NCBI GenBank assembly: GCA_041576015.1 | Contig: JBFGLT010000001.1 | Coordinates: 5,918 to 69,917, forward strand | Length of the DNA stretch: 64,000 bases | DNA from: Acidimicrobiales bacterium | GTDB taxonomy: Bacteria; Actinomycetota; Acidimicrobiia; Acidimicrobiales; SZUA-35 | Reading direction: 5' to 3' | Part shown: positions 1 to 64,000 of the stretch, in pieces | Layout of the letters: each line of letters begins with the position of its first letter | Numbering within the stretch: position 1 is the stretch's first letter | The notes under the pieces: generated by a model | Seen by the model: only the letters and a program-made list of their open reading frames with translations | Database searches by the model: none | What the model was told of the DNA's origin: nothing | Position numbers and translations under genes: made by a program

Positions 1-1
1 A

Positions 2-1099
2 CCGGCCGTCAGCGTGGTCATCCCCACGTACAACGAAGCCGAGAACCTTCCCATTCTCGTCGGACGCCTGGAGAAGGCCCTCGCCGATCTCGACTACGAA
101 CTCATCGTGGTCGACGACGATTCACCGGACCAGACCTGGCGGGTCGCCGAGGAGCTGGCTGCGCAACAGCCCCGGCTGTCGGCGATCCGGCGGACCGACG
201 CCCGAGGGCTGTCGTCGGCGGTGATGGCGGGGTTCGGGGCGGCGCAGGGCCGAACCCTTGCGGTCCTCGATGCCGATCTCCAGCACGATGAGCGCATCCT
301 CCCCGAGCTCGTCAGCGCGGTCCTCGACGACCGGGTCGACATCGCCGTCGGCTCACGAGAGGCACCGGGCGGGAGTTACGGCGAGTTCGGTCCCTGGAGG
401 CGGACGGTCTCCTGGGGTGGTGCACAGCTGGCGCGACTGATGCTGCGGACACCGGTGGGCGACCCGATGAGCGGCTTCTTCGTCGTCAGCAGGGATCGGT
501 ACGAGGCCGTGGCCGATCTGGTCAACCCGAAGGGATTCAAGATCCTCCTCGAGTTCCTGGCCACCGGACCAGCACCGACGGTACGAGAGATCGGGTTCGG
601 GTTCGGCCAGCGCCTGCATGGGGCGACCAAGCTCACCGGCTCGGTTGTCGTCGCCTACCTGATGGCACTCCTGGAGTTGGCCGGCGGCCGGTTCGTCACC
701 GCTCGCTTCAGCGCCTATGCGATCGTCGGGCTCTCCGGTGTGGCCGTTCGCGCCGTCGTGACACTCACCGCCGGAGCCGTGCTGTCCCGCGCTACGGCCT
801 GGTGGCTGGCCATCGAGGTGGCGGTGGTCTGGAACTACTGGTGGAACAACCGATTCACCTTCAACGCCTACCGCCACGCCGGACGTGACTGGTTCGTCGG
901 CCTGGCCAAGTTCCACGCCGTCGCCGCGCACGGCGTGCTCGTGGCGGGTGCCACCCAGCAGATTCTACAGCCCCGCGTCGAGCTCGTCGCCAGCGTGCCG
1001 GTCGCAGCGGGAGCTGCCCTGATCGCCGGTCTGGGCCTCGCGACCGTCGGCAACTACCACCTGAACCGATCGATCACCTGGCGGACACTCCCTGCCTAG
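2..1099 (+). CDS. Family-2 glycosyltransferase (Dpm1/Ppm1-like polyprenol-phosphate sugar synthase) fused to a C-terminal GtrA-like membrane domain; 5' end cut by the window edge
   Basis: ORF 14..1099; the frame stays open back to nt 2. Motifs VVIPTYNEAENL, VVDDDSPDQT and DADLQHD fit the GT2 fold with DxD. The C-terminal ~120 aa has about 4 hydrophobic segments and WNYWWNNRFTF, a GtrA-type signature. Confidence 0.8.
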   Translation, partial: PAVSVVIPTYNEAENLPILVGRLEKALADLDYELIVVDDDSPDQTWRVAEELAAQQPRLSAIRRTDARGLSSAVMAGFGAAQGRTLAVLDADLQHDERILPELVSAVLDDRVDIAVGSREAPGGSYGEFGPWRRTVSWGGAQLARLMLRTPVGDPMSGFFVVSRDRYEAVADLVNPKGFKILLEFLATGPAPTVREIGFGFGQRLHGATKLTGSVVVAYLMALLELAGGRFVTARFSAYAIVGLSGVAVRAVVTLTAGAVLSRATAWWLAIEVAVVWNYWWNNRFTFNAYRHAGRDWFVGLAKFHAVAAHGVLVAGATQQILQPRVELVASVPVAAGAALIAGLGLATVGNYHLNRSITWRTLPA

Positions 1100-1111
1100 G
1101 CCCGACCTCGT

Positions 1112-1645
1112 TCAGCCGAGGCGGGAAATCACCGTCGCAACGAGCTGATCGATCTCGTCGACGGCCCGCTCGTAGGCCTTCAGTCGCTTCTTGTACGGGT
1201 CGGCGACATCGAAGCGGGATTCAGAGAGATACTGGTGGGGATCGCGGCTGGCGTTGATCCGCTCAAGGAACGATTCGATCGTCTCGTCGGCCCTGATGAT
1301 CCCGGCCGCCTCTTTCAACGGAAGGGTCTTGCGAAGAGCGCGACGGTCGACGACCGTGGCGTCGAGAACGTGCCGCGCCTCCATGGTCAAGATGATGTCG
1401 GCAGCGGTGAGGCTGTCGCGGTCCACGGTGTAGCTGCGGTGGTCGGCGACGGAGATCCCCCGGCTCGCCAGCACCTTCTGGAGATCGTCGGGACACGGGC
1501 GGTCGCCGGAGAGAAATCCGGCCGACCTGAAGTGAAAACGCTCGGCACCGAACTGGTGGCGGGCCAGATACTCAGCGGACGGGCTGCGGCAGATGTTGGC
1601 AGTGCACACGAACAGCACCCGCCGACGCCGCGGTGTGGAATCCAT
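1112..1645 (-). CDS. Low-molecular-weight protein-tyrosine phosphatase
   Basis: Internal ATG at 1645 of ORF 1112..2011 gives 177 aa. VLFVCTANICRSPSAEY is the CX5R(S/T) P-loop and DVADPY is the Asp loop. The upstream 120 aa of the ORF are Arg/Pro-rich junk. Confidence 0.85.
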   Translation of the reverse strand: MDSTPRRRRVLFVCTANICRSPSAEYLARHQFGAERFHFRSAGFLSGDRPCPDDLQKVLASRGISVADHRSYTVDRDSLTAADIILTMEARHVLDATVVDRRALRKTLPLKEAAGIIRADETIESFLERINASRDPHQYLSESRFDVADPYKKRLKAYERAVDEIDQLVATVISRLG

Positions 1646-1665
1646 AGACCGCCAGTGTGACCGAT

Positions 1666-2373
1666 TCAGGCACCGGTGCGCCGGACGAGCGCCCCGAAGG
1701 TCCTGAACAGGATTCTCAGATCCGTCGCCAGCGACAGATTGATGACATAGGCCATGTCGAGGTGGAGACCCTCGGACAGGACCGCCTTGCTCCGCAGCCC
1801 CGACGTCTGGAACAACCCGGTCAGACCGGGGCGGACGAGGTGGCGGGGATGGTCGAGAATGCCGTCGTTCTTGGCGATGTAGTACAACTCGGGACGGGGT
1901 CCGACCAGGCTCATCTCGCCGCGGAGGACGTTGATGAGCTGAGGGAGTTCGTCGATGCTGACGCTCCGAAGGAAGCGCCCGAACCGGGTGTGACGGGGAT
2001 CGCTCGAGCACTTGTGCGTCTTGCGGCGGTCCTCGCCGTCGAAGCGGATCGCGCTCGATCGCCGGTCGGGATGCATCGTCCGGAACTTGAACATCTTGAA
2101 CTGACGGCCGTTCTGGCCGACTCGATCCTGGGACAGGACGACGTCCCTGCCGAGCGTCAGCCGGAGCCCGAGCCAGGTGAGAGCGAGCACGGGCGAGAGG
2201 AGCGCGAGCGCGCTGCCGGCGATCAGGACGTCGAGGGCGCGCTTGACGAAGCGCTCGTAGAAGCTGCGTCGGCGCTCCACCCAGCCGATGTCGAGCACCG
2301 ACGATGCCGCGCCGGGGTCCTCGGTTGGTGCCGATCGGGAGAGTTCTCGATCTAGTGGGTGTCGCGCCGTCAT
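1666..2373 (-). CDS. Polyprenyl-phosphate sugar phosphotransferase (bacterial sugar transferase family, small WbaP/EpsL type); priming enzyme
   Basis: One N-terminal TM segment (LDVLIAGSALALLSPVLALTWL). Motifs FKFRTM, DELPQLINVLRGEMSLVGPRPE and RPGLTGLFQ. ATG at 2373 is preceded by GAGG; an alternative start lies at 2430. Confidence 0.85.
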   Translation of the reverse strand: MTARHPLDRELSRSAPTEDPGAASSVLDIGWVERRRSFYERFVKRALDVLIAGSALALLSPVLALTWLGLRLTLGRDVVLSQDRVGQNGRQFKMFKFRTMHPDRRSSAIRFDGEDRRKTHKCSSDPRHTRFGRFLRSVSIDELPQLINVLRGEMSLVGPRPELYYIAKNDGILDHPRHLVRPGLTGLFQTSGLRSKAVLSEGLHLDMAYVINLSLATDLRILFRTFGALVRRTGA

Positions 2374-2489
2374 ATTCGCCTCATACCGCTCTTTCACGGG
2401 TAATCCGAGAGTTGTAACCGAAGGTAGCAACCACGTGCCGTGGTGGGAATGAACAAGGCAAGAATCGGGAACGTCTGCCCATCATCGCC

Positions 2490-3449
2490 ATGGGTCGGCA
2501 CCCCATGAGCCATGGGGACCAGTACCTTCGAGACGTGCGATCGATTGCTGTCATCCTCACCTGCTTCAACCGGCGCGAGACGACGCTGACCTGCCTCGAT
2601 CATCTGGTCAACCAGACGGGGCTCGAGACCGAACCTCCTGGTCAGGGACCCGAGCCGGAGGCCGAGCTCCACGTGTTCCTCGTCGACGACGGGAGCACCG
2701 ACGGCACCGGAGAGGCGGTCGGATCGGCCCATCCCGAGGTCGAGATCATCCCCGGCACGGGCGACCTCTTCTGGAATCGTGGCATGCACCGTGCGTGGCA
2801 GGTCGCCATCGAGCACGGTGGATTCGACCACTACTTCTTGTTGAACGACGACACGTTCTTGTTCCCGGATGCGCTCATCGCGCTGATCGCCGCCGCCGAA
2901 CACCCCGAGGACGGCTCGACCGGCCCGGGGATCGCCGTCGGCGCGACGACCGATCCGCGCACCGGTGCGCTCAACTACGGCGGCTACGTCCGCTCCTCGA
3001 AGTGGAATCCGATGAAGCTCGAGCACCGACCTCTCGGTGACCGGACCAGGGTCGTGACGATGAACTGCAACGCCGTGTTGGTCCCGGGCGACATCGTCGA
3101 CCAGATCGGCCAGATGGATCCGTTCTACCATCACAGCTGGGGCGACATCGATCTCGGCTACCGGGCCAGTCGGGCGGGAATCGTTCTCTCGGTCCCGGAC
3201 CGCCCGGTCGGTCACTGCGAATCGAATCCCCACGGGACCGACGCCTACCGCGACCCGTCGATGGGCCTGCGGGAGCGCATCCGTCAGATCAACTCGATCC
3301 ACGGCCTGAACAAGGCGGATTGGTATCACCTCGTCCGCCGGCACGGGGGCCCGGTGTGGCCGGCGGTCTGGGCGTCTCCCTACATCAATCTGGTGGTCAC
3401 GTGGGCTCGACAACGGCTGCCCGGCTCCGGGCGTGCCGCCGGAGAATGA
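2490..3449 (+). CDS. Family-2 glycosyltransferase
   Basis: IAVILTCFNRRETTLTCLDHL, FLVDDGSTDGT and LLNDDTFL are GT2 motifs. Divergent from the priming transferase. Confidence 0.8.
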   Translation: MGRHPMSHGDQYLRDVRSIAVILTCFNRRETTLTCLDHLVNQTGLETEPPGQGPEPEAELHVFLVDDGSTDGTGEAVGSAHPEVEIIPGTGDLFWNRGMHRAWQVAIEHGGFDHYFLLNDDTFLFPDALIALIAAAEHPEDGSTGPGIAVGATTDPRTGALNYGGYVRSSKWNPMKLEHRPLGDRTRVVTMNCNAVLVPGDIVDQIGQMDPFYHHSWGDIDLGYRASRAGIVLSVPDRPVGHCESNPHGTDAYRDPSMGLRERIRQINSIHGLNKADWYHLVRRHGGPVWPAVWASPYINLVVTWARQRLPGSGRAAGE

Positions 3450-4770
3450 TCTCGCGACCGTCCAGCGTCGATCGGTTCCGATCCATGAACCGCTTGGTCT
3501 CCACGAACGCCACCACCAGCAACATCCAGTCGATGCCCCGTTGCACGACGCCGTGCTCGGTGACCGAGTAGAGCGCAGCGTAGGAGATCATGGCGATCGG
3601 GAAGAGCCCGGCCAGTCCCGGCCGGTCCCGGAGGTAGTGAATCGACCGCCACAGCCCTCGTCCCATGACGATGAGCCAGATGACGAGCCCTACCGCCCCG
3701 ATGTTGAGCAGGTATTCGAGGGCGGCGTTGTGGGCGGTCGGCGGAAACCAGTCGTTCTCGAGCCAGATCTCGTGGGCCGGCGATCCCCAGCCCCCCCAGA
3801 ACGCGTCCCAGCCGTACCCGAGAAACGGGCGCTCGGAGATCGGCACGAGGAGATGGCGCCACAGGATGGTCCGACCGGTCAGCGTTATGTCTCGGCCGAG
3901 CAGGTCCGTGATGAACACGAGGTTGGCGGTCGCGACGAGGATTCCGAACAACCCGGCGGTCACCTCGCTCACGAGCACGGCGCCGAACAGCTGCTTGCGG
4001 GCCCGAAACGTCGTGAACACGATCAGCAACCCGCCAAGCAACACCAGCGACACCAGCGAGGTCTTGGAGTTGGTGCCCAGGACCAACCCGATCGAGCCGA
4101 CCAACCCGATCGACGCGAGGATCCGATGGTGCCGTGACCGGATGGCAAAGACCATGATCAGCGCACCGAGTACCGCTTGCTTGCCGAGCGAGTTGCGGTT
4201 GGTGGTGATGCCCAACCAGTTGGCGCCCGTCGGGGACACCCCGTACCGGGGAAGCGCGAAGATCCACAGGTAGTTCAGGATCATCGAGACGAAGAAGACG
4301 ATGGCGAGGCGGTTGAGGAGCTGCTCCAGGCTGTAGCGGGCGACGAAATAGATCCCGATCAGCACCACCATGAAGAGGGCGACCGCTCTTCGCAGTGTCG
4401 TGTTGAAGTCGACCGACCAGAGCGGGGAGAACAGGATCAATGCGGCGAACGCCATCAGCGCCATGTCGCAGACGATCAGGTAGAACATCGCCTTCGGGCG
4501 CTTCAGTGAGAAGGCCAGCAACGACACGGTCAGTCCGAGGAAGACGGCGATCACGAGAGAACCGCCGGAGTCGACGTACTGCCCTGTCCCGCCCTCGAGC
4601 ACGACGAACCACTCGGTCGGGAGCCCGGCGGTGAGAAACAGCAGGGTGAGCATCCCCACGGCCTGTTCGGCCAGTCGAGGGCGGGCCCGGTAGGCCGGGC
4701 TCAGACGCCACTGCGCCCGCTGCTCGGCCAGCAACTGGGCCGGCGACGGCGTGACGGCGGTCAGCGCCAT
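3397..4770 (-). CDS. O-antigen ligase / Wzy-like polytopic membrane protein
   Basis: 457 aa with about 10-12 hydrophobic segments and a larger loop (GRTILWRHLLVPISERPFLGYGWDAFW), typical of the Wzy_C/O-antigen ligase family. Its start lies 3 nt downstream of the Wzz/kinase stop. Confidence 0.75.
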   Translation of the reverse strand: MALTAVTPSPAQLLAEQRAQWRLSPAYRARPRLAEQAVGMLTLLFLTAGLPTEWFVVLEGGTGQYVDSGGSLVIAVFLGLTVSLLAFSLKRPKAMFYLIVCDMALMAFAALILFSPLWSVDFNTTLRRAVALFMVVLIGIYFVARYSLEQLLNRLAIVFFVSMILNYLWIFALPRYGVSPTGANWLGITTNRNSLGKQAVLGALIMVFAIRSRHHRILASIGLVGSIGLVLGTNSKTSLVSLVLLGGLLIVFTTFRARKQLFGAVLVSEVTAGLFGILVATANLVFITDLLGRDITLTGRTILWRHLLVPISERPFLGYGWDAFWGGWGSPAHEIWLENDWFPPTAHNAALEYLLNIGAVGLVIWLIVMGRGLWRSIHYLRDRPGLAGLFPIAMISYAALYSVTEHGVVQRGIDWMLLVVAFVETKRFMDRNRSTLDGREIILRRHARSRAAVVEPT

Positions 4771-4773
4771 CGG

Positions 4774-6414
4774 TTAGGACTGGCCGGTGTCGTAGTACGA
4801 GTACGTGTCCCGGCGGGAGAAGAACCCCCGGCGGGCACGGGTGCGGTTGAGGACCGCTCCGACGATCGACGCACCCGCCCGTTCGAGTTCGTCCTTCACC
4901 TTGAGAAGGTCGGGCGTTTCGGTGCGGCGGCTGTCCACCACCAGCAGCACACCGTCGGCGTGGGTCGCGGCGGTCGCCGCATCGGCGGTGCTGAGGACCG
5001 GCGGGCTGTCGATGAGGACATAGGACGCCATGGTCCGGAGCTCTTTGATCAGCGTCTCGAACTGCAGGGAACCGAGCAGCTCGCCGGGGTTGGCGGGCGG
5101 AGGACCGGCCGGGACGAACCAGAGGTTGTCGACGCCCTCGACTGTCTTGAGCTCCATCTCGGTCTTCCCACCGAGGAAATCCGAGAGCCCTTCGTCGTTG
5201 GGAACGCCGAGAATCCGTTCGAGGGTCGGGCGGCGCATGTCGGCAGAGACGAGGGCGACGTGCTTTCCGCTCTGGGCGAGGGCCAGAGCCAGGTTGGCCG
5301 AGGCGACCGACTTGCCTTCGCCGGGGAAGGCGCTCGTGAAGAGGAAGACCTCTGCCCCGGTGGAGGCCGATGTGAACTGAACGCTCGATCGGAGCCGCCG
5401 GAACGCCTCCCGGCAGATCCCCAGTCGCGGTTTGCGGTCCTGGCTGAGCATGATCGCCGCCGACGTCCCGCTGCGACTCCCCAGCGGGAAGGCCGGAACC
5501 GAGGCCATGACCCGGGCGCCCACGGCCAGTGAGACGTCGGCCTCGTCGCGGGCGGTGGTGTCGAGGCGCTCGATGAGGAACGCAGCGGCCGTGCCGAACA
5601 ACAACCCGGCGATCGCCGCTCCCGCCAGAATGATGGCACGGGGGATGCCGTCGGGCGACCCGGGCACGGCTGCCGACAGAAGCACCCGGCCGGCCGGCTG
5701 GAGGGCGTTGCGCTCCAGCCGCAGCTCGTTGAGGTCGGTGTTGGCGACCCGAATCGCCTGGGCCCAGGCATTGACCTCGGTCCGCAACACGCTGACCTGT
5801 CCGCTGATCTGACCCTCCTCGATGTCGGTCAGGTTGACGCCGTTCGTGGAGGCGACGAGGGCGGCGATCTGTTCTTCGAGGCTCTGTTGGATGGCGACGG
5901 CTTCGGCGATCTGGGTCTCCAGCACGGCGATTCGTTCGTCGTAGTAGGCCTCGGCCTCGGTCCGGCGATCGTCGACGTAGACCTCGGCGAACGCATTGAC
6001 GACGTCGGCTGCGAACTCGCGGTCCGTACTGGTGTACGACAAGTCCAGTCGCTGGCTGTCGGGGATGAAGGAGATCTTGATCCGGCGCTGGAGTTGGGCG
6101 GCGGTGACCTCGTACCCCTGCCGGCGGAGAAGGCTCGCCACATCGGCGGAGATCTCGTCGCTGCGAAGCACGGAGCGCTCCAGCTCGAGGTTCGCCTCCG
6201 CCGGCGTGCCCCGGGTGCTGTTCACCGGGCTGAGGCCCACCTGGATCTCACCCTCGGCGGTGTAGGAGGCGACGCGCCCGGACGTGGCCACGAAGGCGAC
6301 GGCGAAGATCAGCAGCGTGGTCGCCACGACGGTCCACTTGCGATTCCGGATCGCGGCGAGGTAGTCCTCGAGCGTCGTGACATCGTCTTGCACGAAGTTG
6401 TTGTCTGGAACCAT
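4774..6414 (-). CDS. Polysaccharide co-polymerase (Wzz-like) fused to a BY-type tyrosine autokinase
   Basis: N-terminal TM, coiled periplasmic-type domain, then a second TM. The C-terminal P-loop has SAFPGEGKS (Walker A), VLIDSPP (A') and LLVVDSRRT (B). The C-terminal Tyr cluster is DTYSYYD. ATG at 6414 is preceded by GAGAG; the track uses TTG at 6441. Confidence 0.85.
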   Translation of the reverse strand: MVPDNNFVQDDVTTLEDYLAAIRNRKWTVVATTLLIFAVAFVATSGRVASYTAEGEIQVGLSPVNSTRGTPAEANLELERSVLRSDEISADVASLLRRQGYEVTAAQLQRRIKISFIPDSQRLDLSYTSTDREFAADVVNAFAEVYVDDRRTEAEAYYDERIAVLETQIAEAVAIQQSLEEQIAALVASTNGVNLTDIEEGQISGQVSVLRTEVNAWAQAIRVANTDLNELRLERNALQPAGRVLLSAAVPGSPDGIPRAIILAGAAIAGLLFGTAAAFLIERLDTTARDEADVSLAVGARVMASVPAFPLGSRSGTSAAIMLSQDRKPRLGICREAFRRLRSSVQFTSASTGAEVFLFTSAFPGEGKSVASANLALALAQSGKHVALVSADMRRPTLERILGVPNDEGLSDFLGGKTEMELKTVEGVDNLWFVPAGPPPANPGELLGSLQFETLIKELRTMASYVLIDSPPVLSTADAATAATHADGVLLVVDSRRTETPDLLKVKDELERAGASIVGAVLNRTRARRGFFSRRDTYSYYDTGQS

Positions 6415-6482
6415 GGCCGCACTCTCAGTCGTAGGACTCAACGGGCCAGGTTACTGGCACCGGGGCCAGAACGACTGAGCAG

Positions 6483-8618
6483 TCATCCCACCCTTCGAGT
6501 AGGCCGATAGTAGGACCAGAGTAGGGCCAGTGCGGCAGCGCCCGCCGCCGGGAGCTCGGGCGGAACCGGCGCCTGGGGGATCGATTGATCGTCGAACGCC
6601 AGCGTGCGAGGAACCTCGGCGGGTTGGTCGCCGCCCGTTTCGGCGAGCTCGGACGGCTCGTCGTCCTCGACGGGTGCCGGCGGAACCGGCCCGGCGATCT
6701 CGTCGGCCGTGGCTCGCTGGGCTGGGGCGCCCAAGGCTCCGGAGCCGTCGAGCTCGATGACGGAGCCTTCGCCGCCATCCACGCCCGGCGGACGGAACTG
6801 AACGGTCGTCGACCGACCAGTGGTGGTAGCGGTCGGGCCGGTGGCCGCCGCCGGCGAGACCTCGCCGATCTCGGCTCCTGCCAAGTCCGCATCCGACGCG
6901 GTTGTCACACGCGATGCGGTCGGCTCAGTCGACGAGGTCGAGGTCGGGCCGGCGGCGGTGGTCGACGAGCTCGTGGTGGCGGGGGACGTCGTCGTCGAGG
7001 ACTCCGTTGTCGGTGGCCGAGCCACGGCGGTGGAGGCGGTCCCGGGAGGAACGGTCGTCGCCACCGTGGAGGGTGACGTGTCCGTCGGTTCGGTCACGCT
7101 CGACGGGGCGGTCGTCGGCGGCGGAGTGGTGGGCGAAGATGCGGTCGTCGCAGTCGTCGGTGCAGCGGTCGTCGTCGGGGGCGGCGCCGTCGTGGTCGTC
7201 GTCGCGGGAGCTGTGCTCGAGGATTCGAGCGCCCCCTGATCGATGCCCGAGCCGGCGACCCGGGCCCGGCCGATCAGGTCGGCACCGAGCACTCCGTTGA
7301 AGCTGGCGATTCCACCGTCGACCGCCGGTGAACCGGCCTGGAGCTGGAAGTTCGACGGGTTCGGATTGGTGGACGGGGAGGCGAGGACCGCCGTGCCCGG
7401 TGCCACCCGCTGGTCCCCGCTCGACTGGGCGCCGTTGTATTCGGGGGCGGTGTCAGCCACGTACAGGTTGTTCGAGAACCGGACGTTCGACGCATCGTAG
7501 GTTCGGGCCGGCTTGAGCCCGTTGCGCGAGTACACGATGTTGTTGGCGAAGTGCACGTCGTCGGAGTAGAAGGCGCCCAGCTCACCGCCCGAGCTGGCGA
7601 TCTCGGACGTGCGCAGGTTCTGATAGATCGTGTTGTTCACGACATCGACGTGCCGCGACTCATAGATCTGTACTCCCCGTCCGCCGTTGTCGAGACACAG
7701 GTTGTTGGCGATCAGCGTTCTCCCCGAGTAGCCGTTGATCTTGGTGCGGTCCATGATGATGCAGTTGCCGTCGGTGAACCGACCGTTCCGATCCCGTATC
7801 TTGTTCTCGACCCGGTACACGATGTTGCCGGTGATGTAGTTGGAGTATCCGTTGGCGTCGTTGCCGAATCCCATGTTGAAACTCTCGAGGATCGAGATGC
7901 CCGAGTGCTGAGTGGGCTCGACCTCGGCGACATCGAACACCACGTTGTTGCGGATCTCGACGTGGCTGGAGCCGGTCACCGGGATGCCGCCGGCCCCGAA
8001 CCCCGAGATCCGGTTGTTCAAAACGCGGACATGGTGGTTCTTCGCCGGACCGTAGATCGCATCCACGTTGATTCCTGCGCCGGAGTAGCTGGACGTCCCG
8101 CCGGTCGGGTTGCCGATGAGTTCGAGGTTCGAGATCTCGACGTAGCTGGCTCCCTCCACCTTGATGCCGTTGCTCTGGTTGCTCTTGAGCACGGGCGTCG
8201 CCCCGGGGAACGCTGTGATCTTGATCCAGGCGTTCGGCTGGCCGGAACGGTTGACGACGACGGCGGAGTCGGAGCGTTCCGACTCGAAGAACTCCCCCTC
8301 CATCACATACAGGGTGTCGCCCGGATTGAGCTGCTTGACGGCGTACGCCACGGTGCGATATGGCTGGTCGGGGCTGTCGCCGCTGTTGGCGTTGTCGCCA
8401 CCGGGCGACACGTATTTCCCCGGCAGGGCGACTCCTGCGCCCCGCACCTCGGGGTCCTGCTCCGAGAGGTCGGTCGATGAAACACAACCAGACGCGACGA
8501 GGACGACCACGACGACCAGGGCGAGGCGGAGGGTGCCCAGGAAGCCTCGACGATCAAGCGCGGTTCGTGCGGCGGGGACGCGAGCGTCCCCACCCGTACG
8601 GCGGACGGTCTGGGGCAT
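6483..8618 (-). CDS. Secreted right-handed parallel beta-helix repeat protein (pectate-lyase-fold, putative glycan-modifying/depolymerising enzyme) with Thr/Pro-rich linker and C-terminal anchor-like tail
   Basis: The N-terminus DRRGFLGTLRLALVVVVVLVASGC reads as a Tat motif plus lipobox. Repeated NNxIxxxxxxGI units are present (NNRISGFGAGGIPVTGSSHVEIRNNVVFD, NNLCLDNGGRGVQIYESRHVDVVNNTIY). A T/P/S/A-rich stretch of about 130 aa follows. The C-terminus is VPPELPAAGAAALALLWSYYRPTRRVG. Confidence 0.75.
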   Translation of the reverse strand: MPQTVRRTGGDARVPAARTALDRRGFLGTLRLALVVVVVLVASGCVSSTDLSEQDPEVRGAGVALPGKYVSPGGDNANSGDSPDQPYRTVAYAVKQLNPGDTLYVMEGEFFESERSDSAVVVNRSGQPNAWIKITAFPGATPVLKSNQSNGIKVEGASYVEISNLELIGNPTGGTSSYSGAGINVDAIYGPAKNHHVRVLNNRISGFGAGGIPVTGSSHVEIRNNVVFDVAEVEPTQHSGISILESFNMGFGNDANGYSNYITGNIVYRVENKIRDRNGRFTDGNCIIMDRTKINGYSGRTLIANNLCLDNGGRGVQIYESRHVDVVNNTIYQNLRTSEIASSGGELGAFYSDDVHFANNIVYSRNGLKPARTYDASNVRFSNNLYVADTAPEYNGAQSSGDQRVAPGTAVLASPSTNPNPSNFQLQAGSPAVDGGIASFNGVLGADLIGRARVAGSGIDQGALESSSTAPATTTTTAPPPTTTAAPTTATTASSPTTPPPTTAPSSVTEPTDTSPSTVATTVPPGTASTAVARPPTTESSTTTSPATTSSSTTAAGPTSTSSTEPTASRVTTASDADLAGAEIGEVSPAAATGPTATTTGRSTTVQFRPPGVDGGEGSVIELDGSGALGAPAQRATADEIAGPVPPAPVEDDEPSELAETGGDQPAEVPRTLAFDDQSIPQAPVPPELPAAGAAALALLWSYYRPTRRVG

Positions 8619-8748
8619 ATCGGTTCATCGGCACGATCGGAATCGGGTTGAGCCCTAATTGGGCACGCCCACGTCGCCCCGACGGCCCGCACGCGCGACC
8701 GCTGGTCCGATGTCCCTGGTGGGAGCGTTCCCGACCGGGCCGGGCCCG

Positions 8749-10008
8749 ATGAACGAATTTTCGCCGCGACCTGTCCGCGCCCTCCTGGTCTGCCATTCGT
8801 GTTCACCGGCAGGTGGATCCGAGGCGCGCATGAGCTGGCGGTGGGTCACCCATCTGGCCAAGGCCGGCGTCCAGATCACCGCCCTGATCAACCGGGCCGA
8901 CCCGACGGCGACGATCGATCCCCGGACCGCGCTACTCCCGCCGGGGATTCCCGACGGCTGCGCACCGGTCTTCGTCGACGTCGCCCCACCGATCTGGTCG
9001 CGACGGTTGCCGATCGTCGCCTATACGGCGCTGGACTATCAGGGCTGGCAACGACGAGCTCTTGCCGAGGCACGATCGCGACACGCCGAGGAACCCGTCG
9101 ACATCGTGCACCACCTGTCGTGGGCGAGCGTGCACCACGGCACACAGCTCGTGCGGTTGGGCGCACCGTTCATACTCGGGCCGGTGGGGGGCGGCACGAC
9201 CAGCGCCGAGGGCTACCGCGACTGCTTCGAGGACAGCTGGCGATACGAACGATTGCGCAACCTTCTCGTCCGGTCGATCGCATGGAATCCCATGGCCCGC
9301 CGGCTCGTCCGGGGGTCGGCGCTCCTCGTCGCGTCGAATCCGGAGACCAAGGTCCTTTTGGAGCGGCTCGGCTCCGAGGAGGTCGAACTGATGCTCGATG
9401 ATGGCGTCGATCCCGACGAACTCCGCACCGAGCCGGTTCAGCAGTCGGCGTCCGGACCGCTCCGCATCCTCTGGGTGGGCCGCATCATGGAACGCAAGGC
9501 CCTGGGCATGGCGCTCGAGGCTGTCGCCCGGGCGGCCCAGACGACCCCGGTCACGATGACGGTCATCGGCGACGGCGAGCACCGGTTCGTCGTCGCCGAC
9601 CGGCTGGCCGAACTCGGCGCCGAAGGCGTCATCGACGACCGTGGCTGGGTCGACCAGGCGGCGGTCGACGATGCGTACTCCCATCACGACGTGCTGCTGT
9701 TCAACAGCGTCCGTGACAACGGGAGTGCTCCGCTGCATGCGGCCTCGACCCATGGACTGCCGGCGGTCGTCATCGCTCATCAGGGGCCCGGGGCCATCAC
9801 CTCCGAAGACTGGGCTGTCCGTGTGCCACCGTCGACCACTTCGGAGACCATCGACGAGCTGGCCAGAGCTCTGGTCGAGCTGGCCGGTGATCGCGACCGC
9901 CGCACGTCGATGGGGTGGGCAGCCCTCGAGGCTGCGAAACGCAACACCTGGCCCGAGCGCGCCGCCACGATGGTCCGCTGGTACCGCGAGGTGATCGAGC
10001 GGACCTGA
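8749..10008 (+). CDS. GT4-family (group 1) glycosyltransferase
   Basis: GT-B fold features: ALLVCHSCSPAGGSEARMSW, ILWVGRIMERKA, and a C-terminal E-x7-E-like region. The start is uncertain (ATG at 8749, 8710 or 8659). Confidence 0.7.
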   Translation: MNEFSPRPVRALLVCHSCSPAGGSEARMSWRWVTHLAKAGVQITALINRADPTATIDPRTALLPPGIPDGCAPVFVDVAPPIWSRRLPIVAYTALDYQGWQRRALAEARSRHAEEPVDIVHHLSWASVHHGTQLVRLGAPFILGPVGGGTTSAEGYRDCFEDSWRYERLRNLLVRSIAWNPMARRLVRGSALLVASNPETKVLLERLGSEEVELMLDDGVDPDELRTEPVQQSASGPLRILWVGRIMERKALGMALEAVARAAQTTPVTMTVIGDGEHRFVVADRLAELGAEGVIDDRGWVDQAAVDDAYSHHDVLLFNSVRDNGSAPLHAASTHGLPAVVIAHQGPGAITSEDWAVRVPPSTTSETIDELARALVELAGDRDRRTSMGWAALEAAKRNTWPERAATMVRWYREVIERT

Positions 10009-10047
10009 CCCCGCGGATGATGTCCCGGGCCCGCTGTCCGGGGCCCG

Positions 10048-11508
10048 CTAGGCCCGTCGGATGGCAGCCAGGGCGTCGCGGCCCTGGGCGACGAGGTCGG
10101 CGCGGTACACGGGGATGGCCAGGAGAACCAGACCCGGGACGAACAGCAGCGGGAGCCACGAGAGGGTCGGCAGGAAGGCGGTGAGGGACGCCGGCGCCAG
10201 CGCCACCAGCCAAGGGAGATACCGACGGTAGGTCGGCACGAAGATCTGCCGCAGCGGTCCCTCGAGAGTCAAGAAGCTGAGCGTCGACAGGACCGCCGCC
10301 AACCCCAGGCCGATCGGACCAAACACCGCCGCCAGCGGCCCGGCGGTGGTGACGGCGATGGCGACCTGGAGGAGTCGCTGGACCGTTGCCGGATTGGGTT
10401 GGTCGGTCACCCGGAGGACATTGCCGTGGAGGTCGAAGCTCACCGAGATGAGTTGGAACAGACACAGCAGGCCGAGCACGGGAAGCGCCGGCCCCCACTC
10501 GGTCTCGGCCGTGTCGATGATCAGCGGCAACAGGATCGGAGCCGCCATCGCCACGCCGGCGATGATGACCCCGGTCGAGAGGAGGTGGAGCACCACCCCC
10601 TGGCTGTGAGCCCGGCGCAGGCGTTCCCGATCCCGCTGGACCTTGGACAAGCTGGCCAGCGCCACCTGTTCGACGGCGACACGGAGCACGGCTGTCCGGT
10701 TGGCGAGCCGCTGAGCGGCACCGACGACACCGGCTCCCGCCTGTCCGAGGACACCGCCGGCGATGAGAGCCAGCGATGAGTCGAAGGCGTGAATACTGGC
10801 GTCATACACGGCGAAGCTGTACCCGCGACGGATCTCGTTGCGCCAGCGGCGGACATCGCGCACGAGGCCCGGGCGGTATCCCGATCGCCACATGAGCCCG
10901 CCGGTGAGCGTGGAGCTCATGGCGATCTGTCCGAGCACGGGCGCGCCGAACCCCAGGCCGAGGACGGCCAGCGGGATGGCCACCAGGTAGAAGGCGAGGT
11001 CCGCCGACACCTCCACGACACCCCGTTCGCCGAAGCGGAGATCGCGATCCATCTTCACCCGGGGTGCCACTCCCTGCATGTCGATGGCCAGGGCCACAGC
11101 GATCCCGGCGCCGGCGAGGAGGACGTCGTTGCCGCCGGAGCGGCCGTTGGCCAGTAGCCCGGCGGCGAGAACCAGCAGCGCAATCCCGACTGCGCCGTTG
11201 TGGGTGGCGACCATGTCGAAGTCGGACTTGGTCGGTTCATCCTCCCGGCGGGTCAGCTGGGTGGCGATTCCGAAGTTCAGCAGCAGACCGGAGGGCACGG
11301 CGATCGAGATGGGGATGATGTAGGCGCCGTACTCGTCGCTTCCGAGGAGGCTCAGCATGGCGAAGACGCCGACGACCCGAATGACGTTGCCGATCCCTTG
11401 GCGAACCAGAAGGTGGACGCTCCCGCGCATCACCCGGTTCTTGAATCCGGGGTCGCTGCCGGGCGAACCCGCAGACGCCGGGCCGGCCTCGGCGGCGGAG
11501 GGCATCAT
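10048..11508 (-). CDS. Wzx-type polysaccharide flippase (MOP superfamily)
   Basis: 486 aa with about 12-14 hydrophobic segments. ATG at 11508 overlaps the stop of the upstream glycosyltransferase (ATGA). The longer track ORF to 11727 would overlap that gene. Confidence 0.75.
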   Translation of the reverse strand: MMPSAAEAGPASAGSPGSDPGFKNRVMRGSVHLLVRQGIGNVIRVVGVFAMLSLLGSDEYGAYIIPISIAVPSGLLLNFGIATQLTRREDEPTKSDFDMVATHNGAVGIALLVLAAGLLANGRSGGNDVLLAGAGIAVALAIDMQGVAPRVKMDRDLRFGERGVVEVSADLAFYLVAIPLAVLGLGFGAPVLGQIAMSSTLTGGLMWRSGYRPGLVRDVRRWRNEIRRGYSFAVYDASIHAFDSSLALIAGGVLGQAGAGVVGAAQRLANRTAVLRVAVEQVALASLSKVQRDRERLRRAHSQGVVLHLLSTGVIIAGVAMAAPILLPLIIDTAETEWGPALPVLGLLCLFQLISVSFDLHGNVLRVTDQPNPATVQRLLQVAIAVTTAGPLAAVFGPIGLGLAAVLSTLSFLTLEGPLRQIFVPTYRRYLPWLVALAPASLTAFLPTLSWLPLLFVPGLVLLAIPVYRADLVAQGRDALAAIRRA

Positions 11509-12542
11509 CTGGCAGCGCCGGCCCGGGGCCGGCCTCGCTGTTCGATCGCCTTGGAGACGAACTGCGGGGGCCAGGTGAGGAAGGACCGAGCAGCGAACCG
11601 GGCGAAGTCGAGGCGGCGACCGTCGACCAGGGCGGCACCGGCCCGCCGGAACAGGTGCCGGCTCTTCACCTTCCTGGCGTGCGCTGTCCGGACCAACCAC
11701 GGGCGAGACTCCATCGTGGCCAGCCACTCCTCGAAGGTGGGCTCCGGATCACCGTTGTCGAGTGCCCGCAGGCACGCCTCGAAGTACTCGAATCGTTCGA
11801 ACTGGTGTCCGAAGTTCCTGGAGCTGTCGGAGCCGTCGTGGATGCGGAATCCGAAGCGACGGTCGGTTTGGGTGAGAGCCGGCCACTTCCGGCCGATCAG
11901 GCCGGTGAGCGCAGCGTCCATCGCCGAGCCGAATCGATCCTGGAACCCGCCCACCTCCCGCGCCGCCTCGGTGTCGAAGATCACGGCCGGAAAGCAGTAC
12001 TGGACCGGCGTCGACGATCGTCGGTAGCGCTGCCACTCCTCCAGCGTCACCGGACCGATGTCCATGCGGCCCTTCTTTACGGGATGCTCGAAGTCACCGC
12101 CGATTCGATGACAGAACGTCCCGACCATCTTGAGATCCGGAACCGAGTTGAACAGTGCGACGGCGTCGGTGAAGCGGTCGGCGAACACCAGGTCGTCGTC
12201 GCCCATGAAGTTGACCAGTGCCGTTTCCACCTCCGAAAGGGCCCGTTGATGGGACTCGGTCACCGGGACCCGCTCGTCGATCCGGACGATCTTCACCGGG
12301 CCCGGCCAGCGTTCGACGAGATCCTCGACAGCTGGCCACGTGGCCTCCGACGCCTCGTTCAGGACCAACTGGAGGGTTGGTCCAGCCGGCGTGGTGTCGA
12401 GAAGGCTCCCGATCGCTGCCCGGAGGGCCTCGGGGCGGTCGACGGTGCAGATGTTGATCGTCAGGTCGGCAAGCGTCAGCGCAGCGTCCGGTCGGCCCGG
12501 CGGCGGGGTGTCCATGGTGGTCCAGTCTGTCAGCGCTGCCAC
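11505..12542 (-). CDS. GT2-like glycosyltransferase with uncharacterised C-terminal extension
   Basis: LTINICTVDRPEALRAAIGSLL and NFMGDDDLV (DxD). The last ~140 aa have no motif I recognise. The start is GTG at 12542 or ATG at 12515. Confidence 0.6.
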   Translation of the reverse strand: MAALTDWTTMDTPPPGRPDAALTLADLTINICTVDRPEALRAAIGSLLDTTPAGPTLQLVLNEASEATWPAVEDLVERWPGPVKIVRIDERVPVTESHQRALSEVETALVNFMGDDDLVFADRFTDAVALFNSVPDLKMVGTFCHRIGGDFEHPVKKGRMDIGPVTLEEWQRYRRSSTPVQYCFPAVIFDTEAAREVGGFQDRFGSAMDAALTGLIGRKWPALTQTDRRFGFRIHDGSDSSRNFGHQFERFEYFEACLRALDNGDPEPTFEEWLATMESRPWLVRTAHARKVKSRHLFRRAGAALVDGRRLDFARFAARSFLTWPPQFVSKAIEQRGRPRAGAAR

Positions 12543-12616
12543 TGCGCCGTGTGAGGATCGTGGCTCATTACCCCCCGGTATCGTCCGATCGGACTACCCA
12601 GAGAAACGAGGAACCG

Positions 12617-13786
12617 ATGGCCACCATCCTTTGGCTGTCCGGGGAGTACCTGCTCCCTGCCGACAGCGGACTGTATCGCTACAGCTTGGACATGATGAAC
12701 GCTCTACGCACCTACGGACACGAGATCAACGCCATCGGTCGCGCCAGAACGCCCGAGGGGGAGGACCGATCGGCCCCAGGGTGGGTCATCCTCCCGCACC
12801 GCAGCCTCCCGATGTGGCGACGGATGGCTGGAAAGGCGCCGGTCAAGGTCGTCGACGTCTGGGATCGGACCTACGCGGCGGCGGTCGAACGGGCCATCGA
12901 GGAACACGCGCCCGACGTTGTTCTCTTCGACCATCTGCGGGCGGCGGCTGCGCTCGACGTCATCGGGGGGAGGATCCCGACGGTGTACGTCTCCCAGAAC
13001 GACGAATCGATGGTCAAACGGCGGATGGTCCCTGCCGCCCGTGGGATCAGGAAACTGGCGCTCTGGATCGATCTCAAGAAGATGGAACGGTTCGAGACGC
13101 GACTTCTGCGCCAGTGCGACGGGATCAGCGCCATCTCCTCGGCCGACGTGAAGTCGTTCGCCTCCAGGGTGCCCCACCAGCAGATCGTCCATACGCTGCC
13201 GACCTACCGGGGCACCAGGGTGCGGACCCGTACGATCACCGCCGACACCCCGCGGAGGGTGGCGATGATCAGCACCCTCTACTGGGGGGCCAAGATCGAC
13301 AACATGATGATGGCCCTCCGGGGTCTCGAGCCCTCGATCTCGGCGGGGACCGAGGTCGTGGTCTTCACCGGCGGATACCAACCCCCGGCCGCCGTCGCCC
13401 GGGACTACCCCACCGTTCGCTTCGAGGGGTTCGTCGAGGACTTCGACGCCGCCCTCGCCGAGTGCCGGCTCGGGGTCGTGTACGAGCCGGTCGGAGGTGG
13501 CTTCAAGATGAAGACCCTCGACTTCATCTTCCACCGCGTTCCCCTCGTGATGGGCCGCGCGTCGGCGGCCGAACTCCCCCTGCAGGCGGGGGAGAGCGTG
13601 GAACTGGTGAACAGCGCTGACGAGCTGGCACCGGTCGTCGACAGCCTGCTCGACGATTTCGATCGACTCAATTCGCTCCAGGAAGCCGCATTCGCGACCT
13701 GCGCCGGCCTCTTCACGTCTGATGCAGTACGTCCCCTGTCCGACCTGGTCGATCAGCTCACTTCGACCCACTCGATCCCCAATTAG
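12617..13786 (+). CDS. GT4-family (group 1) glycosyltransferase
   Basis: ATG at 12617 is preceded by GAGGA. It has a GT-B C-terminal domain with EPVGGGFKMKTLDFIFHRVP (E-x7-E-type region). Confidence 0.7.
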   Translation: MATILWLSGEYLLPADSGLYRYSLDMMNALRTYGHEINAIGRARTPEGEDRSAPGWVILPHRSLPMWRRMAGKAPVKVVDVWDRTYAAAVERAIEEHAPDVVLFDHLRAAAALDVIGGRIPTVYVSQNDESMVKRRMVPAARGIRKLALWIDLKKMERFETRLLRQCDGISAISSADVKSFASRVPHQQIVHTLPTYRGTRVRTRTITADTPRRVAMISTLYWGAKIDNMMMALRGLEPSISAGTEVVVFTGGYQPPAAVARDYPTVRFEGFVEDFDAALAECRLGVVYEPVGGGFKMKTLDFIFHRVPLVMGRASAAELPLQAGESVELVNSADELAPVVDSLLDDFDRLNSLQEAAFATCAGLFTSDAVRPLSDLVDQLTSTHSIPN

Positions 13787-13797
13787 GTTGTGCGCGA

Positions 13798-14625
13798 ATG
13801 ACCCTCGACCCCACTCAACGCGTCGACGTCCTCGGAGTCCATGTCAGTACCCTGGACTTGCCCACCACCGTCGAGGAAATCGCCCGCTGGATACGCGACG
13901 GCGAGCGTCAGTACGTGTGCGTTCGAGACGCCCACGGGGTCATGCTGGCACAAAAGGACGAAGCGTTCCGGCAGATCCAGAATCGGTCCGGCCTCACGAC
14001 CCCCGACGGCATGCCGATGGTCTGGTCCGGCCGGTGGGCTGGGGTCAAGGAGATGCGCCGGGTCTACGGTCCGGACCTGATCCAGGCGGTGAGCGAACGA
14101 GCCGGTCGGGAGGGATGGCGGTTCTTCTACTACGGCGGCACCAATGGCGTCGCCGAGGACCTTGCCGCCGAGATCGAGCGGCGGGCCCCCGGGGTGGTGA
14201 ACGTCGGAACCTACACTCCGCCGTTTCGGCCACTGACCCTCGAAGAGCGGTCCGACATCGTCGAGATGATCAACCGAGCCGAGGCCGACATCGTGTGGGT
14301 GGGTCTGTCGAGCCCCAAGCAGGAGTACTGGATGCACGACGTCCGTCCTGAGCTGAACGCCGCCGTCCTCATCGGGATCGGTGCCGCGTTCGACATGCTC
14401 ACCGGACGGGTTCGTCAGGCACCCCGCCTGATCCAACGGTCCGGTTTCGAATGGTTGTTCCGGCTCCTCATGGAACCACGACGGCTCTGGCGACGGTATG
14501 TCCTGAACCTCCCGAGGTTCGCCATGAAGCTGCTGTTCCGCCGACCGCGACTGGTCGACGAGCGTCGTTGTCCCGCCGGCGGCCGGCCAACGCCGGACGA
14601 GCCGGTTCCCCCACCGGCGCAGTGA
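13798..14625 (+). CDS. WecG/TagA/CpsF-family (GT26) glycosyltransferase
   Basis: VLGVHVSTLDL, TPDGMPMVW, RVYGPDL, WRFFYYGG, GLSSPKQEYWM and IGAAFD are typical GT26 motifs. Confidence 0.85.
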   Translation: MTLDPTQRVDVLGVHVSTLDLPTTVEEIARWIRDGERQYVCVRDAHGVMLAQKDEAFRQIQNRSGLTTPDGMPMVWSGRWAGVKEMRRVYGPDLIQAVSERAGREGWRFFYYGGTNGVAEDLAAEIERRAPGVVNVGTYTPPFRPLTLEERSDIVEMINRAEADIVWVGLSSPKQEYWMHDVRPELNAAVLIGIGAAFDMLTGRVRQAPRLIQRSGFEWLFRLLMEPRRLWRRYVLNLPRFAMKLLFRRPRLVDERRCPAGGRPTPDEPVPPPAQ

Positions 14626-14645
14626 CCGGGCCGGCCACGGCCCGG
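14626..14645. terminator. GC-only hairpin between convergent genes (possible bidirectional terminator)
   Basis: CCGGGCCG-GCCA-CGGCCCGG: a perfect 8-bp stem with a 4-nt loop, starting 1 nt after the GT26 stop and 17 nt before the RfbC-like stop. There is no U-tract. Confidence 0.4.
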
Positions 14646-14661
14646 CCGTTCCCCCAGGCAA

Positions 14662-15192
14662 TCAGCCAAACGGTGGCCAGCCGGCATCCTTCTCGCTGAG
14701 GACCACGCCCGTCGAGATCGGCCAATCGATGGCGAAAAACGGATCGTCCCAGCGGAGACCTTTCTCGGCGCCGGGCGTGTACGGCGTGTTCGTGAGGTAG
14801 ATCACCTCGCTGTCGGGAAGGAGGCTCTGGTAGGCGTGGGCACAGCCTTCGGGGATCACGAGGGCCAAGCGGTTCTGCGGGGTCAACTCGACGCCGACCC
14901 ACGCACCGAAGGTGGGCGAGTCCCTGCGTACATCGGCGCAGACGTCGAAGATGGCACCGTTGATGCACCGCATGAACTTGGCCTCGGCATCGGGTGCCTC
15001 CTGCCAGTGCAACCCACGGATCATGCCGGCGTCGACGCAGTAGCTCGTGTTGATCTGCGCGACGCTGCTCGCTGCGCCGATGGCGGCGAGTTCGTCGACG
15101 CACCACTGACGGGCGAAGAACCCCCGCTCGTCGCCGATCGGCTGAAGCGAGGCGACGAAGCAGCCATCGACGCTCGTCGGTTCGAACTGCAC
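14662..15192 (-). CDS. dTDP-4-dehydrorhamnose 3,5-epimerase family (RfbC-like cupin) sugar-nucleotide epimerase
   Basis: 176 aa with DERGFFARQW, IRGLHWQ, AKFMRCINGAIFDV and YQSLLPDSEVIY. Confidence 0.85.
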   Translation of the reverse strand: MQFEPTSVDGCFVASLQPIGDERGFFARQWCVDELAAIGAASSVAQINTSYCVDAGMIRGLHWQEAPDAEAKFMRCINGAIFDVCADVRRDSPTFGAWVGVELTPQNRLALVIPEGCAHAYQSLLPDSEVIYLTNTPYTPGAEKGLRWDDPFFAIDWPISTGVVLSEKDAGWPPFG

Positions 15193-15195
15193 GGC

Positions 15196-16227
15196 TCAGG
15201 TCCAGTAGAACCGGTCGGTCACCTGCGCGGTGTCGAGCAGGTGCTGCATCTGCTTGATGCGACGGTGACCACGATGCCCCTGCAGGCTTTCGTCGAAGGC
15301 GATGCGGTCGAACATCGCCACCATCTCGTGCACACCGGAACGTACATCGTGATCACATGAGAAGCCTGGCAACTTGCTGGTGATCTTGGTGAAGTTCACC
15401 TTGTAGTTCCGGTTGTCGCCGCCCTTTTCGCCGATGACGACCTCACACCCGGGAACCTCGTCGCCGATGATCTCGCAGATGTCGCGGATCTGGTAGTTCC
15501 CGCGGTCGTCCCCCACGTTGAAGATCTCATCATGCACTACGTCCTGCGGTGCCTCGAGGGCGCACCGCATGGCCTTGCCGATGTCGGCCACGTGGACGAA
15601 CGGACGCCACGGTGTGCCGTCGGACTCGAGCACCAGTTTCCTCGTGAGGTAGGCCTGGGCCGTCAGGTCGTTGATGGCCAGGTCGAAGCGCATCCGGGGG
15701 CTGAGCCCGAAGGCCGTGCCGTTGCGCAGGTAGACCGGCGAGAAGCGGTCGTCGGCCATGGCGGCCAGGTCCTGCTCGCACAGCAGTTTGCATTTGGCGT
15801 AGGCGGTCAACGGACCGGTCTCGGATTCCTCGGTTGCGAAGATGTCCTCGTTGTCGCCGGACGCGCCGTACACGCTGCACGAACTGCTGTACACGAACCG
15901 CCGGACCCCCGCCGCCTTGGCCAGCTCAGCCAGCCGAACGGTGGCAGCGTGGTTGATCTCGTAGGTGAGGTCGGGGTTCAGGTTGCCGAGGGGGTCGTTC
16001 GACAGGTCGGCCAGATGCACGACCGCATCGAATCCGGCGAGGTGCTCGGGTGCAAGACTGCGAGTGTCCGCACGCGTCCATGCCGCGGACCGCTCGACAC
16101 CGTCGTAGAGCCAGCCGACCCGATGGAACCCGGTGTCGTAGCTGACGACCTCGTGGCCGCTGCGAATGAGGCGTTCACCGAGGAGTACACCGATGTACCC
16201 CTCGCCGCCGGTCAGGAGGATCTTCAT
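15196..16227 (-). CDS. NAD-dependent epimerase/dehydratase (extended SDR)
   Basis: MKILLTGGEGYIGVLL (GxxGxxG), SSSCSVYG and YAKCK (YxxxK). Overlaps rfbF by 4 nt. Confidence 0.8.
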   Translation of the reverse strand: MKILLTGGEGYIGVLLGERLIRSGHEVVSYDTGFHRVGWLYDGVERSAAWTRADTRSLAPEHLAGFDAVVHLADLSNDPLGNLNPDLTYEINHAATVRLAELAKAAGVRRFVYSSSCSVYGASGDNEDIFATEESETGPLTAYAKCKLLCEQDLAAMADDRFSPVYLRNGTAFGLSPRMRFDLAINDLTAQAYLTRKLVLESDGTPWRPFVHVADIGKAMRCALEAPQDVVHDEIFNVGDDRGNYQIRDICEIIGDEVPGCEVVIGEKGGDNRNYKVNFTKITSKLPGFSCDHDVRSGVHEMVAMFDRIAFDESLQGHRGHRRIKQMQHLLDTAQVTDRFYWT

Positions 16228-17000
16228 GCGCTACTCCAGTTGTTCCACGGGGCGTTCCCCCCGTCCCACAGCGACTCCAACAGCTCCTTGTCGCGGAGGG
16301 TGTCCATGCACTGCCAAAAGGTTTCGTGGCGGTAGGCCATGAGCTGACCGTCCTTGGCCAGGTTCGCCAGCGGCTCTTTCGAGAAGTCGGTCCGGTCCGA
16401 TTCGATGTAGTCGAGGACCTCGGGTTCGAGCACGAAGAATCCGCCGTTGATCCACCCCTCGCCGGTCTGTGGCTTCTCGGTGAAGCTGGCGATGGCGTCG
16501 CCGTCGAGCTCGAGGGCGCCGAACCGGGCCGGCGGTCGCACGGCGGTCAAGGTGGCCAGCTTGCCGTGATCGCGGTGGAACTCGACCAGGCGGGTGATAT
16601 CGACATCGCAGACCCCGTCCCCGTAGGTCGCCATGAAGGTGCCGTTGTAGTGGGGCGCCAGACGCCGGATCCGCCCGCCGGTATGGGTGTGCAGTCCGGT
16701 GTCGATCAGACCGACCCTCCACCGCTCGTCGGGATCCTGGGTGTGGCGGATGATCTTGTTGGCCCCCAAATTGACGGTGAGGTCGCTGGCCAGGGTGGCG
16801 TACTCGGCGAAGTACTGCTTGATCATCTCTCCCTTGTATCCCAGGGCGATGAGGAAGTCGTCGAAACCATGAGCGGCGTAATGCTTCATGATGTGCCAGA
16901 TGATCGGGCGACCGCCGATCGACACGAGCGGCTTGGGCTTGCTGACCGTTTCTTCGCTGAGCCGGCTGCCGAGTCCGCCGGCGAGGATCACTACTTTCAT
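16224..17000 (-). CDS. rfbF: Glucose-1-phosphate cytidylyltransferase
   Basis: MKVVILAGGLGSRLSEETVSKPKPLVSIGGRPIIWHIMKHYAAHGFDDFLIALGYKG and EKPQTGEGWINGGFFVLEP closely match the RfbF family. Confidence 0.9.
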   Translation of the reverse strand: MKVVILAGGLGSRLSEETVSKPKPLVSIGGRPIIWHIMKHYAAHGFDDFLIALGYKGEMIKQYFAEYATLASDLTVNLGANKIIRHTQDPDERWRVGLIDTGLHTHTGGRIRRLAPHYNGTFMATYGDGVCDVDITRLVEFHRDHGKLATLTAVRPPARFGALELDGDAIASFTEKPQTGEGWINGGFFVLEPEVLDYIESDRTDFSKEPLANLAKDGQLMAYRHETFWQCMDTLRDKELLESLWDGGNAPWNNWSSA

Positions 17001-17042
17001 CGGAGGGTGCTCCCGTGAGTAGAGGACGGGGACGGGTTGCGC

Positions 17043-17999
17043 CTAGGCCGCAACGCCACGGGCGTCGCCGTAGTGCTCTTCGAACCATCGGTAGGTTTCG
17101 GTGAGCCCTTGACGGAGGTCGATGCTGTGCTTCCAGCCGAGATCGTGCAGTTTGGCCACGTCGAGCACCTTGCGCGGTGTGCCGTCGGGTTTGGAGGAGT
17201 CCCAGGTCAGTTGGGCCTCCGGGTAGACGATCTCCCGGATCATCTCGGCGAGGGCGCGAATGCTGAGATCCTCGCCGGTCCCGACGTTGACGTGCTGTTC
17301 CCCGTCGTAGTTGGCCAGCAGGAAAATGCATGCGTCGGCCAGGTCGTCCACGTGGAGGAACTCCCGCATCGCCGATCCGGTCCCCCAGATCTCGACATTG
17401 GATCGACCGTCGATCTTGGCCTCGTGGAACTTGCGGATGAGGGCCGGAATGACGTGGGAGCCCTCGAGATCGAAGTTGTCGTTCGGACCGTAGAGATTGG
17501 TGGGCATCGCCGAGACGAAGTTGTCGCCGTACTGGCGCTTGTAGGTCTCGCACATCTTGATGCCGGCGATCTTGGCCAGGGCGTAGCCCTCGTTGGTTGG
17601 TTCCAATGCGCCGGTCAGCAGCTGATCTTCGTCAATGGGCTGGTGCGCGTGGCGTGGGTAGATGCAGCTGGAACCGAGGTAGAGGAGCTTCTCCACACCG
17701 ACCTGGTGGGCAGCATGGACGACCGTGCCATGGATCATCAGATTGTCGTAGAGGAACTCGGCCGGATAGCTGTTGTTGGCGTGGATGCCACCGACCTTCC
17801 CGGCCGCCAGAATGACCTGTTCAGGACGGTGTTCGGCCATCCATTCGTTCACATCATGCTGGTTGCGGAGATCGAGTTCTGAACGAGGTGCCGTGACGAG
17901 GTTGAGGAAGCCGCCGAGTTCGAGACGCCGGAGCAGCGCCGATCCCACCAATCCGCCATGGCCAGCCACGTAGATCTTGGAGTCTTGTATTAGGCCCAT
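17043..17999 (-). CDS. fcl: GDP-L-fucose synthase (GDP-4-keto-6-deoxy-D-mannose epimerase/reductase)
   Basis: KIYVAGHGGLVGSAL, LYLGSSCIYP, YALAK (YxxxK) and NLYGPNDNF. ATG at 17999. Confidence 0.85.
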   Translation of the reverse strand: MGLIQDSKIYVAGHGGLVGSALLRRLELGGFLNLVTAPRSELDLRNQHDVNEWMAEHRPEQVILAAGKVGGIHANNSYPAEFLYDNLMIHGTVVHAAHQVGVEKLLYLGSSCIYPRHAHQPIDEDQLLTGALEPTNEGYALAKIAGIKMCETYKRQYGDNFVSAMPTNLYGPNDNFDLEGSHVIPALIRKFHEAKIDGRSNVEIWGTGSAMREFLHVDDLADACIFLLANYDGEQHVNVGTGEDLSIRALAEMIREIVYPEAQLTWDSSKPDGTPRKVLDVAKLHDLGWKHSIDLRQGLTETYRWFEEHYGDARGVAA

Positions 18000-18149
18000 A
18001 GGGCAAAACCGTAGCGGCACCGCCGCCTAGGCTCGTGTGTCAAAGGAAGCACCGAGCCGGGCAAAGGTTCCCGTGGCGGCTTCCGTCGCATCGACCGACG
18101 ACCGAGTCGCTGTGTTCAACGATCGATCTCCCAGTCCGACGAGGTATCC

Positions 18150-19136
18150 ATGGACGACTCCCCTGCTCCAACCACGCTGATCACCGGAGCGACCGGATTC
18201 CTCGGCCGTCATCTCGTCGCCGCGCTGGCCGGTGGCTTGGACGGCCTCGGGCCGGTCGGGACCACCCGGCCTCGCCGGATCCATGCCGTCACCACCCAGG
18301 CAGACCCCGTGTTCGAGGGTGTGGACCAGGACGCGATCGTCACTCACCGGACCGACCTGACCGACGGGAGCGCAGTCGACGAGCTCGTCGAGGAGGTTCG
18401 TCCCGACGAGCTCTTCCATTTGGCCTGGTCGAACGCTCCTTCAGCTGACCGATACAGCGATCCGGCCAACCACGACTGGGTGGCGGTCACCGAACATCTG
18501 GTCGAAGCCTTTGCCCGGGCTGGCGGACGTCGCGCCATCGTCGCCGGCAGCTGTATCGAATACGGCCCCGAGGGCGGCGTACTGTCCGAGGACCGACCGG
18601 CTGACCCCGACTCGGTCTACGGGCGCTGCAAGCTCGACGCCGGGCAACGAGCGCTGGCGATCGGCGACGAGTACGAAGGTCTCGGCGTCACGGTGGCCCG
18701 CATCTTCTTCGTGCTCGGCCGCTACGAGGAGCCGAACCGGCTGGTACCGCACATCATCACCCAGCTCCTGGCCGGCGAGACGGCCGAGCTGTCGTCAGGC
18801 ACACAGCGGCGTGACTACCTCCACGCATGGGACGTCGCGCTCGGACTGATCGCCCTCGCCGAAAGCTCCCTCACCGGGTATGTGAACATCGGTCGTGGCC
18901 AGGCCGTTTCGGTCAAGGAACTGGCCCAGCTGGTCGGGGAGGCTGTGGGGCGGCCCGATCTCCTTTGGTTCGGCGCCCGTTCGGGCGGGCCCGACACTGC
19001 CGGGGAGATCACCGCCGACATCTCCAGAATCACCGAGAACACATCCTGGCGGCCACAGCTTGATCTCCCGGCAGCAGCCGCCGATGTGGTCAAGTGGTGG
19101 TCTTCGCAGCTGGGCACATCGGCCGGTGTCCGCTGA
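18150..19136 (+). CDS. NAD-dependent epimerase/dehydratase (extended SDR)
   Basis: TLITGATGFLGRHL, GSCIEYG and YGRCK (YxxxK). Divergent from fcl. Confidence 0.75.
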   Translation: MDDSPAPTTLITGATGFLGRHLVAALAGGLDGLGPVGTTRPRRIHAVTTQADPVFEGVDQDAIVTHRTDLTDGSAVDELVEEVRPDELFHLAWSNAPSADRYSDPANHDWVAVTEHLVEAFARAGGRRAIVAGSCIEYGPEGGVLSEDRPADPDSVYGRCKLDAGQRALAIGDEYEGLGVTVARIFFVLGRYEEPNRLVPHIITQLLAGETAELSSGTQRRDYLHAWDVALGLIALAESSLTGYVNIGRGQAVSVKELAQLVGEAVGRPDLLWFGARSGGPDTAGEITADISRITENTSWRPQLDLPAAAADVVKWWSSQLGTSAGVR

Positions 19137-19194
19137 CCCCGGCACCGGCGAGACTCCAGCCAGAACAGAGCATCCGACACCACGAAAGATCGAC

Positions 19195-20514
19195 ATGAGC
19201 GACAAGACAGTGATCCTCGGCAGCGGCATGGCGGCGTGGGGAGCGTTCGATCGCCTCTCAGCCGAGGGGGTGACCCCGCTTCTGTTCGACAAGAACAGCT
19301 ATCCCGGCGGACACACGGCATCGTTCCCCAACGACCAGGGGTTCATCTTCGACGACGGTCCCCACATCTCGTTCACCGAGATCGAGAACGTTCAGGCCGC
19401 CTTCGCACAGGCGGTGGACCACGAATACGAGACGCTTCAGGCCAGGGTGGACAACTGGTACGAGGGGGTGTGGATCAAGCATCCAGCCATCGCCTACCTG
19501 CACGCCCTCCCCGAGGACCTCATCGTGAGGATCGTCAAGGAGTTCATGGAGGTTTCCCAGCAGCCGCTCCCCGATTCGTTCGACAACTACCGCGAATGGC
19601 TCCTCGCCGCCTACGGCCCGACCTTCGCCACCAACTTCCCCGGCCAGTACGGAACCAAATACCACACCTGTGGCCCCGAGGTCATGAACACCGACTGGCT
19701 CGGGCCCCGGCTGTACCGCCCGGACCTCGACGAGGTCCTGCTCGGCGCCATCCGCCCCCCTCGAACCGAAAAGCACTACATCGACAAGTTCCGCTACCCC
19801 AAGAAGGGCGGCTTCGAGGGCTACCTCCACAAGTTCTTCGACGCCGCCGACCTCCGCCTCGATCACCAGGCGACGGCGATCGATCCCGTCGCCAAGACGG
19901 TGACGTTCGGGAACGGTCATGTCGAGAGCTTCGACTCGTTGATCTCCTCGGCGCCCCTGGCCGAGGTAGTGAAGATGCTGCCCGACGTGCCCGACGACAT
20001 CCAGGAGGCGGCCAGCCTCCTCGCATGTAGCCAGGCGGTCATCGTGAATGTCGGCGTTGACCGTGACGATCTCTCGCCGTGCCACTGGCGGTACATCTAC
20101 GACGAGGACATCCGCTCGGTCCGGTTGAGCTTCCCCCACATGTTCTCGCCGACGACCTGTCCCCCCGGCCACGGTGCCGTGCAGGTGGAGGTGTACTACT
20201 CCGACAAGTACAAGCCGCTCGACCACAAGCCCGAGGATGACATCGAGCCCGTCGTCTCCGAGCTGAAGCTGATGGGTGTCCTTCGGGAGGACGAGAACAT
20301 CGTGTTCTCAGAAGCCCGGCTGATCGAGTACGCCAACGTGATCTTCGACCTCGATTCGACCCCGTCCGCGACCAGGGTCCAGGACTACCTCCGATCGTTG
20401 GACATCCAGTACTGCGGCCGCTACGGCGACTGGGCCTACATCTGGACCGATCAGAGCTTCCTGAGCGGGCAGCGGGCCGCCCAGCGGGTGCTCGACCGAC
20501 ACACCAGTAGCTGA
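19195..20514 (+). CDS. FAD-dependent oxidoreductase, UDP-galactopyranose-mutase-like / amine-oxidase fold
   Basis: The internal ATG at 19195 gives MSDKTVILGSGMAAWGAFDRL (GxGxxG) followed by NSYPGGH. The C-terminal GRYGDWAYIWTDQS resembles the UGM GRLxxYxYxxMD motif. Confidence 0.6.
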   Translation: MSDKTVILGSGMAAWGAFDRLSAEGVTPLLFDKNSYPGGHTASFPNDQGFIFDDGPHISFTEIENVQAAFAQAVDHEYETLQARVDNWYEGVWIKHPAIAYLHALPEDLIVRIVKEFMEVSQQPLPDSFDNYREWLLAAYGPTFATNFPGQYGTKYHTCGPEVMNTDWLGPRLYRPDLDEVLLGAIRPPRTEKHYIDKFRYPKKGGFEGYLHKFFDAADLRLDHQATAIDPVAKTVTFGNGHVESFDSLISSAPLAEVVKMLPDVPDDIQEAASLLACSQAVIVNVGVDRDDLSPCHWRYIYDEDIRSVRLSFPHMFSPTTCPPGHGAVQVEVYYSDKYKPLDHKPEDDIEPVVSELKLMGVLREDENIVFSEARLIEYANVIFDLDSTPSATRVQDYLRSLDIQYCGRYGDWAYIWTDQSFLSGQRAAQRVLDRHTSS

Positions 20515-20521
20515 CCTGCCG

Positions 20522-21031
20522 GTGACCATCGCCCGGACCGCCGGTCTCGACTTGGTGGGCGACGGCCGGCTGTTCTTGACTGGTCCGGTGCCGGTCTTCG
20601 ACTTCGAGTTCACCGTCGACGCCCCCCTCCACCGCGTCCGGGCCTTCCATCACGACACGTCGGCCTTGAAGATCCTCACACCGCCGCCGACGATCATGCA
20701 GATCCACTCGATCGAACCCCTCGCTGAGGGTTCGGTCAGCCGGTTCACCATCTGGGCCGGTCCGATTCCGATCCGCTGGGAAGCGACGCACTGCGACGTC
20801 GACGAGCACGGCTTCACCGACGTGCAGACCGACGGCTTGATGGCGTCGTGGAGACACACTCACCGCTTCATCGACCAGGGTGACATGACGACTCTGGTCA
20901 AAGAACACATCGAGTACGATCACCCGACGGGACCGGCGGGCATCCTCAGCCGGCTGATCTTCGGCAAACCGGCTCTCCGGGCGCTCTTCGCCTACCGACG
21001 GTTCCAGACCCGGCGGCACTGTCGCAACTGA
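20522..21031 (+). CDS. SRPBCC-superfamily-like small protein (function unknown)
   Basis: 169 aa, starting 8 nt after the flavoprotein stop. The size and the alternating beta/long C-terminal helix pattern suggest an SRPBCC/cyclase-like fold. I recognise no catalytic motif. Confidence 0.45.
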   Translation: MTIARTAGLDLVGDGRLFLTGPVPVFDFEFTVDAPLHRVRAFHHDTSALKILTPPPTIMQIHSIEPLAEGSVSRFTIWAGPIPIRWEATHCDVDEHGFTDVQTDGLMASWRHTHRFIDQGDMTTLVKEHIEYDHPTGPAGILSRLIFGKPALRALFAYRRFQTRRHCRN

Positions 21032-21062
21032 ACGACAGCGGCTCGGCAGGGGAACCGCCGGA

Positions 21063-24000
21063 TCACAACTGCACGCAATCGGCTCCGAACAGGACTCGCA
21101 GGTCGGCGATCACACCGTTGCCGGTGTCGACCGCATAGCTGTCGCTCAAGCGGAGGAGTTTCGGTGCCCCCAGATCGATCATGACCGGCGTACGTCCGGG
21201 ATGTTCGAGCAGACACGACTTGAGGTCGGCGACGGCGTGGTCCGACAGTTGGGCCGGTCGCACCACGAGGGTGATGGGCCGCTCGGCGGCCAGCGCTTCG
21301 GCATCGAGCACCTCGACCTGGGAGACCATCAGCTTCGGCTCATCGTCACGCCGGCTCACCCGGCCGCGGATGATCACGATCCGATCGTCCTCGAGCAGGT
21401 GGCCGTAGTCGGTGAACGTGCGCGGAAACACCATCGCCTCGATGCTGGACGACAGGTCCTCGAGCATCATCACAGCCATGAGCTCGCCCTTCTTCGTCCA
21501 CTTCTTCTGGAGGGCCGACACCACGCCGCCGACAGCAACCTGGGTGCCGTCGTCGAACTCGTGCAGGCCGGCGATGGTCTCCGAGGCGCGGGCGGCCAGT
21601 GCCGCTTCGACCCCCATCAGCGGATGATCGCTCACGTACAGCCCGAGCATCTCCTTCTCGAGCTTGAGGCGGGCTGATTTGTCGAAGGTCTCGCCCGCCG
21701 GGATCGGTGGTCGGTCGTCGAATCCACCGGCGTCGTCGTCCACGGCGCCAAACAGGGTCATCACCCCCATGTCCTTCTCCCGGCGAGCCTTGATCGTCTG
21801 GTTCACGATGTCCTCGCAGACCATGAGCAGGCCCCTTCGGGGGTGCCCGAGCGAGTCGAAGGCGCCCGCCTTGATGAGGGACTCCACCGCTCGCTTGTTG
21901 AGCACCGACAGATCGACCCGATCGCAGAACTCGATGAAGGACTCGAACCGACCATTCGCCCGGCGCTCCTCGAGGATGAGCTCGACGATTCCCTCGCCGA
22001 CATTTCGGACCGCCGAGAGCCCGAAGGTGATGGCGTTGAGCTTGACGCCGTTGCGTTCGGACCCGTCGGGATCGGCGATCGAGCCGAAATTGAGGTCGGA
22101 TCGGTTGACGTCGGGAACCAGCACCTTGACGCCGAGTTGCCGGCACTCGTTGAGATAGACCGCCGCCTTCTCCAAGTCGTGCTTGACGCTGGTCAACAGG
22201 CAGGCGAGGTACTCGGCCGGATAGTTGGCCTTCAGGTAGGCGGTCTGGTAGCTGACCAGCCCATAACCGTAGGAGTGGCTCTTGTTGAAGGCGTAGTCGG
22301 CGAAGCCCTCGATCACCTCGAACTTGGCCATTCCGAAGTCCTCGCCGTAGCCGTGCTCGACACACCCGGCGATGAACCGCTCGCGCTCTTCGGCCATGAG
22401 CTCGCGGTTCTTCTTGCCGGCCGCCTTCCTCAGGTTGTCGGCCTCGGCCAGGGTGTAGCCGGCGAACTTCTGGCTGAACCGCATCATCTGTTCCTGATAG
22501 ATCATGAGGCCGTAGGTGTCGCCGAGAATCTCCGCTTCGTCGGGATGGTCGTAGACGATCTCTTGTTTGCCGTTCTTGCGATCGGCGTAGTCGTTGTGCA
22601 TGTTCTTGGCCATGGGTCCTGGCCGGTACAGCGCCATGAGGGCGGCGACGTCCTCGAACTCGGTCGGACCCATCCGGCGAATCAGGGCCCGCATCTGCGG
22701 CGACTCCAGCTGGAAGACCCCGATGGTCAATCCCTGTTTCAGCAGGTCGTAGGCGACCGGGTCGGAGAGATCGACCCGATCGATGTCAACATCGACACCG
22801 TGCACCTCCCTGACCAGCGCCAGGGTGTCGGTGATGACATCGAGGTTGCGCAGGCCGAGGAAGTCCATCTTGAGCAGGCCGAGGTCATCCACGCCGTGCA
22901 TCTCGTACTGGGTGACGACCGGGGCCTCTTCGACGGGCACGTTCTTGTCCGGCTTGCGCTGGATCGGTACGAGCTCGGTCAGCGGGTCCTTGGTGATCAC
23001 GACGGCGGCGGCGTGAATCCCGTCGGAGCGGCGCAAGCCCTCCAAGCCCTTGGCCACCTCCACGACGGCCTCGACGTCGGGGTCGGTGTCCACCATCTCC
23101 CGCAGATCCTTGGCCATCTTGTAGCCGTCGGCGTACTTCTCCGATTCCTCCAAGCAGTACTTGAGCGGGGTGTCCCGTCCCATGATCAACGGCGGCATCG
23201 CCTTGGCGATCCGGTCGCCCACCGCATACGGGAAGCCGAGCACGCGGGCGGCGTCACGCACGGCGGCCCGGGCTTTGATCTGGGAAAAGGTCACGATCTG
23301 GGCGACGTGGTCCCGGCCGTACCGCTCGGCGCAGTAGCGGATCATCTCGTCCCGATACCGCGAGTCGAAGTCCATGTCGATGTCGGGCATGGAGATACGG
23401 GACGGATTGAGGAACCGCTCGAACAGTAGGTCGTACTCGATCGGGTCGAGGTCGGTGATCCACAGGCAATAGGCCACCGCGCAGCCAGCCGCCGAGCCGC
23501 GCCCGGGACCGACCCGAATTCCGCTGCGACGGGCGAAGGCGATCAGATCCCAGGTGATCAGGAAGTAGGAGCTGAATCCCATGTTCTTGATCACGTCCAG
23601 CTCATAGGCCAGGCGTTCGACGATGGAGTCGGTGAGGCCGTCTCCCCATCGCTTCCTCGCCCCCTCCATCGTGAGGTGCTGGAGATAGTCGTCGGCTCCC
23701 CCGAAGCCCTCCGGGATCGGGAACTCGGGGAGTTGTGGCTTGCCGAACTCGATCTCGACGTTGGCCCGTTCGGCGATCCAGAGCGTGTTGTCGCACGCCT
23801 CGGGCAGCTCGGCCCACTCCCGACGCATCTCGGCCGCCGACTTCAAGTAGTGCTGGTCGCCGTGGAACTTGAAGCGGTCCGGGTCCGAGATCAGCGATCC
23901 GGTTTGGACACACAAGAGCGCATCGTGAGATGTGTGGTCGCCCTGCTCGGTGTAGTGCGAGTCGTTGGTGACGATGACCGGCGCGTTGAGCCTGCGGGCA

Positions 24001-24620
24001 ATGTCCAGCAGCTGGGGGTTCGTGCGCGCTTGTTCGGGGATGCCGTGGTCCTGGAGCTCGACGAACATGTTGTCCTGACCGAAGATCTCCTGGAGGCGGC
24101 CGGCCTTGTCGAGCGCCGCCTGCTCGTTGCCCTGCATGAGCGACTGGAGGACCTGTCCGCCGAGACAGCCGGTTGTGATCATCACACCCTCGGCGTGGTC
24201 GCTGAGGACATCCCAGTCGACGCGCGGCTTGTAGTAGTACCCCTCCATGAACGCCCGGGACGCCAGCTGGATCAGGTTCCGGTAGCCCGTGTTGTTCTCG
24301 GCGAGGGCGGTGAGGTGGTAGTAGAGCTTCTTGCCGCCGTCGGTGTCCCCACCGGAGTCGTCGAGCCGGCCACGCCGGTTCGGGCGCTCGTGACGGGAGT
24401 CCTCCGCCTGGTACAGCTCACAGCCGATGACCGGCTTGATCCCCTGGGAGCGGCATGCCTTGTAGAAGTCGAGGACGCCGTACATGTTGCCGTGGTCGGT
24501 GATCCCCAGTGCCGGCATCCCGTCGGCGGCTGCCTTGGCCACCAGATCGTCGAGCCGTGACGCCCCGTCGAGCATCGAGAACTCCGTGTGGACATGGAGA
24601 TGAGTGAACGACGATCCCAC
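21063..24620 (-). CDS. dnaE: DNA polymerase III alpha subunit
   Basis: 1185 aa. PHP domain FTHLHVHTEFSMLDGA, palm/fingers motifs PDIDMDF and FNKSHSYGY. GTG start at 24620 preceded by GGAAGGGG. Confidence 0.98.
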   Translation of the reverse strand: MGSSFTHLHVHTEFSMLDGASRLDDLVAKAAADGMPALGITDHGNMYGVLDFYKACRSQGIKPVIGCELYQAEDSRHERPNRRGRLDDSGGDTDGGKKLYYHLTALAENNTGYRNLIQLASRAFMEGYYYKPRVDWDVLSDHAEGVMITTGCLGGQVLQSLMQGNEQAALDKAGRLQEIFGQDNMFVELQDHGIPEQARTNPQLLDIARRLNAPVIVTNDSHYTEQGDHTSHDALLCVQTGSLISDPDRFKFHGDQHYLKSAAEMRREWAELPEACDNTLWIAERANVEIEFGKPQLPEFPIPEGFGGADDYLQHLTMEGARKRWGDGLTDSIVERLAYELDVIKNMGFSSYFLITWDLIAFARRSGIRVGPGRGSAAGCAVAYCLWITDLDPIEYDLLFERFLNPSRISMPDIDMDFDSRYRDEMIRYCAERYGRDHVAQIVTFSQIKARAAVRDAARVLGFPYAVGDRIAKAMPPLIMGRDTPLKYCLEESEKYADGYKMAKDLREMVDTDPDVEAVVEVAKGLEGLRRSDGIHAAAVVITKDPLTELVPIQRKPDKNVPVEEAPVVTQYEMHGVDDLGLLKMDFLGLRNLDVITDTLALVREVHGVDVDIDRVDLSDPVAYDLLKQGLTIGVFQLESPQMRALIRRMGPTEFEDVAALMALYRPGPMAKNMHNDYADRKNGKQEIVYDHPDEAEILGDTYGLMIYQEQMMRFSQKFAGYTLAEADNLRKAAGKKNRELMAEERERFIAGCVEHGYGEDFGMAKFEVIEGFADYAFNKSHSYGYGLVSYQTAYLKANYPAEYLACLLTSVKHDLEKAAVYLNECRQLGVKVLVPDVNRSDLNFGSIADPDGSERNGVKLNAITFGLSAVRNVGEGIVELILEERRANGRFESFIEFCDRVDLSVLNKRAVESLIKAGAFDSLGHPRRGLLMVCEDIVNQTIKARREKDMGVMTLFGAVDDDAGGFDDRPPIPAGETFDKSARLKLEKEMLGLYVSDHPLMGVEAALAARASETIAGLHEFDDGTQVAVGGVVSALQKKWTKKGELMAVMMLEDLSSSIEAMVFPRTFTDYGHLLEDDRIVIIRGRVSRRDDEPKLMVSQVEVLDAEALAAERPITLVVRPAQLSDHAVADLKSCLLEHPGRTPVMIDLGAPKLLRLSDSYAVDTGNGVIADLRVLFGADCVQL

Positions 24621-24638
24621 TGGCGCCCCTTCCGCGCG

Positions 24639-24676
24639 TGCGGTCCCAAATTACTCAGGTGTCGTTTCGGACCGCA
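24639..24676 (-). terminator. Hairpin between the nucleotide-sugar dehydrogenase stop and the dnaE start (terminator or 5'-UTR structure)
   Basis: TGCGGTCC ... GGACCGCA: an 8-bp inverted repeat with a 22-nt AT-richer loop. There is no U-tract. Confidence 0.3.
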
Positions 24677-24728
24677 ACGTCACCGAACCGATGAAGCGCT
24701 GACCTCGGACTCGACGATGCGGACCGGC

Positions 24729-26021
24729 TCACAGTTTGACCACGTTCGGACCGGTGACGGCGTTGCGGGTGTCGAAGACGACGGCGGCGTGATCGACGAC
24801 GATGGCCAAATCCAGGTCGCAGTGGTCGACGAGCAGCACGACCACATCCGCTGCAGCAACCACCGAGGCGGTGAGATCGACCGGCTCGACCGAGTCGCAG
24901 AAGTTGGCCGGGTCGACCCAGGAGTCGTGACACCACACGGTGGCGCCGAGCTCGGCCAGCTTCTCGGCGATCGGTCGCACGGGCGTCTGACGGTCATCGC
25001 CTGTGTTGGGCTTGTAGGCGTAGCCGAGGAGCAGCAGTGTCGAGCCCCGCACCGGCCGGCTCCGGTCGTTGAGGAGGCGGGTGATCCGCTGGACCACGTG
25101 ATCGGGCATGTGGTCGTTCACATCGTTGGCCAGCTCGACGAACCGGAACCGGTGACCCAGGGACCGCTGCACTCTCCAGCTGAGAAAGCTGGGATCGATG
25201 GGAAGGCAGTGTCCTCCCACGCCCGGTCCGGGGGTGAATCGCATGAATCCGAAGGGCTTGGTGTCGGCGGCGTCGATCGCCGCCCAGATGTCGATGTCGA
25301 GCTCGGCTGCGAAGATCGCCAACTCGTTGACCAGGGCGATGTTGACGTGGCGGAACGTGTTCTCCAACAGCTTGGAGAGCTCGGCTGCGCGCGGTGAGGC
25401 CACCGGAACGACCTCGGACACGAGATCTGCGTAGAAGGCACCGATTCGGTCGAGTGCTTCGGGTGTGGTACCAGAGACGACCTTCGGAGTGTTGTCGAGC
25501 CGGTACACCGTGTTGCCCGGATCGATCCGCTCCGGGCTGTATCCGACCAGGAAATCGGCGCCGGCCCGGAGACCGCCCGATCCGGCCTCGAGCAACGGGA
25601 CGAGGAATTCCTCGGTGGTCCCCGGATAGGTCGTGGACTCCAGCACGACCGTGCACCCCGGTCTGAGAAACGGCGCCAGCTGGCGGCCGGCCGCCTCGAT
25701 GTGACCGAGGTCGGGGACCCCGTCCCGAAGGGGTGTGGGAACGGTGAGGATGGCGAGGTCGAATCCGGCGATGTCGTCGACCTCGTGGGTCAGGGCGAAC
25801 CGCCCGCTCTCGAGGGCCATCGCCAGCCCGGCGTCGTCGACGTCTTCGATGAACGAAGTACCGGCCCGCAAGCGATCGACACGCTCGGAGTCGATGTCAT
25901 AGCCGACGACGTCGTAGCCGGCGACGACGGCCCGCACCGCCAGCGGGAGCCCGACGTACCCCTGGCCAACGACGAGCACCCGGGTGCTCTGGCGCTCACC
26001 GGTCCGTCTCTCCTGTCGCAC
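24729..26021 (-). CDS. Nucleotide-sugar dehydrogenase (UDP-glucose/GDP-mannose dehydrogenase family; WecC/Cap5O-like)
   Basis: RVLVVGQGYVGLPLAV (Rossmann), GGHCLPID (catalytic Cys) and LLLGYAYKPNTGD. The start is uncertain (GTG at 26021 or 25979). The track ORF to 26747 overlaps bpa in another frame. Confidence 0.85.
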   Translation of the reverse strand: MRQERRTGERQSTRVLVVGQGYVGLPLAVRAVVAGYDVVGYDIDSERVDRLRAGTSFIEDVDDAGLAMALESGRFALTHEVDDIAGFDLAILTVPTPLRDGVPDLGHIEAAGRQLAPFLRPGCTVVLESTTYPGTTEEFLVPLLEAGSGGLRAGADFLVGYSPERIDPGNTVYRLDNTPKVVSGTTPEALDRIGAFYADLVSEVVPVASPRAAELSKLLENTFRHVNIALVNELAIFAAELDIDIWAAIDAADTKPFGFMRFTPGPGVGGHCLPIDPSFLSWRVQRSLGHRFRFVELANDVNDHMPDHVVQRITRLLNDRSRPVRGSTLLLLGYAYKPNTGDDRQTPVRPIAEKLAELGATVWCHDSWVDPANFCDSVEPVDLTASVVAAADVVVLLVDHCDLDLAIVVDHAAVVFDTRNAVTGPNVVKL

Positions 26022-26068
26022 CGGCCCGGACCCGAACCCTGGTCCGTCTCCCACCAGACCGCCCAAAC

Positions 26069-26548
26069 TCAGAGATAGGTGCCGGTCTGCGGCGGCTGGG
26101 TGGACTGTGGGAGGGCCTGCTGGCGGTGCATTTGCTCGAGCTGTTGCCGGGCCGCCATCTGCTGGGCGAACAGCGTGGCCTGAATGCCGTGGAACAGACC
26201 TTCCAGCCAGCCCACGAGCTGCGCTTGGGCGATCCGCAGCTCGGAGTCGGAGGGGACGGCGTGATCCTCGAACGGGAGCGCCAGCGACTGCAACTCCTGG
26301 GCCAGGTCCGGGGAAAGGGCCTCGCTGAGCTCCCGGATCGAGGTCTCGTAGATATCGCGCAAGCGGTTGCGCCCGGCGTCGTCCATCGACGTGGCCCGAA
26401 CCTCCTCGAGCAGCTGTTTGATCATCGAGCCGATCCGCATCACCTTGGCCGGCTCTGAGATCGAGTTCCGCTCGACTGGCGCCTCCTCCTGTTCGCCCGA
26501 AGGCGCTTCGACGACGTCGGGTGTTTCGACAGGCGGCGGATCGCTCAT
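26069..26548 (-). CDS. bpa: Bacterial proteasome activator
   Basis: 159 aa. It has an acidic disordered N-terminus, a helical core (KVMRIGSMIKQLLEEVR ... LVGWLEGLFHGIQ) and a C-terminal tail ending PQTGTYL. The mycobacterial Bpa/PafE ends GQYL. Confidence 0.8.
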   Translation of the reverse strand: MSDPPPVETPDVVEAPSGEQEEAPVERNSISEPAKVMRIGSMIKQLLEEVRATSMDDAGRNRLRDIYETSIRELSEALSPDLAQELQSLALPFEDHAVPSDSELRIAQAQLVGWLEGLFHGIQATLFAQQMAARQQLEQMHRQQALPQSTQPPQTGTYL

Positions 26549-26610
26549 GGGTGGGATCGTATCGGTCGCCTGGGACGGCGGCGCACCGACTGTGCCGGGT
26601 TCGGGAAGGC

Positions 26611-27717
26611 TCAGGCTTGGGCTCGCAGCAGCGGTACGAGCATCTCGGCCGGCGTGAGCGACCCGTGACGGCCGATGAGCTCGAAGGGTCCGCTGTCGGC
26701 GGGATCGAAGAAGGCCACCGGTTCGAACGGGCAGAGGGCAACATCACCGAGGCGGTCTTCGACGCCGGCTCGCAGCACCGGACCGAACCACTGCTCGTCG
26801 AGGATCTGCTGTCGGCTGCGGACCCAGGCCACGTCGCCGTACCGACGTTCGGCCTCGGCGGTCAAGTCGTCCACGGCGCCCGGTTCGCAGTGCAACCACC
26901 GGAATCGACCTTCGCCGCTCAGCCCGGTCACCAGGGACTCGATGTCGGGGTGGAGATGGATCACGTGATCGTCGCAGTCCACCTGACCGTGGTCGGCGGT
27001 CACGACGACCTCGGTTCCCGACGGGACCGCGTCGAGGATCTCGGCAACCAGGCGATCGGCGAAGGCGACCTCGGCGTCGAAGACCGAACCGAAGCCGTAT
27101 TCGTGGGACACCTTGTCGACTCCGTCGTAGTAGGCGTACACGAACTCCTCGCCCTCGCGAAGCAGGCGGGCGACCTCGTGGACGAGCGTGGCCGTCGTCC
27201 GGTACCCGACCAGGCGAGCGCCGCGCAGGTGCGCCAAGCTGAATCCCGACCGCCGGAAGTCGGCCTTCGACACGAGCGGCACCTCGCATCCCTGAAACGG
27301 CGCATAGGGCTGGAGGACGTCGGGCGGAATCTGACGGCGAGCGTCGAGGGTCTCGGCGGTGGCCCAACGCAAGGTGTTGAGCACCTCGTCGTCCACCACC
27401 ATGCGGTACCCGACGATCCCGTGCTCGCCCGGTGTCAGGCTGGTGGTGATCGACGTCAGCGCCGTCGCCGTGGTCGATGGGACAACCGTCGTGATGGCGC
27501 CACCGTGCATGCGGTGCAGGGTGGGCGCATGGTGCTGACGATCCTGGAGTTGTTCCCAGCCCAAGCCGTCGAGGATCATCAGCACCCGTTGGGGACTGTT
27601 GCCGATCTCGACCGGAAGGTGCCCGGTCCCGCGCCCTCCGGGCAGTAGGTAGGAAAGGATGTCGACGACACATCCCGACCCGTAGGCCGGCACGATGAGC
27701 GGGGGTTCAGAGGACAC
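26611..27717 (-). CDS. Alkaline-phosphatase-superfamily enzyme (type I phosphodiesterase/nucleotide pyrophosphatase-like)
   Basis: VLMILDGLGWEQL (metal-binding Asp), VVPSTTATALTSI (nucleophile region) and VVTADHGQVD. The start is uncertain (GTG at 27717 or 27693, no clear SD). The longer ORF would run through the divergent Rrf2 gene. Confidence 0.75.
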   Translation of the reverse strand: MSSEPPLIVPAYGSGCVVDILSYLLPGGRGTGHLPVEIGNSPQRVLMILDGLGWEQLQDRQHHAPTLHRMHGGAITTVVPSTTATALTSITTSLTPGEHGIVGYRMVVDDEVLNTLRWATAETLDARRQIPPDVLQPYAPFQGCEVPLVSKADFRRSGFSLAHLRGARLVGYRTTATLVHEVARLLREGEEFVYAYYDGVDKVSHEYGFGSVFDAEVAFADRLVAEILDAVPSGTEVVVTADHGQVDCDDHVIHLHPDIESLVTGLSGEGRFRWLHCEPGAVDDLTAEAERRYGDVAWVRSRQQILDEQWFGPVLRAGVEDRLGDVALCPFEPVAFFDPADSGPFELIGRHGSLTPAEMLVPLLRAQA

Positions 27718-27789
27718 TGCTCGTGAAGGATACGCACGGAGCGGCCCGGAATGGTTCACCGTCCAAGTCGGCCCCGGTAGGGTCGTCGT

Positions 27790-28248
27790 GTGAGGGTGTC
27801 GACGCGAGGGGACTACGCCTGCCGGGCCCTCCTGTCGCTGACCCTGCACCGTCACGCCGACGAGCGCCCTGAACCGACGCCGGTCAAGGCCATCGCCGAG
27901 CGCACCGGCCTTCCCCAGCCCTATCTCGAACAGATTCTGCTGGCGCTGAAGGGCGCCGGCTTCGTCACCTCCAAACGCGGGGTCGGGGGTGGGTATGTCC
28001 TGGCCAAGGAGCCCGGCGAGATCAGCCTGGCCGCCGTCGTCCGGGCGGTCGACGGGCCGATCACCCTCGGCGACTTCGGCGAACCCCACGCCGAGGGAGC
28101 ATGCGATCACGAGGGCCAGTGCGTCCTGCTGGCGATCTGGCGCCACCTCGGCGATCGGATGGGTCAGCTCCTCGAGCAGTACACGCTCGACGACGTGGCC
28201 CTCGCCGCCCAGGGCAAGGGCCGCTGGCCCGGCGAGCCGGGCGCCTGA
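27790..28248 (+). CDS. Rrf2-family transcriptional regulator
   Basis: MRVSTRGDYACRALLSL, winged helix-turn-helix VKAIAERTGLPQPYLEQILLALKGAGFVTSKRGVGGGYVLA, and two clustered Cys (ACDHEGQC). Confidence 0.9.
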   Translation: MRVSTRGDYACRALLSLTLHRHADERPEPTPVKAIAERTGLPQPYLEQILLALKGAGFVTSKRGVGGGYVLAKEPGEISLAAVVRAVDGPITLGDFGEPHAEGACDHEGQCVLLAIWRHLGDRMGQLLEQYTLDDVALAAQGKGRWPGEPGA

Positions 28249-28295
28249 TCCTCGTCATCCGCCGCTGAGCCGTTCGGGCGTTTACCGCTGTTGGC

Positions 28296-29357
28296 ATGGG
28301 TCTGCTGCTACTGGCACCGACGCGAGCTGGTATCGTCGAACCGGTGAGCGGTGTCACCTTCCTGCGGCCGTTGGGCTATCCGCCGCCGCCCAGTCTCCGG
28401 CGTCCGAGCATCGGCCTCGTCCTGGGGGCCGGTGGCCGCGCCGGCATCGCCCACCATGCCGGCGCGCTGCACGCCCTCACCGCTTCGGGAGCGATCGCCA
28501 TCGATGATGTCGACGTCGTGATCGGGACCTCGGCGGGGGGAATCGTCGGGGCGCAGCTTCGATCCGGTGTCGATCCCCACGCGCTGTACGAGATCGCCTG
28601 CGATAACTCCGACGGCGCAGCCCGGCGCCGCGGCGACGACTTCTTTGCGCCGGCCTGGGATTCGGCCTTCTCGCTGGCGCAGCGGGCCGTCGGATCGACC
28701 TGGGTTCTCGGTCGCTCCCTTCTCCGGTTCCCGCTGCCGGTGATGCCGCGGTCGGTCCGCTCGATGTTCCCCGGCGGGCTCATGCAGCTCGCCGGACACG
28801 CCAACCTCGACGACCACCTCCCGCCGGCATGGCCTCGCGAACACCTGTGGCTCGTGACGGTCGACATCCACTCGGGCCGCCGGGTTGTGTTGCGGCGGGA
28901 CGGGCCGGTTCCGGCCAATCTCCAGCAGGCCGCTCTCGCCTCCGCCGCCGTCCCCGGTATCTATCCCCCGATCCGGATCCATGGGCGCACCCTGGTCGAC
29001 GGCGGTGTCCACTCCGCGACAAACCTCGACCTTCTGCTCGGGAAGCGGCTTGACCTCGTCGTGGTGATCGCGCCGCTAGGCCTGTCGGCACCGTCGGCGG
29101 TCCCGCCGCCCCTGTTCGCCGTCCGGCAATTCGTTCACGTGAACCTGATGCGAATGGTCGACCAGCTCCGATCCGAGGGCAGTACGGTCGCAGTGCTCGA
29201 GCCATCGGCCGACCTGGCCCGCCTGCACGGCGTCAACACGCTGAGAGTCGGGGCGTCCCGGGAGATCGCCGAAGCAGCCTACGCCGAGACCATCGGCCGG
29301 TTGAGCGACATGGTGCGGGCGACCGAGGATCTCGACCAGCGCGACCTCGCCTCCTGA
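28296..29357 (+). CDS. Patatin-like phospholipase
   Basis: GLVLGAGGRAGIAHHAG (oxyanion GxGxxG), IGTSAGG (GxSxG) and LVDGGV (catalytic Asp). Confidence 0.85.
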   Translation: MGLLLLAPTRAGIVEPVSGVTFLRPLGYPPPPSLRRPSIGLVLGAGGRAGIAHHAGALHALTASGAIAIDDVDVVIGTSAGGIVGAQLRSGVDPHALYEIACDNSDGAARRRGDDFFAPAWDSAFSLAQRAVGSTWVLGRSLLRFPLPVMPRSVRSMFPGGLMQLAGHANLDDHLPPAWPREHLWLVTVDIHSGRRVVLRRDGPVPANLQQAALASAAVPGIYPPIRIHGRTLVDGGVHSATNLDLLLGKRLDLVVVIAPLGLSAPSAVPPPLFAVRQFVHVNLMRMVDQLRSEGSTVAVLEPSADLARLHGVNTLRVGASREIAEAAYAETIGRLSDMVRATEDLDQRDLAS

Positions 29358-29362
29358 AGACG

Positions 29363-30046
29363 GTGGATCTCGTCGATGCCATCCGCCGGCGTCGGATGGT
29401 CCGCTCGTACCGGTCCACGCCGCTCGATTCCGCCGAGGTGCTCGCGGTGCTCGATCTGGCCCGGCGGGCGCCTTCGGCGGGGAATGCCTCGGCCGTGGAG
29501 TACCTGGTGCTCGCGTCCCCCGCCACGGTCGGCCGCTACTGGGATACGACGTTGCCCGAGCCCCGGCGTGGCAAGTTCACCTTTCCGGGCTTGTTCCGCG
29601 CGCCTGTCCTGGTGATCGTCACCACCCGGCCCCAGACCTACATCGACCGGTATGTCGAGGCGGACAAGTGGCACCCCGAACTCGGCGCATCGGCTCGCGG
29701 CTGGACAGTCCCCTACTGGTGGGTGGACGCCGGTGCGGTTGCGCAGAACCTGTTGTTGCTGGCGACCGCACGCGGGATCGGGGCCTGTCTGTTCGGGCTG
29801 TTCGAACACGAGGAGGCGGTCGCCGAACGCTTCGGCATTCCCGAGGATCGGCGATGCGTCGCCACGGTCGCGTTGGGTCATCCGACCGACGATCCGGGAC
29901 CGCCGGGTCGATCGGCGAAGCGCCGGCGACCGCCGATCGGGGAGATCTGCCACTGGGGCCGTTGGGGCACACTGCCGCCGGCGGCGCTCACGTCGACCGC
30001 AATGCCGACAGGATCGACGCCAGATCCGGCGGCAGATCCGACGTGA
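29363..30046 (+). CDS. Nitroreductase-family protein
   Basis: DAIRRRRMVRSY, APSAGNASAVEYLVL and a C-terminal basic/Pro-rich tail. GTG start. Confidence 0.8.
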   Translation: MDLVDAIRRRRMVRSYRSTPLDSAEVLAVLDLARRAPSAGNASAVEYLVLASPATVGRYWDTTLPEPRRGKFTFPGLFRAPVLVIVTTRPQTYIDRYVEADKWHPELGASARGWTVPYWWVDAGAVAQNLLLLATARGIGACLFGLFEHEEAVAERFGIPEDRRCVATVALGHPTDDPGPPGRSAKRRRPPIGEICHWGRWGTLPPAALTSTAMPTGSTPDPAADPT

Positions 30047-30917
30047 ACTCGAGCCACCGGCCGTCTCGAGGGTGCTGGAATCCCAGCCGGCCGGCATGGA
30101 GGAACACCCGAGGGCAGCCCGCCACCACCGGATGGCCGGTGCGCACGGCGCCGTAGCGGTCGTCCCCGACCAGGGGATGACCGATGGCGTCGGCGTGAAC
30201 GCGGATCTGGTGGGTCCGCCCCGTCTCGAGACGAATCCGGAGCAGGGCGACATCTGCGTCCTCGAATCGCTCCTCGACGGTGTAGAAGGTCCGGGCTTCC
30301 TTGCCCCCGGCCCGCACAGCTTGTCGAGTCGGGTGACGCAGTGACCGCCCGATCGGCGCATCGATCAGCCCTTCCTGGGCGGCTGGGAGACCATGCACAA
30401 GTGCGAGATAAGTCCGAGCCACCTGACGGTCACGGAGCTGCTCGCTCAACGCCCGGTGGGCCACATGCGAGCGGGCGGCCATCAACAGCCCGGAAGTCCC
30501 CTTGTCCAGCCGGTGCACGATGCCGGGACGATCCCGCTCTCCGATGCCGGCGATCTCCGGGAAACGGGCCAGCAAGCCCTGGACGACGGTCCCATTATCG
30601 ACCCCGGAGCCCGGGTGGACGATCTGACCGGCCGCCTTGTCGATCACGACGACGTCGGCGTCGGCGTACCGGATGTCGAGGTCGACCGACGGATCTCCAG
30701 CGAGCGCAGCCGGACGGTCGCCGGCCGGTAGTTGTATCCACTGACCGGGCTCGACGCGCAGGGAAGGTTTGTGCACGGTGGCGCCGTCGATGGCCACCCG
30801 CCCCTCGGCAATCAGGTCGACGGCGCGCGCCCGGCTGACCTCCAGGACCATCGCCACCACCCTGTCGATACGTTCTCCGGCGAGTGCACCGGAGACCTCG
30901 ATGGGCTGATCGGTCAT
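29988..30917 (-). CDS. rluD: RluA-family 23S rRNA pseudouridine synthase (RluD-like)
   Basis: ATG at 30917 overlaps the lspA stop (ATGA). S4 domain (RIDRVVAMVLEVSRARAVDLIAEGRVAIDG), catalytic HRLDKGTSGLLM, and GRTHQIRVH. Confidence 0.9.
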   Translation of the reverse strand: MTDQPIEVSGALAGERIDRVVAMVLEVSRARAVDLIAEGRVAIDGATVHKPSLRVEPGQWIQLPAGDRPAALAGDPSVDLDIRYADADVVVIDKAAGQIVHPGSGVDNGTVVQGLLARFPEIAGIGERDRPGIVHRLDKGTSGLLMAARSHVAHRALSEQLRDRQVARTYLALVHGLPAAQEGLIDAPIGRSLRHPTRQAVRAGGKEARTFYTVEERFEDADVALLRIRLETGRTHQIRVHADAIGHPLVGDDRYGAVRTGHPVVAGCPRVFLHAGRLGFQHPRDGRWLEFTSDLPPDLASILSALRST

Positions 30918-31477
30918 CGCCGCCGGGCTGGCGACGGGGTGGAACGGAACGACAGAATCACTGCGGCGATCACCGACAGGACGATCGCCGAGTCGGCCAC
31001 GTTGAACACCGGCCACCATTGGAGATCGATGAAATCGATCACTTCGCCCGAGAGCGGTCCGTCCTCGGCGCGAAGGACCCGATCGATGCCGTTCCCGAGA
31101 GCGCCGCCGACGATGCATGCGTACACAACTCGGTGGGCGGTGTCGCTGGTCCGACTTCCCACCCAGGTGAGGAGGACGGCCATGCACAGGGACAGCACGC
31201 CGATCAGCGGACCGAGCGACTCGGCGGTACCGAACGAGGCACCGGAGTTGAACACCAGGTTCAACCGGAGCGTCCAGATCACGTCGATGCACGCATCCGG
31301 TTCCGAGCAGGCGCCGGGCTCGAGCGCGCGCAGAACCCACCACTTGGTCAGCTGGTCGAGGGCGACGATGGCGCCGGCGATCGCCACCACCTGCGCCAGC
31401 CAGTGCCTCGTGAAACCGGTGTGTGCCTCGGTTACCGGCGAGCGTTGTCGAACATCGAGGTCTTGTGGTCTACGCAC
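30914..31477 (-). CDS. lspA: Lipoprotein signal peptidase (signal peptidase II)
   Basis: DQLTKWWV, NSGASFG and FNVADSAIV (catalytic Asp motifs) with 4 TM segments. The ATG at 31477 overlaps the upstream gene by 46 nt, so the start is uncertain. Confidence 0.85.
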   Translation of the reverse strand: MRRPQDLDVRQRSPVTEAHTGFTRHWLAQVVAIAGAIVALDQLTKWWVLRALEPGACSEPDACIDVIWTLRLNLVFNSGASFGTAESLGPLIGVLSLCMAVLLTWVGSRTSDTAHRVVYACIVGGALGNGIDRVLRAEDGPLSGEVIDFIDLQWWPVFNVADSAIVLSVIAAVILSFRSTPSPARRR

Positions 31478-32250
31478 CGTTCGCTTTCCGGCCGGGCCTC
31501 CAGCCGGGCCTTGGGTATGGCCACGTTATCGACATAGCAGAAGCCGTAGGTCCCGGCATCGATTCGGGCCAGGGCAGCGTCGATGGTCTCGATGTGTTCG
31601 AGGCGGCCCTTCCGCTCGGCGACGAGTTCGGAGATCTGGACGTTGATGCTCGTGCCCTCGCTGGACTCGTCGCTGGAGGTGTCGTCGCCGGCTTCGGCGG
31701 TCTCGAGAAGCTCGTCGAGCTGGGCGGCGAACTCGGCCACCTGCTCGCTGAGCTCGGCGCGCTCGTCTTCGAGCTGGCCGCGTCGCGCCGACAGCCACTT
31801 GCTGTCCTTGAGGTAAGCCGGCTTGACTCCGGCATTCTTCGGAGCGGCCGGTGCGGGCCGTTTCTTGCGCGCTGTCGCTGACCGGGTCGTGGCGGCCGAC
31901 TTCTTCGCCGTGCGTCGGCGGCTGGGAGCCTTGGCGGCCTTCTTCTTGGTAGTGGTTGTGCGGATCACCCTGTCCGCCGATGCCGCCCTCTTCTTGGCGC
32001 CGGCCGCCTTCTTCGCCGCTGACTTGCTGGCAGTCTTCTTGGCGCCGGCCGCCTTCTTGGCCGCCACGGTCTTCGTCGCCGGCGCTCGTTTCCTGCTCAC
32101 GGCCTTCTTGGTTCCAGTCGCCCGTTTCGTGGCCGGCGTCTTCTTCGTCGCCCGCTTCGTCGACGCTCCGCGGGCTGCCGTCTTTTTGGTGGCCGGCTTT
32201 CTGGCCGTCGATTTCTTCGTCGATTTCTTCGTCGATTTCTTCGTGGTCAC
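31432..32250 (-). CDS. DksA/TraR-like protein with N-terminal Lys/Ala/Thr-rich histone-H1-like tail
   Basis: The N-terminal ~150 aa are K/A/T/R-rich (TKKSTKKSTKKS, KKAAGAKK x2). A coiled-coil follows (LSARRGQLEDERAELSEQVAEFAAQLDELL) with an acidic loop. The C-terminus GTYGFCYVDNVAIPKARLEARPESERCVDHK is a degenerate TraR/DksA zinc-finger position. GTG start at 32250. Confidence 0.75.
   Translation of the reverse strand: MTTKKSTKKSTKKSTARKPATKKTAARGASTKRATKKTPATKRATGTKKAVSRKRAPATKTVAAKKAAGAKKTASKSAAKKAAGAKKRAASADRVIRTTTTKKKAAKAPSRRRTAKKSAATTRSATARKKRPAPAAPKNAGVKPAYLKDSKWLSARRGQLEDERAELSEQVAEFAAQLDELLETAEAGDDTSSDESSEGTSINVQISELVAERKGRLEHIETIDAALARIDAGTYGFCYVDNVAIPKARLEARPESERCVDHKTSMFDNARR
32209..32244 (-). 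repeat. Perfect 12-nt tandem repeat x3 inside the DksA-like gene
   Basis: CGATTTCTTCGT x3 on the plus strand, encoding (T/S)KKS repeats. Confidence 0.95.
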
Positions 32251-32364
32251 GGTTGGGTCCCGGATCTTCTTGCACCTGCTGCTGTATGGAGTCGGGGTAG
32301 CCTAGTCCCAAAAGGGGCCGAACTTCACGCTCGACGGGCTCGGGGAGGCCGGTAGATTGCAGGC

Positions 32365-35300
32365 ATGCCTGCGAGTCGACCTGCGAGCTATCCAAACGTT
32401 CCAGCCCGACCGGACATTCCCACCATCGAGGAGAAGATCATCTCCTGGTGGCAGGCAAACCGGGTGTTCGAGTCGACCGTCGAGCGGCCGGCGGGCGGTG
32501 AGCCGAAGGGCACCTTCGTCTTCAACGACGGGCCTCCGTTCGCCAATGGACTCCCCCACTACGGTCACCTGCTCACGGGCTACGTGAAGGACATCGTTCC
32601 CCGCTACCAGACCATGCGGGGCAACCGGGTGAATCGCCGGTTCGGGTGGGATTGCCACGGTCTGCCCGCCGAGATGCAGACCGAGCAGGAGACCGGGGTG
32701 TCGGGACGCAAGGCGATTCTCGATTACGGGATCGACCGGTTCAACCAGGCGTGCCGGACCTCGGTGCTCCGCTACACCACCGAGTGGGAGGACTACGTTA
32801 CCCGGCAGGCCCGGTGGGTCGATTTCTCCGACGACTACAAGACCATGGACCTCGACTACATGGAGTCGGTGATGTGGGCCTTCAAACGGCTGTGGGACCA
32901 GGGCCTGATCTTTCAGGCCCACCGGGTCATGCCGTACTCGTGGGGGGCACAGACGCCGCTGTCGAACTTCGAGATCCGGCTCGACGACGCGACGCGCCCG
33001 CGTCAGGATCCCGCCGTCACCGTCGAGTTCAGCCTCCGGACCCGACCCGGTGATCCTGGCCCGCTGCGAATGCTGGCGTGGACGACCACGCCGTGGACGC
33101 TTCCGTCCAACCTGGCGCTCGCCGTCGGGCCCGACCTTGGCTACGCGGTCGTGGCCCACGAGGGCCGCTTCCTTGTTCTGGCCGAGGCGTCGCTCCCCAA
33201 GTACGCCCGCGAGCTCGGGGAGGAACCGACCATCGTCGAGACCTTCACCGGCGCCGCTCTCGCCGGGCGCGAGTACGAGCCGCTGTTCCCTTACTTCGCC
33301 GACAACCCGAACAGCTTCGTGGTCCTGGCGGCCGGGTTTGTCGAGACCGGCGAGGGCACCGGTGTCGTTCACCTGGCGCCCGGATTCGGCGAGGACGACC
33401 AGGTGGCGTGTACCGAGGCGGGCATCCCGCTGGTCGTCCCGGTCGACGACGCCGGCGAATTCACCGCGGAGATCACCGACTTCGCCGGAATGAACGTGTT
33501 CGACGCCAATCCGAAGGTCATCGCCCGCCTGAAGGAGGCGGGCCGAATCCTGCGGCACGAGACGTACGACCACAACTATCCGCACTGCTGGCGGACCGAC
33601 ACGCCCATCATCTATCGAGCCGTGAACTCCTGGTACGTCCGCGTCACCGACCTGACGGACCGGCTGCTGGCAGCAAACCAGCAGATCAACTGGATCCCCG
33701 CCCACGTGCGTGACGGTCAGTTCGGCCGTTGGCTTGAAGGGGCGCGGGATTGGAGCATCAGCCGGAACCGTTTCTGGGGCGCACCGATCCCGATCTGGAT
33801 GTCGGACGATCCCGACCACCCGCGCATCGATGTCTACGGATCCCTCGACGAGATCGAGGCCGACTTCGGGGTGCGGCCCGCCGACCTCCACCGGCCCTTC
33901 ATCGACGAATTGATCCGCCCCAATCCGGACGACCCGACCGGTCGGGCCATGATGCGACGCGTACCCGAGGTGCTCGACTGCTGGTTCGAGTCCGGATCGA
34001 TGCCCTACGCCCAACTGCACTACCCGTTCGAGAACGTCGAGCGGTTCGAGGACCACAATCCGGCTGACTTCATCGTCGAGTACGTCGCCCAGACCCGCGG
34101 GTGGTTCTACACCATGCATGTCCTGGGCGTTGCCCTCTTCGACACGCCGGCGTTTGCAAACGTGATCTGTCACGGGGTGGTGCTCGACAGCGAAGGTCGC
34201 AAGCTGTCCAAGAAGCTACGGAACTACCCCGACCCGATCGACGTCTTCAACAACGTGGGTGCCGATCCGATGCGTTGGTATCTCACCAGTTCGCCGATAC
34301 TTCGCGGCTTGGACACGCGCATCGAGCCCGACGATTCGGGCGTCCGGGAAGTCGTGCGCCAGGTGCTCAACCCGCTCTGGAGCGCATATAGCTTCTTCAC
34401 CCTGTACGCCAACGCCGAGCGGCATGTCGCTGTGGAGCGGACCGACAGCCGTCACGTTCTGGACCGCTACATCCTGGCCAAGACCAGCGAGTTGGTCGAA
34501 CGGGTCACCGACACAATGGACCGCTACGACCTACCCGGCGCATGCGCTCACGTCAGCGCCTATCTCGATGCCCTCACGAACTGGTACATCCGCCGATCTC
34601 GCGAACGCTTCTGGAACACCAGCGCCGACGGTGTGGTCGACGTCGACGCCCTCGACACCCTGTACACCGTCTTGATCACGCTGATGAAGACCGCTGCTCC
34701 GCTCCTGCCGATGATGAGCGAGGAGATCTACTTGGGGTTGACCGGTGGCGCCGAGTCGGTCCACCAGCAAGCGTGGCCCGACCACCACCGGCTCGGTCCT
34801 GATCCCGACCTCGTCGCGGTCATGGACGAGGTGCGGGCGGTCGCTCGTGCGGCGCTGTACCTCCGAGACGAGCAGGGTCTCCGGGTGCGACAGCCGTTGC
34901 CGGCCATCACCGTCGCCGGAGAACGCGATCTGGACCTCACCCCGTTCCGCTCATTGCTCGCCGAAGAGATCAACGTCAAGGATGTCCGCTTCTCCACCGA
35001 GGTCTCCGACTTCGGTGAGTTCCGGCTCCAACCGAACGCCCGGGTGCTCGGACCGCGCATCGGAGGCGCCGTGCAATCGGTGATCGCTGCCGCCAAGTCC
35101 GGCGATTGGACCGACAACGGAGACGGCACGGTCACCGTCGCAGGTCAGCTGCTCGGCGACGGCGACTACGACCTGACGCTCCACCCGGCCGCCGGGGTGG
35201 TTGCGGCGTCGCTCCCCGGCAATCGGGCCGTCGTGGTGCTCGACACGGAGCTCACGCCCGAACTGGTGGCCGAGGGCCAGGCCCGCGACCTGGTGCGCGC

Positions 35301-35535
35301 CATCCAGAACCATCGCCGGGAAGCCGGTCTGAACGTCACCGACCGGATCCACCTGCGCCTCAGCGGCGAGCCGTCGCTCGTGGCGGCCATCGAGCCCAAC
35401 CTCGAGTGGGTGGCCGAACAGGTACTCGCCGCAACCGTCGTCGTCGACGATCCCGATGCAAACGCCTACCGGGCGGTCGCACCGGTCGAGGGAGGGGCAC
35501 TCGAGATCAGCTTGGCCGTCGCCAACCGACGCTGA
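32365..35535 (+). CDS. ileS: Isoleucyl-tRNA synthetase (type 2, long form)
   Basis: 1056 aa with PFANGLPHYGHLL (HIGH), KLSKKLRN (KMSKS) and a CP1 editing domain. Confidence 0.98.
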   Translation: MPASRPASYPNVPARPDIPTIEEKIISWWQANRVFESTVERPAGGEPKGTFVFNDGPPFANGLPHYGHLLTGYVKDIVPRYQTMRGNRVNRRFGWDCHGLPAEMQTEQETGVSGRKAILDYGIDRFNQACRTSVLRYTTEWEDYVTRQARWVDFSDDYKTMDLDYMESVMWAFKRLWDQGLIFQAHRVMPYSWGAQTPLSNFEIRLDDATRPRQDPAVTVEFSLRTRPGDPGPLRMLAWTTTPWTLPSNLALAVGPDLGYAVVAHEGRFLVLAEASLPKYARELGEEPTIVETFTGAALAGREYEPLFPYFADNPNSFVVLAAGFVETGEGTGVVHLAPGFGEDDQVACTEAGIPLVVPVDDAGEFTAEITDFAGMNVFDANPKVIARLKEAGRILRHETYDHNYPHCWRTDTPIIYRAVNSWYVRVTDLTDRLLAANQQINWIPAHVRDGQFGRWLEGARDWSISRNRFWGAPIPIWMSDDPDHPRIDVYGSLDEIEADFGVRPADLHRPFIDELIRPNPDDPTGRAMMRRVPEVLDCWFESGSMPYAQLHYPFENVERFEDHNPADFIVEYVAQTRGWFYTMHVLGVALFDTPAFANVICHGVVLDSEGRKLSKKLRNYPDPIDVFNNVGADPMRWYLTSSPILRGLDTRIEPDDSGVREVVRQVLNPLWSAYSFFTLYANAERHVAVERTDSRHVLDRYILAKTSELVERVTDTMDRYDLPGACAHVSAYLDALTNWYIRRSRERFWNTSADGVVDVDALDTLYTVLITLMKTAAPLLPMMSEEIYLGLTGGAESVHQQAWPDHHRLGPDPDLVAVMDEVRAVARAALYLRDEQGLRVRQPLPAITVAGERDLDLTPFRSLLAEEINVKDVRFSTEVSDFGEFRLQPNARVLGPRIGGAVQSVIAAAKSGDWTDNGDGTVTVAGQLLGDGDYDLTLHPAAGVVAASLPGNRAVVVLDTELTPELVAEGQARDLVRAIQNHRREAGLNVTDRIHLRLSGEPSLVAAIEPNLEWVAEQVLAATVVVDDPDANAYRAVAPVEGGALEISLAVANRR

Positions 35536-35540
35536 GCGTC

Positions 35541-35576
35541 GCTGGTTCGCCGGCTACCGGCGGCGTCCGAACCAGC
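35541..35576. terminator. Hairpin at the ileS/divIVA convergent junction
   Basis: GCTGGTTCG ... CGAACCAGC: a 9-bp stem with an 18-nt loop that contains a CCGG-CTA-CCGG sub-hairpin. It starts 6 nt after the ileS stop and overlaps the last codons of the divIVA-like gene. There is no U-tract. Confidence 0.3.
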
Positions 35577-37413
35577 CGCCCGACTCCCCCTTGTCGGCTT
35601 CCTCGGTGAGGAACTTGTGGAGCGTCTCGTCCTCGGAGGCCTGCTCACCGCCGGTCATCTGTCGGAGCTCGTCGAGAAACGGATCATCGGGCGGCAGCTC
35701 CTCGAACCGGGCGTCGGGATGGAGAGGCCGGGACGGCTCGTCGGCCGGTGCTGCGGTCCACTCGTCCGGCTCCATCTCCACCGCCGGTGGCTCCGGCGGG
35801 GCCGTCCACATCGATGGTTCGGCGACCGGTGGCGGCGCAGGTGGAGGCGGGGGCTCGTCGACTACTTCGGGGGCGGGCGGGATCGTCGTCTCTCCGACCA
35901 GTGGCGGCGGCGGATCGTCGTGCTCCTCGACTGCGTCCTCGGGAACGGCGGTGTCCCGCAACCGGGACACGCGGCTCGCCAGTCGCGAACGCGCCTGCTC
36001 GGCCAGACCGCTCATTCCGGACCGGCCGGTTGCCTCATCGGGCACCGGCGAGTCGACGTCGATGCCGAGACCGGTCGGATCGGTCACCCGCGAGTCCTCG
36101 CCCAGGTCCGAATACTGAGGGTAGGCGGCCGGATCGGCGGTTTCGGGCACCGAGGCGAAAACCGACTCGGCCGTCGGGCTGGCCGGAATCCCGGCCGGCG
36201 AGGAATCCTCGGCGACGAAACCGGCGGTGGCGAACGGGTCGGATTCGACAACTTCGGGCCGATCCTCGAACGGCGCGGCCCCGGTGCCGAATGGCTCGCT
36301 CGGCGCCTCGACGGGCTCTGTCTCGGTCCCGAACTCCTCGCTCGGTGCCGCAAATGGCTCGGTCCCGACGGCCCACGATTCGCCGGCCTCGCCGGCGGTG
36401 CCGGCATCGGTGTCGTCCTCGGCGACCGGCTCGCCGACATCGTCGTCGTCGGGATCCGCCGGTTGTTCGTCGCCGGTCCCGGCGAGACGGCCCTCGACGT
36501 CGTCCCACGGGCTCTCCTCGACGGGAGCAACGTCGTCAGCATCGCCATCGAGCGCCTCGCCGTAGTCCAACGCTTGCTGCTGGGCGGCCGCCACCTCGGT
36601 CTCCAGTGCCCCGATCGAGTGGCTGGTCACCTCCAGCTCGGTGAGGTCCTCGATGATGCCGATGTCGGCCGGATCCGGGGTTTCGGCCTCGGCCAGCCGG
36701 TCGGGGTCGTCGAGCACCGAGCTGATCTCCGCCAGCGCCGTTCGGACCCCCCGGCGCCGTTCGGTCAGATAGCTCTCGAAACGGGATACGTCGGCCGCCA
36801 GGTCGTCACGGGCGCGTTCTAGCTCGGCGATCTCAGCGAGGAGCTCGTCTCGTTTGGCACCCTGGTCGGCGACGAGCTCGTCCTCGATCGCCTGCTTCCG
36901 GGATTCGGCGTGTTCGAGCGCATCGGCGAGCAATTGCGCTCGCTCGGCTTCGGCGTCGGCCAGCATTTGTTCGCGTTGGGCATGGGCCTCCGCTTTGAGC
37001 TCCTTTGCCTCGGCTCGGGCGCCGGCCATGATCGAGTCGGCCTTGGCGGTCGACTCCCGCCTCAAGGACTCGGCGTTCGCCTCGGCATCGCGCACCGTCT
37101 GGTCGGCGGTCCGTTGCGCCAGCAGGAGCGTGTTCCGCAACGTTTCGTCGAAGTTGTCGTCCGGAATTGCGGCCTGGTCACCGCTCGGTGGCCGCTCCTC
37201 TTCTTCGAGCTGGTGAATCCGCTCATTGGCCGTCGACAGACGCTCATTGGCGTCGTCGAGCTGGTACTGGAGCGACTCGATCTCGTCGGCGAGCGGAGCA
37301 AGCGTCTCGAGTACACGGTCGACTTGTGACTTGGAGTACCCTCGCATCTCCTCATCGAATCGCACCGACGGGATCCGGCGGAGCAGACGGAGCTTGTCGC
37401 TACCTACGGTCAT
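35554..37413 (-). CDS. divIVA: DivIVA-domain protein (Wag31-like) with long acidic/Pro-rich C-terminal region
   Basis: N-terminal VRFDEEMRGYSKSQVDRVLETL (DivIVA domain), about 200 aa of coiled-coil, then about 330 aa of low-complexity D/E/P/A-rich sequence ending GGWFGRRR. Confidence 0.85.
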   Translation of the reverse strand: MTVGSDKLRLLRRIPSVRFDEEMRGYSKSQVDRVLETLAPLADEIESLQYQLDDANERLSTANERIHQLEEEERPPSGDQAAIPDDNFDETLRNTLLLAQRTADQTVRDAEANAESLRRESTAKADSIMAGARAEAKELKAEAHAQREQMLADAEAERAQLLADALEHAESRKQAIEDELVADQGAKRDELLAEIAELERARDDLAADVSRFESYLTERRRGVRTALAEISSVLDDPDRLAEAETPDPADIGIIEDLTELEVTSHSIGALETEVAAAQQQALDYGEALDGDADDVAPVEESPWDDVEGRLAGTGDEQPADPDDDDVGEPVAEDDTDAGTAGEAGESWAVGTEPFAAPSEEFGTETEPVEAPSEPFGTGAAPFEDRPEVVESDPFATAGFVAEDSSPAGIPASPTAESVFASVPETADPAAYPQYSDLGEDSRVTDPTGLGIDVDSPVPDEATGRSGMSGLAEQARSRLASRVSRLRDTAVPEDAVEEHDDPPPPLVGETTIPPAPEVVDEPPPPPAPPPVAEPSMWTAPPEPPAVEMEPDEWTAAPADEPSRPLHPDARFEELPPDDPFLDELRQMTGGEQASEDETLHKFLTEEADKGESGGWFGRRR

Positions 37414-37493
37414 GGCTCAAGCCTAGTGCCTCCGCCGGCGCCGGTCGGGTTGGATTGCCCACGATCTGAGCGCCCGGTGAACCGCCGCGACGG

Positions 37494-37757
37494 TCAGATC
37501 GAACAGACGATCTGCACCACGATCGCCAGGATCAAGAACATCGCCAGCTCGGCGACACCGAAGCCGGCCATCGCTCCGGGAAGCGGCGGCAGTGCGCGGC
37601 GCAACGGAAGCAGAGCCGGTTCGGTGACACTGAAGGCCATCTCGCGTACCTGCATCATCGGCCCGCCGGTGCGGGCGGGGAACCAGGACAGCGCGATGCG
37701 AACGAAGAAAGCGAACTGGAACGCCAATACGGCGAAACACAAGATGTCGGCAACCAT
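37494..37757 (-). CDS. yggT: YggT-family membrane protein
   Basis: 87 aa with two TM segments; IALSWFP and EPALLPLRR motifs. Canonical position between sepF and divIVA. Confidence 0.85.
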   Translation of the reverse strand: MVADILCFAVLAFQFAFFVRIALSWFPARTGGPMMQVREMAFSVTEPALLPLRRALPPLPGAMAGFGVAELAMFLILAIVVQIVCSI

Positions 37758-38512
37758 CAGCGGTTGAACCCGCGCTCGTGCATCCGGCGGAGGTCCTCGG
37801 GGCTGACGTCCACACCGTTCGGCGTCAGCAGGTAGACGTTGGCGGCCAGACGCTCCATTCCGCCGGAGAGGACATAGCAGACGCCACTGGCGAAGTCGAT
37901 CAACCGGCGGGCGACCGGCTTGTCCACCGCCGACAGGTTCATCACGACCGGCGAGCCGGCGCGGAAATCATCGGCGAGCCGGCTGGCCTCGTCGAATGAG
38001 CTCGGGATGTGGAGTCGGGGTTTGGCGTGCGTGACCACGTTGGATTGGAGCTCCTGGGGAGGACGGGACGGGGACGCTGCCAGCGGGCGGGCCGATTGAG
38101 CGGCTCCCGAGTCGGCACCCTCGATCGTCGCGGTGGACGGCGGAGCGTCGAAGACGGTCATCCGCTCGTCGTGGGCAAGCGGTTCGTCGGCGGGAGGTTC
38201 CGCCCGCCGGACCGTGCTCCGCCGGTCGATCGCTGGGTCCGGATCGGAGTCGGCAACCGGCACCGCACGAAGCGGCCGCACGGCGCCGACTCCACCGACC
38301 TCGGGGGCATCTCCCTCCACGGCGAACCCGAACGACTGGGACGGGGCGACCCCTTCGAGACGTTCTCCGACGGCGATCGTGTGACTCCGGCGACTCGCCT
38401 TGGACCGGCGATCGGGCTCCTCGGCGTCCTCGTCGTAATACGTCTCGTCGTCGTAGACCTGATCGTCGTCGTCCAGACCGAGAAACGCCATGACGTTGCG
38501 GAACACAGCCAT
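37757..38512 (-). CDS. sepF: Cell division protein SepF
   Basis: N-terminal MAVFRNVMAFLGL (membrane-targeting helix), a disordered linker, and a C-terminal SepF domain (RLADDFRAGSPVVMNLSAVDKPVARRLIDFASGVCYVLSGGMERLAANVYLLTP). Confidence 0.9.
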   Translation of the reverse strand: MAVFRNVMAFLGLDDDDQVYDDETYYDEDAEEPDRRSKASRRSHTIAVGERLEGVAPSQSFGFAVEGDAPEVGGVGAVRPLRAVPVADSDPDPAIDRRSTVRRAEPPADEPLAHDERMTVFDAPPSTATIEGADSGAAQSARPLAASPSRPPQELQSNVVTHAKPRLHIPSSFDEASRLADDFRAGSPVVMNLSAVDKPVARRLIDFASGVCYVLSGGMERLAANVYLLTPNGVDVSPEDLRRMHERGFNR

Positions 38513-38658
38513 CGACGATCCTTTCGAAGAGGCAACGGCTGTCCATCACCGTAGCCTCTTCCCGCCCCCGAAAGGCGCACATGCACGTTGGAGCGTGGCT
38601 GAATCATCCGGAGCGTGGCCGAAGCGACCGACCGGCACCGACCCCTCGTGCCGTCCGG

Positions 38659-39372
38659 TCAGTCGGGACGGGGCCCGAAGATCAACGACCCGATGCGGAC
38701 GATGGTGGCGCCCTCGTCCACCGCCACCTCGAAATCGCCCGACATGCCCATCGAGCAGTCGTCCAGTCCCAGCCCGTCGGCCAAGCGGCGGCACAGCGCG
38801 AACGCCGGCCGGGGATCCCGCGAGGGGTCGGTCGGGCCCATCGTCATCAGCCCCCGCACGACGAGTCCCAGCTCCCCGGCAGCGTTCACCAACCTGTCAA
38901 GACCGGCCGGATCGACGCCGGACTTCGACGCCTCGCCGGTCGTGTTGACCTGCACGAGCACGGCGGCTCCCGGCTCCCTTCGAGCCAGCTCACCGGCGAG
39001 GGACACTCGGTCGACGGTGTGCCAGAGCGCAACGCGGCCTACGAGCTTCTTCACCTTGTTCCGCTGAACCGGTCCGATCATGTGCCACCGGGGCGGGTCG
39101 ATGTCGGTTCCGGTCAGCAGTTCGTCGACCGCCTCCGCCTTGGCGAGCAACTCTTGCCCGTAGTTCTCGCCGAGCTCCCGGCAACCGGCCATAACGGCAG
39201 CCGCCGCCACCTCCGGGGGGAATCGCTTGGTCACCGCTACGATCTGCACGTCCTGGTCGGGTTGGCGGCGAGCTTCGATCCGGTCGGCGATACCGGCCAG
39301 CGCGGCTGCGATGGCGCCGGCCCGTCCGCTGATCCCGCTGTCGACCAGCTGTTGATCGGTTCCCTCAACCAC
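38659..39372 (-). CDS. yggS: YggS-family pyridoxal-phosphate homeostasis protein
   Basis: GTG at 39372 overlaps the pgeF stop (GTGGTTGA). IVAVTKRFP (PLP Lys), WHMIGPVQRNK, MGMSGDFEVAV and IVRIGSLIFG. Confidence 0.85.
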   Translation of the reverse strand: MVEGTDQQLVDSGISGRAGAIAAALAGIADRIEARRQPDQDVQIVAVTKRFPPEVAAAAVMAGCRELGENYGQELLAKAEAVDELLTGTDIDPPRWHMIGPVQRNKVKKLVGRVALWHTVDRVSLAGELARREPGAAVLVQVNTTGEASKSGVDPAGLDRLVNAAGELGLVVRGLMTMGPTDPSRDPRPAFALCRRLADGLGLDDCSMGMSGDFEVAVDEGATIVRIGSLIFGPRPD

Positions 39373-40063
39373 GTTCGACCAGCCTAGCGACGGTGACGAG
39401 GCGCTGGCCGTCGGCTCGAACTCGGTGGCTGAAGTAGCGAGGATCGGCGGTGCTCGGCGGCCGCTCCGGCGGGATGAACCCGGCCCGCTCCACGGCCACC
39501 CGGACTCCGGCGAACAGATCGAGAGCCGGTCGGCCGTCGACGGTTTCGGACAGCACCACGGAGCCGTATCGCTCGACGACCAGGGCGAGTTCCGGCTGGG
39601 CGAACTCGTAGTGTTCGGGGCCGATGCACGGGCTGCACACGCTGGTGCGGTGCGGAAGGGGCCGTCCGGCCAGCTGGTCCAGGAGCGCAGCAGCCGCCTC
39701 GACCACGCCGGCCACCAGGCCCCGCCAGCCGGCATGGACCACGGCCAAACCGGCACGGTGTTCGCCGTCGGTGGCCACGAGGACCACCCCTGCGCAGTCG
39801 GCGGTCGTCACACCGATCGGAGCATCGAGGCAGAGCGTCGCACCGGCATCGGCTGCGCCACCGGCGTGGGCGCCGGGCCGGTCGACCGGCACCGCAACGG
39901 CACCGTGCTGTAGTCGCAACCAGGTCCACGGGGCGTCGACGAGGGCTCGCCGGCGACGGTCGACTTCAGCAGCGGACACGGCGAAGTCACCGTCCCGAGC
40001 TTCGGTTGAGATGATCTCGACCCCGACGGCCGGGGTCAGTTGGCGACGGATGGTGCTGGCCAT
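39365..40063 (-). CDS. pgeF: YfiH/PgeF-family (laccase-domain) peptidoglycan editing factor
   Basis: GVTTADCAGVVL and VHAGWRGLVAG motifs. Canonical position downstream of ftsZ. Confidence 0.85.
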   Translation of the reverse strand: MASTIRRQLTPAVGVEIISTEARDGDFAVSAAEVDRRRRALVDAPWTWLRLQHGAVAVPVDRPGAHAGGAADAGATLCLDAPIGVTTADCAGVVLVATDGEHRAGLAVVHAGWRGLVAGVVEAAAALLDQLAGRPLPHRTSVCSPCIGPEHYEFAQPELALVVERYGSVVLSETVDGRPALDLFAGVRVAVERAGFIPPERPPSTADPRYFSHRVRADGQRLVTVARLVERG

Positions 40064-40085
40064 GCGACGCCGGCCGGTGCAGGAT

Positions 40086-41243
40086 TTACTTCAGGAACGA
40101 CGGCACGTCGAAGTCGTCATCCAGGTCGTCGTCGTCGCTGGCGAACACGTCGATGGCCTGCCGGGTTCCACTGGAGACCGGAGCCTGGTCCTCCAGGAAG
40201 GCGTCGTAGCTCCGTCCGGCCGAGGAGGAACTGGCCCGTCCGGCCCCACCACCGGGGGGCGGGGTGTAGACCGACGTGCGCTCGGGGCTCGGCTCACCGT
40301 CCCACCGATCGAAACCGGCTGCGATGACCGTGACCCGGATCTCCTCGCCCATGCTCTCGTCGACCACGGTGCCGAAGATGATGTTGGCCTCGGGGTGAGC
40401 CACGTCGTGAATGATCTCGGCGGCTTCGTTGACCTCGAACAGGCCGAGCTCGCTGCTGCCGGCGATCGACAACAGAATGCCGCGGGCTCCTTCGATGGAG
40501 GCCTCCAGCAGCGGGCTGGCGATTGCCGATCGAGCTGCCGACAGCGCCCGGCCTTCTCCTGCGGCCTGGCCGATGCCCATGAGAGCCGACCCGGCATCGG
40601 ACATGATCATTCGCACGTCGGCGAAGTCGGTGTTGATCAGACCGGGGGTGGTGATCAGATCGGTGATGCCCGAGACCCCCGACAGCAGGATCTCGTCGGC
40701 CATCTTGAAGGCGTCGATCATCGTGGTCCGCTCGTCGGCGATCGACAAGAGCCGGTCGTTGGGGATCACGATCTGGGTGTCGACTTTTTCCTTCAGCCGG
40801 GAGATCCCGTTCTCGGCCACCATGGCCCGCCGGCGCCCTTCGAAACCAAAGGGCCGGGTGACGACGGCGATGGTGAGCGCTCCCTGGGTCTTGGCGATCT
40901 CGGCGATCACCGGCGCCGCACCGGTGCCGGTGCCGCCGCCCTCGCCGACGGTGATGAACACCATGTCGCCACCTTCGAGCGCAGCAGCGATCTCCTCCCG
41001 GTGCTCCTCGGCGGCCTGCTGGCCGATCGCGGGGTCCGACCCGGCGCCGAGCCCACGGGTGAGCTCGCGACCGATGTGGATCTTGGTCTCGGCATCGTTC
41101 ATCAGCAAGGATTGGGCGTCGGTGTTCACCGAGATGAACTCCACACCACGCATGCCGGCGTCGATCATTCGGTTGACGGCATTGCAGCCACCGCCGCCGA
41201 TGCCGAGGACTTTGATGACCGCCACGTAGTTCTGGGTGTTCAT
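40086..41243 (-). CDS. ftsZ: Cell division GTPase FtsZ
   Basis: [30 protein letters not shown] (tubulin signature) and a C-terminal [15 protein letters not shown] peptide. Confidence 0.98.
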
Positions 41244-41351
41244 TCCGATGCCGATCCTTGTTTGCTGGGTGCTGGGCGGCTCACAGGGTGTAACGCTAGT
41301 GCGTACGACCGCGTTTCGCGGTGCTGGGCCCGGATGGACAGCCCGTAGAGA

Positions 41352-42335
41352 TTACGAACACTTTGTCAGATCGGCAAGTCCGTCCCGCGGATTACCGTTT
41401 TCTCCAATTCGTGACACGGCCGGGGCGGACGGGACGGTCAGATCGATTTCGTGAACGCATCGCAGATCGACCGACAGGAGCAGTGTCTCCAGAGAGATGA
41501 CCTTGGCCTCGAGCTCTTCATCCTGACCCAGAACGGCCCGTCCACCGTCGATCAGCCCGAGGGCCAGTTCGTCCCCCGTGACGATCACCTCGCTCACGGC
41601 CGCCCGCACCGGCGGGGTGATCTGGGCCATGAGGCGCAACACCGACGTCGACCCCGGCGGCGCCGGATCACCGGGCCGCCCGGTCGCCTGGAGCCCGATG
41701 ACCGGGAGGAAGCCGTCCGGGGGCTCCGCGGTCACCCGGACCTGACGGCCGTCGTCGTCGACGAGCACGTACCCGTCGGCTGTCTTCAGCGCCATTGTCG
41801 GCTCCCGTTCGGTCACGACGATCGTCACCGTTCCGTCGAGCTGCCGTCCGACGGTGGCCGCCCGCACCTCGGGGATCTGCTCGACCCGGGCGGCGACCGC
41901 TTCCACCTCGAGGTCCAGGATCGGGCTCCCCATCGGAATGGCGGCAGCGGCGACGACGTCGGCGACGCCCACATCCGAGACACCCGTGACCTCGACGCGG
42001 TCGATGTCGAGCAGCGGCGAGCGGATGAGCGCCAAGCCGGCCGTGCTGGCGACGGTGATGGCGACCAGCACGATGATCACGCTACGCCGGCGCTCGCGCC
42101 GCTGGGCCCGCACCGCTGCTGATCGCGCCGTGAGATTCCGCGCCGGTACGTTGGCCCCACCCGGGGCGCCCGCCCGGCGACGGGAGCGAGCGGGTTGCAC
42201 TCGTGTCCGGGGCGGTGCGGAGCGCCTCGTCTCGCGCCGTGGTTTCCGGTCGCCGGCTGCCGTTTTGCGCGTCGCGGCGGATCGCTTGCCGGCTGGCTGC
42301 TTCGGGGCGGGACGCGTTCCGGTCTTCGCCGGCAT
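41352..42335 (-). CDS. ftsQ: Cell division protein FtsQ/DivIB with Arg-rich N-terminal tail
   Basis: A basic tail of about 95 aa, a TM segment (SVIIVLVAITVASTAGLALI), POTRA (IDRVEVTGVS) and the FtsQ domain. Confidence 0.85.
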   Translation of the reverse strand: MPAKTGTRPAPKQPAGKRSAATRKTAAGDRKPRRETRRSAPPRTRVQPARSRRRAGAPGGANVPARNLTARSAAVRAQRRERRRSVIIVLVAITVASTAGLALIRSPLLDIDRVEVTGVSDVGVADVVAAAAIPMGSPILDLEVEAVAARVEQIPEVRAATVGRQLDGTVTIVVTEREPTMALKTADGYVLVDDDGRQVRVTAEPPDGFLPVIGLQATGRPGDPAPPGSTSVLRLMAQITPPVRAAVSEVIVTGDELALGLIDGGRAVLGQDEELEAKVISLETLLLSVDLRCVHEIDLTVPSAPAVSRIGENGNPRDGLADLTKCS

Positions 42336-43264
42336 CAGCGGACCTCCCGATCGAATCCGACCAGTTCGTTCTCGGTCTCCAGTTCGACACCGAAGCGCTG
42401 CCGCACACGCTCCCTCACCGCTTCGACCACCGCCAGCACGTCCTCCGCCGACCCGCCCGGGTCGGCCTGGATGAAGTTGGCGTGTTTGTCAGAAACCTGG
42501 GCGGTTCCGATCCGGAAACCCTTGAGACCGGCTGCGTCGATGAGCCGGCCCGCCGAGTCGCCGGTCGGGTTGGTGAACACCGATCCGGCGTTCTGTCCGC
42601 CGGGCTGATGGGCGCGTCGCCACTGCACGATCCGGCGGAGCATCTCCTCGCCGTCGGCAGCCGAGCGCTGGCTCAACCTCAGCTCCGCCCACAGCACGAC
42701 GTCGTCACCGCTGAGATTGCTCGCACGGTAGGCGAAGCCCAACCGGTCCGGTGTCCACTCCCGAGGACCGCCGCTCCGCAAGTTGAACACCGAGACCCGG
42801 GTCAGGGCGGCCGCCATGTCGCTGCCGTGCCCGCCGGCGTTCATCCGCACCGCGCCACCGACCGTGCCCGGCACGCCGACGGCCCATTCGAAGCCGCCGA
42901 TCCCCTGCCGGGTGAGTTGCCGGGCGACGCGCGGCAGCATCGCCGCCCCACCGACGGTCACGTACACGCCGTCGTTCCCCTGGCGAATCTCGGTCGACGT
43001 GAAGGCCGGACCCAACCGGACGACGACTCCGGGAAATCCCCGATCGCTGACCAGGAGGTTCGATCCTGCGCCGACGACCAGGAATCTTACGTCGGCCGGC
43101 ACGACCCGGCGGATGACCTCGAGGTCGGCGACGCTGTCGACGTCGACGATCGCACGCGCCCGACCCCCGACCCGGTAGGTGCAGAGTGCAGCGACCGATC
43201 CGTCGGCCCGTACACGGCCGGCGAGCGCCGCTTCGAGCTCGGCGACCAGTGGGTCATCGTGCAT
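42335..43264 (-). CDS. murB: UDP-N-acetylenolpyruvoylglucosamine reductase
   Basis: ATG at 43264 overlaps the murC 3' end. YRVGGRA, VVGAGSNLLVSD, GGHGSD and NAGSVFTNP motifs. Confidence 0.9.
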   Translation of the reverse strand: MHDDPLVAELEAALAGRVRADGSVAALCTYRVGGRARAIVDVDSVADLEVIRRVVPADVRFLVVGAGSNLLVSDRGFPGVVVRLGPAFTSTEIRQGNDGVYVTVGGAAMLPRVARQLTRQGIGGFEWAVGVPGTVGGAVRMNAGGHGSDMAAALTRVSVFNLRSGGPREWTPDRLGFAYRASNLSGDDVVLWAELRLSQRSAADGEEMLRRIVQWRRAHQPGGQNAGSVFTNPTGDSAGRLIDAAGLKGFRIGTAQVSDKHANFIQADPGGSAEDVLAVVEAVRERVRQRFGVELETENELVGFDREVR

Positions 43265-44687
43265 CGATCGCCTCTCGGTCGAGAACCCGTGCGATCTCAG
43301 CGAGGACCGCATCGGCGACACCGGGCAGGTCACCGGCGCTGAGCAGCAGACACGTGTCACCCGGGCTGACCAGCGGAGCAACTGCGGCGGCGACCTCGGC
43401 GGGCTCACCCACCCGGCGAACAGGAACTTTCGGTGCCCTGCGGCGGAGGTCGTCGACGATCGCGTCGGACGACACATCCATTCTCGGCTGCTCGCCGGAC
43501 GCGTAGATGTCGGTGACCACGACCGCGTCGGCCAGTTGGAGCGCACCGGCGAACGTCGGCCACAGCGTCGCGGTCCGGGAGTACCGGTGCGGCTGAAACA
43601 CGACGACCACCCGCCCCTCGCTTCGATCCCGGGCGGCGGAGATCGCCGCTCGGATCTCCCCGGCGAGGTGGGCGTAGTCGTCGATCACGGTCACCCCGGC
43701 TGCCGATCCCCGGTCCTCGAACCGCCGGCCCACGCCGGCGAAGTCGGCTGCGCCGGCGAGACCGTCCTCTACGGAATACCCCAGCGCCACCAACACCCCG
43801 AACGCGGCGGTCATGTTGAGGGCGTTGTGCCGTCCGGGCGGGCCGATCCGCAGGTCGTGGTGGGCGCCTCGATGTTGCAGCCGCGACTGCGCCGGCGCAT
43901 AGGCGAGGCGGAGGTCGGCCGATTCCATTTCACCGTACGTGACCACGTCGCAGCTGCGTTGGGCCGGGCCGGCGAGGAGCTCCCGGACCCCTCGATCATC
44001 GATGCAGGCGACGACCGCCTCCAGCTCGGGGGCTGACACGAACGTTGCGAACGCCTCCCGCAACCCGTCTTCTCCACCGTAGAAGTCCAGGTGATCGGGC
44101 TCGATGTTGGTCACCACGCCGATGTCGGTGTCCAGTTCGACGAATGTGCCATCGCTCTCGTCGGCCTCGACGACGAGCACCCCGTCGGGATCGCCGAGGA
44201 GCGCTCCGGGGACGATGTGCTCGACGCCGAGGATTCGTCCGCCGATGACGGTGGTGACGGGGACCCCGGCCGCCACCAGGACGGCGGCCGTCATCGACGC
44301 CGTCGTCGTCTTGCCGTGGGTTCCGGCCACCGAGACGGTCCGAAAGGCGCGGGTGATGGCCGCCAGTGCCTCCGCCCGACGGTGCACGGGCCGGCCGGCA
44401 CCGAGGGCAGCCGACACCTCGGGATGTGAGTCGGGGATCGCCGTCGATCTCACGAGCGCCGCATCGGCGGGTACGGCTCGGTAGTCTGCGCCCACGGTGA
44501 CCGCGACGCCGAGTTCAGCGAGGCGTTGCAGCGTCTCGGAGGGGCGCTGATCCGACCCGCTGACCGGCACGCCGAGATGGGCCAGCACAGCGGCGATCGG
44601 GGCCATCCCTGCCCCGCCGCAACCGATGACATGGATCGGTCGGGAGCCGAGGTCGATGGTGGACGGGACCGTGCTCATGGCGATCAC
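43254..44687 (-). CDS. murC: UDP-N-acetylmuramate--L-alanine ligase
   Basis: IHVIGCGGAGMAPIAAVL, VAGTHGKTTTASM and DDYAHLAGEI. Confidence 0.95.
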   Translation of the reverse strand: MIAMSTVPSTIDLGSRPIHVIGCGGAGMAPIAAVLAHLGVPVSGSDQRPSETLQRLAELGVAVTVGADYRAVPADAALVRSTAIPDSHPEVSAALGAGRPVHRRAEALAAITRAFRTVSVAGTHGKTTTASMTAAVLVAAGVPVTTVIGGRILGVEHIVPGALLGDPDGVLVVEADESDGTFVELDTDIGVVTNIEPDHLDFYGGEDGLREAFATFVSAPELEAVVACIDDRGVRELLAGPAQRSCDVVTYGEMESADLRLAYAPAQSRLQHRGAHHDLRIGPPGRHNALNMTAAFGVLVALGYSVEDGLAGAADFAGVGRRFEDRGSAAGVTVIDDYAHLAGEIRAAISAARDRSEGRVVVVFQPHRYSRTATLWPTFAGALQLADAVVVTDIYASGEQPRMDVSSDAIVDDLRRRAPKVPVRRVGEPAEVAAAVAPLVSPGDTCLLLSAGDLPGVADAVLAEIARVLDREAIDAR

Positions 44688-45835
44688 GAGTGTTGCAGAT
44701 GACGGAGCACCATCTGCGCCACCTTGCCGGCGGCGGCGGCGTGATCGACCGCCGGCACGGCCGAGCGCATCCGAGCTCTCGTGCCGGGGTCGAGCAGCGA
44801 TTCGACGGTGGTGGCCAGAGCCGCGCCCGACAGTGATGCATCGTCCATCACGACCGCCAGTCCCTGCGCGACGAGCTCCTCGGCGTTGGTCCGCTGGTGG
44901 TCCCGTGGGGCTCCGGGCAGGGGCACGATGATCGCCGGCAGACCGGCGACGCTCAGTTCGGCCACGGTGCTTGCTCCCCCGCGGGTGACGGCGAGATCGG
45001 CGGCCAGCAACAGCGTAAGCATGTCGTCTTCATACGGGACGGTGCGATAGACGAGCGACCCGTCGACATCGAGGGGAGCCAGCGCGGCGGCGTTGCGCCG
45101 GCCGACCACGTGATGGAGCACGAGGTCCTCGCGATCGATCCACAGGCGGGCCAGTTCCCGCACGGCCCGGTTGATCCGGTCGGCACCCAGCGATCCGGCC
45201 CACACCGCCACCAGGAGCTGGCCGTCCCTCACCCCGAGCTCGGCGCGTGCGCGCCGCCGTTGAGTTCCGCTTCGATCGGTGAGACCCTCGGCGACCACCC
45301 GGCGGATCGGATTCCCCGTGAGGACGCCGCCACGAGGCAGATCGGTAGACGGGAAGGGCAGGGCTCGGTCGGCGGCGAAGCGCGCGACGAAGCGATTCAC
45401 GGCGCTCGCTCGAGAGTTCTGCTCGGTCACGACCACTGGAACCCCCAGGAGCCGCGCTCCCACAGCCGGCGCGAACGCCGCGAACCCACCGAGGCAGACG
45501 ACCACTTCGGGATTCCGGCGCCGGAGGAGGGGGATCGCCGCACCCATCCCGCCGGCGAGCTCGATGACGCTCTTCACCGCAGCGAGCCCGACGCGGCGCG
45601 GAACGCCGCGTCCGGGCAGGACGTCGAGATCGAATCCGGCCGCCGGGACCAGGGTCGCCTCGTTGCCGCGGCGGGAGCCCACGAAGCCAATGTCGCTGCG
45701 GTCGATGCCGGCCTCGACCAGCGCTTCGGCGATGGCGATCCCCGGATTGGTGTGGCCGGCGGTCCCTCCGCCGACGATCAGGACACGACGACGGATCGCG
45801 CGCCGGTCGTCTCGCCCGCCGTCAGCGCCGGCCAC
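44684..45835 (-). CDS. murG: Undecaprenyldiphospho-muramoylpentapeptide beta-N-acetylglucosaminyltransferase
   Basis: VLIVGGGTAGHTNPGIAIAEAL and GGASTVAELSVAGLPAIIVP. Confidence 0.95.
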   Translation of the reverse strand: MAGADGGRDDRRAIRRRVLIVGGGTAGHTNPGIAIAEALVEAGIDRSDIGFVGSRRGNEATLVPAAGFDLDVLPGRGVPRRVGLAAVKSVIELAGGMGAAIPLLRRRNPEVVVCLGGFAAFAPAVGARLLGVPVVVTEQNSRASAVNRFVARFAADRALPFPSTDLPRGGVLTGNPIRRVVAEGLTDRSGTQRRRARAELGVRDGQLLVAVWAGSLGADRINRAVRELARLWIDREDLVLHHVVGRRNAAALAPLDVDGSLVYRTVPYEDDMLTLLLAADLAVTRGGASTVAELSVAGLPAIIVPLPGAPRDHQRTNAEELVAQGLAVVMDDASLSGAALATTVESLLDPGTRARMRSAVPAVDHAAAAGKVAQMVLRHLQHS

Positions 45836-47342
45836 GGCGGGCGATCCCGACGAGCAGGCCGCTGGCGAAGAGCGTGGTCACCAGACTGGAGCCGCCGAGC
45901 GAGACGAAGGGCAGAGGCTCGCCGGTGATGGGCGCCAACCCCAACGCCATGCCGATGTTCAAGGCCGTCTGGGTCACGATCCAAATCGTCAGACCAGAGG
46001 CCAGGAGCCGCCCGAAGGCATCCGGCGCCCGGAGAGCGGCGAGAAACCCGAGGTAGCCGAAGAGGCCGAACGCCAGCACGAGACCGGCGGCGCCGACGAC
46101 ACCGAGCTCCTCGGCGACGACGGCGAAGATGAAGTCGGTCTGCGCCTCGGGCAGGAATCCCCACTTGGCCCGGCTGGCGCCGAGACCGCGACCGAGCAGG
46201 CCACCGGAGGCGATGCCGATCTGACTCTGGATCGTCTGCATGCCGATCCCGTCTGGACTCGACCACGGGTCGAGGAACGCCAGCACCCGGGCTCGACGGT
46301 ACGGTGCCGAGTAGGCGAGGACCGTGGTGACAGCCAGCAGGCTGAACGCCCACTTGGCGAGATGGCCGACGTGGACCTTGCCGACGTACAGCATGAGGAT
46401 GGCCACCGTTCCCATGATGACGGGCGTACCGAGCTTTGGCTGAGCGAGCAGGAGCGCCGAGAACGCACCGACGATGACCAGGACGGGGCGGATCGTGCGT
46501 TCGGGTCGGTGGGCGTGGTTTTCCCGACGGGCGAGCAGGGTCGCCGTGACCAGGATCACCGAGAGTTTGGCGAACTCGGCCGGTTGGATCACCACCGGTC
46601 CGAACGAGAGCCACCGGCTCGATCCGTTGACGGTCCGGCCGACCCCGGGGACGAGGACGACGAGGAGCAGCGCAGCGCTGAAGACAGCCGCCGGCACGGC
46701 GATGCGGGCGACGTGGCGGTAGTTCATCCGGCTGCCGGCGAAGAAGGCCAGGCCACCCAACAGGGCGTACCGCAGTTGGCGGGAGAAGTAGAAGAACGGT
46801 GATGCGTCGGCCCGGTGGACGCTGGAGACCGACGATGCCGACAGAACCATGACCAGTCCGAACAGCGTGAGGCCGATCACCAGGATCGTGATCGACCAGC
46901 CGATTCGCTCGCCGACCTCGGTCGCCGGAAGCTTCGGAGTCGAAGCCGGCTTCCACCACGGGCGGGGCGCCTGGCGGCGGCGCGCCTGGCCCGACCGTGA
47001 GCGGCCGGCGACAGCCCGGCCCGACCGTGAGCGGCCGGCGGCCTGGCCCGGCCGGCGCGAATCGCCGGCGGGAGAGCGGCGGCCGCTGCGGGAGGCACGA
47101 CCGTTGGTCTTGGCGGCCGGCTTGCTCGGCGCGCGGGTCGGCGAATCCCGTCGGGCCGTCGCGGTCCGCTTCGTGGTCGCCCCCGTGCGGCGGGGAGGAG
47201 CGGGGCGGCGGGTCGCACGCTTCTGACCGGGCGCCTTGCTCGCTGCGACCTTCCGTTTGGGTTTGGAGCCGCTGCGCGATTTCGACGTTCGCCGGGCCGG
47301 CGCCCGGTCAATCCGGGGTTTGCGGGTGAGGGTCTTGCTCAT
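45822..47342 (-). CDS. ftsW: SEDS-family peptidoglycan glycosyltransferase FtsW with ~125-aa basic N-terminal tail
   Basis: ATG at 47342 overlaps the mraY stop (ATGA). A basic tail (MSKTLTRKPRIDRAPARRTSKSRSGSKPKRK...) precedes about 10 TM segments with QPAEFAK, PDFIFAV-like DFIFAVV and LPFVSLGGSS. Confidence 0.9.
   Translation of the reverse strand: MSKTLTRKPRIDRAPARRTSKSRSGSKPKRKVAASKAPGQKRATRRPAPPRRTGATTKRTATARRDSPTRAPSKPAAKTNGRASRSGRRSPAGDSRRPGQAAGRSRSGRAVAGRSRSGQARRRQAPRPWWKPASTPKLPATEVGERIGWSITILVIGLTLFGLVMVLSASSVSSVHRADASPFFYFSRQLRYALLGGLAFFAGSRMNYRHVARIAVPAAVFSAALLLVVLVPGVGRTVNGSSRWLSFGPVVIQPAEFAKLSVILVTATLLARRENHAHRPERTIRPVLVIVGAFSALLLAQPKLGTPVIMGTVAILMLYVGKVHVGHLAKWAFSLLAVTTVLAYSAPYRRARVLAFLDPWSSPDGIGMQTIQSQIGIASGGLLGRGLGASRAKWGFLPEAQTDFIFAVVAEELGVVGAAGLVLAFGLFGYLGFLAALRAPDAFGRLLASGLTIWIVTQTALNIGMALGLAPITGEPLPFVSLGGSSLVTTLFASGLLVGIARRGRR
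46988..47040 (-). repeat. 23-nt exact duplication at 30-nt period inside the ftsW tail-coding region
   Basis: GGCCCGACCGTGAGCGGCCGGCG occurs at 46988..47010 and 47018..47040, encoding GRSRSG(R/Q)A decapeptide repeats. Confidence 0.95.
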
Positions 47343-48385
47343 GAACCGATCTCCACGGCTTGGACCCAGTCCGCATAGAACAGGCCGAGAGCGACGGCGG
47401 TCAAGCCGCCAGCGATCAACCAGAACCGAATGATGACCTTGGTCTCCCGCCAGCCCGCCAGTTCGAAGTGGTGGTGGATGGGCGCCATGCGGAAGAGCCG
47501 CTTGCCCCCGGTCGACTTGAAGTAGGCGACCTGCAGCACGACCGACAGGGTCTCGGCGACGTAGACACCACCGATCACCGGGAGCAGCAGGTGGGTGTTG
47601 GTGAGCAGGGCCAACGAGGCGAGGCCGGTTCCGATTGCCAGTGACCCGGTGTCCCCCATGAAGATCTCCGCTGGGGCGGCGTTGAACCACAGGAATCCGG
47701 CCAGAGCCCCGACCATGGCGACGGCGACGATCGCCAGATCGAGGGCGTGAGGAACGAGGTACAGATCGGGACGGGTCTCGTTCTGGCGGAATATCCAGAA
47801 CCCGATCAGCACGTAGGCGGCGAAGGAGAATATGCCCGAACCGCCGGCCAGGCCGTCGAGGCCGTCGGTCAAGTTCACGGCGTTGCTGCTGCCGATGATC
47901 AGCAGCACCGCCCAGAGAGCCCACCCGACGGTTCCCAGATCGAGCGAGGTGAACCGGGTGAAGGAGAGTTCGGTCCTGGTGGTGGTGTAGGCCTGGGTGG
48001 CGATGGCGAAGCCGGTGGCGACCGAGAGCAACCCGAGCATCTTCGTCCGCTTGTTCAGACCGAGGTTCCGCTCTCGCGAGACCTTGATCCAGTCGTCCAA
48101 GAAGCCGACCGCGCCGGCGCCGACGATGGCACCCATCGCCAGTAGACCCGAGCGGGTGTAGATGCCCCCCTGGATGATGTGACTGAAGAAGTAGCCGGCG
48201 ACAGCACCGACGACGATGGCGATGCCGCCCATCGTCGGCGTCCCCGCCTTGATCTGGTGACCCTGGGGGCCGTCCTCACGAATCGGCTGGCCGATGCGAT
48301 TCCGGGTGAGCAGGTCGATCAGGAATTTGGTGCCGAGGGCACTCAAGGCGAATGCGATCCCGGCGGCTGTGAGAAGGCGAATCAT
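47339..48385 (-). CDS. mraY: Phospho-N-acetylmuramoyl-pentapeptide transferase
   Basis: ATG at 48385 gives MIRLLTAAGIAF. GTPTMGG, NAVNLTDGLDGLA, FMGDTGSLAIG and APIHHHFE motifs. Confidence 0.95.
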   Translation of the reverse strand: MIRLLTAAGIAFALSALGTKFLIDLLTRNRIGQPIREDGPQGHQIKAGTPTMGGIAIVVGAVAGYFFSHIIQGGIYTRSGLLAMGAIVGAGAVGFLDDWIKVSRERNLGLNKRTKMLGLLSVATGFAIATQAYTTTRTELSFTRFTSLDLGTVGWALWAVLLIIGSSNAVNLTDGLDGLAGGSGIFSFAAYVLIGFWIFRQNETRPDLYLVPHALDLAIVAVAMVGALAGFLWFNAAPAEIFMGDTGSLAIGTGLASLALLTNTHLLLPVIGGVYVAETLSVVLQVAYFKSTGGKRLFRMAPIHHHFELAGWRETKVIIRFWLIAGGLTAVALGLFYADWVQAVEIGS

Positions 48386-48392
48386 GGCAGGT

Positions 48393-49790
48393 TCACCATC
48401 CTGCTCGCTCGAGCGACTCGACGGCCACCACCCGGTCATCGAAATCCAGGACCCGGCCATCGATGGTCTGGGTGGCCTCGTGACCTTTGCCGGCGATCAG
48501 CACGACGTCGCCGGGGCCGGCGCCGGCAACGGCCTGGTCGATCGCCACCCGGCGATCCGGCTCGACGGTCACCTCGCTCAGGTCGGGCACCCCTGCGAGG
48601 ATGGCGGCGGCGATGGCGGCCGGGTCCTCGCCGCGAGGGTTGTCCGATGTGACGGTGATCCGGTCGGCCCCCTCCGCGGCCACCCGGCCCATCAACGGTC
48701 GCTTGTCCCGGTCACGGTCGCCGCCACATCCGAACACCACATGGACCGCCCCGGTAGCCGCTCGCCGGCACGCCTCCAGGGCGACGCTGAGACCCGCCGG
48801 AGAGTGGGCGAAGTCGACCACGACACGGAAGGGCTGCCCAAGGTTGATCCACTCCATCCGGCCGGGTACTGGGTCGATGGCTCCGATGGCGTCGGCGATG
48901 TCGTCGGGTTCGATGTCGAGCGACTCGAGCACGACCGCCGCACAGAGCGCATTGACGACGTTGTGCCGGCCGGCGAGTTGCAGTGTGACCGGCCGGCCCC
49001 GCCACGCGAACGACGAGGTGGCCGCCGCCAGGCTCAGTTCGGCCGCATCGTCGATCCCGTAGGTGAGCGCATCGGGCCGGCGGTCGATCAATGTGCGGCC
49101 GGCCGAATCCTCCCGATTGATGACGGCCATCCGGCTCCGCTCCGGTTCGAACAGCGTCGCCTTTGCCTCGAAGTAGTCGGCCATCGTCCCGTGGAAGTCC
49201 AGATGGTCCTGGGAGAGGTTCGTGAACGCGGCGACGTCGAACCGAAGCCCCTCGACTCGGTGGAGGGCGAGCGCGTGGCTCGACACCTCCAGAGCGAGGT
49301 AGCGGACCGCTCGTCGACGGAGGTCGGCGAGTCCAGCGAACAGGTCGGTTGCATCGGGGGTGGTGAGCGAACCCGTGAGGGTTCCGGACACCTCCACCGC
49401 TCGATCGAGGCGTCCGAGCATGGCGCCCAGCATCTGGGTCACGGTCGTCTTGCCGTTCGTACCGGTCACCCCGATGAGGGTGATGTGGCGTTCGGGGTGA
49501 CCGAGCACCGTCGCAGCCGCCGGTCCTGCCATCCGCCGCGTGTCGGTGACCAGGACCTGTGGCACGTCGATGTCCAGCCGCCGCTCGACGAGGAGCGCAG
49601 CGGCTCCAGCCGCCACGGCCCGATCGGCGAAGTCGTGCCCGTCGGCCGACTGCCCGGGGACGCACACGAACAGGAACCCGGACTGGACGAGGCGGGAGTC
49701 GTGGGTGATGCCGGCGACCTCGACCGACTCACCCACCAGCTCGCCGTCGACGTCGGCGGCGACGCGGCGCAGTTCCACACCGGCGGCCAT
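48393..49790 (-). CDS. murE: UDP-N-acetylmuramoyl-L-alanyl-D-glutamate--2,6-diaminopimelate ligase
   Basis: GVTGTNGKTT, DFAHSPAG, GCGGDRDRDKRP and SDNPRGEDP. The DNPR motif is associated with meso-DAP-adding MurE. Confidence 0.9.
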   Translation of the reverse strand: MAAGVELRRVAADVDGELVGESVEVAGITHDSRLVQSGFLFVCVPGQSADGHDFADRAVAAGAAALLVERRLDIDVPQVLVTDTRRMAGPAAATVLGHPERHITLIGVTGTNGKTTVTQMLGAMLGRLDRAVEVSGTLTGSLTTPDATDLFAGLADLRRRAVRYLALEVSSHALALHRVEGLRFDVAAFTNLSQDHLDFHGTMADYFEAKATLFEPERSRMAVINREDSAGRTLIDRRPDALTYGIDDAAELSLAAATSSFAWRGRPVTLQLAGRHNVVNALCAAVVLESLDIEPDDIADAIGAIDPVPGRMEWINLGQPFRVVVDFAHSPAGLSVALEACRRAATGAVHVVFGCGGDRDRDKRPLMGRVAAEGADRITVTSDNPRGEDPAAIAAAILAGVPDLSEVTVEPDRRVAIDQAVAGAGPGDVVLIAGKGHEATQTIDGRVLDFDDRVVAVESLERAGW

Positions 49791-49793
49791 TCC

Positions 49794-51806
49794 TCACCCA
49801 CCTTCGGCCGGATCGGCGGCGACGTCGAGGTCGACGACGCTCGGCGAGTCGCTGGGTTCGACGGCCACCGGGTGTTCCGCTGGGGTCGTCGCAGTCACCT
49901 CTTCGTCACCGGCGGCCGGGCCGGGTTCCCCTGCGGGCGGGTCGGACTGCGGCGATTCAGCGGGTTCGCCCCCGGCCCGCCGGGCGTCCTCGGCGATGGC
50001 GGGTGTACCGCGCACGAGCGTTCGCGCCTGGCGCCACGCCGGCGTTGCCTCCGCCTGCCCCGGTGCGATCTTGAGCACCCGCAGGGCGTACTGCGCGATC
50101 TGCGCAAAGGTGGGCGCTGCCGCAGTCGTGGCGCTCGTCGCCGTCCGGGGTTCGTCGATCATCAACACGACCGAGAGTTCGGGATCGGCGGCCGGAACCA
50201 GTCCGCCGAACGTGGTCACGTATCGACGGTCGTTGTCGCTTCCGTAGGAGAGGCGTCCGCTGCCGTTGTCGAACACCTTCCAGGCCGTACCGGTCTTCCC
50301 GGCCACCTCGTAGCCCTCGATGGCGGCCTTGAACCCGGTGCCCTCCTCGCCGGTGACCGCGGTCATCATCTTCAGCATCTCGGCGGCTGCGTCGGGATCG
50401 ATCACGGGCCGCTCGATGGGATCGGAAATCAGATGGTCCTCGCCGTCGGCATCCTCGACATTGGCAACGATGACGGGCTGGACGTAGCGGCCGTCGTTCC
50501 CGATGGCGTTGAAGGCGGCCGCCAGCTGTAGGAGGTGGACCGTCATCCCCTGTCCGATCACGATCGATCCGGCGTCGCTCCCCTGCCACTCCGAAGGGTG
50601 CCGCAGCACCCCGGCCACCTCGCCGGCGAAGTCGAGCCCGGTCAGCTCGCCGAACCCGAAAGCCGAGGCGTATTCGTAGTACCGCTGGGGGCCCAGCTGC
50701 TGGGACAGACCGATCGTGGCCACGTTGCTCGACCGGGCCAGCGCATCGCCCAGGGTCATCTCCAGCTCCTCGTGGCGGGGGTGATCGAAGAACGGCTTGT
50801 CGGCCACCTCGATCGACCCGGGTACGGTGATCAGGTCACCGGCCTCGTAGCCGAGGTGGTCGGCGGCGGCGGCGAAGGCGACGATCTTCATCACGGAACC
50901 GGGCTCGAAGGTGTCGATCACCGCCTTGTTGTACGACGCCACCCCACAGGTGGTTTCGTCGATGCGGTCGACGCTCGCCATGCTGTAGATCTCGCCGGTC
51001 TTGGGATCGCTCACGATGGCCGCCGCCCCCATGGCGCCTAGTTTCTCGCACGTGTCGATCAGGATGGCTTCGGTGCCGAATTGGATCCGGTGGTCGAGCG
51101 TCAGCGTGATGTCGTACCCTCGCTCGGCAGGCTCGACGATCCGCTCGCCGACGCTGATCGACCCGAAGATGCCCCGCTCGTACCGCTCGAATCCCGACGT
51201 GCCGGCCAGCAGTTCCTCGAATTGCTGCTCGACGCCCGAGCGCCCGACCTCGTCGGGATCGACCCGGCCGATCACCGGTCTGGCCAGGTCGCCGGCGGGG
51301 TAAAGCCGATCCTCCTCAGGCCGGATCACGATGCCGTCGAACGCCTCGGTCGTGTCGGCGTCGGCGACCATTGTCCGGATGGCGGCCAGCGCTTCCTGAT
51401 CGCTCGTGGCCGCCACGACGTTGTACCGGTCCTCGTCGTTGGCGGGCAGAAGCCGGTCGTGGATGATGTTGGCCTCGATGCCCAACTCCGGGGCCAGGAG
51501 CGTCGCCGTCCAGGCGGGGTCGGCAACCAGTTGAGGGTCGGCGATGAGCAGCTGGGTCGGGGTGCTGGCGGCCAGGACGTACCCCTCCCGGTCGAGCACC
51601 TGACCGCGAAAACCAGCCAGCTTGCGGGTGGCGGTGCTCTGATCGAACGCCAGATCGCGGTATCGGTGGGGACGAACGGCCTGCAGGTCGACCAATGCCG
51701 CCATGAACACGACCATGACGACGAAGAAGCAGGCGAGAACGGCGAACACTTGCGGATGCTCGGCGAAGAGTGTCCGGGTCGACCGGCGGGGTCGGCGGCG
51801 GGTCAT
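49794..51806 (-). CDS. ftsI: Class B penicillin-binding protein (FtsI/PBP3-like transpeptidase) with Pro/Ala/Glu-rich C-terminal tail
   Basis: An N-terminal TM, then SVMK (SxxK), SSN and KTGTA motifs, then a ~90-aa low-complexity tail. Confidence 0.9.
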   Translation of the reverse strand: MTRRRPRRSTRTLFAEHPQVFAVLACFFVVMVVFMAALVDLQAVRPHRYRDLAFDQSTATRKLAGFRGQVLDREGYVLAASTPTQLLIADPQLVADPAWTATLLAPELGIEANIIHDRLLPANDEDRYNVVAATSDQEALAAIRTMVADADTTEAFDGIVIRPEEDRLYPAGDLARPVIGRVDPDEVGRSGVEQQFEELLAGTSGFERYERGIFGSISVGERIVEPAERGYDITLTLDHRIQFGTEAILIDTCEKLGAMGAAAIVSDPKTGEIYSMASVDRIDETTCGVASYNKAVIDTFEPGSVMKIVAFAAAADHLGYEAGDLITVPGSIEVADKPFFDHPRHEELEMTLGDALARSSNVATIGLSQQLGPQRYYEYASAFGFGELTGLDFAGEVAGVLRHPSEWQGSDAGSIVIGQGMTVHLLQLAAAFNAIGNDGRYVQPVIVANVEDADGEDHLISDPIERPVIDPDAAAEMLKMMTAVTGEEGTGFKAAIEGYEVAGKTGTAWKVFDNGSGRLSYGSDNDRRYVTTFGGLVPAADPELSVVLMIDEPRTATSATTAAAPTFAQIAQYALRVLKIAPGQAEATPAWRQARTLVRGTPAIAEDARRAGGEPAESPQSDPPAGEPGPAAGDEEVTATTPAEHPVAVEPSDSPSVVDLDVAADPAEGG

Positions 51807-52180
51807 CGCCCCACCGGTCGGGCAGCGACCAGGTAGACCGGACGGACCGCGCGCACCATGCCGAGCGCTCGCGCCCTCCGGACGATCTCCTCGGGCGAGG
51901 AGGCGACCACGACATCGCGCTCGAGCAGGGCGATGTCATTCTCGAGCTGCCCAATCTCGGCTTCCAGCGCGTCGAGCTCGCTCTGGGTCTGCACCAGCTG
52001 CGCTTGCACGAGGGCGACGCCGAAGAACACGCCGACCAGGAGGGTCAGAGCGATGAAGAGCAGCCGCCGGCGCCGGGCGCGGCTGCGGAGCGCGACGAAG
52101 TCGATCAGGAACAGCGACGGGGCCGAGGCGGCGCGACCGCGCCCCGCCGGCCGGCGGCGGGCCGGTGACGTCGTACTCAT
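51803..52180 (-). CDS. ftsL: FtsL/FtsB-like septum formation initiator
   Basis: 125 aa with a basic N-terminus, one TM and a leucine-zipper-like coiled coil (LVQTQSELDALEAEIGQLENDIALLERD). Canonical position between rsmH and ftsI. Confidence 0.7.
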   Translation of the reverse strand: MSTTSPARRRPAGRGRAASAPSLFLIDFVALRSRARRRRLLFIALTLLVGVFFGVALVQAQLVQTQSELDALEAEIGQLENDIALLERDVVVASSPEEIVRRARALGMVRAVRPVYLVAARPVGR

Positions 52181-53112
52181 GCCGCCTCCGGGCGATGCTG
52201 GATCGCCCGCAATCGGGCGCTTCGCGACCGCCGGTTGGCCTCCTGCTCGGCAGCGGTCGGCCGTCGGACCGCCGGGCGTAGGATCTCGAACGGCGGCGGG
52301 ACAGCCGGGACGGGAAGGCCGGGCGGGGTCGCGGAGGTCGTGTAGTGCCGGAAGACGCCCTTGACGATCCGGTCTTCACCCGAGTGATAGGTGATCACAG
52401 CGCCCCTCCCACCCGGAACCAGCAGGTCGAGCGCGGCGCGCAATGACGGCTCGAGAACCTCGAGCTCGTCGTTGACGGCGATGCGGATCGCTTGAAAGGT
52501 TCGCTTGGCGGGGTGACCGCCGCGGCGGCGGGCGGCGGCAGGGATGGCGGCCGCCGCGACCTCGGCCAGCTGGAGGGTCCGGTGGATCGGGCGGGCTGCC
52601 ACGATCGCCCGAGCGATCCGTTCGGCGTAGCGTTCGTCGCCACCCCGCCGGAGAGCCCGGGTCAACTGTGCCGCCGACCACGTGTTGACGACCTCGTCGG
52701 CGGTGAGCGCACTGGCCGGGTCCATTCGCATGTCGAGAGGGCCATCCCGCTGGAAGCTGAAGCCCCGCTGGGCTTGATCGAGTTGAGGCGAACTGACCCC
52801 CAGGTCGAACAGGAAGCCCGACAGGCGACCGACGCCTATCGAGCTCAACAGGTGGCCGAGCGCGTCGAACCGGCCGGCCAGGATCCGAACGCGACCGGCA
52901 AATCTGGCCAGGCGGTCCGCAGCAGCAGCCCGAGCTGCCGGATCCCGATCGATGCCGACGACATCGAGGTGAGGCGCCGCATCGAGAAGCAACTCTGCGT
53001 GTCCGCCGCCGCCCAGGGTCGCATCCAGCACCACACCGGGCGGCACCTGACCGAGGACCTCCACGACTTCTCCCGCCAGAACCGGCGCATGCACGAACCG
53101 CGAAGGCGTCAT
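52177..53112 (-). CDS. rsmH: 16S rRNA (cytosine1402-N4)-methyltransferase
   Basis: HAPVLAGEVVEVL, DATLGGGGHAELLL, DLGVSSPQLD and ITYHSGEDRIVK. Confidence 0.95.
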   Translation of the reverse strand: MTPSRFVHAPVLAGEVVEVLGQVPPGVVLDATLGGGGHAELLLDAAPHLDVVGIDRDPAARAAAADRLARFAGRVRILAGRFDALGHLLSSIGVGRLSGFLFDLGVSSPQLDQAQRGFSFQRDGPLDMRMDPASALTADEVVNTWSAAQLTRALRRGGDERYAERIARAIVAARPIHRTLQLAEVAAAAIPAAARRRGGHPAKRTFQAIRIAVNDELEVLEPSLRAALDLLVPGGRGAVITYHSGEDRIVKGVFRHYTTSATPPGLPVPAVPPPFEILRPAVRRPTAAEQEANRRSRSARLRAIQHRPEAA

Positions 53113-53147
53113 GAAAACGTGCCGGTGTCACCCAAGCTCCGGTTCGG

Positions 53148-53270
53148 CCATCGGTTGCCCCTCGGATGACGGACGTACGTCAGGATGTCTCCCTGAGCGC
53201 ACTTGAGGGGTAACGGGCGGAGTTGTGGGGCAGAAGTACCCTTCCCCGACATCCGAGAAGCAACCGATGA
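53148..53270 (-). promoter_or_regulatory. Candidate structured cis-RNA element in the mraZ-rsmH spacer (possibly the actinobacterial mraW-type leader motif)
   Basis: Arms 53250..53269 and 53149..53168 are reverse complements except for 2 central positions. These become two G-U pairs only on the minus (transcribed) strand. The result is a continuous 20-21 bp helix enclosing 81 nt with further hairpins. Confidence 0.45.
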
Positions 53271-53347
53271 ACGAACGCCTTCCTAGGCTCTACCGAACTC
53301 CTTTCCTGATCGTTGCCGCCTGAGGGTCGAGAGGTGGGTCGGCATGC

Positions 53348-53773
53348 CTAGAGGCCCATCCGCTCCAGTGCGGCGCTCACGTTGGCATTGGCCTGATCGG
53401 TCCCGTGCATCTGGTGGAACAGGTCGCGCGGCCAGATCTCGATGCGGTTCAGGGCGCCGGACAGCACGACCGGCTGGCCGAGTCGAAAGCCCTCGAGCAG
53501 GATTCGGTTGATCGTGATGCGCCCGGCCGAGTCGATCCTGGCCCGCTGGGTCTCGCCGGTCAGCTTGCGGAACGTCACACCGTCGATCACGCCCTCCTGA
53601 CGGTGGTTGACCCAGTCGGCGGAGACGTCCAGGTAGCCGGCCTCGGACCAGACACCGAGCCGCTCGCCCATGCGGACGACGTACCCCAGCGAGCCGAGCT
53701 GCTCCCGGAAGTCCGGTGGGAGTACGACGCGACCTTTGTCGTCCAGCGTGTGCTCGTACTGGCCAACGAACAA
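53348..53773 (-). CDS. mraZ: Transcriptional regulator MraZ
   Basis: Two SpoVT/AbrB-type repeats: FVGQYEHTLDDKGRVVLP and DSAGRITINRILLE. The proposed TTG start at 53773 matches the usual MFxGxxxHxxDxKGR N-terminus. The track ORF extends to 53878 through the operator region. Confidence 0.85.
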   Translation of the reverse strand: MFVGQYEHTLDDKGRVVLPPDFREQLGSLGYVVRMGERLGVWSEAGYLDVSADWVNHRQEGVIDGVTFRKLTGETQRARIDSAGRITINRILLEGFRLGQPVVLSGALNRIEIWPRDLFHQMHGTDQANANVSAALERMGL

Positions 53774-53841
53774 CGTGCACCTCGCCTCCCCCGAGTCCTC
53801 TCGATGTGGTTCCGACTGCCACGCCAGACCCCGCATCTGCG

Positions 53842-53908
53842 GTGTGGCGCCGTGGGACTCTCCCCCACTTGTCCCCACCGTAACCCACTACGCCCCACTT
53901 GTCCACAC
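53842..53908 (-). promoter_or_regulatory. Array of 10-bp-phased GTGGGN boxes (putative MraZ operator / dcw promoter region)
   Basis: On the minus strand there are five boxes with exact 10-nt period: GTGTGG(53908)-ACAA-GTGGGG-CGTA-GTGGGT-TACG-GTGGGG-ACAA-GTGGGG(53863). Two inverted boxes lie on the plus strand: GTGTGG 53842..47 and GTGGGA 53852..57. The array sits 70-135 nt upstream of the mraZ start. Confidence 0.7.
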
Positions 53909-53957
53909 TTGGATCGGAAAATGGCGGACACCAACGCAGCGTTGCGACACTGGTGGT

Positions 53958-54626
53958 GTGCTACCGGGGAGAGGGCCGTGGTGGGAGGTCGTGACCACGC
54001 GCGGGACGGCGGCTTCGCTCCACGAACGGGCGCTTCCCGACCCCCCGAGACGATCGGCCTGGGTCCACGCCGTCACCGGTCCGGCGCTCGTGCTCGGATC
54101 CTCCCAGTCCGAACGCCAGGTGTCGACGTTCGATGTACGGCGTGACGGCATCGAGGTCTGCCGGCGACGCAGCGGTGGCGGTGCGGTCCTGGTGTCCCCC
54201 GGCGACACCTGGATCGACGTGCTCGTCGGACGGGACGATCCGCTCTGGAGCGACGATGTGACGGTCGCGTTCGGGTGGCTCGGTCAGGTCTGGCAGCGGA
54301 CCCTCGCTGCGGTCGGAATCGACGAGACCATCGTGCACTCGGGTCCGCTCCGGAACCGGCGGGCCGGCGGGGTGGTGTGTTTCGCCGGCACCGGTCCCGG
54401 CGAGGTCGTCGGTCCGGATCAGACGAAGCTGGTCGGGATGTCGCAGCGACGGACTCGCTCGATCGCTCGCTTCCAGACCATGGCTCCCTCGCGGCAGCCG
54501 CTGGCGGACACCCTGCGCTACCTCGAACCGGCGGCCGTCTCGGGGATCGACCCGGACACCGAGGTCGGCGTCACCGTCGATGCGGCTGTTTTGACCACCG
54601 CCTTTCTCGCCGAGCTCCACCGCTGA
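53958..54626 (+). CDS. Biotin/lipoate A/B protein ligase family (LplA/LipB-like) protein
   Basis: CRRRSGGGAVLV (RRxSGGGAV motif) and TKLVGMSQRRTR (conserved Lys-x-x-G-x-[AS]-Q). The start is uncertain (GTG at 53958 or 53991). The track ORF from 53670 runs through the mraZ operator. Confidence 0.55.
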   Translation: MLPGRGPWWEVVTTRGTAASLHERALPDPPRRSAWVHAVTGPALVLGSSQSERQVSTFDVRRDGIEVCRRRSGGGAVLVSPGDTWIDVLVGRDDPLWSDDVTVAFGWLGQVWQRTLAAVGIDETIVHSGPLRNRRAGGVVCFAGTGPGEVVGPDQTKLVGMSQRRTRSIARFQTMAPSRQPLADTLRYLEPAAVSGIDPDTEVGVTVDAAVLTTAFLAELHR

Positions 54627-54683
54627 CCGGCACAACAGGCCACCGACTTCTGCGAACTTGACCGCGCGGTCTAGTCTTGGGTC

Positions 54684-55931
54684 ATGCAGCCGACCTATCC
54701 ACCCGAAGCCGCCGTGTTCCGCGAAAAGGTCCAGGCGTTTCTCGCCGAACACCTCCCGACCGGCTGGGAAGGGATCGGGGCACTTACCGAGGACGAGGCG
54801 ACGGCCTTCAGCCTCGAGTGGCGGGAGACCCTGCGGGATCACCAGTTCCTGGCGCCCACCTGGCCAACCGAGTACGGCGGCGCCGGTTTGACCGCCCTGG
54901 AGTCGGTGATCCTGGCCGAGGAGTTCTCCAAGGCCGGAGTCCCGACGGGGGGTCCCAACGACGTCTTCGGCATTCAGATGGTCGGCAACACGATCCTCGA
55001 GTGGGGCACCGAGGAGCAGAAGCACTACTTCTTGCCCCGGATCATCGGCGGCGAGGACCTCTGGTGCCAGGGGTACTCGGAGCCCAATGCCGGATCCGAT
55101 CTCGGCAACCTCGGCTGCCGGGCGATGCTCGACGGTGACGAGTGGCTGATCAACGGTCAGAAGATCTGGACCTCGGCCGGTCACCTCGCCAACATGATCT
55201 TCGTCCTGGCCCGTACCGACACCGAGGCGGCCAAGCATCGCGGCATCACCTTCTTGTTGGTACCGATGGACCAACCCGGTGTCGAGGTCCGCCCGATCCG
55301 GATGATCTCCGGGCAGGCCGAGGTCAACGAGGTGTTCTTCTCCGATGCGCGCTGCCCGGCCGCCAACGTGGTCGGCGAGGTCAACGGCGGCTGGGGCGTC
55401 GCGATGACGCTGCTCGGCTACGAGCGGGGCGAGGCGGCGGCGACCACCCCGGTGGCGTTTCGGATCGAACTTGACCGTCTCCTCGAGCTGGCGCGCACCA
55501 GGGGCCGGGCCGACGAGCCGGCGATCCGGCAGCGGCTGGCATGGTGTCACTCCAAGGTCGAGATCATGCGGTATCTCGGCATGCGCACCCTGACCGACTT
55601 CCTCAGCGGCGCCCACCCCGGGCCGGAGGGATCGATCTTCAAGCTGTATTGGAGCGAGTACCACCGCACGGTCACAGAACTGGCGCTCGACATCCTGGGG
55701 GCCGATGCCCTCTCGATCGAGGGCAAGTTGCCCTCTTCGGCGTTCTCGACCGACACACCCGGCGCACCGAACGAGTCCGGGTCATGGATCGGTACCTTCT
55801 TGAACGCTCGAGCGGGAACGATCTACGCCGGCACGTCGGAGATCCAGCGAAACATCCTGGGCGAGATGGTCCTCGGACTTCCCAAGGAACCCCGGTCGGA
55901 CCGCGGTCCGTGGTCGGCGATCCCCAGGTAG
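54684..55931 (+). CDS. Acyl-CoA dehydrogenase family protein
   Basis: 415 aa with QGYSEPNAGSDLGNL and TIYAGTSEIQRNILGE. Confidence 0.9.
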   Translation: MQPTYPPEAAVFREKVQAFLAEHLPTGWEGIGALTEDEATAFSLEWRETLRDHQFLAPTWPTEYGGAGLTALESVILAEEFSKAGVPTGGPNDVFGIQMVGNTILEWGTEEQKHYFLPRIIGGEDLWCQGYSEPNAGSDLGNLGCRAMLDGDEWLINGQKIWTSAGHLANMIFVLARTDTEAAKHRGITFLLVPMDQPGVEVRPIRMISGQAEVNEVFFSDARCPAANVVGEVNGGWGVAMTLLGYERGEAAATTPVAFRIELDRLLELARTRGRADEPAIRQRLAWCHSKVEIMRYLGMRTLTDFLSGAHPGPEGSIFKLYWSEYHRTVTELALDILGADALSIEGKLPSSAFSTDTPGAPNESGSWIGTFLNARAGTIYAGTSEIQRNILGEMVLGLPKEPRSDRGPWSAIPR

Positions 55932-55935
55932 GGCG

Positions 55936-56193
55936 ATGCTCCTCACGCCGAGCATGGTGCTCGCCGTCGCCCGTCGACCCCACCTGTGGTCGACAGCGGC
56001 TCGCGCCTACCGATCGATGGTCCCCGATCGGTGGTGGTCCCGGCGGCCGTACCTGCCGGTCCCCGACCGCGACTGGATGCGCTTCCGCCTCGTGACCGCC
56101 TACGGCGGGACCGGCGACGCCCCGCCGGGGTCTGAGGACGACCTCCTAGCATGGCTGGCGTGGATGCAGGACACCTCGTTCACGCTCCGGTGA
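55936..56193 (+). CDS. Hypothetical small protein (85 aa, Trp/Arg-rich)
   Basis: It starts 5 nt after the ACAD stop and ends 5 nt before the methyltransferase start, which suggests translational coupling. I recognise no motif. Confidence 0.4.
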   Translation: MLLTPSMVLAVARRPHLWSTAARAYRSMVPDRWWSRRPYLPVPDRDWMRFRLVTAYGGTGDAPPGSEDDLLAWLAWMQDTSFTLR

Positions 56194-56197
56194 GCGA

Positions 56198-56746
56198 ATG
56201 AGCGCCGATGATCGGCGCCACTGGGACGCCCGGCATGCGGCGGCCGCCGATCTCGCCTGGCCGAACCCGTCGGCTCCGAGGGAGCTGGCCGACCGGGAGG
56301 ATCTGTTCCCGTGCCACGGGTTCGCCATCGAGCTGGCGTGCGGACGGGGTGGTGCATCGGTATGGCTGGCGCTGCGCGGTATGCAGGTGTTCGGCGTCGA
56401 CGTGTCGCCGGTGGCGATCGAGGCGGCGGTCCAACTCGCCGAGGAGTACGAGGTCGGTTATCGGTGCCGGTTCGAAGTCGTCGACCTCGACGCCGGCCTG
56501 CCCGACACGCCGAAAGCCGATCTCGTCCTCAGCCACATGTTCCGCGACCCGCAGCTGGACGCTGCCCTCGTCGAGCGCCTCAAACCCAACGCCGTCCTGG
56601 CCGTCGCCTGCCTGAGCGAGGTGGATCACGGGCCCGGCCGGTACCGGGCACCGGCAGGTGATCTGCGACGCGCCTTCGCGACGCTGGACATCCTCGACTT
56701 CGCCGAGGGGGACGGGCAGGCCCGCATCATCGCCCGCCGGTCGTAA
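56198..56746 (+). CDS. Class I SAM-dependent methyltransferase
   Basis: AIELACGRGGASVWLA (motif I), VFGVDVSP and a post-I acidic residue. 182 aa. Confidence 0.75.
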   Translation: MSADDRRHWDARHAAAADLAWPNPSAPRELADREDLFPCHGFAIELACGRGGASVWLALRGMQVFGVDVSPVAIEAAVQLAEEYEVGYRCRFEVVDLDAGLPDTPKADLVLSHMFRDPQLDAALVERLKPNAVLAVACLSEVDHGPGRYRAPAGDLRRAFATLDILDFAEGDGQARIIARRS

Positions 56747-56754
56747 CCGGGAGG

Positions 56755-57657
56755 TCAGAACGCCCTGGGCAGCCGGCCCAGGTGACGCAGCACGACGGCG
56801 GCGGCACCGACCAGAGGCCCGTCGTCCCCGAGTCCGGCCGGCAGGATTCGGGCACCACGGCTGTAATCGAGCGTGCAGAGCCGGTCGATCTCGGCCTGGG
56901 CCGAGCTGAAGAACGGTTCGCCGTAGCCGAGGGCGACCGAACCGGCCACGACGGCCAGCCGCAGATCGAGCAGGTTGGCGACCGACGCCACCGCCCGTCC
57001 CACCAGCACACCGGTGCGGCGAATCTCGACGGTGCTGGCGTTGACGGCCGGGCTGCCGATTCGGGAGGCGATACCGACTCCGGAGGCCTCGGACTCGAGC
57101 AGACCGGGGACATGATTCGGCGGAGCGTCCGATGTGTCGCCACAGACGAACACGTGACCGATGTGCCCGGCGTTGCCGGTGGCGCCGTCGAGGAGGCGGC
57201 CATTGAGCACGATGCCACCGCCCACCCCCGTGCTCACGACCATGGCGACGTAGCTGTCGAACCCGATCGCAGCGCCCCGCCAGCCCTCGGCCAAGGCCAG
57301 TGCCTTCGCGTCGTTGTCGACTGCGACGGTGAGGCCGGTGTGCCTGGTGAGTCGCTCCACCAGCGGAAACCGCCGCCAGGCCGGAATGTTGACAGGCGAT
57401 ACATGGACGCGCCCGCGATCCATCGGGCCGGCACAGCCGACGCCGAGACCCTGGAAGCGCTCGAATGGCCGCAAGCGGTCGAGGAGCTCGGTGACAGCGA
57501 GGAACACTTCGTCGGGTTCGGAGGTCGGGGGAGTCGTCGCCAGCACTCGCCGCTGGACACGGCCTGCGGCGGAGACCTCGGCCGCCGCCAGCTTGGTGGC
57601 GCCCACATCGAGGGCCAGGAGAGGTGACTCCTGGGGCGGTTCGACATCGGCGAGCAT
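56755..57657 (-). CDS. ROK-family sugar kinase (glucokinase-like)
   Basis: ATG at 57657. LALDVGATKLAAA (ATP-binding motif), GNAGHIGHVFV (ROK signature) and LESEASGVG. Confidence 0.85.
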   Translation of the reverse strand: MLADVEPPQESPLLALDVGATKLAAAEVSAAGRVQRRVLATTPPTSEPDEVFLAVTELLDRLRPFERFQGLGVGCAGPMDRGRVHVSPVNIPAWRRFPLVERLTRHTGLTVAVDNDAKALALAEGWRGAAIGFDSYVAMVVSTGVGGGIVLNGRLLDGATGNAGHIGHVFVCGDTSDAPPNHVPGLLESEASGVGIASRIGSPAVNASTVEIRRTGVLVGRAVASVANLLDLRLAVVAGSVALGYGEPFFSSAQAEIDRLCTLDYSRGARILPAGLGDDGPLVGAAAVVLRHLGRLPRAF

Positions 57658-57719
57658 GGTCGCCAAGTTAGTCTCTCCGCTACCCTGAGCCGGCGAGCGG
57701 CGGCAGCCGGAAGGAACCC

Positions 57720-58748
57720 ATGACCACCACATCGGCATCTCAAGAAGCGGCCCTCTCGTCGGTGCGGACGCCGCGGGTCCTGCCCGCTCTCGACGAAAGC
57801 GCCCTGGGCAGGTTCGTCGCCGCCTTCGATGCCATCGCTGCCAACATCGAGCTGGTCGTCCAGGGAAAGCCCATCGTGGTCCGCCAGGCGCTGCTGTGCC
57901 TGCTGGCCGAGGGACACCTCCTCGTCGAGGACGTTCCCGGCGTCGGAAAGACGACGGTCGCCAAGGCTCTCGCCCAGTCGATCGAGGCGGCCTGGGGGCG
58001 GATCCAGTTCACCCCCGACCTGTTGCCGGCCGACGTGATGGGCATCAGCGTGTGGAACCGTGACGCCAACGATTTCCAGTTCCGCCGCGGCCCGGTCTTC
58101 AACAACATCGTCCTCGCCGACGAAATCAACCGCGCCTCCCCCAAGACGCAATCGGCACTGCTCGAGGCCATGGCCGAGGAGCAGGTGACCGTCGACGGCC
58201 ACACCTACCGGTTGCCCAGGCCCTTCATGGTCGTGGCCACGCAGAATCCGGTCGAATCCGAAGGCACGTACCCGCTCCCAGAGAGTCAGCTCGATCGATT
58301 CCTGATGCGGATCTCGGTCGGATACCCCCGCCGCCAGGACGAACTCTCGATCCTGGAGACCCACGAGCAGCGGCATCTGGTCGACGAGCTCGAACCGGTG
58401 GCGAGCGCACATGACGTCAAGACGATGATCGGTCTGGTGAAAGCGGTGCGCATCGCCCCGGAGTTGCGCGCCTACCTTGTCGATCTGGCCGAGGCGTCGC
58501 GGAACCACCCCTCGATCGAGCTCGGAATGTCGCCCCGGGCGACGCTCAGTCTGCAGCAGGTCAGCCGTGCCCATGCGCTTGCGTCCCAGCGGACCTTCGT
58601 CACCGACGACGATGTCAAGGCGGTTGCCGCCTCGGTGATCAGCCACCGTCTGGTGCTCCGGCCCGAGGCCCAACTCCAAGGTCTCGAGGCCGACAAGATC
58701 GTGGCCGACCTCCTCGATGCCGTGCCCGTGCCGTACGATCGAATGTGA
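57720..58748 (+). CDS. MoxR-family AAA+ ATPase
   Basis: HLLVEDVPGVGKTTVAKAL (Walker A), VLADEINRASPKTQSALLEAMAE (Walker B/sensor) and FMVVATQNPVE. SD GGAAGGA lies upstream. Confidence 0.92.
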   Translation: MTTTSASQEAALSSVRTPRVLPALDESALGRFVAAFDAIAANIELVVQGKPIVVRQALLCLLAEGHLLVEDVPGVGKTTVAKALAQSIEAAWGRIQFTPDLLPADVMGISVWNRDANDFQFRRGPVFNNIVLADEINRASPKTQSALLEAMAEEQVTVDGHTYRLPRPFMVVATQNPVESEGTYPLPESQLDRFLMRISVGYPRRQDELSILETHEQRHLVDELEPVASAHDVKTMIGLVKAVRIAPELRAYLVDLAEASRNHPSIELGMSPRATLSLQQVSRAHALASQRTFVTDDDVKAVAASVISHRLVLRPEAQLQGLEADKIVADLLDAVPVPYDRM

Positions 58749-59944
58749 TGCGCCCGACCCGAGCGAGCCTGGCCCTCGCCGTCGCCGGGGGCTCGATGGT
58801 CGCTCTCGGTCGAGCACTCGGCACCATCGAGCTGTACTACCTCGGAGCGATGGCCGGGGCAGCGATCATCTTGGCGGTGCTGTATGCGGCATCGGTCCAG
58901 CTCGACCTCGAGATCGCCAGGCGGGCAGCCCCCGTGCGGCTCCGGGCCGGCCAGCCCGCCCGGATCGACCTCGAGCTCACCAACACCGCGCGGCGGAGCA
59001 CGCCGGTGCTTCGCGTCACCGATCACGTGAGCGGCAGCAGCGGGGCGCGCGTGTCGCTGGCCGGCATCGGCGGCCGAGACCGGGCCACGATCGCCTACCA
59101 GTTGCCGACGAGAACGCGGGGCCTGCTCGAAGTCGGCCCGCTGGACCTCTCCTTCGGCGACCCGCTGGCGCTCACCACCTCGACAGTCAGAGCGTCAGCC
59201 GCCTCGAGGCTGCTCGTTCACGCTCCCCTTCTACCCTTCGCCCCGCTCCGGGGCAGGGTCGGGCAGGAGCAGATCGGAGAACTCCGCAAGGATCGGACGC
59301 TGCGCTTTGGCGGAGACGAGTTCTATGCACTCCGCCCCTATGTGATCGGTGACGAACTCCGCCGGGTGAACTGGCGGGCGACGGCCCGCACCGACGAGCT
59401 GATGGTCAGGACCGACGAACAGCCGCGCACCGCCCGCACGACGATCGTGCTCGACCGCCGGTCGGCAGCCTACAGCCCCGACGGCTTCGAACGGGCCGTC
59501 TCCGCCGCCCTGAGTGCGCTCTACGCCGGCTGGAATCCGAACGACCTGCTTCGGCTGATGACGACCGAACCAACGGTGGTGACCGACATCCACAGCGTCG
59601 ACGAACTCGAACTGGTCGACGACCGATTCGCCACCATCCGATGGTCGGGTGGGGGTTCGACCACGACCGACCCTGACGGCTCGTCGCTGATCGCAGCGTT
59701 GCGCGATCTCACCAGACGCAGCCGGGGCGGCACCCTGATCATCGTCACCGGGGCCCCGGAAGTCGATCTGGCGCCGGCCTTGATCGGGCTGGGACGGCGG
59801 TACCGCCGGGTGGTGGCCATCACCTGCGAGCCCACACCGGTCACCGGAATCCCCGGCCACATTCGACACGACGGCGTCTCCGATCCTGTGTCCCAGTGGC
59901 GGGAGGTCCTGGTGAAGCCCGCCATGAAGGCGGTTGGATCATGA
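58745..59944 (+). CDS. DUF58-domain protein (vWA-like partner of MoxR)
   Basis: N-terminal TM hairpin and the FYALRPYVIGDELRRVNWRATARTDELMVR motif typical of DUF58. Overlaps the MoxR stop. Confidence 0.85.
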   Translation: MMRPTRASLALAVAGGSMVALGRALGTIELYYLGAMAGAAIILAVLYAASVQLDLEIARRAAPVRLRAGQPARIDLELTNTARRSTPVLRVTDHVSGSSGARVSLAGIGGRDRATIAYQLPTRTRGLLEVGPLDLSFGDPLALTTSTVRASAASRLLVHAPLLPFAPLRGRVGQEQIGELRKDRTLRFGGDEFYALRPYVIGDELRRVNWRATARTDELMVRTDEQPRTARTTIVLDRRSAAYSPDGFERAVSAALSALYAGWNPNDLLRLMTTEPTVVTDIHSVDELELVDDRFATIRWSGGGSTTTDPDGSSLIAALRDLTRRSRGGTLIIVTGAPEVDLAPALIGLGRRYRRVVAITCEPTPVTGIPGHIRHDGVSDPVSQWREVLVKPAMKAVGS

Positions 59945-62331
59945 GCGACGCCAGCCACCTGGCGCCGGCGACGACGGGACCGGCGCTCGGCAACGAACTG
60001 GCCGCCCTCCTGCTGGTGCCAGCGGCAGCGGTCGGGTTCATCCGGGTGTTCGAAGAGCCTTCGGCATCACTTCCGGTGATCGCCGCCGCCCTGTTGTCGT
60101 CGCTGGTGGCGGTGACGTTGCGCCGCCTGCGGATCCCGCTCCCCATCGCCGCGGTGCTGTCGCTGCTGTTGTTGGCGATCACCCTGGTCAACGCGTTGGC
60201 GCCCGGCACCACGGACTACGGCGTCGTGCCGACCGAGGAGACCTGGACATCGTTCAGCGCCGTCGCCGACGAAGCGCTCGAGCAATTCCGCAGCAAACGA
60301 GCACCCGTCGAGGCCCTCGATGGGTTCCTCGCCGCCGGCGCCGCCGGGGCATGGATCGCCGCCTTCATCGTCGACTGGGCGGCTCTCCGTCTCCGGCTAG
60401 CCTTCGAGCCGGTGCTCCCCGCCGGGTTGCTGTTCATCTTCACATCGGTGACCGGCAGCGGAGACCATCGGATCGCCTCGACGGCCGTGTTCGCCGGCGC
60501 CATCGGGCTGTGGGCAGTGGCTCACCGTCTGAGTCGGGAACGGCGCGACCTGTGGCTCACCTCCGATCGGCGAAGGGGACCGAGCCGGCAGGCGGCCGGC
60601 ACCGCAGCGCTCAGTGCGACCGCCCTGGCCATCGGCCTCGTCGCCGGTCCGCTCCTCCCCGGCGCCGGTGAGAGGGAGCTGTTCGACTGGCGGAACAGCG
60701 GAGACCCGACCCGAGTGGTGGTCACACCCTTTGTCAACATCGGGGCCCGGCTGGTCAACCAGCGCGACGTCGAGTTGTTCAAGGTGCGCACAGATCGGCC
60801 GGCCTACTACCGTCTCGCCGGCCTGGAGACCGTCGAGGACGGAGTTTGGCTGGCCCGCGCCCAGCAGTCGGTCGAGGAGGATGGCCGGCTGCCCGGTCGC
60901 CGCCCCTCGGCGGGGGCGACGGCGGTCGTCCGGCAGGACTTCGAGATCCAGGCTCTGAGCGGCGAGTGGCTGCCCGCCGCCTACGCGCCGTCGGAGATCA
61001 TCGAGTCGGACGCCCCATTCAGCTGGATCGCCGACACGGGATCGCTGATCATCGACGACTCCCGTTCGACGGTCGACGGAGCCGTCTACTCGATCGCATC
61101 GATCGTGCCCGTCTACACAGCCGACGAGTTGCGTTCGGCGTCGACCCGGGTGCCCGATTCGATCGCCCGTCGCTATCTCGGTCTGCCCGAGGAACTCACG
61201 CCCGCCGTCGCCACGACCGCCCGGGAGGTCACCGCAGGAGCCGAGACACGCTATGACCAGTTGCTTGCGCTGCAGAGCTACTTCCGCGAATTCCGCTATT
61301 CGGTGAACCTCTCGCCACGCACCGGCGACCCCACCGAGCAGTTCCTGGAGGAACGAGTCGGGTTCTGCCAGCAGTTCTCCGGAACCTTTGCGTTGATGGC
61401 CCGCACCCTGGGCATTCCGTCCCGTGTGGCGGTCGGTTTCACCTGGGGTCAGCCGCTCGCAGGCGAGCCCAACACCTACCAGATCACCGGACGACACACC
61501 CATGCCTGGCCCGAGGTCTACTTCGACGATCTCGGCTGGGTCGCCTTCGAGCCCACCCCGCAACGGGGCGCTCCCTCGGCCGAATCGTATACCGGTATCC
61601 CCGCTGACCAGGACGATCCGGTCCAGCCCGACAACCCGTTCGCCACCACGACGACCACCCTCGCGCCCTCGACCGACGGGGCAGCGCCGGGCACCCTGTT
61701 GCCCGAGTTCGACGAGCCGGTCGGCGAGGGCGCCGGATCGGCCGGATCCGGGGGGACGTCGGGGGGCCTCGACCGACGGGTGCTGATCGTGGTGGCAGCG
61801 GTGGCGGCCGCCGTCCTCGGGTTGCCGTTGATCCAGCGGGTTCGCCGGGACCGCCGTCGCCGGCACGCAGTCACCCCGGCCGAGCGGGTCGACTCGAGCT
61901 GGGCCGACGTCGTCGAAGCCCTCGAACGCCAGCGGGGAATCCTCCGAGCGCCGTCGGAGACCCGCGCGTCGTTCTGTGGAAGGCTGGCAACTCAGCGCGA
62001 CTTCGCCTCCTACCCGTTCGAACAGCTCGGCGCCATCGCCACGACCGCACGGTTTGCGCCGCGACTGGTGACCGACGCCGAGGCAGCTTCCGCCGAGGCA
62101 GCCGCCGATCGGATTCTCGCTGGTTTGGCGCAGGAGCAGTCGCTGTTCCGGCGGTGGTGGGCTGACGCTGATCCACGAAGGCTCCTGCGCCCGACCAGCC
62201 GGGTGCGGACCCCGGCCGGGCGCCCGCCAGTCGATCCGCCCGCGGTGGAGGGTAATGGATCCGCCCGCGTTGCCGATTGGGAAAAGGTGCGCGAGACTAA
62301 GGACTTCACGGGTACGGGTTCGGAGAGGTAA
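59941..62331 (+). CDS. Transglutaminase-domain polytopic membrane protein
   Basis: ATG at 59941 overlaps the DUF58 stop (ATGA). Six or more N-terminal TM segments, then the core FCQQFSGTFALMARTLGIPSRVAVGF (Cys) and HAWPEVYFDDLGWVAFEPT (His/Asp). A low-complexity linker, a further TM and a C-terminal cytoplasmic domain follow. Confidence 0.88.
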   Translation: MSDASHLAPATTGPALGNELAALLLVPAAAVGFIRVFEEPSASLPVIAAALLSSLVAVTLRRLRIPLPIAAVLSLLLLAITLVNALAPGTTDYGVVPTEETWTSFSAVADEALEQFRSKRAPVEALDGFLAAGAAGAWIAAFIVDWAALRLRLAFEPVLPAGLLFIFTSVTGSGDHRIASTAVFAGAIGLWAVAHRLSRERRDLWLTSDRRRGPSRQAAGTAALSATALAIGLVAGPLLPGAGERELFDWRNSGDPTRVVVTPFVNIGARLVNQRDVELFKVRTDRPAYYRLAGLETVEDGVWLARAQQSVEEDGRLPGRRPSAGATAVVRQDFEIQALSGEWLPAAYAPSEIIESDAPFSWIADTGSLIIDDSRSTVDGAVYSIASIVPVYTADELRSASTRVPDSIARRYLGLPEELTPAVATTAREVTAGAETRYDQLLALQSYFREFRYSVNLSPRTGDPTEQFLEERVGFCQQFSGTFALMARTLGIPSRVAVGFTWGQPLAGEPNTYQITGRHTHAWPEVYFDDLGWVAFEPTPQRGAPSAESYTGIPADQDDPVQPDNPFATTTTTLAPSTDGAAPGTLLPEFDEPVGEGAGSAGSGGTSGGLDRRVLIVVAAVAAAVLGLPLIQRVRRDRRRRHAVTPAERVDSSWADVVEALERQRGILRAPSETRASFCGRLATQRDFASYPFEQLGAIATTARFAPRLVTDAEAASAEAAADRILAGLAQEQSLFRRWWADADPRRLLRPTSRVRTPAGRPPVDPPAVEGNGSARVADWEKVRETKDFTGTGSER

Positions 62332-62337
62332 GCGTTC

Positions 62338-62688
62338 ATGCCGCTTTCTGAAAATGAGCAGAACATTCTCGACGAGATCGAGCGTCACCTTCATCAGACC
62401 GACCCCGATCTCGTGCGGGAGGTCGGCCAGGCCACCGTCTACGGCCACGCCCTCTCTTCGCTGCGGTGGTCGGTCGCCGGTGTGATCGCCGGGCTGGTCA
62501 TCATGCTCGGCACCCTGCAGATCCACTTCCTCGTGGCCTTCGCCGGATTTGCTCTGATGCTGATCAGTGGAATGGGCCTGGAGCGCAATTTCCGCATGAT
62601 GGGCCGAGCCGGACTCAACCAGGTGTCGTCGGCCATCCGAGCCAACACGCAGCAGAACGAAAACCAGCGGGATCTCTCTGAGGACTGA
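62338..62688 (+). CDS. DUF3040-family membrane protein
   Basis: MPLSENEQNILDEIERHL N-terminus followed by two TM segments. Confidence 0.8.
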   Translation: MPLSENEQNILDEIERHLHQTDPDLVREVGQATVYGHALSSLRWSVAGVIAGLVIMLGTLQIHFLVAFAGFALMLISGMGLERNFRMMGRAGLNQVSSAIRANTQQNENQRDLSED

Positions 62689-62714
62689 CCCCTCGGCAGG
62701 GGTGTCCCGGGCCC

Positions 62715-63044
62715 ATGGCTGAACATGGCGACGTCGAACCGCGCGACAACCCTGACGGCGACCTGCTCCCTTTCGCCGGACTGTCGATCCCCCAACCTCT
62801 CGACACCGAACCGCCACCCACGGCTCGCTGGTTGGCCTTCGCAGGCATCCTGGTCGGAGGACTCCTCGGCGGGCTGATCGGGTTCGGCACCGCCGACCTC
62901 CTCGGAGCCGAGCGCTGGATCTCGGCGCTAGCCGGCGTACTGTTCGCCGCCGGCGGAGCGACCGGTGTCGGCATCGTCGCCCAGCTCACCCTCCGCGCCA
63001 TGAACGAATGGCGGGCGGTTCACCACCCCGAGGACGATCGATGA
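62715..63044 (+). CDS. Hypothetical small membrane protein (2 TM)
   Basis: 109 aa with two Gly/Ala-rich hydrophobic segments. Its stop overlaps the next start (ATGA). Confidence 0.5.
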   Translation: MAEHGDVEPRDNPDGDLLPFAGLSIPQPLDTEPPPTARWLAFAGILVGGLLGGLIGFGTADLLGAERWISALAGVLFAAGGATGVGIVAQLTLRAMNEWRAVHHPEDDR

Positions 63045-63847
63045 CCCACGACTGGTCCCAGTTGCGGGATCTGGCCACTCGAATCGCCGGTGAGGCGGGC
63101 GCGCTGGCACGGGCCCGCCGCAGTCATGCGGTGATCGAGCCCGTCGCCACCAAATCCACCGACGTCGACATCGTCACAGCAGCCGACCAGGCGACCGAGC
63201 AACTGATCGCCGAGCGGCTGACCGGGGCCCGGCCCCACGACGCAATCGTCGGCGAGGAGGGAGCCGATCGGGCCGGATCGAGCGGGGTCACCTGGCTGGT
63301 CGACCCGATCGACGGCACCACCAACTTCTTCTATGGCCTGCCCGGCTGGGTCGTCTCGATCGCCGCTGCCGACGACGACGGGTTGGCCGCCGCCGCGGTG
63401 TACGACCCGACCGCCGACGTCATGTACAGCGCCCACCGCGGTGGAGGTGCCACGCGAAATGGCCGCCAGATCTCGGTCTCCCCGGTCTCGCCGCCGCTCT
63501 CCCGTGCACTTGTCGGCACCGGATTCTCCTACCGGTCTGATCAGCGGACCCGGCAGGCAGAGATCCTCCTCCGCGTGCTCCCCGAGGTCAGGGACATCCG
63601 GCGACTCGGGTCTGCGGCACGCGATCTGTGCCTGGTCGCCGAGGGAGCCTACGACGCCTACTACGAGGCCGGCCTCAACCGGTGGGATCTGGCCGGCGGA
63701 TGGCTGATCGCCGCCGAGGCGGGGGCCACTGTTGCCTACCTCACGCCGGCGACGGCGACCCGCAGGCTCCTGCTGGCCGCCGCACCAAGCCTGTTCGGCG
63801 ACCTCGCAGCAGTCCTGTCCGCCGCCGGTGCCGACACCGACCCGTAG
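63041..63847 (+). CDS. Inositol monophosphatase family protein (SuhB/ImpA/HisN-like)
   Basis: AIVGEEG, WLVDPIDGTTNF and WDLAGG motifs. Confidence 0.9.
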   Translation: MTHDWSQLRDLATRIAGEAGALARARRSHAVIEPVATKSTDVDIVTAADQATEQLIAERLTGARPHDAIVGEEGADRAGSSGVTWLVDPIDGTTNFFYGLPGWVVSIAAADDDGLAAAAVYDPTADVMYSAHRGGGATRNGRQISVSPVSPPLSRALVGTGFSYRSDQRTRQAEILLRVLPEVRDIRRLGSAARDLCLVAEGAYDAYYEAGLNRWDLAGGWLIAAEAGATVAYLTPATATRRLLLAAAPSLFGDLAAVLSAAGADTDP

Positions 63848-63913
63848 CGGCGCCAGCGGCCCGCCCGTCCGCCGCCTCCCCTTTTCTGCCCGTTTGAGGC
63901 ACCATAGGAGACT

Positions 63914-64000
63914 GTGGGCACACACATTCTGACCGTGGAGGACGACGAGCGGATCCGACAAGCCGTCAAGTTGGCCTTGGAGGAAGAAGGCTGGGACGTC
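63914..64000 (+). CDS. Response regulator receiver domain, 5' fragment (runs off the window)
   Basis: GTG at 63914 is preceded by AGGAG (63906..63910). It translates to VGTHILTVEDDERIRQAVKLALEEEGWDV, a typical OmpR/MtrA-type receiver N-terminus. It is not in the ORF track because it is truncated. Confidence 0.6.
   Translation, partial: MGTHILTVEDDERIRQAVKLALEEEGWDV

Follow-up and report, generated by a model that had tools for sequence, protein, structure and literature searches.

The closest described counterpart of the RNA considered here is the mraW motif, reported by Weinberg et al. in 2010 with its status as a switch marked '?' by the authors (PMC2864571), and still without a known function in 2017 (PMC5640933). 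It is a structured RNA that lies immediately before mraW (now rsmH) in the dcw cluster of Actinomycetota, has a presumed cis-regulatory role, and ranges over the Actinomycetales. The motif forms a single hairpin of ~107 nt in which a long stem is capped by a C-rich apical loop, CA(C)CUUCCCCGG. In the literature searched it appears only as an Rfam annotation with its function stated to be unknown, and the same search returned nothing on an Acidimicrobiia leader or on RsmH autoregulation. It is a long-standing puzzle that mraZ and rsmH open the dcw operon, which is otherwise given over to the cell wall and division.

Leaders of two other kinds provide points of reference. Repression of an mRNA by its own product, through a site that resembles rRNA, is known for many ribosomal proteins and for the rRNA methyltransferases ErmC and KsgA; in such cases the leader copies the rRNA site that its gene product recognises. 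Other leaders, for example those of rpsO-pnp and rnc, form long duplexes that are processed by RNase III. On comparative evidence, the RNA described here is a new family of the same kind as the mraW motif, namely a structured leader before mraW/rsmH.

The mraZ-rsmH spacer and its closing helix

The window, which is the whole 64,000-nt stretch of Acidimicrobiales DNA that was analysed, carries the beginning of a dcw operon on its minus strand. Read along this sense strand, the order is mraZ (53348-53773, with a TTG start at 53773 and its stop codon at 53348-53350), an intergenic spacer, rsmH (mraW; 52177-53112, ATG at 53112), and a series of overlapping dcw ORFs, the first of which overlaps the end of rsmH by 4 nt. 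The product of rsmH is the 16S rRNA m4C1402 methyltransferase, and the Pfam domain Methyltransf_5 is present in the rsmH orthologues. Counting from the mraZ stop codon and the rsmH ATG gives a spacer of 235 nt, the length given in the original prediction, which had drawn attention to a long helix within it.

That helix can be read directly from the sequence of the sense strand, where 53270-53250 (UCAUCGGUUGCUUCUCGGAUG) pairs with 53168-53148 (CAUCCGAGGGGCAACCGAUGG) in 21 uninterrupted pairs, two central U-G wobbles and one terminal U-G included, and encloses 81 nt; in all of these respects the prediction proved accurate. Beyond a 1x1 mismatch the helix gains 5 more pairs (53276-53272 with 53146-53142). 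The two strands of this closing helix, P1, are thus 53250-53276 (5' strand) and 53142-53168 (3' strand), both on the minus strand, and the latter includes an AUG (53151-53149) as well as a G-run. No uninterrupted helix is longer than 21 bp in the sense RNA or 12 bp in the antisense RNA, and 300 dinucleotide-preserving shuffles of the spacer gave longest helices of 7-16 bp. The long helix is not a chance feature. Folding energies for a 142-nt element are -70.9 kcal/mol on the sense strand (z = -5.41) and -66.4 kcal/mol on the antisense strand (z = -3.93).

P1 closes what is, from folding and sequence comparison, a predicted three-way-junction RNA of ~135 nt between mraZ and rsmH (53142-53276, minus strand), made up of P1, a short P2 and the hairpins P3 and P4. 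Its extent is supported by the minimum free energy fold, by covariance-model matches and by its occurrence at the same position in all related loci, and in the window it ends 29 nt ahead of the rsmH ATG. The core inside P1 occupies 53170-53248 and includes P2 (CGGG/UCCG). Hairpin P3 (53205-53244) has the stem GA-GGGUA/UUACC-UC, in which 53244-53237 pair with 53212-53205 around a 24-nt loop (53236-53213). In hairpin P4 (53175-53202), GUGCG-C-UCAGGG pairs with UCCUGA-CGUAC, and the loop lies within GAGACAU. Single-sequence folds of the homologues agree on this architecture: P1 is continuous over 26-30 bp, the junction is three-way, and P3 is accompanied by a two-part P4; the P3 loop is C-rich and 13-24 nt long, and the P4 loop has the form GAGAMAU.

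One element of the original prediction did not survive comparison. It had placed an inner hairpin, GGGGAAG/CUUCUGCCCC, within the enclosed region, and this is not the conserved fold: the comparative data pair GAAGGGUA with UUACCCCUC as P3 around the large loop, and the other hairpin was rejected as it could form in the window's clade alone, the other clades being without such sequence. The palindrome GACGTACGTC, also noted there, is present within the enclosed region. As a DNA site the palindrome GACGUACGUC was rejected; it forms the 3' side of P4, where other homologues show compensatory substitutions.

Homologues, covariation and coding strand

The RsmH of the window is no more than 56-57% identical to its counterparts in species-representative genomes, the best matches being Acidimicrobiia MAGs, and closer relatives were found through MraZ (88%, 72-66% and 49% identity), the nearest of them again Acidimicrobiia MAGs. 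All 13 of the orthologous spacers reached through MraZ homologues contain the same element, with a closing helix of 20-33 bp around a core of ~80 nt. Within the window's clade this core is 95-100% identical to that of the window, versus 41-52% identity at the third codon positions of the adjacent mraZ, and is conserved to the level seen in rRNA and tRNA. The clade also shows compensatory changes at five P1 pairs and one P4 pair, along with one-sided C/U changes opposite G in P1 that keep the pairing on the sense strand only.

The leader also closely precedes rsmH in Acidimicrobiia outside this clade (loci L001-L008, L015 and L033), where it is found by a covariance model built from the window's clade (R1), with scores of 73.9 bits for L002, ~58 for L001, L004 and L006, 56 for L003 and 52 for L005. 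The L008 homologue is AT-rich, and those of L033, L007 and L015 are shorter, keeping P1 and the P3 loop while P4 is absent; L033 and L007 are nearly one long hairpin. Common to these Acidimicrobiia homologues is a hairpin GGAAG...CUUCC, or its equivalent, with a loop that carries (A)CUCCGCCC(G). A metagenome collection was then scanned with a pattern taken from two conserved loops, which returned at least 120 stretches; 80 of these were turned into loci, in which the conservation of the loops is partly due to the search pattern itself. Wherever a locus includes enough flanking DNA, mraZ is always upstream and rsmH always immediately downstream. The MAG and metagenome records of the carriers have titles that point to soil, freshwater and marine sources.

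Two alignments were used to follow the helices through the family: a MAFFT alignment of 80 full-length sequences (A4), from which a second covariance model (R2) was built, and a model-fitted alignment of 93 sequences (A5), which leans towards the model. Standard pairs fill 89% of paired cells in A4 and 91% in A5, and these values fall to 37-46% and 37-50%, respectively, when the partners are slid by 1-3 columns. All told, 40-42 of the 48 pairs show double changes over the 80-93 sequences. For the two arms of the long helix the count of P1 pairs changed on both sides is 26 of 30 in A4 and 27 of 30 in A5, and none of 500 shuffles of either alignment reached the observed covariation measures. Double changes are seen in all five helices in A5, the model-leaning alignment. 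The P1 of the homologues is 26-30 bp long and almost bulge-free, with 93% of its cells paired (A5). The stem of P3 covaries as well (GAUGG/CCAUC, GGUUG/CAACC and GGUCG/UGGCC are examples), and P4 shows compensatory changes such as CCAGG/CCUGG in L094 and GUCUG/CAGAC in L003. The P3 and P4 loops are invariant, so whatever interactions they have give no covariation signal.

The original prediction had read the strand asymmetry of the helix as the mark of selection on a sense-strand RNA, and the wider comparison bears this out. P1 cells over 80 homologues contain 254 G-U or U-G pairs versus 54 A-C or C-A combinations (4.7:1), and those of the window's clade 45 G-U versus 7 A-C. The window scores 157 bits with R1 on the sense strand (157.4) versus 40 on the antisense strand, and 93 versus 29 bits with R2; in every case compared the antisense score is far below the sense score. 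Given the G-U excess and the lower antisense scores, the leader is best taken as a structured RNA in the sense orientation of the dcw genes, and such an RNA is, on this comparative evidence, almost certainly functional.

The same data bear on the idea that the spacer contains a DNA-level inverted repeat, be it a protein operator, a cruciform or MITE-like ends. The P1 arms do form a 31-nt inverted repeat, 84% complementary, as that idea would have it. Against it stand the 4.7:1 excess of G-U over A-C on the sense strand, the fact that compensatory substitutions in the arms preserve pairing rather than sequence, the covariation of the inner hairpins, and the fixed locus of the element: the 64-kb window contains it once, no copy lies away from mraZ-rsmH among the homologous loci, and the dispersed copies typical of MITEs are missing. 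Strand asymmetry, covariation and a single fixed locus together contradict a DNA repeat, a reading that we regard as barely credible, and the prediction of an RNA rather than a DNA site stands.

The prediction had left undecided whether the structure is the mraW motif or something different, and a comparison with the corresponding Rfam model, RF01746, settles on a different RNA. At gathering thresholds, Rfam 15 has no match anywhere in the window (the RF01746 gathering score is 50 bits), and a permissive scan of 53000-53500 (E<=10) gave only noise, such as mir-609 at 18.6 bits, with RF01746 absent. RF01746 likewise finds no match at E<=10 in nine Acidimicrobiia loci, yet it scores 52.9-72.5 bits on the five Actinomycetes loci used as positive controls (L024, L028, L032, L053 and L060). 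In the reverse direction, R1 and R2 match no Actinomycetes locus; among 80 RsmH-derived loci R2 matches those of Acidimicrobiia only, and finds no match in the mraW-carrying Actinomycetes, the Firmicutes or the other phyla included. The long mraZ-rsmH spacers of L054, L055, L065, L072 and L080 give no match at all. Every genome-derived carrier with a class-level name is an Acidimicrobiia MAG. The leader family is confined to Acidimicrobiia among the genomes sampled, and it is missing from Rfam 15.

A very divergent member of the mraW motif family with the same function might escape the model, and there are grounds for entertaining one. The position in the genome is the same, the hosts belong to a sister class of the same phylum, both RNAs place a C-rich loop on a long stem, and the short variants in L033 and L007 come close to the single hairpin of the mraW motif. 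However, the models are silent in both directions, and the architectures differ, a three-way junction with a second hairpin and a loop of the form CCCC..ACUCCGCCCG taking the place of one hairpin with a different loop sequence. Since the defining features of RF01746 were tested and not found, the leader is not assigned to that family, and a distant common origin with shared function seems unlikely. This makes the leader a second RNA family at the position of the mraW motif, and much the better supported one, with ~90 sequences, five covarying helices and a core conserved like rRNA.

The P3 loop and the 16S rRNA C1402 segment

Comparison of the homologues with one another and with 16S rRNA singles out one segment of the P3 loop, ACUCCGCCCG (53214-53223, minus strand, reading 53223-53214). 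It shows no change across the window's clade or L001-L007, and differs at one or two outer bases (the first, second or last) in L008, L015 and L033. Its UCCGCCC core is unchanged in all of the homologues that were found through proteins, that is, by a route in which the RNA sequence was not used. Positions 1396-1405 of the E. coli rrsH 16S rRNA read ACACCGCCCG, which ACUCCGCCCG matches at 9 of 10 positions, with 53217 corresponding to C1402. Position 1396 is the unique best site for the segment across the E. coli 16S rRNA, the next best matching at 7 of 10, and ACUCCGCCCGUUAC, a 14-mer from the window's clade, agrees with this site at 12 of 14 positions. A 9/10 match over C1402 arises by chance in 0.09% of random 10-mers of 65% GC and in up to 0.4% when the composition is kept the same.

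C1402 is the base of 16S rRNA that RsmH methylates at N4 (PMC2831307), so that the loop resembles the target of the enzyme encoded immediately downstream. The biochemistry of the C1402 enzymes cuts both ways here. The E. coli RsmH methylates 30S subunits and not naked 16S rRNA (PMC2831307), and a 10-nt mimic may therefore offer too little for RsmH to bind. RsmI, the other enzyme that acts on C1402, has been seen by cryo-EM to hold residues 1399-1408 as a single strand pulled out of h44 (PMC13037946), which makes a single-stranded C1402 mimic conceivable. The mimicry rests on one 10-mer and copies the 5' strand of h44 alone. The sequence GACGUAC of the window was considered as a mimic of the 3' strand and rejected, as it is not conserved in other clades; the P4 loop was also compared with the 790 loop of 16S rRNA, where it shows no notable match.

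Other uses of the P3 loop were examined by complementarity. Pairing with the flanks, whether to sequester a Shine-Dalgarno (SD) sequence or to form a pseudoknot, was rejected, the mean longest complementarity being 4.4 nt versus 4.7-4.9 nt for shuffled sequences, as was pairing with 16S rRNA, for which the loop does no better in duplex energy than its shuffled versions. With no excess complementarity to either the flanks or 16S rRNA, the loop looks like a recognition site for a trans-acting factor, protein or other. RsmH is a tentative candidate for the factor that reads it, on the strength of the C1402 likeness, and we would sooner expect it to be wrong than right.

If RsmH did read the loop, the leader would take its place beside the autoregulatory rRNA-mimic leaders of ribosomal proteins, ErmC and KsgA, in which the copied site is the one recognised by the gene product. 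It would differ from them in copying one strand and in placing the mimic often far from the ribosome-binding site. The likeness does not extend to the mraW motif, whose loop, CACCUUCCCCGG, matches the C1402 region at 7 of 11 positions and was rejected as a mimic on that count.

The rsmH start site and candidate modes of action

The relation of P1 to the rsmH start varies across the family. In five metagenome loci (L099, L106, L123, L140 and L163) the sole possible start of rsmH is an AUG inside the 3' strand of P1; these loci read GGGGGG-CUGCUG-AUG, with an SD-like G-run 6 nt before the AUG, and both are locked in the P1 duplex. In some 12 others, no more than ~10 nt separate the end of P1 from the beginning of the SD sequence. 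Over all loci the distance from P1 to the start runs from overlapping, through 29 nt in the window, to ~140 nt in L090, and because of this variation occlusion of the ribosome-binding site is not a universal mechanism.

The leader probably has a cis-regulatory or processing role for rsmH and the dcw genes. The account we prefer treats it as a cis-acting leader read by a trans-acting factor, which as a whole explanation is a serious contender that falls somewhat short of an even chance. The leader would be part of the dcw transcript and serve as a cis-acting operator for rsmH and for the dcw genes that follow it in translational coupling, with the invariant P3 loop recognised by a trans-acting factor. 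The most plausible such factor would be RsmH itself, which, when unoccupied by immature 30S subunits, would bind the mimic of its target and lower its own expression. P1, with 26-30 bp that adjoin the rsmH ribosome-binding site in many lineages and contain it in five loci, may be a repressive or RNase III-cleavable structure that couples binding of the factor to translation or mRNA stability. The fullest form of this idea, in which the leader is a decoy of the decoding-site strand at 16S positions 1396-1405 that RsmH binds and perhaps methylates when immature 30S subunits are lacking, so that the supply of ribosomes in assembly would set the translation or stability of rsmH and of the coupled ftsL-ftsI-mur genes, is possible and no less doubtful for its appeal.

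P1 also invites a simpler explanation, in which the leader is an RNA-processing or stability element. P1 would then be an RNase III site at which cleavage parts the mraZ message from that of rsmH-dcw or exposes the rsmH start region, the conserved core would merely shape the substrate, and feedback by RsmH would be absent. RNase III acts on about 20 bp or more of near-perfect double-stranded RNA; P1 has 21 + 5 bp in the window and is almost bulge-free in all homologues, at about the length expected of substrates, and in the five loci where the duplex encloses the start codon together with its SD-like G-run, both would need to be released. In Corynebacterium glutamicum, the observed mraW 5'-UTR begins inside the mraW motif (PMC3890552), which is compatible with processing of an analogous leader. 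Like leaders processed by RNase III, this RNA places a near-perfect duplex, over 20 bp long, in a 5' or intercistronic position, and in some lineages the duplex takes in the start region of the next gene. The rpsO-pnp and rnc leaders, however, are without the conserved three-way-junction core of the Acidimicrobiia leader. A cleavage site does not account for an 80-nt core, 24-nt unpaired loop included, that stays invariant at saturated divergence, nor for a loop that copies the target of RsmH. Processing without feedback is a live possibility that we nonetheless consider doubtful.

The junction itself raises the prospect of a riboswitch, with the core as an aptamer for SAM, SAH or a cell-wall precursor that tunes rsmH and the dcw genes. 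The fold is aptamer-like, a multi-stem junction with invariant unpaired nucleotides in a 5' leader; RsmH uses SAM; and the authors of the mraW motif left its switch status open (PMC2864571). Yet no expression platform was found, in the form of either a terminator-like site or an alternative pairing between loop and flanks, and the 26-30 bp of P1 are far too stable for ligand switching. The start codon lies at varying distances, none of the riboswitch models in Rfam gives a match, and the loss of P4 in the short variants (L007, L015 and L033), with P1 and the P3 loop retained, would be unusual for an aptamer. Chiefly on account of the missing expression platform and the dispensable P4, a riboswitch is rated low and appears quite unlikely. 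A search for an internal sigma-70 promoter or an intrinsic terminator, in a scan that excludes actinobacterial -10-only promoters, found neither.

A long helix around a highly conserved core also resembles the processing stems of rRNA precursors, and conservation of the core at the level of rRNA and tRNA might be expected of a stable small RNA that is cut from the operon transcript at P1 and acts in trans. There is a precedent of sorts in Rhodobacter sphaeroides, an alphaproteobacterium in which a long structured RNA joined to the 5' part of the dcw operon is reported to yield the sRNA UpsM (PMC5089854). UpsM lies upstream of mraZ, and its sequence is unrelated, the window having no Rfam match. 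Counting against a small RNA, the leader is never found apart from rsmH, part of P1 is the rsmH start region in a subclade, and no complementary target emerged, 16S rRNA included. We regard this explanation as highly improbable.

Should the preferred reading, a leader recognised by a trans-acting factor, hold in its decoy form, it would tie cell division to ribosome biogenesis directly at the level of RNA and give a first lead on the function of the leaders before mraW. A loop that truly serves as an RsmH target would add a new case of autoregulation by an rRNA-modifying enzyme, with a mechanism that couples ribosome maturation to the expression of division genes. Even if the mimicry is coincidental, the family would merit a new entry in RNA databases and is a candidate for studies of protein binding or of RNase III.

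Reading frames across the leader were also considered. The AUG in the 3' strand of P1 (53151-53149 in the window) opens an ORF of 7 codons only, and a conserved upstream ORF from this codon was rejected, as only 32 of 80 sequences have the AUG, and the frames it opens range from 5 to more than 500 codons. A 47-codon ORF (53252-53109) crosses the leader of the window and ends in ATGA on the rsmH start, and a 54-codon ORF runs through the leader in five distinct spacers (L082, L083/L084, L087, L090 and L091). A small protein encoded across the leader was rejected on two counts: the window, L085, L086, L089 and L092 either have no such long ORF or interrupt its frame, and the substitutions follow base pairing and not codons, the core being without synonymous variation.

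Spacer comparison brought out one more conserved segment, 53298-53320 on the minus strand, which comprises the box GGCGGCA (53320-53314) and the SD-like sequence GAAAGGAG (53305-53298). No start codon follows, and a discontinuous ribosome-binding site, in which P1 would bring GAAAGGAG up to the AUG, was rejected, the residual spacing of ~52 nt being too long. The two boxes sit 5' of P1 and are conserved in the window's clade only.

A reading frame in the leader core and short boxes 5' of P1

Within the window, an open reading frame of 47 codons (MSGKGTS...; 53109-53252, minus strand) traverses the core of the leader RNA, the three-way junction between mraZ and rsmH, and terminates in an ATGA that overlaps the rsmH start codon. 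Related frames of 54 codons are found at five loci (L082, L083, L087, L090, and L091). Because the frame is disrupted in other members of the window's clade, and because substitutions across the region track base pairing, comparison of these sequences suggests that the frame is probably not coding.

P1, the long helix that closes the leader RNA, is preceded at a distance of 22 nt by the sequence GGCGGCA and by GAAAGGAG, a perfect SD-like box (window 53298-53320, minus strand). Both boxes are kept in most of the window's clade; they are not conserved in other clades, nor in L094, the most distant member of the window's own clade. No start codon is found downstream of the SD-like GAAAGGAG. The AACUCC of the loop of P3, a hairpin in the leader RNA, is complementary to a GGAGUU in the region of these 5' boxes, a pairing that some members lack.

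Leader variants and long spacers

Leader variants that are shorter or AT-rich occur at L007 (2410-2517), L015 (2369-2501), L033 (2398-2498), and L008 (approximately 2272-2422). In all four, P1 is still long and hairpin P3 still carries UCCGCCC, but P4, the second hairpin, is absent or replaced; such variants could represent the minimal functional unit of the leader. In one metagenome subclade (L099, L106, L123, L140, and L163), where P1 reaches about 30 bp, the 3' strand of this helix contains both an SD-like G-run and the start codon of rsmH, 16 nt short of where the match to R1, one of our two covariance models, ends. Translation of rsmH at these five loci would need P1 to be opened or cut. 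Elsewhere in the Actinomycetota, the mraZ-rsmH spacers of L054, L055, L065, L072, and L080 (Nocardioides) span 398-526 nt and match neither the Rfam mraW model nor R1 or R2; these long spacers may hide further undescribed leader variants.

The region upstream of mraZ

MraZ of E. coli binds an operator composed of TGGGN repeats. Similar to these are five GTGKGG direct repeats in the window (53863-53908, minus strand), which start at 53908, 53898, 53888, 53878, and 53868 with an exact 10-nt period and sit upstream of mraZ, 90-135 nt from its TTG start (53773). The array is probably the site of MraZ autoregulation and the putative promoter region of the operon. Farther upstream, gene order is conserved in the window's clade (window 53960-55931; loci L082-L093), with a lipoate-protein-ligase-like gene (PF21948), usually divergent, and often thioredoxin and acyl-CoA dehydrogenase genes as well. 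This synteny is ordinary and is useful for recognising the clade.

Follow-up and report, generated by a model that had tools for sequence, protein, structure and literature searches.

An array of G-rich boxes ahead of mraZ in an Acidimicrobiales bacterium raises two questions, namely whether the array is a binding site for MraZ itself and what part is played by two of its boxes that face the other way. The array lies in a stretch of 64,000 nt (64 kb) that was analysed as a whole, hereafter the window, and the original prediction held that five direct and two inverted boxes make up a single MraZ operator, longer than usual and possibly shared with a divergent LplA-like gene.

The genes on either side were correctly assigned in that prediction, with Pfam E-values of 3e-21 for mraZ and 6e-11 for the LplA-like gene, and the intergenic length of 184 nt is also right. 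The gene order mraZ, rsmH, ftsL-like, PBP places the array at the head of the dcw genes, 69–135 nt upstream of the TTG codon of mraZ (Table 1). Alignment with relatives confirms the MraZ N-terminus as MFVGQYEH, and relatives of the LplA-like protein align with it from residue 1. A full-length alignment with the M. genitalium structure 9qlr shows that D11, K13, R15, D81 and R85 are kept in the window MraZ; the two DXXXR motifs and the K13/R15/R86 contacts that accompany an MraZ operator are represented here by the conserved D11-K13-R15 and D81-R85.

On the minus strand, the hexamers GTGTGG (53908..53903), GTGGGG (53898..53893), GTGGGT (53888..53883), GTGGGG (53878..53873) and GTGGGG (53868..53863) follow one another with an exact 10-nt period, and on the plus strand GTGTGG (53842-53847) and GTGGGA (53852-53857) are likewise 10 nt apart. 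Five direct boxes and two inverted copies can thus be read directly, at the coordinates first given for them. The box array is far beyond chance: the pattern GTGKG-N5-GTGKG-N5-GTGKG has three overlapping matches in the 64-kb window, all at the array, and none in 100 dinucleotide shuffles, and GTGGG-N5-GTGGG also has three matches, all at the array, against a shuffle mean of 0.24. Published MraZ operators consist of three or four GTG(G/T) boxes with 6-nt spacers, with three in most bacteria and four in M. genitalium (PMC12957436). By the same definition, which asks for at least three direct boxes (PMC12957436), the array has five in phase. Boxes A to D share one orientation, whereas D' and C' are inverted; a literature search found no inverted boxes in published MraZ operators, and D' and C' are therefore not filed here as MraZ boxes. 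Nothing relevant on a 'TGGGN'-type box came up in the literature either. The array is very probably an MraZ operator: this reading is carried by the boxes, their 10-bp period, their place at the head of dcw, the residues of the cognate protein and the conservation of the boxes, and it is in its details that the original prediction has to be revised.

Table 1. Features of the mraZ upstream region and adjoining genes, in window coordinates; positions such as -28 or +3 are relative to the predicted transcription start, and identities are mean majority-base identities.
Feature	Position	Strand	Evidence or remark
A/T-rich patch ATTTT, about -52..-48, possibly UP-element-like	53918..53922	-	Sequence and clade layout
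Distal 'box 0' GTGTG, overlapping the -35 hexamer	53904..53908	-	In phase only in the window and L107
Predicted -35 hexamer TGGACA	53900..53905	-	All Acidimicrobiia loci keep T(G/A/T)GACA or TTGCNN, 17-18 nt ahead of TAnnnT
Box A GTGGG, about -28..-24	53894..53898	-	Identity 0.98, 21 loci
Box B GTGGG, about -18..-14	53884..53888	-	Identity 0.82, 21 loci; the majority of the clade has GGGGG, the second clade GTGTC
Predicted -10 hexamer TACGGT (TAnnnT)	53877..53882	-	TA and the box C T in every locus examined
Box C GTGGG, about -8..-4	53874..53878	-	Identity 0.85, 21 loci; 1.00 in the window clade
Predicted transcription start, an A (+/-2 nt) that lies 7 nt beyond the -10 hexamer	53870	-	Inferred from promoter geometry
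Box D GTGGG, fourth direct box and predicted 5' stem arm, about +3..+7	53864..53868	-	Identity 0.96, 21 loci
D', CCCAC on the mraZ strand (GTGGG on +), about +15..+19, predicted 3' stem arm	53852..53856	-	Identity 0.92, 21 loci
C', CACAC on the mraZ strand (GTGTG on +), 10 nt after D'	53842..53846	-	Weakly conserved
Predicted 5'-terminal stem-loop, 6 bp including one G.U, 5-nt loop	53852..53868	-	MFE and centroid structures of the window leader
Second predicted leader hairpin, GCGCCA..CCGC-AGAU-GCGG..UGGCGU	53821..53850	-	MFE structure of the window leader; C' in its 5' arm
Shine-Dalgarno/start block GGGGGAGGCGAGGTGCACG before TTG	53774..53795	-	Near-identical in 13/13 window-clade loci
mraZ, 141 aa, TTG start, first dcw gene	53348..53773	-	Pfam MraZ, 3.1e-21
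rsmH	52177..53112		ORF list
ftsL-like gene	51803..52180		ORF list
PBP gene	49794..51806		ORF list
Divergent gene with LplA-B_cat domain, 222 aa, GTG start	53958..54626	+	Pfam, 6.4e-11

Relatives were retrieved through protein similarity and not through the DNA motif. The comparative set comprises about 25 Acidimicrobiia loci, made up of 13 distinct loci of the window clade (MraZ 66–87% identical), a single locus at 50% identity and roughly 12 from a second Acidimicrobiales clade (about 40%), and 116 loci were examined overall. In 21 Acidimicrobiia loci, compared in a motif-anchored alignment, the block from box A to D' is gapless. It reads, in order, a -35-like T(G/A/T)GACA (TTGCNN in the second clade), 1–2 nt, A, N5, B, a spacer that always has TA at positions 2–3, C, N5, D, N7 and CCCA(C/T), the last being D'. 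Mean majority-base identity is 0.46–0.73 in the spacers and loop, compared with the values listed in Table 1 for boxes A to D and for D'; in the second clade, box C takes the forms GTGTC, TTGGC or TTGTC. A locus outside the sample, L120, follows the same plan. Loci L118 and L119 keep the promoter and boxes A to C and have lost D and D', which are also lost in L004 and L005 and weakened in L110. The comparison with relatives that had been proposed as a check bears out boxes A to D and D', finds C' weakly conserved and does not bear out box 0. Judged by this conservation, the number of putative MraZ boxes is four, which matches the four-subunit complex seen by cryo-EM.

The seven boxes are accordingly not equivalents of one another, as had been claimed. 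Four direct boxes are conserved, and the fifth coincides with the -35 element and falls into 10-nt phase only in the window and in its closest relative, whose MraZ is 87% identical (L107); elsewhere in the clade the box 0 site reads GGTGGACA, GGTAGACA, GTTTACA or TTGGACA. Box 0 would thus be primarily the -35 element and at most a lineage-specific fifth contact. The window also holds a 16-nt near-duplicate, CCCCACTTGTCC[C/A]CAC, at 53863-53878 and 53893-53908, 30 nt apart, which makes the C-D unit resemble the box 0-A unit, ACAA spacer included. No such similarity is present in L107; the near-duplicate is specific to the window genome and may reflect local conversion or convergence.

The claim that the array is longer than usual has weakened. 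In a survey of phased runs that used a loose box definition, runs of four to six GTGG/ATGG boxes were found upstream of mraZ in unrelated lineages as well (L016, L040, L050, L052 and L106, among others), which makes the length of the array unremarkable, and four boxes have been published for M. genitalium (PMC12957436). The statement that there are usually three boxes appears to be a generalisation from model organisms. Box sequence also varies within Acidimicrobiales: in second-clade loci (L002, L004, L005, L031-L036 and L120), boxes B and C read GTGTCA, e.g. GTGTCAtaagGTGTCAC, a GTGT form such as Mycoplasma operators typically have, and boxes A and D stay GTGGG, giving two box types within one operator.

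A predicted promoter shares this DNA with the boxes. In the window it reads TGGACA, N17, TACGGT; across the clade the spacer is N17-18 and contains boxes A and B, and the second-clade counterpart is TTGCNN-N17-TAnnnT. The last two bases of the -10 hexamer are the first two of box C, such that the final T of TAnnnT is the T of that box. TAnnnT is the actinobacterial form of the -10 element. The pair of hexamers has the geometry of a sigma-70/SigA-type promoter, with the two elements 17+/-1 nt apart and conserved in relatives. A scan of both strands from 53600 to 54200 for E. coli-consensus promoters and terminators returned nothing, the -10 hexamer fitting only the actinobacterial TAnnnT, and the promoter is for that reason deduced from conservation. 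The same layout of -35, box, box, -10, box, box recurs in L037, L052 and L105/L106. Boxes A to D are thus probably interleaved with the mraZ promoter. Further upstream, the A/T-rich patch at 53918-53922 reads TTTGT(C/T) in relatives; its position is conserved in the clade amid GC-rich surroundings, and it may be an UP-like element.

The arrangement can be set beside the three operators known from model species. Read directly, the E. coli K-12 sequence has TTGACA-N18-TAAACT, then GTGGGaaattGTGGGgcaaaGTGGG. In the work of Eraso et al. in 2014, the E. coli MraZ operator is reported to consist of three direct repeats between Pmra and mraZ. The window array shares with it the pentamer GTGGG, the 10-bp period, the position at the head of dcw and, presumably, autorepression, but the three E. 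coli boxes all lie downstream of the promoter and have no inverted copy, whereas the window has four conserved boxes (five phased) interleaved with the -35 and -10 elements. In B. subtilis, three GTGG[A/T]G repeats are needed for repression by MraZ, which acts through R15 and R86 (bioRxiv 10.1101/2022.02.09.479790). The GTGG-core repeats, their 10-bp period and their association with the mra promoter are common to both systems; B. subtilis differs in having three repeats, and no inverted element has been described there. M. genitalium provides the structural reference, in which the MraZ ring opens and sets four head-to-tail subunits along the DNA, with the 'cradle' motif (K13, R15, R86) in successive major grooves (PMC12957436), one subunit per box. 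The transcription start in this species lies inside box 1 (PMC12957436). Four direct boxes, a 10-bp period, a start site within the array (predicted here) and conserved K13/R15/R86 contacts link the window to M. genitalium; the M. genitalium box, however, is AAAGTGT and not GTGGG, its context is AT-rich, and no inverted box or leader stem has been reported.

Shared control of the LplA-like gene was the second part of the original prediction. This gene, whose product falls far short of the NCBIfam cut-offs that define true lipoate-protein ligases and has weak ligase matches only, adjoins mraZ across the two Acidimicrobiia clades and at certain more distant loci of high GC content (it lies upstream of mraZ in L001-L005, L028-L037, L039, L105-L116 and L118). 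Synteny is thus conserved, but the distance from the array to the LplA-like start is not: measured from box A it amounts to 59 nt both in the window and in L107, and to 69, 104, 113, 114, 124, 127, 128 or 224 nt in other clade members, while the register of the array with the mraZ promoter is fixed. On account of this variation, the comparison leaves shared control unsupported. Inspection by eye of the plus strand around the inverted boxes found neither a TAnnnT nor a -35 element in the right place, and a mirrored LplA-like promoter that would use the two inverted boxes was rejected for want of such hexamers. Shared control is possible in the window genome, given the proximity of the two genes there.

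The inverted boxes pose the more demanding question. The inverted pair is real, and D' always lies exactly 7 nt after box D and is conserved as well as the direct boxes are. GTGGG-N7-CCCA(C/T) is almost confined to Acidimicrobiia among the 116 loci examined. Within one genome the palindrome is not significant, as GTGGG-N7-CCCAC occurs once in the 64-kb window and at least once in 16 of 100 shuffles; its significance comes from conservation and not from the single-genome count. The second inverted box is weaker. C' stands 10 nt after D' in 11 of 13 window-clade members, with a 5-nt spacer that varies in sequence and is constant in length, and its identity is 0.75 against 0.51 for its flanks in the window clade only; it is absent in L108, L115 and the second clade. 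D' alone is retained in the second clade, which would suit one arm of a stem and make a poor single site for a cooperative binder.

Such a stem is predicted for the mRNA. Together with flanking bases, D and D' can pair over 7 bp in most clade members, and when 13 clade leaders were folded independently the stem appeared in 12; it is predicted to begin at +2/+3 of the RNA. The 7-bp stem was tested in 22 distinct sequences against 500 shuffles, with slid registers as controls. Standard pairs are formed in 89% of cells, versus 83.2% after shuffling, the covariation score is 0.229 versus 0.130, and 11 cells versus 4.9 are changed on both sides, with none of the 500 shuffles reaching the observed value in any of the three measures; slid registers are 32–51% paired. 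Double changes occur at three pairs of the stem. When RNAalifold was run on the first 60 nt of 13 leaders with no structure imposed, it returned exactly this 7-bp stem as the sole consensus element, with outer pair AU 6, UG 3, UA 2, next pair GC 9, AU 3, GU 1, and innermost pair AU 6, GU 3, UG 2. Neither the outer nor the innermost pair belongs to the GTGGG/CCCAC pentamers, and among them are T.G and G.T combinations, which lack symmetry in duplex DNA and are not predicted for a symmetric protein site; the covariation is hence of the kind expected of RNA. Where D' has changed on its own (to CCCAT three times independently and to CCCGC once), a wobble pair can in every case still form in the sense RNA. 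A permissive search of Rfam 15 gave only a spurious sub-threshold match (E = 0.27).

Several findings count against the stem. The five core pairs are equally explained by an inverted box, the innermost (sixth) pair is broken in about 5 of the 22 sequences, and the constant 7-nt loop and 5-nt D'-C' spacer look like a constraint on DNA spacing. The two arms are complementary, with compensatory or wobble changes, though over few independent events and with core pairs confounded with the box sequence. The double change ATGGG/CCCAT, which is probably one event, is not decisive, as MraZ boxes elsewhere tolerate ATGG, that is, G to A at box position 1. On this evidence the chances that D:D' functions as an RNA stem are evenly balanced, and the broader proposal that, in Acidimicrobiia, the last MraZ box doubles as the 5' arm of a conserved stem-loop with which the dcw mRNA begins is offered a shade more tentatively. 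That D' and C' are reversed MraZ sites seems unlikely. The two roles are not mutually exclusive, and of the inverted pair as first described it is the reading as MraZ boxes that has lost ground: C' is weak, and an RNA stem is at least as likely as an inverted MraZ site.

Reversed sites are the substance of the rival that survives best, in which all seven boxes bind MraZ, a second oligomer sits head-to-head on D'/C' and reaches to about +30, and the LplA-like gene is controlled as well. The conservation of D' on a par with the direct boxes, the invariant 7 nt between D and D', the spacing of C' exactly 10 bp from D' in 11/13 clade members and the synteny of the LplA-like gene with mraZ in both clades are all in keeping with this model, as is the finding that an octamer can bind a single box and tolerate altered spacing (PMC12957436). 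It is harder to reconcile with the cryo-EM complex, in which four head-to-tail subunits occupy four direct boxes and the same oligomer cannot reach an inverted one, and with the presence of a single inverted box in the second clade. The asymmetric T.G/G.T covariation outside the pentamers would not be expected of a symmetric protein site, and in the lineage with CCCGC the box becomes GCGGG, breaking its TG core, yet a U.G pair is kept in the RNA. The 59–224 nt between the array and the LplA-like start also tell against it, and we regard the seven-box model as doubtful.

We know of no actinobacterial regulator motif that matches GTGGG-N7-CCCAC. The inverted repeat could nevertheless be the site of another dimeric regulator that overlaps the last MraZ box and gives dcw a second input, as its fixed spacing and variable centre would allow; MtrA, for example, binds the mraZ promoter in the actinobacterium Dietzia (PMC9602371). 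The half-site is, however, no different from the MraZ box, the wobble-type changes lack symmetry in the DNA, and the palindrome occurs once in the 64-kb window, all of which make this explanation improbable. Even less credible is selection of the G-rich boxes for a non-template-strand G-quadruplex through which mraZ transcription would be modulated, a role proposed in S. aureus. The minus strand at 53862-53896 does fit the canonical pattern, G3+N1-7 x4, as one of four such sites in the 64-kb, 67.6% GC window, and a G-quadruplex in the S. aureus mraZ promoter, whose G-tracts likewise come from the MraZ box region, has been characterised (PMC11796246). The loops here are long (6–7 nt), however, and any run of GTGGG boxes with a 10-nt period would give the pattern of itself. 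The four G3+ tracts, whose loops are of up to 7 nt, are conserved only within the window clade: the GTGTC form of boxes B and C makes a G-quadruplex impossible in the second clade, while the architecture is kept. The G-quadruplex was rejected as a selected feature on these grounds, and in the window it is probably a by-product. Least tenable of all, and barely worth retaining, is the notion of a chance or compositional repeat, which 0/100 shuffles reproduce, or of an N-terminal coding extension of mraZ, which was rejected because leaders are 56–171 nt long in relatives and fall in all three frames and because the relatives start with ATG/TTG-FVGQYEH. What speaks for such an extension is a 176-aa ORF (53348..53878, minus strand) that opens at the box C GTG in the window, together with database entries in which MraZ has been called as 154–197 aa (P0002, P0007-P0010) via GTG/TTG codons within the operator. 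These extended starts are mis-annotations, the true start being xFVGQYEH.

Other parts of the region show features of their own. The GGGGGAGGCGAGGTGCACG-TTG block is near-invariant in the window clade (L107-L116, L027-L029), in which MraZ proteins are only 66–87% identical and the leader outside the block varies freely in sequence and length; its conservation exceeds what a Shine-Dalgarno site alone would need. The whole 100-nt leader of the window has an unremarkable folding energy (z = -0.79), and for this reason only the first hairpin is claimed. Hairpins that use C' in a similar way to the second one are present in single folds of L107, L111 and L027; RNAalifold found no consensus for it in the first 60 nt of 13 leaders, and a conserved second hairpin using C' is a possibility. 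In every second-clade locus, a palindrome resembling an SOS box, CGAAC-N4-GTT(C/T)G, lies about 60–70 nt upstream of box A (L001, L003-L005, L031-L036 and L118-L120, by eye in L118-L120 and, in degenerate form, in L110). It is absent from the intergenic region of the window and from the window clade and was rejected as a shared feature, being found in the second clade only, where it hints that LexA may act on the dcw promoter or on the divergent gene.

The explanation that we consider the best, and rather likely, is a promoter-embedded autoregulatory MraZ operator whose box D also pairs with D' in the mRNA. In this scheme the four boxes A to D, at about -28, -18, -8 and +3 with a 10-bp period, would lie among TGGACA and TACGGT, and we infer that an open-ring MraZ oligomer bound across them would occlude RNA polymerase and so repress its own operon. 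Box 0, which in this lineage is an in-phase GTGTG, may give a weak fifth contact. D' would be transcribed (about +15..+19) and pair with box D in a stem-loop at the extreme 5' end of the mRNA, such that the same five bases would serve as a repressor site in DNA and as a stem arm in RNA. Terminal stem-loops of this kind stabilise bacterial mRNAs, as in the E. coli ompA and B. subtilis aprE/ermC leaders, and from these established examples the most likely role of the stem in the RNA would be to shield the 5' end from 5'-end-dependent RNases. Like those leaders, the predicted structure has a short stem 0–2 nt from the predicted 5' end, a variable loop and preserved pairing; it differs in that its 5' arm would also be a repressor box, and in that its position at the 5' end derives from the predicted transcription start.

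Few bacterial regulators are as widespread as MraZ, and a small number of model species have supplied the definition of its operator, which counts three direct repeats or, exceptionally, four. Read as an autoregulatory MraZ site merged with the mraZ/dcw promoter, the window array belongs to a familiar class of element; what goes beyond the textbook is a predicted four-box, promoter-interleaved architecture that is conserved across Acidimicrobiia, and a conserved inverted copy of the last box, which most likely contributes to a stem-loop at the 5' end of the leader. Outside the model organisms, four to six boxes in one array are a common finding, and the current structural model leaves the conserved inverted copy unexplained. 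If MraZ does bind the inverted boxes, the model of the oligomer on DNA would need a second, opposed assembly, with MraZ oligomers placed head-to-head, which the cryo-EM structures do not show. In practical terms the gain is modest: mraZ starts and promoters can be annotated better in Acidimicrobiia, and binding studies have a defined fragment to work with. If instead the D:D' stem proves true, one sequence at the start of the cell-division operon would be an operator and would also give the mRNA a structured 5' end, and such a dual-use element would couple transcriptional autorepression with post-transcriptional control of that operon.
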